Positions 1-64,000 of a stretch of 64,000 nt of DNA are shown in pieces. The stretch is taken from NCBI RefSeq assembly GCF_023055435.1, contig NW_025963791.1, forward strand, positions 17,484,001 through 17,548,000, read 5' to 3'. Under the pieces are notes generated by a model. It had not been told where the DNA came from. It saw nothing but the letters and a program-made list of their open reading frames with translations, and ran no database searches. This stretch comes from Haliotis rufescens. Taxonomy: Eukaryota. Position 1 is the first letter of the stretch; each line of letters begins with the position of its first letter. A program made the position numbers and the translations under genes.

Positions 1-690
1 AGCCATTTGAAAGAATGTGATGTTCCTTAACCTCTTTTGAGTAGTATATATATCAAGTATGTAAACCTAAATATACCAGATATACAAAAACAGTTATATT
101 TACATACTGTGACTTTCTTACATAGTCATTGAGGAAAGTATTAACTATAATTTTCCCCAAGGAAATACATCTTTACAGCATAACCTCCTACATCCGGGAC
201 CTTAGAGAGACACTTCATTGGTGTGATTCATCAGTCCGTCAGGCACGTGCCTTCAGATTACCATAACGACTGGTGAGACTAAGAAAGTTAATTTTTTTAT
301 TTTTTCAGATGAACAATTGACTGGACTTTGCATGTGTTTGTGACGGCTGCCACGTGTGGAACGGGACACGGGATTCATAAACACCTGTTTAGAATATGGT
401 GGGAATCTGGTTTTGTCGCTGGAAATGGTTTCTGTCGCTTTTGTTTTTGTAGGTTTGAATACTGGTGTAAGACACAAAATATTATCTGTGTATGAATGTG
501 CAGACTACATACCATTAGCTACATGTGCATATATTATGTTGTCATTACTTCTGTGGACTCTTTGGAAAATAGATATCGCAATGACGAAGCTAAATCATAC
601 CCTTGAAAAATGACAACATTTAATGATGAATGCATTGAAGTGTCGAAAATAGAAAGAAAATGAGGTCGGGCTACTATTCATCAAGAACAA

Positions 691-860
691 GGGGCAGTGG
701 GGTAGCCTAGTGGTTAAAGCGTTCGCTAATCACGCCGAAGACACGGGTTCGATTCCCCACCTGGGCACAATGTGTGAAGCCCTTTTTTCTGGTGTCCCCC
801 GCCGTGATATTGTTTGAATATTGCTAAAAGTGGCGTAAAACCATACTCAATCACTCACTC
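691..860 (+). mobile_element. tRNA-derived SINE, family A, full length
   Basis: tRNA-like head with A box (tagcctagtgg) and B box (ggttcgattcc), body ending gaatattgctaaaagtggcgtaaaacc, (ACTC)n tail, and TSD tcatcaagaacaa on both sides. Confidence 0.85.
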
Positions 861-2006
861 ATCAAGAACAAATTACTAGTACACAGCCCCGTGTTTTGTT
901 GCGAGACGAGTCGGCGAGTAGCTGAATATTTCAACGGCTGCAGAGATAAACATACTTAACACTAAACAATTACTGCTTTAAAGAAACAGGATTAATCACA
1001 TGCCTAGACTACCTCAATCTCATTAAAATCGGCTACAAGTTCTCGCTTCCGCTGAGGACATCCCATTACAGGTCACGTCAGAACGACCTTTCGCGAACTG
1101 ACCGACCAATGAAATTACTAACAGGAAGTCGACATTAGCCACTAAAAAACCCCAGCTTTCTTAAGCATGGCGACACTAGTTTAAATTGGTGACTTCCACC
1201 CCAAACTATGCTTTAGAAAGTATTTTGAATCAGTCATACAGTCCGTAACACTAGTTTTGTGTTAAACTTTAGAGGTTGCATGATAAGAAAACATATTCTG
1301 CTGACAGTGTAACACAACAATATGATTATTTCCTTTTTCTTTTTTTTATCACGTGTTCGTATCATTATCTATCGTGTAGTTGTCCAATTTTCGATCACGA
1401 ACGTAGATACTACCTAATTTCGTTTATCCGACATACTCGTTAATCCGACATAATATGCCACCAACAATGTCGGATTAACGGGACTTGACTGTACAACGGG
1501 ACATGTACTGGTAATCCGTATACTTGTGAAATAGCATGCTGTTGTTATACAAAAACAATATGTCGTGAAATTGACATACAGTTTATAAACAGTTCCCAGC
1601 TAACCAATAAAGTATTAATCACGTGACAGTTCTAACCTGTTTGCTAAATATACAACGTCAACACCAGAAAACAACCAGTCTCGATTATCCGACCAAACAG
1701 ATTCCAGTGGGGGCCGGAGGCAAAACAGCGGGGAAAACTGCACGAAAGGACCACTGGAAACCAGGTGTGCGGCAAACAGGCAAGCAATCTCCAATCTTAC
1801 TTTTCAGATTGCATTGCTGATCCTGTAAACTTGAAGGGTATCTTTCGCCTGTATAAACTGCTCACTGCAGTATTATTTATCACACTATTGTCACATGTGA
1901 CAACGTTACTTTTACTACCTGAACTATGCACGAACGACTTCCTGAAATAGCTGCCGTCACCGAGTGCACTTCGAGTGGGTAGATGTTGGCCAAGTGATTA
2001 CATGTA

Positions 2007-2181
2007 CAGTAAACTACGGTTATAACGAACTCAAAGGGACTACTAATTTTAGTTCGTTATAACCGTAGTTCGTTATAGGCATATATACAGCATAACTACA
2101 GCAAATAGTAGGGAACAAAAAGTAAGTTCGTTATATCCGTCAGTTCGTTATAAGCGTGTTCGTTTTAACCGTAGTCTACTG
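2007..2181. mobile_element. Tc1/mariner-superfamily MITE (175 bp)
   Basis: TIRs CAGTAAACTACGGTTATAACGAAC / gttcgttttaaccgtagtctactg, TA on both sides, internal gttcgttata subrepeats. Confidence 0.8.
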
Positions 2182-2311
2182 TATCTGCAAAGCGATTAGC
2201 CATCAGGGTGCGCAGACTTAAGAAGCTGCGGCTCCGACCAACTGTTCAGGCCCTCATTAAGAACTACGGTCCGACACAAGATCTACCTGACACGGGGCTA
2301 CGGGCAGGCGC

Positions 2312-2461
2312 TTATCTAGAAGCTGTTTTCTTTCTATTTGCAACACGAGTCTTTGAGATGATGTACTCACTAGTCGTGCTCAAGGTGCTGAATCGGGTTC
2401 CCGACACAACATTGGCCGAAATGGTGTTTCCTCTTCGGGTTGACCGGGAGACGATTGGGTC
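2312..2461 (-). CDS. PIK3AP1: BCAP-like exon 10 (Ser/Thr-rich; either terminal or spliced at 2371)
   Basis: gtgttgcag|DPIVSRSTRRGNTISANVVSGTRFSTLSTT, followed either by donor gtgagt after 2371 or by read-through to TAA at 2314-2312. Confidence 0.55.
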   Translation of the reverse strand, partial: DPIVSRSTRRGNTISANVVSGTRFSTLSTTSEYIISKTRVANRKKTASR

Positions 2462-5400
2462 CTGCAACACGTGGCAGATACCCATGACATGTTCCTAATA
2501 CCACTCCCATCATGATGAAAGTATACATACGTTTCTATACAACTCTGTCCCGATATATCCCTATACAACTATGTACCATACATTCCTGTACAACTATGTA
2601 CCATATATTCCTATACAAGTAAGTACCATGCATTCCTAAAAACTGTGTACCATACATTCCTATACAACTCTGTTCCCATATATTCCTATAAAACTATGTA
2701 CCATACATTCCTGTACAACTATGTACCATATATTCCTATACAACTATGTACCATATATTTCTATACAACTATGTACCATACATTCCTATACAACTATGTA
2801 CCATACATTCCTATACAACTATGTACCATATATTCCTATACAACTATGTACCATACATACCTATACAACTATGTACCGATACATTCCTATACAACTATGT
2901 ACCATACATTACAAGACAACTATGTATCCATATATTTCTATGCAACTTTGTACCAATACGTTTCTATACAACCTTGTATCCATACATTTTTATTCAACAT
3001 TGGAGCGATGCATGCAATCTATACGATCCTTATGAAATGTACTTTTCTGGCGCTCGGCATTAAGGTGATAAAACAAAGACTGGTCGGCTTGGAGTTAAAC
3101 TGCGGCAGCTGTGTTGATCAGCTCAATAGAACCGGCATTAGTCCGGACCACAGCAAGCACGGATAGGGATCGAGTGGGCAGGCTCGGTGACTTGGTCGAT
3201 TGCGTGTCATCGTACCCCGATAAGGTGGATTGTCGCTCACAGTATCAATCAGTGGATTGTCTGGCCCAGACTCGATTGTTTACAAGCCGTCATATAGCTG
3301 GAACATTGCTGTGTCCGGCGTTTAAACAGCAAACCAACAAACACACACATACGTACTGATATCTGAGGCACGTGTCTTGGCGTCTTCTGGCGCTTGCTGA
3401 TGAGTCTGGCGAAGAAGCCCGGTCTGCTGGTCTTCTTGGACATCTGATCGGCCGTCTGCGTCACGGTGTCGATAACAGTGTTGTACTCTTCGCGCATCAT
3501 CCGCAGAGTATTCTGATGAACATAATGATGCATGTATCAACATGAGAAGTAGCCTCAACTGACAGGAGTTATCTATATCTGGGAGTGAGTGAGTAGAGTT
3601 TCTCCACCACCAGAAATGTTGTTCCAATGTTGGGAATCAAATCCACGGATTCTGGACGAGCCATCGCCTTAACCATTAACCCAGTTATGTGTGATCGAAT
3701 CCAAGATGAGAGCCATGTAGGATCATTGGTGGGTCAGCACCAAAGTTGTAAACGTCTACCACCAGCTTGGAGCTCAAGTGCTCCATACTCATCCGCCACT
3801 TAGTTATGTAACTGTAATTCTGATAAAAGCTCCTCACTAACTCCCCTCAGATGACCTCTAATGTTAGGCTGACACGTCGAATGTATATTAGATGCCGTTA
3901 ATGCACAAACCCATCTGCTACAACCTCTACCACTTTGAAATGTTTCCTTGTTTCCTGCTTATTGCTGCACCCAGCAACATTCCAGCTATATGTGGGCGGT
4001 CTGTAAATAATAAAGTCTGGACGAGAAACTCCAGTGATTGACAACACGTGCATCGATCCACGCTATGGGGATACGATGACATGCATCAACCAAGTCAGCG
4101 AGTCTGACCACCCAATCCCGTTAGTCGCCTCTTACGACAAGCATGAACAATTCTGACTCGGATCTTCAGGGGTAACTTTGAAATGAATCTTTCAAGTGGA
4201 TCTCCTATCTCAGGCCGACATGTGTATCGTTGTGTTGGACAGACTGATCTGACACTCTGATAACACCCTGAAGGGCAAGGGTTTACTATTCCCAAGCTAG
4301 AGGAGACAGCACGCGGACAGCAAATGAATAATGGCTGTTTAATTTTCCTTATAAGTGTTATCAGTTGATGTCATAATGTCATAAACGTAAGTCCTAGTCC
4401 CACTGCCCGTCCTCTTTCTATGAGGAAACTCAAAGGTCCGCTAATATACAGGTACACCTGCACGGACCTTGTACAGGGGAGATCACCCCGCGTACACACA
4501 GCTATGGAAAGAAGGGCTGTGTAAATCATAAAAACATACATCCATCATAAACCTTCCAGCTAAAATCTTTAGACTCCTAGCTAAAACCTAAAACCCCCAA
4601 CCCCTTAGCTAAAACATAAAACTTCCAACCTCCATGCTGAAACCTAAAACCTTCCAGCTAAAATCTAAAACCTCTAAGCTAAAATCTGAAACCTCCAACC
4701 CCCAAGCTCTAACCTAAAACATCCGACATCCCAGCTAAAATCTATAACCTCCAACCTCCAATCTCCAAGCTAAAACCTCCAACCTCTCAGCTACAACCTC
4801 CAATCTCCAAGCTAAAACCTCCAACCTCTCAGCTACAACCTCCAATCTCCAAGCTAAAACCTCCAACCTCTCAGCTACAACCCGTATCTCCAAGCTAAAA
4901 CCTCCAACCTCTCAGCTACAACCTCCAATCTCCAAGCTAAAACCTCCAACCTCCCAGCTAAAATTTAAAACCTCCAACCTCTCAGCTACAACCTCAAATC
5001 TCCAAGCTAAAACCTCCAACCTCTCAGCTACAACCTCCAATCTCCAAGCTAAAACCTCCAACCTAAAACCTAAAACCACAACCCCTTAGCTAAAACCTAA
5101 AACCTCCAACCTAAAACCACAACCCCTTAGCTAAAACCTAAAACTTCCAACCTCCAGCTAAAACCCCAAAGCGAAAAAACTAAAACCTTCAACCCCCAAG
5201 CTCTATCCTAAAACCTCCGACCTCCCAGCAAAAATCTGTAACCTCCAACCAAGCTAAAACCTAAAACCTCCAACCCCCAAGCTAAAACCTAAAACCGCCA
5301 AGCTAAAACCTAAAACCTCCAACCTACTTCTGTCTATCGTTACCTGTCTTTGTTTGAAGGACTTGGATTGTCGTTCCCCGTTCCTTTGTTGCCAGGCTTT

Positions 5401-8400
5401 GAACAGCATGAGGGCTTCGTGAGGGTTGAAGTTACCTTCCTTAACACCGTCCATTATCTCCAAGAGTTCATTTTGACTTGTGGAACCCATTGCAACTCGT
5501 GGTAGCGCCTCTGCAAACATCATTGAGATTTTAAAACCTTTTTCCATTTGCATGAGGTAATGACGATAAGACAGTGGATGAGTACTTAGTTTCAGAGGGT
5601 TATAATGTGTGATGAGTTGAGTAATAATTCATGCTCATGGAATATACATTATGTATACGATATATTGGTTGACGGTTGAGCTGCATATCTTGGATAAAAA
5701 GGGAAAACAAACTTAGACCATAAGAGCTGTAGATGATCCTTTTAAATAAGGATTTTTATAATGAAATGAATGGCCGAAGTAGGTTCTATATGCCTTTCCG
5801 GGATTTTGTTCATGAATTTCAATGCGGAACACAAAGACTTAACGAATTGCAAGAGATTGAACACGGATCTCGTGGGTATCCTTCACCACCAGGTTACCCA
5901 GCCAATCCCCTATGTGTGGAAAGTGAACTTTAGACAATCAGATGAATAGACACGTCATGGATACGTACTTTCGTCCTCTACTATACCCATAAGAACAGAG
6001 GGTGTTAATCCTGCTGGCAGTGTCATGGACCTTGGTTCAGAATCATGAATAGGTGCATGTCCTGAAGCTCGTTCAGAATTAACTCTCGTCAATCGGGGTG
6101 CGGTCGGTTGGGAGGGGCGTGATGCTGGAGCACACGCCGCTACAGGAGAAGAGAAACGTTGACATCGCCCAGAGAACATATCTATATGACAGGTGCTAAC
6201 GAAATAGCAGGGTGATGCAAGGTGTGCAGGTGATTACGTGCAGACGAACACAGAACACGGATTAGATGCTACAGCGTTGAGAAGTGCATATACCGGTTAG
6301 GAATACAAAGAAGCAAAAGTAACTGAGATCATGTTCACTTATTGAAAACTGAAGATGATTTTTTTGTAATAATTATGATATAGTAAATTATATGTGTATA
6401 TATGATGATGACCCAGTCGTCTAAGGCAAAGTTGCGCCCCTTTGGCACGCCAGAAACCTATGACTGTGGGTTCGAATCCCGGTTCACCCCGATTATGTTT
6501 CTAGGTTTATCAGCACCACATCCGTGCTCGTGGGTTTCATCGAAGTGGTAAACATCTGAGACATGCATGACTTCGGCCTTTCCTCCCATATTTAGCTGAC
6601 ACGCCGTCATGTGACTTGAATACTGTATAAAGCGTCGTTAACCCCATCTCACTCACTCAATATTATGAACAATATGATGGAAACTGAAATAATTAGACAG
6701 GTCACCATGGATAGTGTAAATAACATAAAGCTTGCTGCCCGTTTGAAATATATCGTCATATTTTGAGTTATTAGAGCTTTACATCTCTATAAAACTTAAG
6801 GGGTCAAAATTCACCTCAATTAAACACCAGTTCAAATGAAACCTTCACCGAAAAATAACACATGTACGATTTTCGTTTTCGTGACTAAAGGTGAACATCA
6901 TCACTGTTACTTTTGCCTTTGACTATAGCGAATCTTCGCATTAGTGAAACTTACATATTGACATAGATGAGGCAAGTGCAGACGGGTGATCAGGTAATTC
7001 AGAAGAATGGCAGGAATTGTGATGACAGGTTAGATGTGAAAAAGAAAGTGCAGGAACATTGTCAAAGCAATGTGGGGGTTATACACAAGAAAACATTCGC
7101 CCAGTGTTAAGATGCCCATTCAGAAAAATACAACGTCATGCAGAGTGTAGGGTAAACTGCTTGAAACAAATGACGAACCATATCAAGAACTGTCTTCAAG
7201 TACAGAGTCAAGGCGGAAAATGAAAATGTGGTTTTCTGTGTGCCGGGAGACCCTTTACCAACTCAGCTATCCCGTTGTGATTAAGACAGGAACAGAAAAG
7301 ATTAGAGGTGTGTGTAGATAGGCAGCTCACTGGATATAATTTCAATGTATATTTCTGCATTAGATCATGATGTGAAAGATATCATCTATAGTTTTGAAGA
7401 ATCACTTTACGTTTGTATATGGCGTTGAAATAGTTTTATCATCCAAAACGGGCTTCCACAGGAGATATCGCTTAGGTGAAATTGCACCATTATGCTTTAC
7501 TGACCATTGTGACGTCATCGTTACCATGACGTCACAATCCAATTATATCACTAATGTCTCTGGCGCTGAAGCTGTACTATTTACACGCAACATCCTGGAT
7601 ATTATTGTTTACAAACAAAAAATGGAAGAATAATCTTGGATGATAAACTGAATCTCACTCACGTGTCTTCCAAGCTCAAATATATCAAGATTAATACTTT
7701 ATTGATAGAAGTATGAACATCCTCAACAAGCCATATTGTAACTTTTATCAATTCGTCTTGATATATTCGATCTCAGAAGACACTTGAGTGAGATTCTCTA
7801 ATTTTATTAAGGAAAATCATCTTGACGAATTGAAACACACAAAATTTCCTACCACTATCCGTACTAGGTCCCACTACAGGCGTGCTTTGATATGTCGCCC
7901 GTTTTACTGAAACACATTTCATGTCTGTTTGAGTGCATGTCCTGTAGTTCATCATATTGGATATGTTTGGCATAACAGTACGTTTGTTGCCACATCCTTG
8001 CAGTTAATGATTTAAATAAGAAGATGTTTCAGTCGATCCAGACATGTTCCAGATATACTGAACACAAACGGTTAGGGATCATGAATATTTTGTTGGACAT
8101 TTTTTTATGAAATTGTGTGCTCAGTCTTCACAACCCAAAATATCCCCTAAAATATTCAAGGCACCTGACATAGTTTGTTCAGTATATATGGACGTGAGCC
8201 ATATACATTGTCACACAATTGTATTGCTAGACGTGGACTTCAGCAGTGGTCCTCTGGGGATTACTTAACCAACATGTTTCCTCATATTAAAATCGCTTTG
8301 AGAGATATGAGTTTCTGATTGTGTGTAACGTACGAGGTTTATTGATCATGATGGTATTATGATGTTCCGGTTTATTAGTTTCCTCGTGTGTGACTGGGGT

Positions 8401-10958
8401 CCCAGTCCCCGCCGTATCCATGATGTTATAAAGCTTGAGATTGATATAGCTCCCACGTTACAGGTATTAAAACATAAGCAATATTATAACTGTTCAGGGC
8501 CCTCCATGAATAGTGTGGCCCGCTGCCAACAATCAACGATATAGCTGGCATAGATACGTAGTAAAATCAGTTCGTTCCAGCTGCTGGTTGATGTTCGCAA
8601 GTGGATACACTTTCAAGTAGTACTCAGTCATTGTACCCACCCGATCCACAGTCAATTTGAACTTTTTACTAAATACATAGGTAACTTGAGACTTAATTTA
8701 CTCGTAGAAACAATAAAACGTAGAAACAATAAAACGGAGAAAAATAAAACGTAGAAACAATAAAACGGAAAAACAATAAAACGTAGAAACGATAAAACGT
8801 AGAAACAATAAAACGGAAAAACAAAAAAACGTAGAAACAAAGGAAACAATAACATAAGCAATGGTGTATACAGGGGTAAATATGAATGTGCGGATACAAC
8901 ATACATGTGCATGACATTACATTCTACACTTCTGTCTACAACATATAACAACATTACCTCGTGACAAAACAAATATATATATATAAAGCACAACCTCGTT
9001 ACCTTGAAGCATCACCAAACACACTGAGATATCCATGGTTTCGAGACAACCGAGTGTCAATGCTAGGTCAGAAAATGTATCTGCCGTGTCCTTGACCTTA
9101 TACCGTCCAAAACGATGCATCGATCAAACATATGACGTCAACGTATGAGAATAATCAGTCTCCATATTCTGCCGAAACAGATTCAATTGGGCGTAAAATG
9201 CCAAATAGCGGCGAAAATTATATGAAAATCAGTGAGGACACCAGGTGTCCCGACAATGGTAAACAAAAACAAGGTAACAAGCTTTCACTGCAAAAGCGCA
9301 CAATAAAACAATGCGGACGCAAGACAAGTTATAAACTTCAGTGCAATCACACGGGAAATGGAAAGCAGTTTCGTGAAAAATAATTTATTAATGTTTAATA
9401 AATTATTTTTCTATGGAACGAAATTACAGGAAATAGGGACCCTCGAGATAGTTAATTTATAAATGTTGAATAAATTATTTCTTTATGGAATATTTTCAAA
9501 TACATTGGGCATTTTAACATTGTATTGTATGGGCAAGTGTGCGTGTACTTTTGGAACACTTGAAATTTTCACATAAAGGGGCAATGTCAGAAAATTCCGA
9601 TAGTGAACCCTAATCGTATGACAATTTTATCTGCCAAAGATAAATAATCATGGTATATTTTCCGCAAAGTCCTAGCAGTGGATCTCATGATAGCTTTTAT
9701 CAAAATGAAAGAATTCATTTATGCTGACTGTTTGACGTTTAATACTGATGAACATAGTACCTATGGTGGCACATAAGGTATTGACGAAAGAGTACCTACC
9801 ATCTGCTGACTGACGTCTGGGCCTGTTGGGTACTGGGGGGAGTCTGGTCGCCCGTGGCTGTAAAGGGGGAGGGGGAGCGGTACCGAGGTTGGGGGGTAGG
9901 GCCATGGAATATGGATCCTCAGGTTCTTCTTGAATTGAAGAGTTCCGACCCTGCATATCCATGTAGAAACCTATAGGAGACATTGAGAGAGAAGGAACTG
10001 TTTACAAAAGCAAACAAAAAGACGAAAAAATCGTAAATTCTCCAAAAAGTCTTGGAATATAAGAACATTCAATAATTGTACATAACATGGCCCGGTACAT
10101 TGTTAATCCATGCGACAAATTCTCCTCATAGTGAGTGAGTGAATTTGGTTTTAGAACGCTTGAACAGTATTCCAGTTATATCACGGCGGGTCAGCTTAAT
10201 TTGGGAGACAAAACCGGAGTGATGCAGATCTCAGTGGAACCCACGAGCACGGGTGTGGTGCTGACAAACCTGGAAACATAATCGGGGCGAACCGGGATTC
10301 GAACACACAATCATAGGTACGCAACTGAATTGTGGCGCCTTACACGGCTGGGCCACATATGCTTACTACTTATAGAGCAGCTGATAGAGGTTTGGCATAC
10401 CCCGTCTTGTTTAACGGGTATAGTAACCCTGCATGCTTTAGACAAGTACATAACGGCAAAAGATAAAGAACTAAATTGTTGAGACGTCTTTCTCTCCATA
10501 GCGTGAAGAGACAAATATAATGTAGAAACCATCAGGGCTGACAACAGGATACCTATGAGAATGCTTCTGAAGTCTCTCTTCCCAGTGGTCGACTATACTC
10601 TTAACTTGTGGTAATGGGAGGTCATCAATAATTTGTTTGAAAGTACTTACTTTCAGTTTCAGTTTCTTCTTCGGGAATCCTGTTTTGGTACCCCGCCGCC
10701 ATGTGGGTGTAGAGATCACAGGCGTCCGCCAGATAGGCCGTCTCCTGCAAACACAAGGGCAAATAATCATTATGCAAATATAGTCACATCATTTGCAGTC
10801 AGTGTATTATAAGTATCATAACGTGACAAAACCAATATATATATATTGTGTTTACAATATGTGAGTGAGTGAGTATGGTTTTACGCCGCTTTTAGCAATA
10901 TTGAAGCAATAATACGGGGCCGGGGACACCAGAAACGGGCTTCACACATTGTACCACA

Positions 10959-11019
<61 letters not shown>

Positions 11020-14000
11020 TTTTGTCACGTTATGATACTTATAATACACTGACTGCAAATGATGTGATATATATATATACACACACACACACACAGAGTT
11101 TTAATAAGCTAGCGCTTTCAACTCGTACCACGTACGAGTCTCATCAGGCCATATATATATATATGTATATGGCCTGATGAGACTCGTACGTGGTACGAGT
11201 TGAAAGCGCTAGCCTAATAAAACTGTGTTCAATCCTACTACACTTATTTCATTATTACTATATAAATAGTATATATATATACGCCACTTCAACGTCCACC
11301 AGAGCACCATTTGTCGCCCTTGGGACTGATACACACAGTTCAATTCAACTGCAGACCGTCCGAGAACCGGCCGACCAAGAATTGCCACCTCTGCACAGGA
11401 CTTGATTGTAGTTGTGGTTCAGGGAAATTTGACAGCAAATCGCTACATGAATAATATTCTTCAACCCCACCTTCTTCCAGTCATTGGCAGCCAGAAGGAG
11501 CTGTTTCAACAGGACAACGCTCCACCGCACACAGCTTGTGTCACACGAGATACTGAGTTCAGCGCAACCTTGTGGTCTAATGTGACATTACAATGAACAG
11601 TTTTCAATGCCTTTATACAACGACAACGTTTGACTATCGAGCTTCAAAATTTCATATTTGTATCTGTGATATTAAATTAATTATATAGTCTTTATTAGGT
11701 ACAAAAAAATTACTAAAAATCTACATGTGCGTTTCTTTTTTTGAAGAGTGTATTTTAATGAATTATGACGTTTAATCGTAACTCACAAAGTCCCACGCCG
11801 AGTGTTACTTAAGTACCTCCCCCCCGTTTCATTTGGATGTGAAGTACAAGCACAGATATGAGAGAACAATAGTTAACTACATTGTAACCCTGCCTTCACA
11901 TCTGCTGTTAGCACAAATTAACATACATGTGTGCTACAGAAGGGTTGCGGGAAGACAAGCAAATGATCGTCCAAGAAATGGGATTATGCTATTGTGTTTT
12001 CAATATGTGAGTGAGTGAGTATGGTTTTACGCCGCTTTTAGCAATATTGAAGCAATAATACGGCCGGGGACACCAGAAATGGGCTTCACACATTGTACCA
12101 CACATTGTACCGGATCTTCGGCGTGACGAGCGAACGCTTTAACCACTAGACCACCCGACCGCCCGTTTACAATATGTTAAGTACCTGTATGTCAACCACT
12201 GCTGCTTCCTCGAAGAGCTGAATTATAGCCACTTAAGGCACTAAGCATGCGCAGTTCGACTGATATGGACCCAGTAGGAGACGCATACATCTTTGAGAGT
12301 GAAATATAACGACTTTACGATGATACTTTTATAATTATCTTAAACTGTGTGTAAGAACGCATACAGCAGAGTTGAAAATGACAGTTCCACGAGCAAGGTA
12401 TATATCTCCGTATTTAAAAATCCATCCGGTGAATTCACAGTGATTGTATATAAACTTACGCAAAGCAGATCTAACGCTACACCACGGAGCCATTAGGGAG
12501 AGTGATTGAATGTTTAACGCACTGACAGCAACATGTCAGTTACATCACCACCTCTGACACCTTGGACCAAGCAAACCAGTGACTTAAAGCATTGACCATA
12601 ACCCATGTCACCAGGGCACGAATGACCAATAAAGAAACGGACACACCTCTCAGAGAGTGACGGAAGGGCAGGACACTCTTACCCTTTCGCGGACACCTGA
12701 AGTCATCCGTCATTTCCAACTCTATTTTGACTTTAATGCGCAATGGAATCTGTTTCGGCAGATAATCGAGACTGGTATTTCTCTGACGTTGATGTTTTAC
12801 ATTATAGTAGTATATTCATAAAGACCCGTGAAGATCCGGGGTAGAGTAGGTCTTCAGCAACCCATGCTTGTTGTAAAAGGCGACTGTGCTTGTCGTAAGA
12901 GGCGACTAACGGGATCGGGTGGTCAGGCTCGCTGGATCGATGCTCATGATGTCAATCAATGGATTATTTGGTCCAGACTCGACCAATTTTGCTTACCATG
13001 AAATCTCGTATATACTGAGCCAATTCCGGGTAGTTGTAGACATCTGCTAGGTCGGCTGGGTCTCGCCCATCACAGTTCTCCACCTGGAAGGCTATCAGTG
13101 ACCCCGGAACATCGAGCAAGCAAGAACAAAACTCATTCAGACCGTTTGCAGCTGCGAAGTGAAGCATGGTGGGGTACTGGCTCTTGCTTTTAGTGATTCC
13201 TGAAAGACGAGAATAATAAATTTTACTTCAACTTTGCAAAGAATAAGTTTCAGGGTAAGACTATTTTCTTATGCCAACCTTTTTACCAAAAAGAAGTCAT
13301 TAACATATTTAGTATTAAGTATGAAATATATTTCATTAGAGAAGTTAATTAATCAAAATATGTTCAAATGAGCAACATAAGATAAGACCTGGTTTAAAAC
13401 GTGTCAGAGAAAATAAGACATTTAATTTCTTACTGCTTTCTTATTGATAAATTATGTCATTGTTTATTTTGTTTTAGCCGCGAAATCTTGCTGATGAGGC
13501 GTAAATCAATTTATTCATTCATTATTTTGTTTTGTTTGTGAATTAATCCTTACATTTTAAGTCATTGTACTATTTTGAGGAAAACCCTGACTGGTTATGT
13601 GAATAGGTTTTAGCAAAAAAGAGGAAGGAAAAACGTCACCCGTCCCGTGTACTTTTTGAGGAAACACGAGGAAACATGAGACATTAACTTTGAATAGGAT
13701 GCTCTTCAGTTTTAACATTGAAGGGAAATTAGTTTAGACTAATATTGTCCTGATGTTTTAATATAAATTCTCTAAAAACTCTGTAGTTTAATAACGTCAC
13801 AGATAAAAAAATATCTAAAGTAAATATCGCACGAAAGCACATCCTGCATACTCACTGAGGGTTGCATAAATCAGACAATGATGCTCGAAAAAGTTGAGGC
13901 AAATTTCCAGTACGACTGATATCGTCAAACTGTTTGAGAATAGGAAATCGACTTTCAATAACGCCATTTCTGGGATTACACAAAACATCTTCCGTCCCCA

Positions 14001-14531
14001 TCCGAAGTTTCGTTTTGCGTCACACGGATGTACATGAATATTCATACACTCGTGGTTCACACATTTCCATAAGGACATTGCAATGTTCCGCACACTATGA
14101 TATATACGCCGATGTCGTAGCTAGTGGAAAACCGTGGTTTACAAAGCCATATGTGAGATTGCATGCAAGGTTCGATTCACGTCATGGGCTGGTAGTTTCA
14201 TATGAAAAAAATATTGTAACTTTTAATCAATCAAAACTCAACATTATATTCATATTAAAAGACAAGTTTATCAAATTCATCTGTAAAACCTTGGTCTCAC
14301 AATTCAATTATAGCTTGGGCATTTCCGTCCGTATGCCCGGGGTTTCCTGGTGAATGAATACATTCGCAGTTAGAGTTACATGTTAGAGTTATATCATAGA
14401 AGGTTTATAAGCTGGTCTCAGACGTTTACCACTGACGAACATAGAAACATAATCGGAGGGAAGCGTGAGATGAGGTGACGTGAGGTTTAACGTCGCGTCC
14501 AAGATTATTGCACTTATATTGCGACGTGCAT

Positions 14532-14583
<52 letters not shown>

Positions 14584-17069
14584 ATGACGATTTTATAGTG
14601 CTAAACCACTGAGACATCATGCCGCAGTACCCACTGAATACCCACTCAGACACAGTATACTGACCCCGAGCCGACCAGTCCTTGTTTTATCCCCGTAATG
14701 CCGTGTGGCAGGCAGGATAACAAGTACCCTCTTTCAACGTGTTTTGGTATGACGCGGCCGAGGATCGAACCCCGGACTTTCCGCTCTCCGGGCAGACCCT
14801 CTACCACTAGACCACGCAGGTGGTCTCGGGGCGAAGCGCGATTCGAACACACATTAGGTGTTTTGCGTGCTCAAGGACCCCACTCTGCACAGCGAATTGC
14901 CCAGAGAGTGTAAAGGAAGGGTTCAGAGACACTAACTGTCACGTACACATTTCTTTTTCATTGACAAATTGGTAGTTAAATTAGATGTGTGGGCATACAT
15001 GTCGGTCAAATCACACTCCAACATGAAAATAGTGATCTTAAAAGTCAAAAGTCATTTTATTACATGATGCATACATACTGCGTTCAGGATTGTACGGTGA
15101 TACGTTAAGTGCTCATTGTGGTATTAAGAGAATAACATTCTTTAATAATATGGCTGTCGTTGTTGAAAATCGGATCGGACGTGAGCACTTGTTAAAGATA
15201 AGTCCTACATAAATCTTGGGGTTTCAGTGATATCAAACATGGCACGGTGGACGGATGCCAGTTCATATAAGCTGCTTATTCTCTTGAAGTCACAGCACAA
15301 TTTAGATATACGATTAAGCTATAAGTTTCAATTAGGCAAATTACCCGAAGAAAGGGTGGTCTTGAGCTTCTCAAACAGGAACTCAAGACTATCATCCTCT
15401 GGAATGCTAGTTTCGAGGGCATCCACCAACTTCCTGTCCAGAGCAGCTTTGTTTTCACATTGCAGTGCCTGTGACAGATACTCCACTGAATGGAACGCGG
15501 TCTCTTGTGGTGCCGTGTAGTAAAATGGTGTCTTGTAAATCTCTTTGGCATCCTGGAATATATGAATGACATAGTTCCCGGGTGCAAGATCTGTGGAGAA
15601 GAAAATACATTCATTGAAGGTTTACCGTTAAAGTAGTATTCACGTATATTTCAGTGATCGGCGTATTTATGTTCAATATTATTTCGACTTTTGAAACTTG
15701 TGTTGTATTTTGTTCCATGAGAGAACCGAATAATGAGGGACGAATGATAACAATATGTGATCTGGTTGATGTGTCAGCCTGTCACATAGCTTTATCGTTG
15801 TCATGCTATTAAACACTGATTTGCACGATAAAGCGAGAATATAACTCGGTGTGGCGTAAAAGAGTATTAGTTTATACCGTCAGTACCTAACGTAATGATG
15901 GCGTTTTGCATTACATATACAGAATCACAACAAAGCCCACTTTTATCTGGAGAGACGACGCCCGGGTTATCGACATCATAACAATGTCAAGCAGGTTCAC
16001 AGAGAACAACGGAAGTTTATATCCAAAACTTCCGCAAAATATAACATTGTTGCTGACATTACAAGGAAACGTACCTGGTGCTTTCAACTTGACTGTATAA
16101 GGGTTAAGTTTCTTGGTGTCGTATTTGGTTGTAGGATCATTGAAGCTGACTTGAATTGTCCCCTTTTTCTCTTCTCTGAGAGCTATTACAATGTCATCCT
16201 GAGGCTGAAAGGGAGGTGAGAATAGTCAACTCAGAAATGTCGGGTATAACAAACTGTACCATCACTATTGACGTGGCGGCCTTATTGACAATCAATAGAG
16301 CAACTCTTAGAGGAGGTCCAATGAGAACAAGCATGACAAGGTTCATCTTCATTGGTCCAGTGGTTTCCGAAGAGAACATTTTTACACAGGGACAGTCAGG
16401 TCCTGACTCAGTCTGACGAGCTTACTCGCATTTAAAATATATCAAACAATAAAGTAACATAGAATATCATTATTCAACAGACATTACATATAATAAAATA
16501 ACAATGGTAACGATCTATGTAGAAAATCATAAACATACTCCATGAACGCGAGTGGGGATCACTTTAAGCTTCACATCAAAACTGGACTTAGATTCTTTCC
16601 TTCTCTCTGGCCTGGAAGGGGGAGGTGGGGGCGGAGCGTCACTCTGGTCCACAATGTCCATCATGTCAGCCACCATGTTTCTGTTGTCATTGTAATCGGT
16701 GCCTATCACATAATGCTTCCACGAAGACGATGCTCTATAATTCTCAGCGACAGCATCATCAAACTGCCCACTGTCCACATAGCACAAGACCGCTACGACT
16801 GTGGTTTTGCCATGCAACTGCTTGAAGGGCTCACTGAACCAGGTCTTGTCTGCCATGAACTGCAGCATATCTGGAGATGCCAGAATGATGACGAGATAGG
16901 ATTCCTTCACAGCCATAGCCACCTCTGGGGGGTTTTCATACTCCATTGAGTCTAAGTCCATTGATTTGATTCTGAGAGTTTTGTTCATTGCAAACAGTCT
17001 CATGAGGTACGAACTCCACTCTGCTGCATCCTGGACGTGGAATACCACAATGTCGTTCGACTTGGACAT
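2312..17069 (-). CDS. PIK3AP1: BCAP/PIK3AP1 (BANK1/Dof family) adaptor, spliced gene of about 670 aa: join of 17069-16539, 16204-16075, 15590-15345, 13199-12997, 10744-10651, 9970-9800, 6139-5969, 5510-5344, 3512-3357, 2461-2312 (or a donor at 2371 plus further exons)
   Basis: All ten exons have AG acceptors, the first nine have GT donors, and phases are consistent (0,1,1,0,1,1,1,0,0). The translation has BCAP-like motifs: DIVVFHVQDAAEWSSYL (TIR N-terminus), NPYTVKLKAP (DBB), YPTMLHFAAANGL (ankyrin), SQNELLEIMDGVKEG..EALMLFKAWQ (C-terminal coiled coil). The symbol denotes family homology; orthology is untested. Confidence 0.85.
2530..2985. repeat. Minisatellite, 25-bp unit ctatacaactatgtaccatacattc
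   Basis: Direct period of 25 (e.g. 2761, 2786, 2811). Confidence 0.9.
3357..3512 (-). CDS. PIK3AP1: BCAP-like exon 9
   Basis: ttcatcag|NTLRMMREEYNTVIDTV...RHVPQIS|gtacgt; 156 nt, phase 0 to 0, continuing the coiled coil. Confidence 0.75.
4545..5325. repeat. Heptamer-based repeat (ctaaaac/ctccaac) with a 42-bp higher-order block
   Basis: ctccaat-ctccaag-ctaaaac-ctccaac-ctctcag-ctacaac repeated at about 4756-5060. Confidence 0.85.
5344..5510 (-). CDS. PIK3AP1: BCAP-like exon 8 (conserved coiled-coil region)
   Basis: gtttgcag|ALPRVAMGSTSQNELLEIMDGVKEGNFNPHEALMLFKAWQQRNGERQSKSFKQRQ|gtaacg; 167 nt. Confidence 0.85.
5969..6139 (-). CDS. PIK3AP1: BCAP-like exon 7 (low-complexity linker)
   Basis: cttctcctgtag|ACAPASRPSQPTAPRLTRVNSE...VEDE|gtacgt; 171 nt, phase 1 to 1. 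Confidence 0.7.
6411..6659 (+). mobile_element. tRNA-derived SINE family D
   Basis: B box ggttcgaatcc and (ACTC)n tail. Second copy at 10131-10345(-) and a degenerate one at about 17715-17870(+). Confidence 0.65.
7650..7796. repeat. Long imperfect inverted repeat, probably the end of a non-autonomous DNA element (Crypton-like)
   Basis: gaatctcactcacgtgtcttc...aatatatcaaga pairs with tcttgatatattcg...gaagacacttgagtgagattc. The family assignment is inference. Confidence 0.55.
8703..8850. repeat. Short minisatellite, about 16-bp unit cgtagaaacaataaaa
   Basis: Direct tandem copies. Confidence 0.8.
9800..9970 (-). CDS. PIK3AP1: BCAP-like exon 6 (YMDM motif, Pro-rich)
   Basis: tctcctatag|FYMDMQGR...PPPPLQPRATRLPPVPNRPRRQSAD|gtaggt; 171 nt, phase 1 to 1. 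Confidence 0.8.
10651..10744 (-). CDS. PIK3AP1: BCAP-like exon 5 (YxxM motif YTHM)
   Basis: gtttgcag|ETAYLADACDLYTHMAAGYQNRIPEEETETE|gtaagt; 94 nt, phase 0 to 1. Confidence 0.8.
11107..11150 (-). ncRNA. Second minimal type-I hammerhead motif, inverted copy
   Basis: The reverse complement reads ggc CTGATGA gactcgtacgtggtacgagtt GAAA gcgc TA gct. Confidence 0.65.
11171..11214 (+). ncRNA. Minimal type-I hammerhead ribozyme motif (Penelope-like pLTR type)
   Basis: ggc CTGATGA gactcgtac-gtg-gtacgagtt GAAA gcgc TA gcc: both core boxes, a 9-bp stem II, palindromic stem III (AGCGCT), the UH site and a 3-bp stem I, followed by AATAAA. Confidence 0.7.
11285..11752 (+). mobile_element. Tc1 transposon 3' remnant
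   Basis: VQGNLTANRYMNNILQPHLLP...FQQDNAPPHTA; right TIR-like end gcgtttc(T)ngaagagtg followed by TA. Confidence 0.7.
12007..12164 (-). mobile_element. SINE family A copy with internal deletion
   Basis: Reverse-complement match to 691-860; flanking caatatgt duplication. Confidence 0.8.
12823..12985 (+). mobile_element. SINE family B copy, 3' truncated, next to the exon 4 donor
   Basis: gaagatccggggtag...cttgtcgtaagaggcgactaacgggatcgggtggtcagg. Confidence 0.7.
12997..13199 (-). CDS. PIK3AP1: BCAP-like exon 4 (ankyrin repeats)
   Basis: tctttcag|...QYPTMLHFAAANGLNEFCSCLLDVPGSLIAFQVENCDGRDPADLADVYNYPELAQYIRDFM|gtaagc; 203 nt. Confidence 0.9.
14465..14826 (-). mobile_element. tRNA-derived SINE family C with internal (CA)n
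   Basis: Head gaccacctgcgtggtctagtgg...ggttcgatcctcggccgcgtcataccaaaa. Related pieces at 19815-19925(+), 22248-22520(+) and 3045-3110(+). Confidence 0.7.
15345..15590 (-). CDS. PIK3AP1: BCAP-like exon 3 (DBB domain)
   Basis: ctccacag|DLAPGNYVIHIF...VEYLSQALQCENKAALDRKLVDALETSIP...|gtaatt; 246 nt, phase 1 to 1. Confidence 0.85.
16075..16204 (-). CDS. PIK3AP1: BCAP-like exon 2 (DBB domain)
   Basis: ccctttcag|PQDDIVIALREEKKGTIQVSFNDPTTKYDTKKLNPYTVKLKAP|gtacgt; 130 nt, phase 0 to 1. Confidence 0.85.
16539..17069 (-). CDS. PIK3AP1: BCAP-like exon 1: TIR-like domain plus poly-Pro linker
   Basis: MSKSNDIVVFHVQDAAEWSSYLMRLF...VIILASPDML...PPPPPPSRP...KVIPTRVHG. Acceptor tttttgcag before 17092, donor gtatgt after 16539. 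Confidence 0.85.
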
Positions 17070-18011
17070 CCTGGATGCCAAGTCTCCACGTTCTGCAAAA
17101 ACAAGCGGCTATGGTATAACATTACATTAGCAACATTGCACCTTTTACGTCTACTAGACACCATGACAGTACAACTGCATACCATGGCTGGGCCGATACG
17201 TGAGTATGTGATCGACACATAACGGGTGATAACGAACTTGTTGAAACTGTGTTAAGACTACCAAAATGACAAGGTGAGTAGGATACGTTTCAACTCTAAG
17301 GATTTTCACAAAAATAGCCAATTATGTACAACTTTATCTTTTAAATATAAATGTCCAATTTACAATAATCAGTGAGTCACGATCCACACTAGAAGTAGCT
17401 TATGACACCCCAGGTTCAAAGTCAAAGAATGTACATTTGTACTAGGGGCTTCTGTTCCATCTACACTGCAACATTCATATATTTCTTGTATGTTAAAAGC
17501 AGAGCGAAGTAACTCTTGGAGGTTTGATAACGCCATGGCGTCTTACACGTGTGAGCATAAAAATGGGACCTTGGATAAAAATGCAATTAGGTGTTGACAG
17601 CATTAAAATATACGTAGAATTAAACTATTTACAAAGCTACGTTTTCTGGGAGTACAAAATAACATTAATCTCCAATTCAATTTTACAAAAAAGGATTCCC
17701 TGCGGGGAGGAGCATGAGTGGTCCATTCGTCTTCACGCTTAAATATCGCCGTCCTTAGTTGTGCCAGAAACCTATGATTGTGGCATCACTTCAAACTTTC
17801 CTCCCACATCAATCTGACACGCTGTGCTATAACTGGAACACTGTTCACAGCGGTGTTAACTAATTCACTCAGTCACATTAAACATGTCATCACTTGTCAT
17901 ACATAGGTATTGAACAGGAGAGGGCAGTAGAAATGACACCGTTACTTGATTGTTTCTTCTTGTTCCTGACAGTGACGATAATGTATCATAGGATGAACAT
18001 ATTCACCACAA

Positions 18012-18257
18012 GTTTGTTTGTTTGTTTGTTGTTCAACGCCACACTCAGCAATATTCCAGCTATATGACGGCGGTCTGTAAATAATCGAGTCTGGACCAGA
18101 CAATCTAGTTATTGACATCCCGAGCATCGATCCACGCAATTGGGAAACGCTGACGTGTATCAACCACCCGTCAGTCGCCTCTTACGACAAGCATAGACGC
18201 CTTCTACGACAAGCATGGGTTGCTGAAGACCTATTGTACCCCGGATCTTCTCGGGTC
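18012..18257 (-). mobile_element. Dispersed repeat/SINE family B (gtcgtaagaggcgact core, (AAAC)n tail)
   Basis: Homologous copies at about 3163-3345(+), 3970-4172(-), 12823-12985(+), 22572-22798(+), 24780-24950(-) and 36093-36318(-). Confidence 0.75.
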
Positions 18258-18879
18258 TCTCATGTACTAATCCAGAGAAAAGATGACACAGAAAGTTATG
18301 TGAATGCGTATACTTGCCTTTTAGTACTAATCACAACAACGTGTTACTGGACATCTACCATCTGTCCTCCGTCATCAGAAGCCGCCATCATCTGAAATAT
18401 ACATGTTAGTGAAGAAACAGAATTCACAACATCTACATTAAGATACACGTCACATCTTTTCCTTCCGGTTTTTCCTTTCGACGAATGACGTACACTTGTG
18501 TCTATATTTGAACTTGACGGAGAGCCATGCATTAATCATACAGTTTTACTTCCCCCTGTTGTGAAATGTCATCAAATGTCTCCGGATATTGGTGTTAGTA
18601 TTTTATTACATAGCGGTGACACTATGTGTTACAGTGTGGGCCTACTTGAAATGTAACGTTGTGCGTATTTTAAACGGAACATTAATATGTCTAAGGGACC
18701 GACGATTCGTTTGTATGAGATTGGATGCTGACAAAACACCAAACCTTTTGTTTTTTATTTGAAACATTTTTTGTTAAAATCACTATGCAAAATGCATTTT
18801 TGTGGCATTAATTTTTTTGCGGTCTGAATCATAATTGTCTTTTCGTACATCACAACTACGTATATTTATATGAAACACA

Positions 18880-19200
18880 TCATATCTCAGTACAACTACT
18901 TATATGAAACAGATACTTCCAGTTATGATGCCCCAATACCACCATTCTATGAAACAGCTCCCACCAACTATGTCCTGTCTCAGTAAAACAACTTACATGA
19001 AACAGCTCCCACCAGCTATGTCCTGTCTCAGTATAACTACTTATATGAAACAGCTCCCACCAGCTATGTCCTGTCTCAGTATAACTACTTATATGAAACA
19101 GCTCCCACCAGCTATGTCCTGTCTCAGTATAACTACTTATATGAAACATATCCTACCAACTATGCCCTGTCTCAGTACAACCACATATATGAAACAGGCC
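18880..19200. repeat. Minisatellite, 48-bp unit
   Basis: tatatgaaacagctcccaccagctatgtcctgtctcagtataactact repeated. Confidence 0.85.
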
Positions 19201-20529
19201 CTACCTTCTCTGCCTACATGTACACGAGACGCGCAGTGACGCCACCCCTCGCCCACAAATGTCTGACCCAGGCACACCGAGTTAGAGCTGTAAGCACTAA
19301 AATTACATGTCAGCCAGGAATGACATGGATTCATGATACAATAAATCTTCCTGATTATCCAGGAAGTGCAAAGGTGAAGGTTAATTCACTCCATGGGCGC
19401 TTTTCATATCTGCAGATAATCGAGAAGGGGTTAGCTTAGGTTGGTTACCTTTGTTTGTTATGTAGGTTTATAGGAATTGACAAATGTATTAACAGTGCAT
19501 GTCGCATAACATCACGTACATTAAGTGGGAACGAAGACTCACCAAGGGAGAGATAACGCTTTATTATTCGTTCGATTGTAAGTAAGCGTAAACCCTAATA
19601 TGTCAATCTATTAAATATCGAGTAAATGAAATGACAGTGGCGTGTACCAAGTTGACAATGTCAAGTGACGTCATCCGGTATAGACGTTGACACTATTTTC
19701 CTAATGACAGAAGGCCTACACTACATAAACAGAGAGATTTGTCAACATCAAACTTCGCATGTGGCTTTAGGAAGTGACCATGTCCTTCAATAAAAATACA
19801 TGCACAGAAGATGTGACCGCCTTCGTGGTGTAGTGGACAGAGTCTGGCCGGAGAGCGCGATGTAGGTGGTCGATTCCCTTGCAGCGTCATACCAAAAGAC
19901 GTTAAATGATGGTCCTTGCTGTTACCCTACCAATGTCAGCTGTGACGAACACATCCAGATGACATAGTCTAAAGCGATACAGTCTATTACTACTTCTGTT
20001 TTATATAGACGCTGCAGAAGGAGTGGACCGTGTGATTACATCCACAGACACTGTAAATTTAAAATTATAGCTTTATTGACATAACATGAAAAAACACCCG
20101 CGTGAGAGCCAGAAGTCTATATCTGTTTTTCCTTGATGACCTATAGTCAACAGACCTACTTTCAAATGGAGGTCGTGCATCACTGTATCGGTTGGCAGTC
20201 AACTTCCTGGTTGCCTCGGTGTTCACGTGCAGATACACTGACGTCTCGCATTGTAAACAGATTAACAATCACTGTGTATCTATTACTTGTATAATATATC
20301 TACCTGGCTATACATTTGGGTATATATCTGTCAGTCTATCTATTTGTCAATCTATCTGTCTGTCTGTCTATCTTTCTATTGATCTATCTGTCGATTCTGC
20401 CTATTCCATATCGATCTGAAACTTTATGAATAAGAGGGGACAAATCTCATCATCTCTCTATACCTGTATATTTCACTGTGGTTTACTACTGTTAGTACTT
20501 CTAGCACAACTTACAATCTACTCGACTCC

Positions 20530-21780
20530 ATCTCCAACTATTTACTCTACTTTACTCTACTCTAACCATCTAATCTACTCTGTCAATCTCCAACTATCTA
20601 CTCTACTCAACTCCACTCTAGCCATCTAATCTACTCTGTCAATCTCCAACTATCTACTCTACTTTACTCCACTCTAGCCATCTAATCTACTCTGTCAATC
20701 TCCAACTATCTACTCTACTTTACTCTACTCTAGCCATCTAATCTACTCTGTCAATCTCCAACTTTCTACTCTACTTTACTCCACTCTAGTCATCTAATCT
20801 ACTCTGTCAATCTCTAACTATCTACTCTACTTTACTCCGCTCTAGCCATCTAATCTACTCTGTCAATCTCCAACTTTCTACTCTACTTTACTCCACTCTA
20901 ACCATCTAATCTACTCTGTCAATCTCCAACTATCTACTCTACTTTACTCCACTCTAACCATCTAATCTACTCTATCAATCTTCTTCTATCTACTCTACTT
21001 TACTCTACTCTAACCATCTAATCTACTCTGTCAATCTCCAACTTTCTACTCTACTTTACTCTACTCTAGCCATCTAATCTACTCTGTCAATCTCCAACTA
21101 TCTACTCTACTTTACTCCACTCTAGCCATCTAATCTACTCTGTCAATCTCCAACTATCTACTCTACTTTACTATACTCTAACCATCTAATCTACTCTGTC
21201 AATCTCCAACTATCTACTCTACTTATCCACTCTAACCATCTAATCTACTCTGTCAATCTCCAACTATCTACTCTACTTTACTCTACTCTAACCATCTAAT
21301 CTACTCTGTCAATCTTCATCTATCTCGTTTACACTGTCGGTCTCTTGCTATCAATCTGCACTCTAAATGTCTACTCACCTCCGTCAATCTCAAACCATCT
21401 ACTCTACTCCTTCAATCTCCAACCATCTACTCTACTCCGTACTCTACTCCGTAGATCTCAAAACATCTACTCTACTCCGTAAATCTCCAACTATCTACTC
21501 TACTCCGTAAATCTCCAACCATATACTCTACTCCGTAAATCTTCAACCATCTACTCTACTCCGTAAATCTTCAACTGTCTACTCTACTCCGTAGATCTCA
21601 AACCATCTACTCTACTCCGTAAATCTCCAACTATCTACTCTACTCCTTCAATCTCCAACCATATACTCTACTCCGAAAATCTTCAACCATCTACTCTACT
21701 CCGTAAATCTTCAACTATCTACTCTACTCCGTAAATCTTCAACTATCTACTCTACTCCGTCAATCTTAAACCATCTACTC
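20530..21780. repeat. CT-rich satellite: 56-bp units (20530-21320), then related 28-bp units (21380-21780)
   Basis: Periods measured directly (20582/20638; 21475/21503). Confidence 0.85.
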
Positions 21781-22385
21781 TCCTGTGCTAATCTTCAAAT
21801 ACCAACCAGCACCTATATAAGACAAACTCTATCAAGCCTATAAATCAGGCATGTGCACGATATCTCTAAATCTAAATTATCAAAATTTAAAGTCCATGCC
21901 ATATATTTAAATGAGTAATTGATCATCAACAGATGATGTTGTTCACGTACATGTACGCACGAAGTACGATAACGTCAACAGTCATACAAAACCAATAAAC
22001 CCCCTTCACATGTAAACTCTCGCGTATGTGATACCCAAACACCACTCACACCAAGCCCCCTACCACAGCACGCTAGCTCTATACTTCTTCCTGGTTAGCA
22101 AGGTAATCAATGTACTCTGATGCTAAACACAATGTGTATTCAGACACGCATATACAGATATATTTACCAAGGGAAAGGTGATATCAGTGAAAAATGTTCG
22201 TCAGCATGCACTTCCTGTATACAAAACCTATTGTTACTTTCCCCTTTCTAGCGCTCGGCATTAAGGGATGTAAAAAGGACTGGTCGGCTCGGAGTCAGTA
22301 TACTGTGTCTGTGTGGGGTATTCATGTTAAACTGCAGCATGGTATCTCAGTGTGTTAGCACTTTAAAGATGCCATGATACACTCA

Positions 22386-22417
<32 letters not shown>

Positions 22418-24305
22418 TGCATGCACGCACGCACACACGTGGCTGCAAGTCGCCATATAAGTGCAATAATCTTGAAAGCGACGTTACACCTTACCTCACT
22501 TCAACACACCTCAACTCACCTACTGGTGCTATTGACGGCTTATGACCCCCAAACATGTACCTCTAATAGGTGACCCCCGGGACAGAATCCCCAGCAACCT
22601 ATGCTAGTCATAAGAGGAGACCGAATGGATCAGATGGTCAGGGTCGGTGGTTTGGATGATAGTGTGTCAGCGTACCCCGACAGCGAAGATCTATGCTCAT
22701 TATATCTATCATTAGACTGTTCAGAGTCGATTATTCACAGTCCACCGGTAGCTGGTATATTGCTAGGGACGGCGTCAAACAACAAACAAACAAACAAAGC
22801 AAAATAGCTGCACTGTTGGTGTCCTCCAATTAGTTAGACGTCCCAATAGTTAGACAGCTTATAACAACACTTTAAACGGTTGAGTGCACCCAATCCTTAT
22901 GCTTGTTACCTCAGCCAAATGGAATAGTCCAGATAAGATCTGACAAACGAAGCAAAGCAGCTTTAAATAGATACTTTAATATTATACTTAACATTTAATG
23001 GCACTTTACATTTGATAAATTTTATACAGTTTGTAACAACACTTTGTGACAGTTTTTGGTAATGTACACTTTACATTATGTAACTTTTACAGTTCATTTA
23101 TCCCAGAGGAAGCAAGTGTCCACAAGCATCTAAATACTCAATAGACTTGTCACCCTGCTGCAGCTGATCTTTGAGGCATACCAGGCGGTTCTCTGTCTCT
23201 CTGTCTCTAAATGTTACCATCACAACAGCAGTGCACTTAACAAGCATGACACATCAGATTCATTGCGTAATATACCCCTGCATGAAGCTTGCATTGGTCG
23301 ACTGAAACTTCCTGAGCTTTTCATAAAGACCTCATTCCATCCCACGCCATCCATTGTTAATGACAGATTCAGCACAGAAAAAACAAACATAACACTCTTG
23401 GTTTAAACCCTAATTATGTTTTTAATAAATTATGTTACATGGACGGAGCATGTTATGTATCTGCACTTGATCTTTGGAAAATGTCATAGGCGTGTGAAGA
23501 CTTGATTGAACGAGCAGCTCCCGAACCTTTACACACCAGTATGTGCAGCTGTTTTTGTTTCGTGTGAAAATGACCTTTTGTGCTTTAGCCATATGCATCA
23601 CCCACACATTTGAATGGCATCAACGGATATATTGGATGAAATTTAATTTTACTTTTCTACAGTTTCGTGCATTGCTGTTATGACTATATCTTAATCAGAT
23701 TTTACGATCTCAGATCTCGAACTTACGATTTCATGCATGATCGAAGTAATTAATATTACCTGGTATATACCTGACTTAATATTACCCGGTTAGCACATTG
23801 CATATCCAACATCTTGACTACCCCCTATCCCCTTTACAAAACGGCTGTTGTTGGTTACGCCGCTGTAGGCATGTACGTGTACGTGTACGGTTTGAATAGC
23901 TCGACGTCACAGTTCTTTCAAACCTGCCAGGAGTCTTAGAATTGTTACATGACCTACGAGACCTCGCACGCAGGGACTGAAATCAACAGAAAGCCTATAC
24001 ATGTACTTTGTACTTGGCGCTGTTTGTCAGGCAAGCGTATTGAGAAGACGGTGTGCCTGCTCGTTGAGAGGGCACGGTTTGTGTTCGTTCGCATGAACAC
24101 TCTTTTTTTCGGATCATTTGTCGACATAAAAACTCATACAATTCAAATATTCCAAAGGCATAACCCAGTTTTTAAATCCGTTCCGTTACGGTGTCGTGTT
24201 TTATGAGGACCAGCATTTTGTTTCACAGTGTCGGCAATTCTGGTCCGGCAAATACGGATTGTGAGTTTTAAAAAGCCGGGAAACGTATATATTCTAGAAG
24301 CCAAC

Positions 24306-24479
24306 GAGTGAGTGAGTGAGTTTGGTTTTACGCCGCTTTTAGCAATATTCCAGCAATATCACGGCGGGGGACACCAGAAATGGGCTTCACACATTGTACT
24401 CATGTCGAGATTCGAACCCGGGTCTTCAGATCAGCCCCGACGAGCGAACGCTTTAACCACTAGGCTACCCGACCGCCCC
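24306..24479 (-). mobile_element. SINE family A copy
   Basis: Reverse-complement match to 691-860; degenerate TSD agaagccaacga / agaagtcaatga. Confidence 0.85.
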
Positions 24480-24977
24480 AGAAGTCAATGAAGGTTATGA
24501 AACAAAATTTGCCAACCCGATTCTGCTTAATCCAAATGTTAGAAACATAAAATGTCTTTCCCATGACCTTAATAGACCATCATATATTTCCTTATTGTTT
24601 GGAGTAGATCTCATTCTGAATATATACGATATGGATGTCAAAACCAAAACCAAAACAGTCAAATGGTATTTCCAATTTATGTAACTTTAATTCTTGCCCT
24701 TTCGATTGTTAGAAGAAACCCAAATGTAATTGCTTTCGAACCGGAATTCATCAGTGGTATTGTTAAGACATATAAAATGAGTGAGTGAATGTTGTCAAAC
24801 GCCGCATTAAGACATTTTCCATTTGTATAACGGAGGCATGTAAGTGGTCATGTCTGGCCCAGACAAACCAGTGGTTGATATTATGAGTAATGTCTCACGC
24901 CGTCGGGATTGATAACGCGCAATAAACCAGGTCGCAGGGCCTGACCACCATTCCATTTACATTGAGATGCCAGAACT

Positions 24978-25157
24978 GAGTGAGTGAGTGAGTGAGTGAG
25001 TGAGTATGGTTTTACGCCGCTTTTAGCAATATTCCAGCAATATCACGGCGGGGGACACCGGAAATGGGCTTCACACATTGTACCCATGTCGGGAATCGAA
25101 CCCGGGTCTTCGGCGTGACGAGCAAACGCTTTAACCACTAGGCTACCCGACCGCCCC
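24978..25157 (-). mobile_element. SINE family A copy, young
   Basis: Near-consensus copy with (GAGT)n tail; gccagaactgag repeated on both flanks. Confidence 0.85.
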
Positions 25158-25829
25158 ATATATGCCAGTAAACTTATAGCCAGAACTGAGAAGGTTCCGT
25201 GGAGGTTATGAGGTCAATGTTCTATCTTGGTAAAATACTCTTTGCTATTTGAGAGTGTTGACAATAACGTAATATAAATGTACTGAAAATAGAGAACATG
25301 CTCTATGTATTTACACAATTTGAGGATGTAATAATATGCTATGAAAATGAAGTAATATATATTTGTTATAATTATATAATAATTTGCGTTTAGTATCCTA
25401 CCTTGTCTGGGTTGGTTTATTGCTTTGGAAACGTATCAGCCGATGGACTAATGATTATAAGCTGTTTGTCAAATGGGGAGATTAAAATTAACAGCTGTGT
25501 CGATGTACATTATGCACTGAAGCAGACAAACACGCTTTAAATTCTTTTTATAACTTTAATTAACTTCCCTGTTGGAGACATCACGATGTATTAAAGGATA
25601 TGTCTCTAGCTGCTAAAAGAGATTACTGCAAAACCGCGATAGTCCGGACCACGTTAATCCGAAAACCCCACCTTCCAGCATATTACTGCTGGGAACGCTC
25701 ACATGTACAGTACTTTGTAACCATAGCTCGTTTATCCGAAACCTTGTTGATACGAACGATGGTAGGGGGATTAACGGGGTTTCATTTTGGAGATATGTTC
25801 AACTATTACACGCTGTGGCATATGGGGTG

Positions 25830-28800
25830 GCCAGCAGTGTTGGCCGTGGCGTGTGGGATGTGAAGGCAGTGTTGTATGGGTTGTGTGGGATGTGAAGGCA
25901 GTGTTGGATGGGGCGTGCGGGGTGTGTGGCCAGTGTTGTATGGGTTGTGCGGGGTGTGTGGGAAGTGATGGATGGGGCGTGCGGGAGGTGTAGGCAGAGT
26001 TGTATGGGTTGTGTAGGATGTGTAGGCAGTGTTGGATTGGGCGTGCGGGGTGTGTGGGAAGTGATGGATGGGGCGTGCGGGATGGGTGGGCAGTGTTGTA
26101 TGGGTTGTGTGGGATGTGAAGGCGTGGGCAGAGTTGTATGGGTTGTGTGGGATGTGTGGGCAGTGTTTGATGGGGCGTGCGGGATGTGTAGACAGTGTTT
26201 GATGGGGCGTGCAGGATGTGCTAGCAGTGTTGGATGGGGCGTGCAGGATGTGTGGGCAGTGTTGGATGGGGCGTGCGGGATGTGTAGACAGTGTTTGATG
26301 GGGCGTGCAGGATGTGTGGGCAGTGTTGGATGGGGCGTGCGGGATGTGTGGGCAGTGTTGGATGGGGCGTGCGGGATGGGTGGGCAGTGTTGTATGGGTT
26401 GTGTGGGATGTGTAGGCAGTATTTGATGGGGCGTGCGGGATGTGTAGGCAGTGTTGGATGGGGCGTGCAGGATGTGTGGGCAGTGTTGGATGGGGCGTGT
26501 TGGATGTGTGACCAGTGTTGGATGGGGCGTGCAGGATGTGTGGGCAGTGTTGGATGGGGCGTGCAGGATGTGCTAGCAGTGTTGGATGGGGCGTGCAGGA
26601 TGTGTGGGCAGTGTTGGATGGGGCGTGCGGGATGTGTGGGCAGTGTTGGATGGGGCGTGCGGGATGGGTGGGCAGTGTTGTATGGGTTGTGTGGGATGTG
26701 TAGGCAGTGTTTGATGGGGCGTGCAGGATGTGTGACCAGTGTTGGATGGGGCGTGCGGGATGTGTGACCAGTGTTGGATGGGGCGTGCGGGATGTGTGAC
26801 CAGTGTTGGATGGGGCGTGCGGGATGTGTGACCAGTGTTGGATGGGGCGTGCAGGATGTGTGGGCAGTGTTGGAAGGGGCGTGCGGGATGTGTGGGCAGT
26901 GTTGGATGGGGCGTGCGGGATGTGTGACCAGTGTTGGATGGGTTGTGCGGGATGTGTGGGCAGTGTTGGATGGGGCGTGTTGGATGTGTAGGCAGTGTTG
27001 GATGGGGCGTGCGGGATGTGTGGCCAGTGTTGGGTGGGGCGTGCAGGATGTGTAGGCAGTGTTGGATGGGGCGTGCAGGATGTGTGGGCAGTGTTGGATG
27101 GGGCGTGCGGGATGAGTGACCAGTGTTGGATGGGGCGTGTGGGAGGTATGGGCAGTGTTTGATGGGGCGTGCAGGATGTGTGGGCAGTGTTGGATGGGGC
27201 GTGCGGGATGTGTGGGCAGTGTTGGATGGGGCGTGTGGGAGGTATGGGCAGTGTTTGATGGGGCGTGCAGGATGTGTGGGCAGTGTTGGAAGGGGCGTGC
27301 GGGATGTGTGGGCAGTGTTGGATGGGGCGTGCGGGATGTGTGACCAGTGTTGGATGGGTTGTGCGGGATGTGTGGGCAGTGTTGGATGGGGCGTGTTGGA
27401 TGTGTAGGCAGTGTTGGATGGGGCGTGCGGGATGAGTGACCAGTGTTGGATGGGGCGTGATGGGTGTGTGGGCAGTTTTGGATGGGGCGTGTGGGATGTG
27501 TAGGCAGTGTTGGATGGGGCGTGATGGATGTGTGGGCAGTGTTGGATGGGGCGTGTGGGATGTGTGGGCAGTGTTGGATGGGGCGTTTGGGATGTGTTAG
27601 CAGTGTTGGATGGGGCGTTTGGGATGTGTGACCAGTGTTGTATGGTGCGTGCGGGATGTTTGGGCAGTGTTGGATGTGCTAACAGTGTTGGATGGGGCGT
27701 GCGGGATGTGTGGGCAGTGTTGGATGGGGCGTGTGGGATGTGTTAGCAGTGTTGGATGGGGCGTTTGGGATGTGTGACCAGTGTTGTATGGTGCGTGCGG
27801 GATGTTTGGGCAGTGTTGGATGTGCTAACAGTGTTGGATGGGGCGTGCGGGATGTGTGGGCAGTGTTGGATGGGGCGTGTGGGATGTGTTAGCAGTGTTG
27901 GATGGGGCGTTTGGGATGTGTGACCAGTGTTGTATGGTGCGTGCGGGATGTTTGGGCAGTGTTGGATGTGCTAACAGTGTTGGATGGGGCGTGCGGGATG
28001 GGTGGGAAGTGTTGGATGGGGCGTGCGGGATGTGTGGGCAGTGTTGGATGGGGCGTGTTGGATGTGTGGGCAGTGTTGGATGGGGCGTGTTGGATGTGTG
28101 GGCAGTGTTGGATGGGGCGTGTGGGATGTGTTAGCAGTGTTGGACGGGGCGTGTTGGATGTGTTAGCAATGTTGGATGGGGCGTGCAGGATGTGTAGGCA
28201 GTGTTGGATGGGGCGTGTTGGATGTGTGACCAGTGTTGTATGGTGCGTGCGGGATGTGTGGGCAGTGTTGGATGTGCTAGCAGTGTTGGATGGGGCGTGC
28301 AGTATGTGTAGGCAGTGTTGGATGGGGCGTGCGGGATGTGTGGGCAGTGTTGGAATGGGGCGTGTTGGATGTGTGGGCAGTGTTGGAAGGGGCGTGCGGG
28401 ATGTGTGGGCGGTGTTGGATGGGGCGTGTTGGATGTGTGGCCAGTGTTGTATGGGGCGTGCGGGATGTGTGGGCAGTGTTGGATGGGGCGTGTGGGATGT
28501 GTAGGCAGTGTTGGAAGGGGCGTGCAGGATGTGTGGCCAGTGTTGGATGGGGCGTGTGGGATGTGTAGGCAGTGTTGGATGGGGCGTGCGGGATGTGTGG
28601 CCAGTGTTGGATGGGTCGTGCAGGATGTGTAGGCAGTGTTGGATGGGGCGTGTAGGATGTGTAGGCAGTGTTGGATGGGGCGTGCAGGATGTGTGGCCAG
28701 TGTTGGATGGGTTGTGCGGGATGTGTAGGCAGTGTTGGATGGGGCGTGTAGGATGTGTAGGCAGTGTTGGATGGGGCGTGCGGGATGTGTGGCCAGTGTT

Positions 28801-29750
28801 GGATGGGTTGTGCGGGATGTGTGGCCAGTGTTGGATGGGTTGTGCGGGATGTGTGGGCAGTGTTGGATGGGGCGTGTTGGATGTGTAGGCAGTGTTGGAT
28901 GGGGCGTGCGGGATGAGTGACCAGTGTTGGATGGGGCGTGATGGGTGTGTGGGCAGTGTTGGATGGGGCGTGTAGGATGTGTAGGCAGTGTTGGATGGGG
29001 CGTGCGGGATGTGTGGCCAGTGTTGGATGGGGCGTGTGGGATGTGTAGGCAGTGTTGGATGGGGCGTGCGGGATGTGTGGCCAGTGTTGGATGGGGCGTG
29101 CAGGATGTGTAGGCAGTGTTGGATGGGTCGTGCAGGATGTGTAGGCAGTGTTTGATGGGGCGTGTTGGATGTGTAGGCAGTGTTGGACGGGGCGTGTGGG
29201 ATGTGTAGGCAGTGTTGGATGGGGCGTGTGGGATGTGTAGGCAGTGTTGGATGGGGCGTGCGGGATGTGTAGGCAGTGTTGGATGGGGCGTGCAGGATGT
29301 GTGGCCAGTGTTGGATGGGTCGTGCAGGATGTGTAGGCAGTGTTGGATGGGGCGTGTAGGATGTGTAGGCAGTGTTGGATGGGGCGTGCAGGATGTGTAG
29401 GCAGTGCTGGATGGGTCGTGCAGGATGTGTAGGCAGTGTTTGATGGGGCGTGTTGGATGTGTAGGCAGTGTTGGACGGGGCGTGTGGGATGTGTAGGCAG
29501 TGTTGGATGGGGCGTGTGGGATGTGTAGGCAGTGTTGGATGGGGCGTGCGGGATGTGTGGCCAGTGTTGGATGGGTCGTGCAGGATGTGTAGGCAGTGTT
29601 GGATGGGGCGTGTAGGATGTGTAGGCAGTGTTGGATGGGGCGTGCAGGATGTGTAGGCAGTGCTGGATGGGTCGTGCAGGATGTGTAGGCAGTGTTTGAT
29701 GGGGCGTGTTGGATGTGTAGGCAGTGTTGGACGGGGCGTGTTGGACGGGC
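25830..29750. repeat. GT-rich minisatellite, 32-bp unit ggcagtgttggatggggcgtgcgggatgtgtg, about 120 copies
   Basis: Direct periodicity; source of the His/Pro and Cys/Gly pseudo-ORFs. Confidence 0.95.
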
Positions 29751-30034
29751 GGGCATTGTCGGATGTCGGGACTGAGTCGCAAGTACGACTGAGACAGATG
29801 ACGAACTACTTGAAACAACGAGTTTAAGTGCTTGACAACCCGTGACACATTATTCTTTCCCTTTCCCAAATAAAACTCTCATACTTATGTTTTAGAGGTA
29901 CGTAAACTAGGAAGTAAGATGTCACAGAGGCAACTCACTATGTACATGACATGGGTGAAACTACACTTTTGAATGTCAAAGTGACATCACTTCACAGATT
30001 TGTGTGGAAGTGTTGCCTCTGTAGAAATAACATA

Positions 30035-31150
30035 TATAGGAGGAGTAGAAGGTAGGAGGAGTAGGAGTAGGAGGAGTAGGGGTAGGAAGAATAGAAGGAG
30101 TAGGGGTAGGAGGATTGGGAGGAATAGGAGAGGTAGGGGTAGGAGGAGTAGGAGGAATAAGAGGAGTAAGAGTGTAGGGGAAGTAGGAGTAGGAGGAGTA
30201 GGAGGAATTGAAGGAGTAGGGGTATGAGGAGTAGGAGGAATAGGAGGAGTAAGAGTGTAGGGGAAAGAGGAGTTGGGGTAGGATGAGTAGGATGAGTAGG
30301 GGTATGAGGAGTAGGAGGAGTAGGGGTATGAGGAGTAGGATGAGTAAGAGTGTGGGAGAAGTAGGAGTAGGAGTAGGGGAGGAGAAGGAGTAGAAGTAAG
30401 AAGAGGAGGAATAAGAGGAGTAGGAGGGGTAGGAGAGTAGGGAGAGTAGGGGTGTAGGAGTAAGAGAGTAGAGGAGTAGGGGTGTAGGAGGAGTAGGGAT
30501 GTAGGAGGAGTAGTGGTTTAGGAGGAGTAGGAGCAACAGGGGGTAGGAGGAGTAGGGGTGTGGGGGGAGAAGGGGTATAGGAGGCGTAGGAGACTAGGGG
30601 GAGTAGTGGTGTAGGAGGAGTAGGAGCAATAGGGTGTAGGAGGAGTAGGAGCAACAGGGGGTAGGAGGAGTAGGGGTGTAGGAGGAGTAGGGCCGTAGGA
30701 GGAGTAGGAGAGTAGGGGAGTAGGGTGTAGGAGGAGTAGGAGAGTAGGGGGAGAAGGGGTATAGGAGGAGTGGGAGACTAGGGGGAGTAGTGGTGTAGGA
30801 GGAGTAGGAGCAATAGGGTGTAGGAGGAGTAGGAGTGTAGGAGGAGTAGGGGTGTAGGAGGAGTAGGAGCAATAGGGTGTAGGATGAGTAGGGTGTAGGA
30901 GGAGTAGGGGTGTGGAGGGAGAAGGGGTATAGGAGGCGTAGGAGACTAGGGGGAGTAGTGGTGTAGGAGGAGTAGGAGCAATAGGGTGTAGGAGGAGTAG
31001 GGGTGTAGGAGGAGTAGGGGTGTAGGAGGAGTAGGGCCGTAGGAGGAGTAGGAGAGTAGGGGCAGTAGGGGTGTAGGAGGAGTAGGGGTGTAGGAGGAGT
31101 AGGGGTGTAGGAGGAATAGGGGTAGGAGGAAAAAGGAGGAGTAGGAGGAA
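30035..31150. repeat. Polypurine (GGA/GTA/GGG) low-complexity repeat
   Basis: ggagtaggaggagtagg motifs throughout. Confidence 0.9.
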
Positions 31151-31820
31151 TGGGTAATGCTGTGTGTTCAGCGTGGAAGGGGTTGACAACAATGCACGAC
31201 CAAGCTAGAGGAAAGGGTTAAATTAACAATCCCCTAAAATTCAGTAGGGGAATCCCCTAAAATGTAAATATGCCTGTCTTTATTACATAAATATTCCTAA
31301 TTGATATAGCTAACAAACCCTTCTGATTTCCTTAAAATCAATATTGGACACAAGAGCAGAACAAGTCATCCCATAGGTATGCGAGAATTGCGATAAATAA
31401 TGTGATGTGACATTTGAAAAGTAGAGCGAGAAATGTGACGACGTCGGCCATGAGAAACAGAGGGGATTTTCCCCTCGTTGCTCGTGTATCGGCATGTGAG
31501 CTACGAGGGCTGGCTGAAAAGTAGATCGAGTCACGTGTTGACATGCACAATGTAGGACAACGTGTATACTAGTACTCAATGAATACACCTGTGCCAGGTA
31601 CATGTATTATGTCTGTGTGGAAATTATAGCAACACGTCAGACACGAAACAACTTCCTAGTCTTGAAACGCGATGACCATTGTATCAACATGCACGTTACC
31701 AAATGTAAAGCTTATATTGACTGACATACATCCTGGCAAAATTGCATCCTTCCTGCTGGTTTGATATGCCATAATCTGTTCCTGTGTCATTTGACATTGA
31801 TATCAGTTTACCGCAGACAC

Positions 31821-32000
31821 GAGACAGACACCGAGACCTGTATTCAACATGCATATTTATCTTTCGGAACTAGTCTCTGTTTGGAGTCATTAAACGATAT
31901 TTGTGTTCGAGACAGACACCGAGACCTGTATTCAACATGCATATTTATCTTTCGGAACTAGTCTCTGTTTGGAGTCATTAAACGACATTTGTGTTCGAGA
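31821..32000. repeat. 88-bp tandem duplication
   Basis: gagacagacaccgagacctgtattcaac...gtgttc occurs at 31821 and 31909. Confidence 0.85.
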
Positions 32001-32429
32001 CACATACCGGGTTAAGTGAACACCTCACGGTGTCAATTAATAAATGTGATGCGCCATCACATCTCTGTTTATCTCCCTAGTCCCCTGGATATCCCGAACG
32101 TCATAAATTGCACAAAACCTGCGTTAGGCCGTGATATTAGAACGAATCTTCGCAATCTATGTTTGCAGAATGTTTCATTCGATAAGTTATTATAAAAAAT
32201 ATACATGTTACCTGTTGGAGCATTATATGTGGACATGCACCCGCACACTGACTGTGTCGTACAGAGATGATCACCCACACAGACAAACATACAGAGGCAC
32301 AGACATAGACACAGACAGACGCACACAGACAGGCAAAGTTAGAATGATCAGTCGACCGACCGACCGACCGACAGACAACAGACCGACCGACAGAAAGACA
32401 GACAAACAGACATGTACACATACATTCAT

Positions 32430-32595
32430 NNNNNNNNNNNNNNNNNNNNNNNNNNNNNNNNNNNNNNNNNNNNNNNNNNNNNNNNNNNNNNNNNNNNNNN
32501 NNNNNNNNNNNNNNNNNNNNNNNNNNNNNNNNNNNNNNNNNNNNNNNNNNNNNNNNNNNNNNNNNNNNNNNNNNNNNNNNNNNNNNNNNNNNNNN
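32430..32595. other. Assembly gap (N run)
   Basis: Ns in the sequence. Confidence 1.
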
Positions 32596-33169
32596 AGTAC
32601 TACAACTGACATATATATGTTTGATGCACTAATCATTTCATACCTATGAACCGTTCACCTGTAACCTTGATAAAGAATAGAAAACAATTACCTTTAACGA
32701 TACCACATCGGAAATGACGAAGGGTTACAGATTTAGTTGTACGATGACACTGACCCTCACCCGCATGCACACGTACAATCCTGTTGACAACGTGAACACA
32801 ACTCCTCTTCTCGCATGACATGTAACTCCCGTCTAGGACGGTACAGAGAGCAGGAAGTAAAATGCTCATTGTGACCTCGCGCCTGCGACAGATACGATCT
32901 CATTGGCTGATTGTTTGTGCTAGGAAGTACAGTATTTATAGCTATGCTTTGTGGACCTCTCTGTACATATGCGTACTGTTCACCTCGGGGCTGTCCATGT
33001 TATGGATGTATGTTGTTTAATGCGCGCATCATTATAGATAGATAAACTCGTGTTGCACCTGACTAGAGCCTGACCGTTACGGACATGTATACTATTTCAG
33101 TCACGATATTTGCTATTTGTTCTGTCGCACAAAGACACTGCATGTAAACAGATCTGTTAAATGTAAATA

Positions 33170-33660
33170 TAGCCTTCACTGAGTTTAACACAATACAATA
33201 AACGGAACTGATATTTTATACGGGTGATCACATTGACGTTGTTTTAAATCGTTCCAACAATGGTCAAATAGCTAATTTCTTACCCTTGATTTACCCACCT
33301 GAGCTAGAAATAAAAGAGAACAGCGAAACAGCCTCGCCTGTTTCATATTTAGATCTATGCATTACTAATGAAAGCAAGAGTGTTTGACAAGAGACACGAC
33401 TTCAACTTTTCAATAGTCAACTTTCCCTTTATGTCGAGCAATATGCTAGAAGCCCCCAGCGTTTGGTATCTAAATTTCAAAACTTTTGGGGTGCAATCAA
33501 GCATGCTGTTTCGTCGAAGATTTTAGGTCCAAAGACTCTTGCTAAATTTGTTAGATCGGGGTACAGCATTCCAGGCCTTAGAAAAGCTTTAAAAGAGTTT
33601 TTCTTGTAGACATGTGGGGGACATTTCCAAATTTGACGCACCAGTGACCAAAATTCTGTC
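33170..33660 (+). mobile_element. Penelope-like retroelement RT fragment, decayed
   Basis: IYPPELEIKE...SYLDL...DKRHDFNFSIVNFPFMSSN matches the PLE RT C-terminal motif (YDKRDDFNFxIVNFPF). Confidence 0.7.
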
Positions 33661-33844
33661 CTGTACAATTCCTTATTTTGACTTGCACAATACGTTCACT
33701 TTTTTTCGAACACCAGGTATCATCACCAGGTAACTAAGGCATGGTGTATATATGCCCTGATGAACGTTGCGTCGCTACTCTCATTCACTTTTGCCCCAAA
33801 CAATAATGCGACCTGTTTTCCTTTCACTTCATAGATAACGCCTT

Positions 33845-34231
33845 ATCTTCTACGTCTACTTTTAGCATGACAACGCTCCGGTTCACAAGTCGTGAATTGC
33901 ACAGGCCCCCATATGTGAATGTGGATTCGAACAGTTAAATCACCCTACCTACAGCCCAGACTAAGCCCCCAGTGACTATTTCCTGTTCCGGCAAATAAAA
34001 TCTGCCCTACGTGGAAGAAGCTTCCAGGATGACGAGGACATAAAGGCTGCCACAGAGGCGTTGTTAGAGGGCCAATCTGCGGATTTCTGTAAAAGGAGTA
34101 TTAAAAGCTTGAAGGACAAATGGAATAAGTGAATTGAGGTGGATGGAGATTATATTGAAAAATAAAAGTGCAAAAGATATTCTGCGACTTGATCTTATAT
34201 TGAAGTTGCAAAACTTATTGAACGCCTCTCG
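33845..34231 (+). mobile_element. mariner (DD34D) transposase 3' remnant with right TIR
   Basis: HDNAPVH...HPTYSPD*APSDYFLF...KWNK*IEVDGDYIEK*; TIR-like aaaacttattgaacgcctctcg followed by TA. Confidence 0.8.
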
Positions 34232-34243
34232 TAACTATGAGTT

Positions 34244-35990
34244 CTGGGGTAGCAACCAACCTGTCAACTGTCTCTACTAGGTTGTCACAATGTGGTCTAG
34301 GGTAGCAACCAACCTGTCAACTGTCTCTACTAGGTTGTCAATATGTGGTCTGGGGTAACAACCAACCCGTCAACTGTCTCTACTAGGTGGTCAGTGTGTG
34401 GTCTATGGTACTAATCAACCTGTCCATTGTCTCTACTAGGTAGTCAATATGTTGTCTAGGGTAACAACCAACCCGTCAACTGTCTCTACTAGGTTGTCAG
34501 TATGTGGTCTAGGGTAGCAACCAACCTGTCAATTGTCTCTACTAGGTAGTCAGTATGTGGTCCAGAGTACAAACCAACCTGTGAACTGTCTCTACTAGGT
34601 CGTCAGTGTGTGGTCTAGGGTAGCAACCAACCTGTCAATTGTCTCTACTAGGTAGTCAGGATTGGGTCTAGGGTACTAACCAACCTGTCAACTGTCTCTA
34701 CTAGGTGGTCAGTGTGTGGTTCAGGGTACAAACCAATATGTCAACTGTCTCTACTAGGTCGTCAGTATGTGGTCCATGGTACTAACCAACCTGTCAACTG
34801 TCTCTACTAGGTCGTCAGTGTGTGGTTCAGGGTACTAATCAACCTGTCAACTGTCTCTACTAGGTAGTCAGGATTGGGTTTAGGGTACTAACTAACCTAT
34901 CAATTGTCTCTACTAGGTGGTCAGTGTGTGACCAACCTGTGAACTGTGTCTACTAGGTCGTCAGTGTGTTGTCCAGGGTACTAACCAACCTGTGAACTGT
35001 GTCTACTAGGTCGTCAGTGTGTGGTCCAGGGTACTAACCAACCTGTGAACTGTGTCTACTAGGTGGTCAGTGTGTGGTCCAGGGTACAAACCAACCTGTC
35101 AACTGTGTCTACTAGGTCGTCAGTGTGTGGTCCAGGGTACTAACCAACCTGTGAACTGTGTCTACTAGGTAGTCAGTGTGTGGTCCAGGGTACTAACCAA
35201 CCTGTGAACTGTGTCTACTAGGTGGTCAGTGTGTGGTCCAGGGTACAAACCAACCTGTCAACTGTGTCTACTAGGTCGTCAGTGTGTGGTCCAGGGTACT
35301 AACCAACCTGTGAACTGTGTCTACTAGGTCGTCAGTGTGTGGTCCAGGGTACTAACCAACCTGTGAACTGTGTCTACTAGGTGGTCAGTGTGTGGTCCAG
35401 GGTACAAACCAACCTGTCAACTGTGTCTACTAGGTCGTCAGTGTGTGGTCCAGGGTACTAACCAACCTGTCAACTGTGTCTACTAGGTAGTCAGTGTGTG
35501 GTCCAGGGTACAAACCAACCTGTCAACTGTGTCTACTAGGTCGTCAGTGTGTGGTCCAGGGTACTAACCAACCTGTGAACTGTGTCTACTAGGTGGTCAG
35601 TGTGTGGTCCAGGGTACAAACCAACCTGTCAACTGTGTCTACTAGGTAGTCAGTGTGTGGTCCAGGGTACAAACCAACCTGTCAACTGTCTCTACTAGGT
35701 AATCAGGATTGGGTCTAGGGTAACAACCAACCTGTCAATTGTCTCTACTAGGTAGTCAGTATGTGGTCCAGGCTACAAACCAACCCGTGAACTGTCTCTA
35801 CTCGGCAGTTCGTAAACTGTCTCTACTAGGTAGTCAGTGTGTGGTCCAGGGTAGCAACCAAACTGCCAACTGTCTCTACTAGGTCGTCAGTATGTGGTCT
35901 AGGGTAACATCCAACCAGTCAACCGTCTCTACTAGGTTGTCAGTATGTGGTCGAGGGTAACAACCAACCTGTCAACTGTCTCTACCAGAT
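34244..35990. repeat. Minisatellite, 53-bp unit agggtactaaccaacctgtcaactgtgtctactaggtcgtcagtgtgtggtcc
   Basis: Period of 53; the centre is homogeneous and the edges are divergent. Confidence 0.95.
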
Positions 35991-36092
35991 AGTCCTTATT
36001 TTAGTCTCTATTTAGGACTGGATCATTTGCTTTCTGCTCCATATCCCAGAACCACAGGTCAATATTGGTTGCACCATTGAGATGTATAAAGA

Positions 36093-36318
36093 TGTTTGTT
36101 TGTTTGTTGTTTAACGCCGCACTCAGCTATATTCCAGCTATATGACGGCGGCCTGAAAATAATCGAGTCTGGATCAGACAATCCAGTGATCGATATCACG
36201 AGCATCGATCCACGCAATTGGGATCGATGACGTGCATCAAACACCCGTTTCCGTTAATCGCCTCTTACGACAAGCAAGGGTTGCTTAAGACCAATTCTAA
36301 CCCGGATCTTCACGGGTC
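36093..36318 (-). mobile_element. SINE family B copy
   Basis: Same sequence as 18012-18257. Confidence 0.75.
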
Positions 36319-37034
36319 GTATAAAGATGTGAAATCATCACAGGTCATCGAGTATAGAGCACTTAGAACACGACGTGCAGACGTTGCAAGTTCACATACA
36401 GCTTGCTTTTATTCTAATGTTTTCATCTTACCACCATGTCATGCTATAAGAGACGGAATGTTCCAAAGAGACAGAACCACGGGGAAAAACATAATTTGAG
36501 CGGTTAATACCATGTTGTCTGAAGTGAACCATAACAGATTTATCTCTGTTGAACCCTCTATGCCTCTGTATGTTAGGGGCTTTATAACATCAGTGAAGCT
36601 CAGTTATACGGTAGGGTGTAACGTTTCAGTCGACAAAACACACTCTTTGGAGACCCGGAATCTGCTACGGAACCCAACGTTGCGTGCAGTGATAAAACAC
36701 TAGACATTGTCAATAGAGTTAGAGATAGATCCAGGTCTGCCTCGTCTATCTGCTCAAGATTTAGAACTTGCCCGCAGGCTCCCCTCTTAGGGGACAGGAC
36801 ACAACGTCCACTTATAGTGCAACTGGCCTACCGAGTGGACAAGATGCAGATAGTTGGTATGAGAGCCACCCTAAAGAATATGGGGATTGGAGTTGCCAGA
36901 GATTTGACACAAAATCAGCATTTAGAGATAAATAGGCTGAGAACCCTGATAAACACTTATATAATAAAGGTGAAAAAATTGCAGAGAGTGTGAGAAGTGT
37001 CGATATCCTGACACAAGCTGAGGGCGGTGATTTG

Positions 37035-40000
37035 ACACTGTAGACAATCATCGACGTGAGTGGGACCAGCAGGGTAGAGACACTGTAGACAGTCATCGAC
37101 GTGAGAGGGACCAGCATGATAGAGACACTGTAGACAGTCATCGACGTGAGTGGGACCAGCAGGGTAGAGACACTGTAGACAGTCATCGACGTGAGTGGGA
37201 TCAGCAGGGTAGAGACACTGTAGACAGTCATCGACGTGAGTGGGACCAGCAGGGTAGAGACACTGTAGACAGTCATCGACGTGAGAGGGATCAGCGGGGT
37301 AGAGACACTGTAGACAGTCATCGACGTGAGAGGGACCAGCAGGGTAGAGACACTGTAGACAGTCATCGACGTGAGAGGGATCAGCAGGGTTGAGACACTG
37401 TAGACAGTCATCGACGTGAGAGGGATCAGCGGGGTAGAGACACTGTGGACAGTCATCGACGTGAGAGGGACCAGCAGGGTAGAAACACTGTAGACAGTCA
37501 TCGACGTGAGTGGGACCAGCAGGGTAGACACTGTAGACGGTCATCGACGTGAGTGGGACCAGCAGGGTAGACACTGTAGACGGTCATCGACGTGAGAGGG
37601 ACCAGCAGGGTAGAGACACTGTAGACAGTCATCGACGTGAGTGGGACCAGCAGGGTAGAGACACTGTAGACAGTCATCGATGTGAGAGGGACCAGTAGGG
37701 TAGAAACACTGTAGACAGTCATCGACGTGAGAGGGATAAGCGGGGTGAAGACAATGTGGACAGTCATCGACGTGAGAGGGACCAGCAGGGTAAAAACACT
37801 GTAGACAGTCATCGACGTGAGTGGGACCAGCAGGGTAGAGACACTGTAGACAGTCATCGATGTGAGAGGGACCAGTAGGGTAGAAACACTGTAGACAGTC
37901 ATCGACGTGAGTGGGATCAGCAGGGTAGAGACACTGTAGAAAGTCATCGACGTGAGAGGGACCAGCAGGGTAGAGACAGTGTAGACAGTCATCGACGTGA
38001 GAGGGATCAGCGGGGTAGAGACACTGTGGACAGTCATCGACGTGAGAGGGATCAGCGGGGTAGAGACACTGTAGACAGTCATCGACGTGAGAGGGATCAG
38101 CGGGGTAGAGACACTGTGGACAGTCATCGACGTGAGAGGGATCAGCGGGGTAGAGACACTGTGGACAGTCATCGACGTGAGAGGGACCAGCAGGGTAGAA
38201 ACACTGTAGACAGTCATCGACGTGAGTGGGACCAGCAGGGTAGACACTGTAGACGGTCATCGACGTGAGTGGGATCAGCGGGGTAGAGACACTGTAGACA
38301 GTCATCGACGTGAGAGGGATCAGCGGGGTAGAGACACTGTGGACAGTCATCGACGTGAGAGGGATCAGCGGGGTAGAGACACTGTGGACAGTCATCGACG
38401 TGAGAGGGACCAGCAGGGTAGAGACACTGTAGACAGTCATCGACGTGAGAGGGATCAGCGGGGTAGAGACACTGTGGACAGTCATCGACGTGAGAGGGAC
38501 CAGCAGGGTAGAGACACTGTAGACAGTCATCGACGTGAGAGGGATCAGCGGGGTAGAGACACTGTGGACAGACATCGACGTGAGAGGGACCAGCAGGGTA
38601 GAGACATTGTAGACGGTCATCGACGTGAGAGGGATAAGCGGGGTGAAGACAATGTGGACAGTCATCGACGTGAGAGGGACCAGCAGGGTAAAAACACTGT
38701 AGACAGTCATCGACGTGAGTGGGACCAGCAGGGTAGAGACACTGTAGACAGTCATCGACGTGAGAGGGAACAAGAGGGTAGAGACACTGTAGACAGTCAT
38801 CGACGAGAGTGGGATCAGCAGGGTAGAGACACTGTAGACAGTCATCGACGTGAGTCGGACCAGCAGGGTAGAGACAGTGTAGACAGTCATCTACGTGAGT
38901 GGGATCAGCAGGGTAGAGACACTGTAGACAGTCATCGACGTGAGTCGGACCAGCAGGGTAGAGACGCTGTAGACAGTCATCGACGTGAGTCGGACCAGCA
39001 GGGTAGAGACGCTGTAGACAGTCATCGACGTGAGTCGGACCAGCAGGGTAGAGACAGTGTAGACAGTCATCGACGTGAGTCGGACCAGCAGGGTAGAGAC
39101 AGTGTAGACAGTCATCGACGTGAGTGGGACCAGCAGGGTAGAGACAGTGTAGACAGTCATCGACGTGAGTCGGACCAGCAGGGTAGAGACACTCGAGACA
39201 GTCATCGACGTGAGTCGGACCAGCAGGGTAGAGACAGTGTAGACAGTCATCGACGTGAGTGGGACCAGCAGGAGAGACGCTGTAGACGGTCATCGACGTG
39301 AGAGGGACCAGCAGGGAAGAAACACTGTAGACGGTCATCGACGTGAGTCGGACCAGCAGGGTAGAGACGCTGTAGACAGTCATCGGCGTGAGAGGGACCA
39401 GGAGGGTAGAAACACTGTAGACAGTCATCGACGTGAGTGGGATCAGCAGGGTAGAGACACTGTAGACAGTCATCGACGTGAGAGGGATCAGCAGGGTAGA
39501 GACACTGTAGACAGTCTTCCGAGTGTGCGGGATCAGCAGGGTAGAGACACTGTAGACAGTCTTCCGAGTGTGCGGGATCAGCAGGATAGAGACACTGTAG
39601 ACAGTAATTGACGTGAGAGGGACCAGTAGGGTATAGACACTGTAGACAGTCATCGACCCGAGAGGGACCAGCAGGGTAGAGACGTTGTAGACAGTCATCG
39701 ACGTGAGTCGGACCAGCAGGGTAGAGACACTGTAGACAGTCATCGACGTGAGAGGGATCAGCAGGGTAGAGACACTGTAGACAGTCATCGACGTGAGAGG
39801 GATCAGCAGGGTAGAGACACTGTAGACAGTCATCGACGTGAGAGGGATCAGCAAGGTTAAAGACACTGCAGACAGTCATCGACGTGAGAGGAACCAGCAG
39901 GGTAGAGACACTGTAGACAGTCATCGACGTGTGCAGGATCAGCAGGGTAGAGACACTGTAGACAGTCTTCCACGTGTGCTGGATCAGCAGGGTAGAGACA

Positions 40001-43000
40001 CTGTAGACAGTCATCGACGTGAGAGGGATCAGCAGAGTAGAGACACTGTAGAAAGTCATCGACGTGAGAGGGATCAGCAGAGTAGAGACACTGTAGACAG
40101 TCTTCCACGTGTGCAGGATCAGCAGGGTAGAGACACTGTAGACAGTCTTCCACGTGTGCAGGATCAGCAGGGTAGAGACAGTGTAGACAGTCATCGACGT
40201 GAGAGGGATCAGCAGGGTAGAGACAGTGTAGACAGTCTTCCACGTGTGCAGGATCAGCAGGGTAGAGACACTGTAGACAGTCTTCCACGTGTGCAGGATC
40301 AGCAGGGTAGAGACACTGTAGACAGTCTTCCACGTGTGCAGGATCAGCAGGGTAGAGACACTGTAGACAGTCTTCCACCTGTGCAGGATCAGCAGGGTAG
40401 AGACAGTGTAGACAGTCATCGACGTGAGAGGGATCAGCAGGGTAGAGACAGTGTAGACAGTCTTCCACGTGTGCAGGATCAGCAGGGTAGAGACACTGTA
40501 GACAGTCATCGACGTGAGAGGGATCAGCAGGGTAGAGACAGTGTAGACAGTCATCGACGTGAGAGGGATCAGCAGGGTAGAGACACTGTAGACAGTCATC
40601 GACGTGAGAGGGACCAGGAGGGTAGAGACAGTGTAGACAGTCATCGACGTGAGAGGGATCAGCAGGGTAGAGACAGTGTAGACAGTCTTCCACGTGTGCA
40701 GGATCAGCAGGGTAGAGACACTGTAGACAGTCTTCCACGTGTGCAGGATCAGCAGGGTAGAGACAGTGTAGACAGTCTTCCACGTGTGCAGGATCAGCAG
40801 GGTAGAGACACTGTAGACAGTCATCGACGTGAGAGGGATCAGCAGGGTAGAGACAGTGTAGACAGTCATCGACGTGAGAGGGATCAGCAGGGTAGAGACA
40901 CTGTAGACAGTCATCGACGTGAGAGGGACCAGCAGGGTAGAGACACTGTAGACAGTCATCGACGTGAGAGGGATCAGGAGGGTAGAGACACTGTAGACAG
41001 TCATCGACGTGAGAGGGACCAGCAGGGTAGAGACACTGTAGACAGTCATCGACGTGAGAGGGATCAGCAGGGTAGAGACACTGTAGACAGTCATCGACGT
41101 GAGAGGGACCAGCAGGGTAGAGACACTGTAGACAGTCATCGACGTGAGAGGGACCAGCAGGGTAGAGACACTGTAGACAGTCATCGACGTGAGAGGGATC
41201 AGCAGGGTAGAGACAGTGTAGACAGTCTTCCACGTGTGCAGAATCAGCAGGGTAGAGACACTGTAGACAGTCTTCCACGTGTGCAGGATCAGCAGGGTAG
41301 AGACACTGTAGACAGTCATCGACGTGAGAGGGACCAGGAGGGTAGAGACAGTGTAGACAGTCATCGACGTGAGAGGGACCAGCAGGGTAGAGACACTGTA
41401 GACAGTCATCGACGTGAGAGGGACCAGGAGGGTAGAGACAGTGTAGACAGTCATCGACGTGAGAGGGACCAGCAGGGTAGAGACACTGTAGACAGTCATC
41501 GACGTGAGAGGGACCAGGAGGGTAGAGACAGTGTAGACAGTCATCGACGTGAGAGGGACCAGGAGGGTAGAGACAGTGTAGACAGTCTTCCACGTGTGCA
41601 GGATCAGCAGGGTAGAGACACTGTAGACAGTCATCGACGTGAGAGGGACCAGGAGGGTAGAGACAGTGTAGACAGTCATCGACGTGAGAGGGACCAGCAG
41701 GGTAGAGACACTGTAGACAGTCATCGACGTGAGCGGGATCAGCAGGGTAGAGACACTGTAGACAGTCATCGACGTGAGAGGGACCAGGAGGGTAGAGACA
41801 CTGTAGACAGTCATCGACGTGAGCGGGATCAGCAGGGTAGAGACAGTGTAGACAGTCATCGACGTGAGAGGGATCAGCAGGGTAGAGACACTGTAGACAG
41901 TCATCGACGGGAGAGGGATCAGCAGAGTAGAGACACTGTAGACAGTCATCGACGGGAGAGGGATCAGCAGAGTAGAGACAGTGTAGACAGTCTTCCACGT
42001 GTGCGGGATCAGCAGGGTAGAGACACTGTAGACAGTCTTCCACGTGTGCAGGATCAGCAGGGTAGAGACAGTGTAGACAGTCATCGACGTGAGAGGGATC
42101 AGCAGGGTAGAGACAGTGTAGACAGTCTTCCACGTGAGTGGGATCAGCAGGGTAGAGACAGTGTAGACAGTCTTCCACATGAGCGGGATCAGCAGGGTAG
42201 AGACAGTGTAGACAGTCTTCCACGTGAGTGGGATCAGCAGGGTAGAGACAGTGTAGACAGTCTTCCACGTGAGTGGGATCAGCAGGGTAGAGACAGTGTA
42301 GACAGTCTTCCACATGAGCGGGATCAGCAGGGTAGAGACAGTGTAGACAGTCTTCCACATGAGCGGGATCAGCAGGGTAGAGACAGTGTAGACAGTCTTC
42401 CACGTGAGTGGGATCAGCAGGGTAGAGACAGTGTAGACAGTCTTCCACGTGAGTGGGATCAGCAGGGTAGAGACAGTGTAGACAGTCTTCCACATGAGCG
42501 GGATCAGCAGGGTAGAGACAGTGTAGACAGTCTTCCACATGAGCGGGATCAGCAGGGTAGAGACAGTGTAGACAGTCTTCCACATGAGCGGGATCAGCAG
42601 GGTAGAGACAGTGTAGACAGTCTTCCACGTGTGCAGGATCAGCAGGGTAGAGACACTGTAGACAGTCTTCCACGTGTGCAGGATCAGCAGGGTAGAGACA
42701 GTGTAGACAGTCATCGACGTGTGCAGGATCAGCAGGGTAGAGACAGTGTAGACAGTCATCGACGTGTGCAGGATCAGCAGGGTAGAGACGCTGTAGACAG
42801 TCTTCCACGTGAGCGGGATCAGCAGGGTAGAGACAGTGTAGACAGTCATCGACGTGAGAGGGATCAGCAGGGTAGAGACAGTGTAGACAGTCTTCCACGT
42901 GTGCAGGATCAGCAGGGTAGAGACAGTGTAGACAGTCATCGACGTGTGCAGGATCAGCAGGGTAGAGACGCTGTAGACAGTCTTCCACGTGAGCGGGATC

Positions 43001-43638
43001 AGCAGGGTAGAGACAGTGTAGACAGTCATCGACGTGAGAGGGATCAGCAGGGTAGAGACACTGTAGACAGTCATCGACGTGAGAGGGATCAGCAGGGTAG
43101 AGACACTGTAGACAGTCTTCCACGTGAGTGGGATCAGCAGGGTAGAGACAGTGTAGACAGTCTTCCACATGAGTGGGATCAGCAGGGTAGAGACAGTGTA
43201 GACAGTCTTCCACATGAGCGGGATCAGCAGGGTAGAGACAGTGTAGACAGTCTTCCACATGAGCGGGATCAGCAGGGTAGAGACAGTGTAGACAGTCTTC
43301 CACGTGTGCAGGATCAGCAGGGTAGAGACACTGTAGACAGTCTTCCACGTGTGCAGGATCAGCAGGGTAGAGACAGTGTAGACAGTCATCGACGTGAGAG
43401 GGATCAGCAGGGTAGAGACACTGTAGACAGTCTTCCACGTGTGCAGGATCAGCAGGGTAGAGACAGTGTAGACAGTCTTCCACATGAGCGGGATCAGCAG
43501 GGTAGAGACAGTGTAGACAGTCTTCCACGTGTGCAGGATCAGCAGGGTAGAGACAGTGTAGACAGTCATCGACGTGTGCAGGATCAGCAGGGTAGAGACG
43601 CTGTAGACAGTCTTCCACGTGAGCGGGATCAGCAGGGT
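37035..43638. repeat. Minisatellite, 45-bp unit gacactgtagacagtcatcgacgtgagagggatcagcagggtaga, about 147 copies
   Basis: Period of 45; lies between the LINE ORF1 and endonuclease remnants. Confidence 0.95.
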
Positions 43639-45234
43639 CCCCATCGTGTTGTCAAATTTGCCTCATGCTCTCACACTGGAGAAATAACAGGCAGTGAATT
43701 GGGAATCGGCCAGGCCTTCATGATTATAGGAAACTTCACTCAGGTGAACATTTCACCCCATCCAAGTGTAAGAAATTATACTGACACTGCTACTATTGAA
43801 ACTTTACCTCACCCAAGTGTTGGAAACGACACTGACAACATTAGATTTTAGTTTCTGGAATGTGTCTGGTCTGATCTCCAAACTAAATGATTTTAGTTTT
43901 ATGAATTTTGTTATCTCATTTGATATCAGTGGTTTAACTGAAACTTGGTTACCCGATATAGATTGAAATACTGTTTTCAGGGAATTTGAAACAAGGTCTC
44001 AAAGTTCGGAAGACTGTCAGGTAGTGTTATAGTTCTGATCAGAAAAAAAACTTTCTAGATATACAAAATGGACAGAGATATGTGAAAGCGGCATTTTCAT
44101 ACTGTTCGATAAAGATACGTATGTCTGGTTCACAAAAAGATATTGTATACTCATATGTTTATATACACCCTGGATTTTCGACTTGGTATAATGATCCATC
44201 GCGTCAGTGTAAAAATGGGATATTATTATTTCAAGACAGCTTATTAGACCAACTGAATAAATGTGAGAATGTATATATTTTGTTTGGAGCTGATTTTAAC
44301 CCAAGAACAGATATCGACGATTTTGTTGAAGATGACATGGAGATGAGTTCTAGAGCGTCATGATAATTCTACATTTTGCTAGTTCACTTTACATTAAAGC
44401 GCTACTCTGTTGACAGCTTGGTGACAGGTTTGCTAAATGCTTGTTTGAAATGTGCAGTGTTTTTAATATTCATATCATGACTGGAAGATGCTGTACAGAT
44501 TCTAAAATTGGGGATTAGACTTTTATTGGCTCGCCGGGAGCGAGCGTTTCAGACTATGTATACCTATTTGACATTTGTAATAATGTTGAAATTCACGCTT
44601 CGAAACTCGACATCTTCCTGTCACGATGTGTCTCAGCACACCATGTGTAACACAAGAGACGTGTAACACATATACGAATGCTTCATTCAATTTCGTATGA
44701 AAAGAAGAGAAATGGAAAGTCTTCATAGGAACATTATCATCAAATGATGTTGTAGATTTTTTTACAAAAGCAGTAAATGCAGCATTTTCTAGTATTAATG
44801 ATCGTGTGCAATACATTACTGAAGCTTTATGTATAGCTGTTGATAATATGAAGAAAAGGTCTGGCAATACTAACTACATAGAGCCGTTGTGTAATATCGA
44901 CTTTAATGAGGGAAAGATGCAGATGTTTAAATACATTTCGGAGAAAGAAAGATTTGAAAACTACCTCAGTGTTCGTAATCAATACAATGAAACGTGTAGA
45001 CGTATTATGAAAAAAGGCTTCCCTTTTTGGAACAACATATTGACGATTCGAAAGCATTTTGGACAACAATAATTATTAAAGATCTTGGGGAAATACGGCA
45101 CAAGCAGAATATTATTTATATTAAGAATTGGTATGAGCATTTTAAGGAACTTTCTTCAACACCAGATGGAGAAGAATATTTTTAAGCAAGGATACATACT
45201 GAGTTCTTTTCTATTTTCATTCTTTATTAAGGTA

Positions 45235-46705
45235 TACTGAACCGCAAAAGAAACGTCACCACAAGATCCATTGCATGAAAAGTTGTAAGTTAAATATCTG
45301 GGTAATTTTTGTCAAAGTTTCTAAAATTTAACATTACCTTGTCCGGAAAAATTAAATTTGATGATAAAAAACAAAGCAGATGACAATAAAACCGATCGCC
45401 CGAACGCATCACGGCAACGGCCATGGTAACCCGAGTTTCCCTGCAAATTGAAATGCACATGCGTTCCCCCAATTCTTGCCCTATAAAACTCAACCCAGAT
45501 CGGATAATTTTCATTCGGTATTGAATTGTACCACATGCCAAGATTGACAAAAACCATGCCCAGCGAAACCATGCCATTGGACGATTGCATGCTGGAAAAC
45601 CGCCCGGCAAGCAGCCAATGCCTTTCAAGTCTACGTAAGGATCATATACAGGCTCCAGCACCGGTACCAGACCCCCAACACTTCAGATGACCGACCAAGT
45701 AGTTGAAGACCAAGGGTCGCCACCCGACGTCAGGATCGTCAGATTGTTCGAGAGCATCTTCAAGATCGCTTTGTTACAGCTGCGGAAACTGCTCGACGGA
45801 CCATGGGGACACACCAGCGACACATTAGTGCGGACACCGTGCGTCGACGATTGACGAGCAGCTACCTCCACTGTCACAGGCCACAACGAATTCGAAGACC
45901 CATTCTGACTCCACGTCATCGCCGAGCCGTTACTGTATCTCAACAACAGATGGCAGAGAGAAAGAGAGAGTCTGGCGACGCCGTGGGAAACGTTATTCGA
46001 ATGCTAGTGTGTTGAGAGAGACTCGTGGGGTTATCCGAGCATCATGGTGTGGGGTGGAATTGGTCTTGCACAGAGGGTCGGCCCTGTGGTCTTCCAGAAC
46101 ATCGGTGCAGGGAGAGGCAATGGTGTCACAGCAGCTCGGTACATTGATCAAGTCTTCAGACCACACGCCATACCTCATTTGGCACTTCGCCGCAACCACG
46201 AGTTTCAGCATAATAACGCCCGTGCCCACACTGTGAGAGCAACAAATGACTTCCTCCTTCCTGAATGGCATCAGAACCATACAGTGGCCTCCCCTCAGTC
46301 CCGATTTAAATCCCAATGAGCCCCTATGGGACGAGATTCAAAGACGGCTGAATGACGTCCGACCAAGGTCGACAACTGCAGCTGAACTGCGTCAGGCGTT
46401 TCTCAGAGTGTGGGCTCAAGTGCCTATGGCCTTCATCAATGGCCTCATCCATTCCATGTATCGACGTTGCACGGCAGTCATCAATGCACATGGCGGACAC
46501 ACGAGATACTGACTTGTGATGCCATTTTCTCAGAGACTAGTGTTGTGTTTCACTTTAAGAACATTTGACACTTTAATTTCAACCTTGATGATCAGTTTTG
46601 TCAAGTTTCATCTTTGTAATATGTCTCAAAGTATGTTTACAGTGTTTGGACAAATAAGGTTTCTCATACATCTATCCATGGTGACGTTTCTTTTGCTGTT
46701 CAGTA
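45235..46705 (+). mobile_element. Near full-length Tc1 (DD34E) transposon with a defective transposase
   Basis: TIRs TACTGAAC(c/a)GCAAAAGAAACGTCACC at both ends with flanking TA. Transposase MPRL (45535)...MVWGGI...FQHNNARAH...WPPLSPDLNPNEPLWD...GGHTRY*, with frameshifts. Confidence 0.9.
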
Positions 46706-47936
46706 TATTAGCTTCATCCCGAAACAGTAAAGATATTTCTCCTTTTATTTGACGATTATATAGTTATGTTTGCAAGCACAATACCTGGTCTACAAAAACA
46801 ACTTAATGAATTGGAAAATTATTGTCAAAAATGGGGTTTGTCGGCAAACCTCAATAAAACCAAAACTATAGTTTGCAAGAAAGATGGCACTCTATCTTAA
46901 TACCTAGGTGTGTATTTTACAAACAGCGTGTCATGCACTTTCCAGGAAAATACTGCTGCAAAATATTAAAACAATTGGGGATGCTTCGTACACATTTAAA
47001 AAAATATATTCGATACAAATATAAGTACAATTTTACTATTACAAACCAACCGATTCCAAACAATACCTCAATTACAATTCTTGTCATTTCTCATTTAACA
47101 TGTCAATCGAGACTGTTCGTTTCGCAAAGCCATTTTTGTTACTTGACCAGCGAGTATTCAACAGCGGTCTCGTAGATTCTAGGAAGATGTTCTTATGTTG
47201 AAGTTGATTTTGTATATAATCGTATCCAAATGTATGATAAAGAATTATATTGACCCTTAATAATTTTTGTTAATTTTGTTTATTTGTTTTAAGATTGGCA
47301 AACCTAGAACTACTTTTAAGTAGTAATTACAAGGGGTGGTGAAACGTCCCTGCGTGTTAGGTTGGGATTTTTAAAAATTTGTTATGAAATAATTATTTTC
47401 CCGGTAAACAACTACGTCAAAAGTATATACAAAATAAGATATTCCATGTGAGAGAAGTGGCTTGTGAGTTGCTCCCCACAGATTTAGCTGGATAACACAG
47501 ATAGACGCAGCGACAGAAGGATGGCATCCAAAAGTGGGACATATTTTACAGACAGTCGGTATTGGGACAAAAGGTATAGATAATCGACGTGAGGATTGTG
47601 AGAACATGCGGGGAATACCAAACTTAATACAATTGTTCATAAAGTAGACTAAAAATATTTTTAAAGCTTGTACGTTTTATCATCCTTAAAAAGGCTGTAC
47701 ATTCTGTTGATATCTCATAAGAAATAAATGACTCGTGGTCGTTGTTTTTCGTACAATAAAACACTGCAGGGAGAATAATGCAGTCGGGACTGCGCCCCTC
47801 ATGGTTTATTCTCCCTGCAGTGTTTTATTGTACGATACACAGCAACACTGTGTATGTCTAATAAAGAAGTTGTTATCAATAATACTCCTTGTCATGCTTA
47901 CATCCCATTTCTCAATGCCTATAAACACTCATAGGT

Positions 47937-48114
47937 NNNNNNNNNNNNNNNNNNNNNNNNNNNNNNNNNNNNNNNNNNNNNNNNNNNNNNNNNNNNNNNN
48001 NNNNNNNNNNNNNNNNNNNNNNNNNNNNNNNNNNNNNNNNNNNNNNNNNNNNNNNNNNNNNNNNNNNNNNNNNNNNNNNNNNNNNNNNNNNNNNNNNNNN
48101 NNNNNNNNNNNNNN
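47937..48114. other. Assembly gap (N run)
   Basis: Ns in the sequence. Confidence 1.
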
Positions 48115-48315
48115 TAATATCAACCTCATACCTTTCTAACATATTTTATTGATCTCGCAATGTAATGGAAAATCTATTCATTGTCCATTATGGTCCCTTA
48201 AAGTACACTCTAGAAATCAATACATTCAACCACACTACAGGCTAGCAAGACCCGGAGAGCGTCCTCAGTTTACAACACCTTTATTGCGGACGGTTGTAAT
48301 CGGTCTCATTCTTCA

Positions 48316-51300
48316 ATGAATACTTTCAGGTACTCTTTGCGTGATCTTGTATCAATGTTAGTGTGTTCACATTCAGATGTAGTCATGCAAGTAAAAGTTT
48401 TTCATAAAGCTGATTATGTTTCCCTCAAGGGCATTTTTCAGAGACAACGCAGTAAACTGACTGTAATAGTTCAGTGGAAATTGGACTTTTACAGTCAGGA
48501 AGATGCTCAAACGTTAATTGAGGTGTTTTCGCATTTATATTTAGTTTCATGGTTTGGTTCTAAATATACGCATATTTCTGTTATAAACACTGGCGTTTGT
48601 CTACTTTATATTAACCTATGTAGCCTTAATCAATTTACTGCACCAGCGTCGGCAGTATTTCAGGCATATTGTTACCAATCTTTAGTAATGGCGTGTTTCA
48701 TTTATTTTTACTCAATTTCGTTTAATTGAACTTGATCTTGATATTATTTTATAATCCAACATAACAATTCTGAAATGTTTGGTAATGTTGTATTTTCGAT
48801 TATCATTAAATGATTAATACATGTGGTATCCTATTTCACTCACTCGCATTAAACATGTCATCACTTGTCATATACACGGGTATTGAACTCAAAAACCAAT
48901 TTAAAACTTCGGGATAGGTTCTTTGCTTGACATGGCTCCTGTACCAAGTCCTGCCTATACTTCGGGATAGGTTCTTTCTGCCATGGCTCCTGTATCAAGA
49001 TGTGCCTATATTTCTGCATACTAGGTTTTTTTCTTGACATGACTTCTGTTTCAAGTCGTGCCTATACTTCGAGATAGGTTCTTGGCTTGACATGGCTCCT
49101 GTATCAAGTCGTGCCTATATTTCGGGATAGGGTCTTTGCTTGACATGGCTCCTGTATCAAGTCGTGCCTATTCTTCGGGATAGGTTCTTGCTGCCATGGC
49201 TCCTGTATCAAGTTGTGCCTATATTTCTGCATAGGTTTTTTTTCTTGACATGACTTCTGTTTCAAGTCGTGCCTATACTTCGGGATAGGTTCTTTGCTTG
49301 ACATGGCTCCTGTATCAAGTCGTGCCTATACTTCGGGATATGTTCTTGGCTTGACATGGCTCCTGTATCAAGTCGTGCCTATACTTCGGGATAGGTACTT
49401 GCTGCCATGGCTCCTGTATTAAGTCGTGTCTATACTTCGGAATAAGTTCTTTGCGTGAAATGGCTTCTGGATCAAGAAGTACCTTTTCTTCGGGGTAGAT
49501 TCTTTGCTTGATGGGTTCCTCCCAACATATAACTGTAAATGCGTGCATACATAACATTACATGATTATTGGTTTCTCTGATGCGAGTGTGAGTTAGGTTT
49601 AACGCTGATCTGAGCTTAATCTTCACACGCTGAGTATTTCAGTTACACAAGGATGTGCTAGGTGTATGAGTGGAAAAAAACCGCTTGTCATAGACTATTA
49701 ACAATAATGCGAAACCAATGGCGAAGGGTATGGTTCCGACATACCAATGATCCTAATGAAGACAAAACTGGGATTCGAACCCACATCCAGGGACGACTTT
49801 TGTTGCACGGTATACTCAAATGGGGTTATGTATAAACAAAAAAACAAACTAGTTTCCAAGATCATTAGAATTTTCCTGTGTCCACCGCCGTGATATTGCT
49901 TGAATATTGCTAAAAGCGGCGTAAAACTACACTCACTCACTCATTAGAAATATCTACTTAAAGCAGAGACTATTGTACAATTCCGACTACATCATAAGAA
50001 GGTGTTTTTGAATCACTACCACACAGTGATGATATACAAGTTGAAATCAGCCTGCCCAAGACTGCATAGAGTCATTTGTGAACTACGTTTTGATTATTTA
50101 CCACATTTTTGTTTTTCCAGGTTTAAGAAAAACTGGCGCTCTTATGCAACAATTGCAGGTCTTCTTATAACTAGTTACCTATTTGTTTCGAAATACTGGC
50201 TATCGACTGAAGCTCCAAACAAAAATATTCAAGCTGCAAAACATGAGGATGTTCGAAACCTTGAAGCCACCAGGAAACTCAACTTTGACAGAAGCCCCAT
50301 ATCTGGTGTAGTAGAAAACAAAAGAGAAACCATAACCAAAAAAGCAAGACTATCTTATAAGTTCAGGGCTAAGAGAGCATTAAAACGCAAGAGAAAAGCC
50401 AGGAAACCTTCGAGGGCTGTTGTATTTGCTGGCAAAAGAAACCGAAGAAGAGAGCGCCCATTACACAGTTTCAAATATGAACGGGTCCTCCGTGAATACA
50501 CGCCACGCATTGACTGGTCATATTTTAATAACAGGAAGAAAATATTGAATAATCATTCAATTTCCTTCAACATACTACCGACCTGGGTTGGTAACGAGCA
50601 CCCTTACCTCATCATCATGGTGTTATCACAGACTCGGTATCACAGAACGACTATTAGACAAACTTATGGGAGTGTCGCACATGGACAAAACTGGCCTGGG
50701 AGTAATCTGACTTTGAACATAAAAATGATATTTGTATTTGGAGATACAGGGAGCAAGGCACATGAGGCCATTCTGAAGGAAGAAAGCAAAATATATGGCG
50801 ATATTTTGCAAGGTAACTTTTCTGACTCTTACAAGAATCTTACACTGAAAGTTTTAACAGGATTAAAATACGTTGCGGAGTATTTTCCTGACACACAGTA
50901 CGTATTAAAAGCGGATGACGACACATTCACAGATGTTGACCGTCTTGTTAGATTACTGTCGAAACTGCAGCCCGTGAACACAGTTCTTGGTTTCATTCAC
51001 AAGTTTTCTGTTGTTAAAAGACGAGGCCAATGGGGCCTTTCAAGGACTGTTTACCCTTTCCCACTCTACCCTCAATATGCAGCGGGAAATACATATGTTC
51101 TGACAATGGATTATGTGAAATGTGTTCTTAAAAAGGCTAAGTTCTTTCCATATATGTTGATAGAAGATGCATTCATAACTGGCATAATGTGTGTTCTATG
51201 CAACGGTACACAATATCATGTAGAAGGTTTCACACACTGGAAGGAAAGGGTGGCTTCTCCCAAATCATTTCTGGACGGAAAAAGGATTTCCGGAAATAGA

Positions 51301-51357
51301 GTGAAGGACGAAATAAAACATGAGATATGGGACCAGTTATTAGATTTATATGGATAG
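48316..51357 (+). CDS. Beta-1,3-galactosyltransferase-like (GT31) paralog 1, 416 aa: join(48316..48329, 50121..51357)
   Basis: Type II membrane anchor (YATIAGLLITSYLFV). GT31 motifs RTTIRQTYG, YGDILQGNFSDSYKNLTLK, KADDDTF (DxD) and IEDAFITG. Micro first exon ATGAATACTTTCAG|gt joins acceptor gtttttccag|G in phase 2. AATAAA at 52029. Confidence 0.9.
48905..49480. repeat. Intronic minisatellite, 50-53-bp unit atacttcgggataggttctttgcttgacatggctcctgtatcaagtcgtgcct
   Basis: Direct tandem copies within the GT31 paralog 1 intron. Confidence 0.9.
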
Positions 51358-52259
51358 GTTTCCTAATGCCTTATGTCACAATCTCCATCGAATGTTTGTT
51401 TTCGCTGTAAACGCTTTATGGTTCAGAGCCAAAGCGACGTTAAACTAAGTCACCCATTACCACAGTTCAGTTCGCAGCAAATGTCCCTCTGGTTTTGTAA
51501 TGAAACTTTCAGCTGGTGAGTCATGTGTGGTCAGAAGACATTCCAGAGTTCCTCAACCTCTGCCGCGCTTCACACAAGGCAGTATCACATAACTATAAAC
51601 AAACAAATCGGATGGCTAACAAGTGAATGAGCAATTTATTTGGCATCCTGTAATCCCCTGAAAAATCTACAATCTGGTCCACATTGACCTGCTGTCTAAT
51701 GGACTGTGACGGACACTGACTGTAAACAGGACACTTATGTGGTGGAAGAGCTAGAGCAAGGGGTATTCCTGGATTTTATTTGTAGTTTCTGCGATTTTCA
51801 ACCTGTAAGCGTACACTATTGTAAAGGTGTGATAATGCTATTATTGGAGGAGTAACGCGTGGTGGGTTTTGTTGTGACAATGGAGTATGATTTCTATTTT
51901 ATGGGTCCACATATTAATTCATGTCGTCGTTAGTTGTCAAGTCATGTGAATTCCATACTAATGGATTATGCCTAATGTCTCTTAATTACTAGTTACTAAA
52001 AGGTTATGACTCATGTGTTTACCTCTTCAATAAAGTTTGATAGACTGTGTGAAGATGCATTATATATTAGAAGTTCAACTTTGAACGGACTACTAAATCC
52101 ACTGATCAAAATAACAAATTACAAATGTTAATTTCACCCTGGGCAGTCATGCACAGAAAACTATTAATCTCCAGTTCCAAATTCTTATGCCCATATCAAT
52201 CGATATATGCTCATGCTATCCGTCACTGGTTTGCAAAGTTCCGACTTCAGTGTGTAATT

Positions 52260-53135
52260 GAGGCCATTATATAGATTTCAGAATGTACTGGAGGCCATTA
52301 TATAGATTACAGACTGTACTGGAGGCCATTATATAGATTTCAGAATGCACTGGAGGCCAGTACATAGATTTCAGAATGTACGTGTGGCCAGTATATCGAT
52401 TTCAGAATGTAATGGAGGCCAGTATATAGATTTCAGAATGTAATGGAGGCCAGTATATAGATTTCAGTATGTAATGGAGTCCATAATATAGATTTCTGAA
52501 CGTACTGGAGGCCAGTTTATAGATTTCAGAATGTACTGGTGGCCAGTATATATATTTCAGAATGTACTGGAGGCCAGTATATATATTTCAGAATGTACTG
52601 GAGGCCAGTATATAGATTTCAGAATGTACTGGAGGCCAGTATATAGATTTCAGAATGTACTGGTGGCCGGTATATAGATTTCAGAATGTACTGGTGGCCG
52701 GTATATAGATTTCAGAATGTACTGGAGGCCAGTATATAGATTTCAGAATGTACTGGAGGCCATGATATAGATTTCAGAATGTACTGGAGGCCAGTATATA
52801 GATTTCAGAATGTACTGGTGGCCGGTATATAGATTTCAGAATGTACTGGAGGCCAGTATATAGATTTCAGAATGTACTGGAGGCCGGTATATAGATTTCA
52901 GAATGTACTGGAGGCCAGTATATAGATTTCAGAATGTACTGGTGGCCGGTATATAGATTTCAGAACGTACTGGTGGCCGGTATATAGATTTCAGAACGTA
53001 CTTGAGGCCAGTATATAAATTTCAGAATGTACTGGAGTCCAGTATATAGATTTCAGAATGTACTGGAGGCCAGTATATAGATTTCAGTATGTAATGGAGG
53101 CCAGTATATAGATTACAGTATGTAATGGAGGCCAC
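52260..53135. repeat. Minisatellite, 31-bp unit gaggccagtatatagatttcagaatgtactg
   Basis: Period of 31. Confidence 0.95.
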
Positions 53136-54271
53136 TGAATACTTCTGAAAACTGGATAAAACAAAACTTATTACGAATTTTCTCTCTTTTAGCATCATGC
53201 ATGTTATATTACGAGCCAGATGACTGAAAGCACTTGTAAATGAATTGTCGGAGGCTGGAAGACTCTCATTTGAACCATGAACGCCAATCTACATTGTAAC
53301 CCATTTGGGGGACAAAACTTTCATTAATTATTTAAATCAAACGTTGGAAATGGAACTCTCGAGCACAGCGACTGTAGATTGTAGATTTCCATGTTGGAAG
53401 TTCACGTGGGGGTGAGGAAATATACTTACCATGCACAGTTACGCTTTTAAAAAGGCACAGTACATTGTTACAGGCAATGTCAAAATTCAGTAAAGTTGTT
53501 GAATAACTGAAAACGTAGTCACTTTATCATTTGTTTGATTCACTCAGTCACAATTCAATTTGCTGGGAAGTATAATTAATTTATTTGACATATTGACTGA
53601 TTCTTGATAACAGCTTAGGATTAAATACTCTCCGTTGCTTCAATTGTCACCAATGCATTGGTAAGCACTGGTACAATACAAGGTACAAAAGGTACCTTAA
53701 GCATTATAAAACACAGACATAAAATTGTTACATCCCTCTCCAATACTTGTAGACCATCCCTGTGAAGTCCTGGGCCTGCCAGGCATTATGGCCTCTCCAT
53801 GTCTAATACACTTATTTTAAGCTTAATAAAAGTCCAATTTGAACGGCCGGACCTTAATATTTCGCAGTAATAAATATTTATATAACAAACATCATGATTT
53901 CTTGCACACATGAAACCAATAACGAACATGCTGCACAGAGTGAGTAGCATTTTTCTTTTTTTGGACTTGTATCCTCAAATGCTTAAATGCTTTATGCACA
54001 TAGAATACAGCAAACGTGTCCGTGTCATTACGTCCTATCCAATTAATATGTCATGTTGACCCACCAGAACGAAGTCATTGTAGTTAACGGAAAAGTAATA
54101 GTGAATAATTTCAATGCCATGCTACATTTTATTGATATCTCATTGTGAGAATCTGCAAGGACCGCAACAGGTGCAACACTTGTAAGACGGACAATTAAAG
54201 GTCTAGAACTACTGAGTGTTTTCATCACATTTACCACCGCGGTAATGTAGTTATAATCTGCACCAGTTGCA

Positions 54272-56607
54272 ATGAATACTATCAGGTAAGCTTGATGTTA
54301 TGTTATTTCGCCATCAGTCTGTCTTATTGAAGATTCAGATATAATGATTATTTGTCTTTCATGGTTATAGCATAACTGTCATGGAACAGCACTAGCGTAA
54401 TGTTAACCAATCGCAAGCTTTCTTTGATGCGATCCATAAACATCTATGGACATCATAAAACGGAATTTAAGTAATTCTGTAGAGGGTAATGTCCGAGTAA
54501 TTCTCCATTCCTTACAAATAAGAGAGAGGTGGCCCATTGTTCTCCAAGAATGGAGAGTTACAAGAATTAAACTTGAAACACATCCCTTCTTTTACACTTT
54601 GACGAAACATTATCTTGTTGAAAATATTTGAAACAACCCTCTAAACTTTGTAACCTGAATTTGTACTGTGGGGGGCGCCTTGCGTGATGCACAAAGAATA
54701 CGTTCTCTGCGCTGTTGCGCGTACACCAAGCTCCCTTGCGAGCTGATATTTACAATGCATGGTACACGGCTCTTCATAATTTCGTGGGGTCCTGAACCAG
54801 TATTTTATCAATCGCTTGCACTTTCTAAATACATGCTGACGGGTCCTGAACAAGGATATATAATTTACCTGATTTTTATTCTCGTCAAAGTTATATCTAA
54901 CTTCGTTATATATGAACATTGTTAACCAGGTAACCAGCTGTAACACAACATCAAATACATACCACATTTTAAGGATTTAAGGAGTATACAAATAACGTCA
55001 TGTGTCGCAGTAGCTGAGGTCGACAATGAGACGTCCTAAATTCAAACTATGCGTGTTCGAATTCCGCTAGCGAGTCACTACACATGTTTCCGACACAATT
55101 TGAAATCATTCACTTGTCAAAATGTAAAAAAAACAAAAACTAGTTCCATCCATTCCAAGTGTAAATTAATTTGAATTTTTGTTCAAGACGAATGACTTCA
55201 TATGAAATCTGATATTCGCAGTATTAATCTGTCCCGAAGTAGTGTAAATATCTGCACAGCTATAGGCAAAACACTTTATATGAGCCAACACTATTTAAAA
55301 GATAGTACTTTAATTTTACATTCGTCTTACCTTCCAGGATCCGGAAAAAGTGGTGCTTTGGTATCATTTTTGCATGGATTGTACTTATTGGCTTCCTGCT
55401 TGTTCCGCAACACCAAACACCCTCTGTGGGACTGGATAGAGAGATTAAAGCCTTAAATCATTTACATGTACCCGGAAAAAATGAACTACCTGTCATTCAG
55501 CCCATAGTTGTCCAAAACATGACAATTCACAACGACAGAAAAGCAGCTCCCGGAAGGTCAGACAGCTTGGACAACAGTTCAAAGTCCCAGACGCCATACA
55601 GACTGAGGGATAAGTTGGTGTATGTCCACAACAGCTCACAACACATGTCTCCATTGAAGGCCGTTGGCAAGAAAAACGCAGGTGGAAACAAAAACGGAAC
55701 CAGGGGTTTACTTCCGTTTAGCTTCAAGACAGTTACACGGGAATATACGGAACTCATAAACTGGGCATATTTTACATCCAAGAGGGATATAATTTTGAAT
55801 AGCCATTCATTTTCATTCAGCATACTTCCAAAACAGATAAAGAATGAACATCCTTTCCTGATCATAATGGTTTTATCCATTGCCAGATATCACAGAACAG
55901 CAATACGGCAAACATATGGCAGTGTTGCGAATGGGCAAAGGTGGCCTGGAAGTAATCTACCTTTGAATACAAAGTTGATATTTTTGTTTGGGCGGACACT
56001 CTCAGATGATTATGAAGCTGTTCTTAAAGAAGAAAGCAAAATATATGGAGATATTTTACAAGGTAACTTTGATGATACCTTTCACAATGTTACACTGAAG
56101 GTTTTATCAGGCATTAAGTACGTTGTGGAGTATTATCCTGATACACAGTACGTCTTAAAGGCGGACGACGACACTTTCACAGATGTTGATCGTCTTGTGA
56201 GATTACTGAAGAGTCTGCAACCTGTGAATTCAGTTCTTGGAAATATCATTATGTCTCCTCGTGTTCTTAGAGTGGGCAAACGGGCACTCACAGAGGATGT
56301 CTACCCTTTCGTAATGTTTCCGCGTTACGCAGCGGGTCATACCTATGTTCTGGCAATGGATTTGGGAAAATGTATTGCTGAAAAAGCCAAGTTCCTTCCA
56401 TACGTCTTCATAGAGGATACATTCATAACTGGAATAATGGCCGCTGTGTGTAATGCCACGCAGTATCACGTTGATGGGTTTTCAGGTTTGGAGGAAGGTA
56501 CTCCTTTCTCCATACAGTTTGTGAAAGGAAGAAAGATATCTGGCAATGGCGTGCCAGATAAACTAAAGCATAAGATTTGGAAAGCGTTGCGGAAGCTGTA
56601 TCCGTGA
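54272..56607 (+). CDS. Beta-1,3-galactosyltransferase-like (GT31) paralog 2, 427 aa: join(54272..54285, 55338..56607)
   Basis: MNTIR|IRKKWCFGIIFAWIVLIGFLLV membrane anchor. Motifs RTAIRQTYG, YGDILQGNFDDTFHNVTLK, KADDDTF and IEDTFITG. Donor gtaagc, acceptor cttccag, AATAAA at 56639. Confidence 0.9.
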
Positions 56608-57075
56608 GCATCCGTCTTGTTTATAAGCTGTCAAACACAATAAAGACGTTTGAGAACATAACCTGTTGTTTTTCATTTTGACTTAGGGTGGCTAAGTATC
56701 ATAAATGACGTTAATGAAACCTATTAATAATCTGACACTCTGAGGTAAAGAGTTGCGTCCCTTAGCCGTACCAGAGTCCGAGGGTTGTGGGTTATGTCTA
56801 CGGCTTGGAGGTTTACACAAAAACTAATTCATCTCCGGACGTCCTGAATAAGATGTGTTGTAGGTTGGAGAAATAAATTATATTTTAAATTATGTTTTGA
56901 AGACATGGATACAAAATGCTGTGTTTAATAAACATGAATATGCTTCCGTCGGGAAAATTCACGAATTGTCAATGTTGTGTTCAAAAGTGTTGATTTTTAT
57001 GATGTTAGAAGAACATTGCAAAATCGAATCTATTTGAATGTCAAAGATTGACTTTTCCGAAGTTATATATATATA

Positions 57076-57179
57076 TACTCTAACAAAAGAGTAGGTTGCA
57101 TCCTTTACGTTATTAATGGTTTACTATTTACAGGTAGCTAGGCTGAGAGTAAGACCCCCTCCCTTGCCCCCCCCCCCCC

Positions 57180-57223
<44 letters not shown>

Positions 57224-58140
57224 GAGAAGAGAAGAGTATTGTGTAATATAAGATTTCATGGACTAAATGGACTTCATGGACTAGATTTCATTAGTCTAAC
57301 AACATTGTGACAATGAAGCACGTGACTTTGGATAGCACGTGCAAGGGGTGGTATGCCTGATTTACCAATGTCACTCAGACTCGGTTGTGAGCAGACTCAT
57401 ATTGTGGTCATGGAACTAAATGCTCAAACACAATTTATTAAACATTTAATCATTAAGGAAGCAACAACATTGACCATGCGACGTTTTCAACGCGCTGGAT
57501 GTTTACGCGCCTAAGGCATGTTGAAGGTGGGCTAATGTCAGAATATTGTTGCCCAAACGGTGCATGTTTCTCAATTTGTATCAGCAGAATGTGGGCCTAA
57601 TACCATCAAACACATTACGTCGAAGATCTTCGCCTCTCTGGACCAACAACTGCAGGGCAACAACTGCAGCCCAGGAAAGATAAGTCAGAACGATGGCATT
57701 AAGAAATTGGTTGTGACCTGGTGTAAGAGTACATGCCCAGACTGTGCGAAATCTTCTGCAAATATGTCATTTGCGTGCACGACGTCCACGTATCATCCCG
57801 AACTTACTGCACGTCATTTGACGGCTCGTTGTGCCATTTGCACAACGTGTTGAGCAACGTTTCATCTTCCAAGGCGATAATGCACGTACTCATCTGCCAG
57901 GATTGTGACCCAATTCCTCCAACAGTGACACATCCATTGTCATGCCATGGCCAGCACAGTCCTGACGTTTCCCCCATTGAAGACGCCTGGGACGTCATTG
58001 GCACACGTAAACGTAACAATCCACCCACGACTCTCAATGAACTCGGTGTTGCTCTCACTGATGAGTGGAATAACATGAGTCGAGCGTATATTTGTCGACT
58101 CATCAGAAGCATTCCTCGAATACTGCGTGTACTTTGTTAC
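57076..58140 (+). mobile_element. Tc1 transposon remnant
   Basis: TIR-like tactctaacaaaag after (TA)n; degraded MRR... start; SPDVSPIEDAWDVIG...LTDEWNNM...LIRSIPR. Confidence 0.65.
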
Positions 58141-58274
58141 CTGTCGATTCCGAAATTGATATGTTTAACAAGAAATATGTACGTAAAAGAAAAACAACCA
58201 ACAAGTGGTATACAATCAACAATGTATCCTAAAATTAACTAGGTTTACAAATCCACACAAAGTACTCCACAGCA

Positions 58275-61200
58275 AATACGATGGCAGTACACAGGAGAGT
58301 AGTAGTACCATTTTCAATGACAGTAAATAATACGATGGCAGTACACAGGAGAGTAGTAGTACCATTTTCAATGACAGTAAATAATACGATGGCAGTACAC
58401 AGGAGAGTAGTAGTACCATTTTCAATGACAGTAAATAATACGATGGCAGTACACAGGAGAGTAGTAGTACCATTTTCAATGACAGTAAATAATACGATGG
58501 CAGTACACAGGAGAGTAGTAGTACCATTTTCAATGACAGTAAATAATACGATGGCAGTACACAGGAGAGTAGTAATACCATTTTCAATGACAGTAAATAA
58601 TACGATGGCAGTACACAGGAGAGTAGTAGTACCATTTTCAATGACAGTAAATAATACGATGGCAGTACACAGGAGAGTAGTAGTACCATTTTCAATGACA
58701 GTAAATAATACGATGGCAGTACACAGGAGAGTAGTAGTACCATTTTCAATGACAGTAAATAATACGATGGCAGTACACAGGAGAGTAGTAGTACCATTTT
58801 CAATGACAGTAAATAATACGATGGCAGTACACAGGAGAGTAGTAGTACCATTTTCAATGATAGTAAATAATACGATGGCAGTACACAGGAGAGTAGTAGT
58901 ACCATTTTCAATGACAGTAAATAATACGATGGCAGTACACAGGAGAGTAGTAGTACCATTTTCAATGACAGTAAATAATACGATGGCAGTACACAGGAGA
59001 GTAGTAGTACCATTTTCAATGACAGTAAATAATACGATGGCAGTACACAGGAGAGTAGTAGTACCATTTTCAATGACAGTAAATAATACGATGGCAGTAC
59101 ACAGGAGAGTAGTAGTACCATTTTCAATGACAGTAAATAATACGATGGCAGTACACAGGAGAGTAGTAGTACCATTTTCAATGACAGTAAATAATACGAT
59201 GGCAGTACACAGGAGAGTAGTAATACCATTTTCAATGACAGTAAATAATACGATGGCAGTACACAGGAGAGTAGTAGTACCATTTTCAATGACAGTAAAT
59301 AATACGATGGCAGTACACAGGAGAGTAGTAGTACCATTTTCAATGACAGTAAATAATACGATGGCAGTACACAGGAGAGTAGTAGTACCATTTTCAATGA
59401 CAGTAAATAATACGATGGCAGTACACAGGAGAGTAGTAGTACCATTTTCAATGACAGTAAATAATACGATGGCAGTACACAGGAGAGTAGTAGTACCATT
59501 TTCAATGATAGTAAATAATACGATGGCAGTACACAGGAGAGTAGTAGTACCATTTTCAATGACAGTAAATAATACGATGGCAGTACACAGGAGAGTAGTA
59601 GTACCATTTTCAATGACAGTAAATAATACGATGGCAGTACACAGGAGAGTAGTAGTACCATTTTCAATGACAGTAAATAATACGATGGCAGTACACAGGA
59701 GAGTAGTAGTACCATTTTCAATGACAGTAAATAATACGATGGCAGTACACAGGAGAGTAGTAGTACCATTTTCAATGACAGTAAATAATACGATGGCAGT
59801 ACACAGGAGAGTAGTAGTACCATTTTCAATGACAGTAAATAATACGATGGCAGTACACAGGAGAGTAGTAATACCATTTTCAATGACAGTAAATAATACG
59901 ATGGCAGTACACAGGAGAGTAGTAGTACTATTTTCAATGACAGTAAATAATACGATGGCAGTACACAGGAGAGTAGTAGTACCATTTTCAATGACAGTAA
60001 ATAATACGATGGCAGTACACAGGAGAGTAGTAGTACCATTTTCAATGACAGTAAATAATACGATGGCAGTACACAGGAGAGTAGTAGTACCATTTTCAAT
60101 GACAGTAAATAATACGATGGCAGTACACAGGAGAGTAGTAGTACCATTTTCAATGATAGTAAATAATACGATGGCAGTACACAGGAGAGTAGTAGTACCA
60201 TTTTCAATGACAGTAAATAATACGATGGCAGTACACAGGAGAGTAGTAGTACCATTTTCAATGACAGTAAATAATACGATGGCAGTACACAGGAGAGTAG
60301 TAGTACCATTTTCAATGACAGTAAATAATACGATGGCAGTACACAGGAGAGTAGTAGTACCATTTTCAATGACAGTAAATAATACGATGGCAGTACACAG
60401 GAGAGTAGTAGTACCATTTTCAATGACAGTAAATAATACGATGGCAGTACACAGGAGAGTAGTAGTACCATTTTCAATGACAGTAAATAATACGATGGCA
60501 GTACACAGGAGAGTAGTAATACCATTTTCAATGACAGTAAATAATACGATGGCAGTACACAGGAGAGTAGTAGTACCATTTTCAATGACAGTAAATAATA
60601 CGATGGCAGTACACAGGAGAGTAGTAATACCATTTTCAATGACAGTAAATAATACGATGGCAGTACACAGGAGAGTAGTAGTACCATTTTCAATGACAGT
60701 AAATAATACGATGGCAGTACACAGGAGAGTAGTAGTACCATTTTCAATGACAGTAAATAATACGATGGCAGTACACAGTGGAGTAGTAGTACCATTTTCA
60801 ATGACAGTAAATAATACGATGGCAGTACACAGGAGAGTAGTAATACCATTTTCAATGACAGTAAATAATACGATGGCAGTACACAGGAGAGTAGTAATAC
60901 CATTTTCAATGACAGTAAATAATATGATGGCAGTACACAGGAGAGTAGTAGTACCATTTTCAATGACAGTAAATAATACGATGGCAGTACACAGGAGAGT
61001 AGTAGTACCATTTTCAATGACAGTAAATAATACGATGGCAGTACACAGAAGAGTAGTAGTACCATTTTCAATGACAGTAAATAATACGATGGCAGTACAC
61101 AGGAGAGTAGTAGTACCATTTTCAATGACAGTAAATAATACGATGGCAGTACACAGGAGAGTAGTACCATTTTCAATGACAGTAAATAATACGATGGCAG

Positions 61201-61950
61201 TACACAGTGGAGTAGTAATACCATTTTCAATGACAGTAAATAATACGATGGCAGTACACAGGAGAGTAGTAATACCATTTTCAATGACAGTAAATAATAC
61301 GATGGCAGTACACAGGAGAGTAGTACCATTTTCAATGACAGTAAATAATACGATGGCAGTACACAGGAGAGTAGTAATACCATTTTCAATGACAGTAAAT
61401 AATACGATGGCAGTACACAGGAGAGTAGTAATACCATTTTCAATGACAGTAAATAATATGATGGCAGTACACAGGAGAGTAGTAGTACCATTTTCAATGA
61501 CAGTAAATAATACGATGGCAGTACACAGGAGAGTAGTAATACCATTTTCAATGACAGTAAATAATACGATGGCAGTACACAGGAGAGTAGTAATACCATT
61601 TTCAATGACAGTAAATAATATGATGGCAGTACACAGGAGAGTAGTAGTACCATTTTCAATGACAGTAAATAATACGATGGCAGTACACAGGAGAGTAGTA
61701 GTACCATTTTCAATGACAGTAAATAATACGATGGCAGTACACAGGAGAGTAGTAGTACCATTTTCAATGACAGTAAATAATACGATGGCAGTACACAGGA
61801 GAGTAGTAGTACCATTTTCAATGACAGTAAATAATACGATGGCAGTACACAGGAGAGTAGTACCATTTTCAATGACAGTAAATAATACGATGGCAGTACA
61901 CAGGAGAGTAGTAGTACCATTTTCAATGACAGTAAATAATACGATGGCAG
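58275..61950. repeat. Highly homogeneous minisatellite, 54-bp unit aatacgatggcagtacacaggagagtagtagtaccattttcaatgacagtaaat, about 68 copies
   Basis: Period of 54, with rare 51-bp variants. Confidence 0.95.
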
Positions 61951-64000
61951 TGGTCAGTATCAAATACAAAAATACGGTTGTGATAGCAAAAGTCAGTGAT
62001 GATAGTATATTTACCCATCGGCGACGGTAGTCTAGCTTCAGAGATGGGCTTAGGCAGGGAATCAGGGGTGATCTTCACACGAAAGCTGGTCTTGATGTAT
62101 TCTCAGATGTAAATGTGTGAAGAAATGTGTGAGAGTGATACCTAAACACACTCTTGTCCCACTATATATACAGCCTAAGAAGCTACTGGAAATGTCTACA
62201 CAGTGTCCCCTACAGTCCAGCGGCTCTGGAACATTCCACATGTTTCTATAACATACTATCACCGTCCGCGATATACCGGACTGACAGTTTTCACACCAAC
62301 CTTGCATCTAAATATAGTAACTTACTGACGACTGCCTACACTAAATAGTACTATATTCCTGACGACTAACCACTGCCCAAATACAATGCTATGAGCGTCT
62401 ATCGAATCTCTACACAAACAATGTAACAGTTACAATCATTGTTCAACAATAAAATACACTGCTATATAACAATGGCTAGAGGTGGTTTTACCCTATATAA
62501 GTGGCGTTGGCAAAATTCAAATTTCGAATTTGACCCCCGGCCTCTTTAACGACCAAGTGCGCCACCATCTCATCACATAAACCATTAGAACCAATTAGAT
62601 AGCCCATGCGCCAACACATTTGATATAATTTCCACTTGCCAATACCATATAGATCAAAAGATATGTCTTGATGATTCTCATAACCCCTACTTTTTTGCAT
62701 TTTTGCAACGAATTATTCGTGTGTGATCTGAACATATATTGCCATAATAATCAGAATTGCAACGATGACCCAGGGAGAGAACAGGCCCTGTGTTCATAAG
62801 CATTTTGTTTAAAGTCTTAACCAAGACGTCCTTGTTAGCACAGAGTTGATCAAGATCAATGCACTACCCATAGTTGTCATCAACCCATTTAAAGAACACA
62901 CATACATCATTGTTATGCTTCAATCTGGGCCATGTTCCCTTCCTATGGCGTTCTGATGACGTTGACGACTGCTTGTATAGAATATACACTTATAGATCCT
63001 CTGTGTGTCTGAAACTGCTAAGTCCCTGCACTTGCTAAACGTCAGCATTTTCCCTCAACTTGTACTTTCCGTAGCCATACATTAAAACTCATTCGTTTAA
63101 AGGATGAACGATTTGGGTTTGAAATCCACATTTTATGGTTATATCATTGCGTGTCTGAGTCCTGAAGTGATACAGATCTCACACTTCCATGTAGGTGACA
63201 CTCACCGATTTGATGCTGACAAATCTCCTATAATAACCAGAGCTATTTTGGGATTCGGGCCTTGGTGGACCCAATGGGCGCAACATTACAGAGATTTGCG
63301 GTGTCCAAGTTCTCCCCTACTGATGGAACGACTACAAAACGTCAACACCAGAGAAAAACTAGTCTCGTTAATCCACCGAAACAGGCGTGAAAGGTAAAAT
63401 AGCGTTAAAATAGCGTGAAAGTTATATGAACGGATGGCTTGTAAACAAACCAATATGTTATAAATATACCAATATATTTGTACATAATGATGTTGATTAT
63501 GGTGTAAGACATTTACAAATTCAGCGTTTTGATTGGTCCACGAGATCAAATGATTGACAGATGAACACAATTCTTTCCACCCTCCTCGTCCTTTTCTCAG
63601 TTCTAATGTCCCATGCAGACTAAACATTTTTCATTGATTTTGTCATTACCCAAGAATATATTCACATAATGTTAGCGGAAAACTAGAAATCAACATCTTA
63701 ACAACAGTGCCTATTATCGTTCATTGATCTTATATTGTAGATTGTTGTAAAGGGTGTAACAACAGGTGTCTGAGATAGAAACCTGCAGTTAAAGGGCTTC
63801 TCTAGATCTACAGATCGTGCCGTGGCAACGTCAAGGAGAACATCAACTTGAATTATAGAATAACGTATCTGCATAAATATTTCAAGATGTTTAACAGGTA
63901 AGATGACAACAATCTCACAATTTCTTGCTAGTAGGTAATGTTATATCAATGTCCGTGTTTTTATCTGGTAGTCTCAGAATTAACTATCATTATCTGATAT

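Follow-up and report, generated by a model that had tools for sequence, protein, structure and literature searches.

The inverted pair of hammerhead cores in an intron of a BCAP-like gene of Haliotis rufescens, within the 64,000-nucleotide stretch of DNA that was analysed (referred to as "the window" in this study), very probably consists of two head-to-head, heavily 5'-truncated pseudo-LTR (pLTR) copies of a Penelope-like element (PLE) of the Neptune/Nematis type. A single insertion into a (TA)n tract is likely to have produced both copies, which are predicted to be catalytically silent because they fold into a hairpin. Most likely, the pair is ordinary, inactive transposon debris.

Results

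Layout and boundaries of the inverted pair

The first-pass annotation had described an inverted pair around a (TA)n spacer, and this arrangement was confirmed. The pair forms a 68-nt inverted repeat (positions 11093 to 11160 and 11161 to 11228; 94% complementary) that is a real hairpin-forming structure. The left arm (11093 to 11153, minus strand), a 5'-truncated pLTR copy that is sense to the host pre-mRNA, spans element positions −6 to +54 (with C3 of the core taken as 0), and its 3' end lies 16 nt past the core, short of the usual 3' ends of the PLE family. The right arm (11168 to 11263, plus strand), also a 5'-truncated pLTR copy and antisense to the host, starts at element position −6 and extends as far as the short 3' end of the family. 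Between them, a self-complementary (TA)n spacer of 14 nt (11154 to 11167) forms the head-to-head junction. The pair is bounded on the left by a (TA)n(CA)n microsatellite (11064 to 11095) and on the right by AAATAG plus (TA)n (11264 to 11281); as the right junction sits in a repeat, a target-site duplication is indiscernible there.

A comparison of the arms shows 3 differences in 61 positions, each of them private with respect to the family majority. Private bases of this locus are located at 11096, 11107 and 11217. The inner 46 bp of the pair are perfect, with all three mismatches located within the outer 20 (P = 0.025, calculated post hoc), and a comparison of core versus flank differences gave P = 0.03. 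Perfect palindromes at TA repeats form a known class of assembly artefact, and the pair could in principle be a fold-back chimera of this kind. However, the three private differences argue against such an artefact, as does the presence of the same architecture at approximately 22 loci, and we consider this explanation almost certainly wrong.

Four departures from the family majority were found in the right arm, all of them behind the core, one of which creates the AATAAA at 11216 to 11221. This hexamer had been noted earlier as following the plus copy, and it is indeed present, but it lies on the strand antisense to the host, and it is a point variant seen rarely in the family (2 of 100 sites, the majority carrying ATTAAA). 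A role for it as a working poly(A) signal was ruled out on both counts.

Hammerhead cores and predicted activity

A simple scan (CUGANGA, a paired stem and GAAA) identified exactly two cores in the 64-kb window, at 11174 on the plus strand and at 11147 on the minus strand. Each is composed of CUGAUGA, a 9-bp stem II, GAAA and GCGCUA, and contains GAAAGCGCUA and a CUA triplet, with cleavage predicted after A11211 (plus strand) and after A11110 (minus strand). Both arms thus carry the CUGANGA/GAAA/UH core of a minimal type-I hammerhead. They had been regarded as complete hammerheads of this type; the cores are intact in both, but the distal stem I (CAGUU/AACUG in the family) is gone, as both arms start 6 nt before CUGAUGA. 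What is left of stem I is 3 bp in either arm, compared to a bulged stem of 10 bp in the family and to the helix I of at least 4 to 5 bp of a minimal type-I hammerhead. The left-arm remnant is GGC/GCU, and the predicted energies of the stem I duplex are −5.8 kcal/mol for the family, −3.8 kcal/mol for the right arm and −1.4 kcal/mol for the left arm.

Each strand holds one sense ribozyme whose antisense is transcribed before it. One copy had been expected to be sense to the host, and one sense ribozyme is in fact present; since the gene is on the minus strand, however, it is the left arm and not the AATAAA copy. As there is only one sense ribozyme per strand, a cis dimer of the arms is impossible, and a cis double-hammerhead built from both arms was ruled out by this strand geometry. 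The earlier suggestion that the ribozyme is locked in a hairpin was upheld by the predicted folds: on the host strand, the hairpin (−115.3 kcal/mol) is ahead of the hammerhead (−56.3 kcal/mol) by 59 kcal/mol, and on the opposite strand it is ahead by 72 kcal/mol. In the host pre-mRNA the antisense arm would be transcribed first, so that the sense ribozyme would pair with it during its emergence, and with a 3-bp stem I and a palindromic stem III lacking a partner, no cut would be expected. From these models we infer that neither arm would self-cleave in its context. PLE hammerheads are reported to cleave slowly even as dimers (PMC6765202), and a Poseidon hammerhead to require protein (PMC11167929).

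A search with the Rfam hammerhead models, which had been proposed as a check, did not recover the pair: no match was obtained for the window stretch at E values up to 10. As the same models also miss family copies at two other loci (L007 and L013), the blank reflects the models.

The Penelope-like family in the genome

The exact 39-nt core is present in 107 genome copies versus 0 for a reversed control, and the match is therefore not due to chance. When stem II was allowed to vary, 216 matches were obtained; the 31-nt 3' flank occurs 186 times, and searching the genome with the right arm as query yielded 468 candidates, of which 40 were scored. The site census used below comprises 100 distinct exact-core sites with their flanks, 7 of the 107 copies not being included.

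In longer copies, the stop codon of an open reading frame lies about 110 nt ahead of the CUGAUGA of the core. This frame encodes a GIY-YIG domain (a 423-aa frame at locus L019; PF01541, E = 4.7e-7) and, at locus L086, a partial reverse transcriptase (RVT_1, E = 2.6e-5, below the Pfam cut-off). A CX4CX2C linker, CGDKRCLTC, is situated at residue 296 of the L019 frame, between the reverse transcriptase (RT) and endonuclease (EN) regions. Family ORF sequence was present in the fetched flank at 50 of the 100 sites, while a search of the window itself found no PLE ORF remnant. These are marks of EN+ PLEs of the Neptune/Nematis type, including a CX2-5CxxC linker, as described in PMC8557442. On these sequence motifs, the family of origin is placed among EN+ Penelope-like elements of the Neptune/Nematis type, the two clades being taken together. 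The reading of the pair as a solo PLE pLTR footprint is thus borne out, as is the expected link between genome copies that conserve the core and PLE reading frames.

Truncation at the 5' end is common, as 36 of the 100 sites begin within 30 nt of the core. The 3' ends fall into two classes approximately 40 nt apart, 50 to 59 nt (48 of 100) and 90 to 104 nt (25 of 100) behind the core, and the longer class is the optional tail of EN+ PLEs. A (TA)4 sequence was found at the 3' junction of 63 sites and at the 5' junction of 17, versus 16 of 3913 background windows.

An intact full-length element (pLTR-ORF-pLTR) was sought among the fetched loci and not found. A 3955-bp tandem (99.7%) at L074 on contig C79, with PLE copies inside, is a segmental duplication. 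L031 and L032 likewise belong to a segmental duplication carrying PLE copies, with the units about 12.4 kb apart on contig C594. At L083 (1487 to 6001, plus strand), an open frame of at least 1505 aa lies upstream of a pLTR copy; we take it to resemble an LTR retroelement polyprotein of the BEL/Pao group. Contigs of set X15, which we guess to be RNA, fit other family copies (T at 11217, family 5' flank) and not the window locus.

A sister family, B, with 46% protein identity (L034, 1530 to 3500; L048, 3636 to 5700; L020; L021), carries its core 192 nt behind the stop codon. Here the core has CUGAAGA, a 6-bp stem II and the palindrome AGUACU for AGCGCU, and the proximal stem I is ACA/UGU instead of GGC/GCC, with the distal CAGUU/AACUG retained. 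The compensated changes in stem II, stem III and proximal stem I therefore support the ribozyme fold for the active element, the covariation in helices II and III coming from this one sister family only. Family B is often inserted in a TA tract adjoining the first family.

Conservation of the core among copies

Among 30 copies picked by their 3' flank, 6 start inside or behind the core and others are internally deleted. Core substitutions amounted to 17 of 952 letters. The 3' UTR had 72 of 1462, a figure raised by variants that are private to the reference copy. The truncations, deletions and substitutions of these copies give no clear signal that the core came under purifying selection once inserted, and this reading was not adopted. 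In 6 of the 30 copies (L115, L122, L123, L126, L127 and L139), an internal deletion lies within the stem II hairpin or extends across it, and this hairpin may be deletion-prone. Behind its perfect core the right arm carries four differences; 2 of the 100 sites have four and 80 have three or fewer. Together with the perfect inner 46 bp of the pair, this is a weak hint that the core was preserved.

How the inverted pairs arise

Inverted neighbours are routine in this PLE family. An inverted element fragment was found at the 5' junction of 35 of the 100 sites; in 25 rows (22 distinct loci) this fragment extends into the 3' region of the element, and in 13 rows (10 loci, L068 among them being doubtful) it covers the core. 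A strict pattern search of the genome identified three core pairs no more than 30 nt apart. A T/A marker at position +41 (61 T and 37 A among family sites) was concordant between the arms in 21 of 25 inverted pairs, compared to a chance expectation of 0.53 (P = 0.001), and in 20 of 24 when the window pair was omitted (P = 0.002); the 25 distinct pairs are those left from 37 rows after 8 rows were removed as reciprocals or duplicates and 4 for lack of a marker call. As a rule, therefore, a single template and a single event supply both arms. Homogenisation of the arms by gene conversion was ruled out, as most other pairs differ along their whole arms.

Two independent insertions in opposite orientation into one TA microsatellite were also considered, as TA tracts are strand-symmetric hot spots and the spacer itself is (TA)n; moreover, the second PLE family adjoins the first at several loci. 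However, the two window arms have an identical truncation point and share the +41 allele, and arm concordance is family-wide. Such a double insertion is thus improbable.

Of 22 back-to-back pairs, the window pair among them, 6 have inner ends no more than 10 nt apart, where 1.7 would be expected (P = 0.001), and 3 have inner ends no more than 3 nt apart (P = 0.017). At the window locus we favour a fold-back, because of the shared start at −6, the odd end of the left arm and the adjoining inverted host duplication at a TA tract (see below). The following steps would account for the structure: a nicked TA repeat would have primed the element RT, with copying begun at the short 3' end that is usual in the family; the RT would have halted 6 nt beyond the core, at a point where TAT in the element fits the target; and the self-complementary (TA)n would have folded back, priming a copy of the new arm. 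This copy, made either by the element RT or by host repair, would yield two arms that start alike, the left one having an unusual end.

A less probable but substantial alternative is that both nicked strands were primed in one insertion and the arms joined via complementary TA tails, with no fold-back. It is a real rival because a purified Poseidon protein acts on both strands of the target, cutting and extending them (PMC11167929). It accommodates the +41 concordance equally well, and the inner ends are unequal in 16 of the 22 back-to-back pairs, so that two-end priming is at least as common as fold-back in the family; both processes seem to occur. For the window pair, on the other hand, it has to contend with three observations: both arms begin exactly at −6, for which a permutation gave an expectation of 0.09 such pairs among 22; the left-arm end, 16 nt behind the core, matches neither usual start of reverse transcription; and the adjoining host segment is likewise duplicated in inverted orientation at a TA tract. 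Position −6 is itself a minor hot spot of truncation, shared by 3 of the other 98 sites, and the symmetry of the window arms could be coincidental.

The host gene, its intron and a neighbouring composite

The host gene lies on the minus strand. Its exon at 16527 to 17105 encodes a TIR_3 domain (PF18567, E = 3.5e-9), and a weak Ank_2 match (E = 6.8e-4) is present at 12967 to 13227, a combination from which we presume its BCAP-like identity; two further exons gave no Pfam match. The placement of the pair in an intron of this gene held true: the intron (10745 to 12996, minus strand) has GT-AG ends and its flanking exons join in frame. The pair is located approximately 350 to 520 nt upstream of the 3' splice site.

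Next to the pair, 11005 to 11072 (minus strand) is a 68-bp inverted copy (99%) of host intron 10778 to 10846, joined by (TA)n. This host segment has no further copy in the genome. Its two copies are predicted to pair with each other, giving another long hairpin whose end is 33 nt away from the 3' splice site (10745). A 122-bp direct copy (97%; 10844 to 10965, plus strand) of 11990 to 12109, followed by (TA)26, adds to this local composite. Its source, 1.1 kb away, takes in the start of a common repeat plus its flank, and the copy looks like a templated insertion. On the host-sense strand, an AUUAAA followed by a UG repeat (11105 to 11076, minus strand), partly within the hairpin, resembles in sequence a cryptic intronic poly(A) signal.

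The hairpin might be under selection as a double-stranded RNA element of the BCAP-like gene, serving in editing, as a small-RNA source or as a splicing modulator. Its inner 46 bp are free of mismatches, which are confined to the outside, the second 68-bp hairpin lies close by, and the host-sense arm contains the AUUAAA and UG repeat. However, the perfect inner segment was given little weight, because the pair was chosen for its intact cores and four other pairs (L027, L034, L084 and L108) also have zero arm differences. Matches of Rfam miRNA models to the hairpin are all below the gathering score and reflect the hairpin shape only. We therefore regard selection on the hairpin as very unlikely. 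Equally hard to credit is a broader scenario, in which the PLE machinery built all of 10844 to 11263 (the direct and inverted copies of neighbouring host DNA together with both pLTR arms) by successive TA-primed template jumps, and in which the two resulting hairpins, close to the 3' splice site on its upstream side, undergo editing or change how the BCAP-like transcript is spliced or polyadenylated within the intron.

Small-RNA reads from three runs were placed on the stretch in numbers of 0, 4 and 1, each covering about 30 nt only and none falling on the hairpin; placement skipped 11020 to 11106 as repeat, the run with 0 reads amounts to no test, and reads of this length do not bear on RNAs of 21 to 23 nt.

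Other features were seen in the window. A frame with a QQDNAPPH motif occupies 11282 to 11590, and 11330 to 11593 gave no Pfam match; this frame is presumably like a decayed Tc1/mariner transposase. Another intron carries a tandem repeat of about 10 copies of 16-nt units (8681 to 8854), and the long tracts at 25771 to 32000 and 38000 to 44000 consist of tandem repeats with a strong skew and hold repetitive open frames.

Discussion

As one of approximately 22 back-to-back pLTR pairs among 100 sites, the locus carries little weight singly. Its value is as a record of PLE insertion, in which the arms usually come from one template and junction symmetry exceeds chance; the junction counts could inform the question of how PLE inverted repeats form. 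The inverted arrangement may, as we infer, disarm the ribozyme and thereby help such insertions to persist in introns.

Opposite-strand pairs of minimal hammerheads and inverted pLTRs have already been published (PMC4209133; PMC3846280). With the minimal hammerheads of PMC4209133, the pair shares: the CUGAUGA/GAAA/UH core; a long helix II and a short helix I; a 2-bp palindromic helix III; and an occurrence mostly as solo truncated copies. That paper describes dual hammerheads that lie on opposite strands with about 100 to 700 bp between them, and reports that a single motif did not cleave. The window cores are only 27 nt apart. Both window cores also lack the distal stem I that the PLE family and sister family B carry.

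Non-LTR retrozymes (bioRxiv 10.64898/2026.07.22.740005) resemble the pair in being non-coding, PLE-related and equipped with type I hammerheads. They are, however, built of directly repeated tandem units and carry two or more sense hammerheads, whereas the window pair is inverted and has a single sense core on each strand, and classification of the pair as a retrozyme was ruled out on this basis.

With Neptune and Nematis, the family has in common a C-terminal GIY-YIG domain, the CX4CX2C linker (CGDKRCLTC) and a (TA)n bias. The closest parallels to the pair itself are the inverted-pLTR units of EN+ PLEs (PMC3846280; PMC8557442), which share 5' truncation, an adjacent inverted and 5'-truncated copy, an optional tail of 30 to 40 bp (in the family) and (TA)n targets that mask target-site duplications. 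In contrast to these units, the window pair has no ORF sequence left, neither of its arms is tailed, and a TA spacer is located at its junction. The head-to-head orientation is a further shared feature, and in PMC3846280 the palindromic junctions of such inverted pLTRs are read as self-priming.
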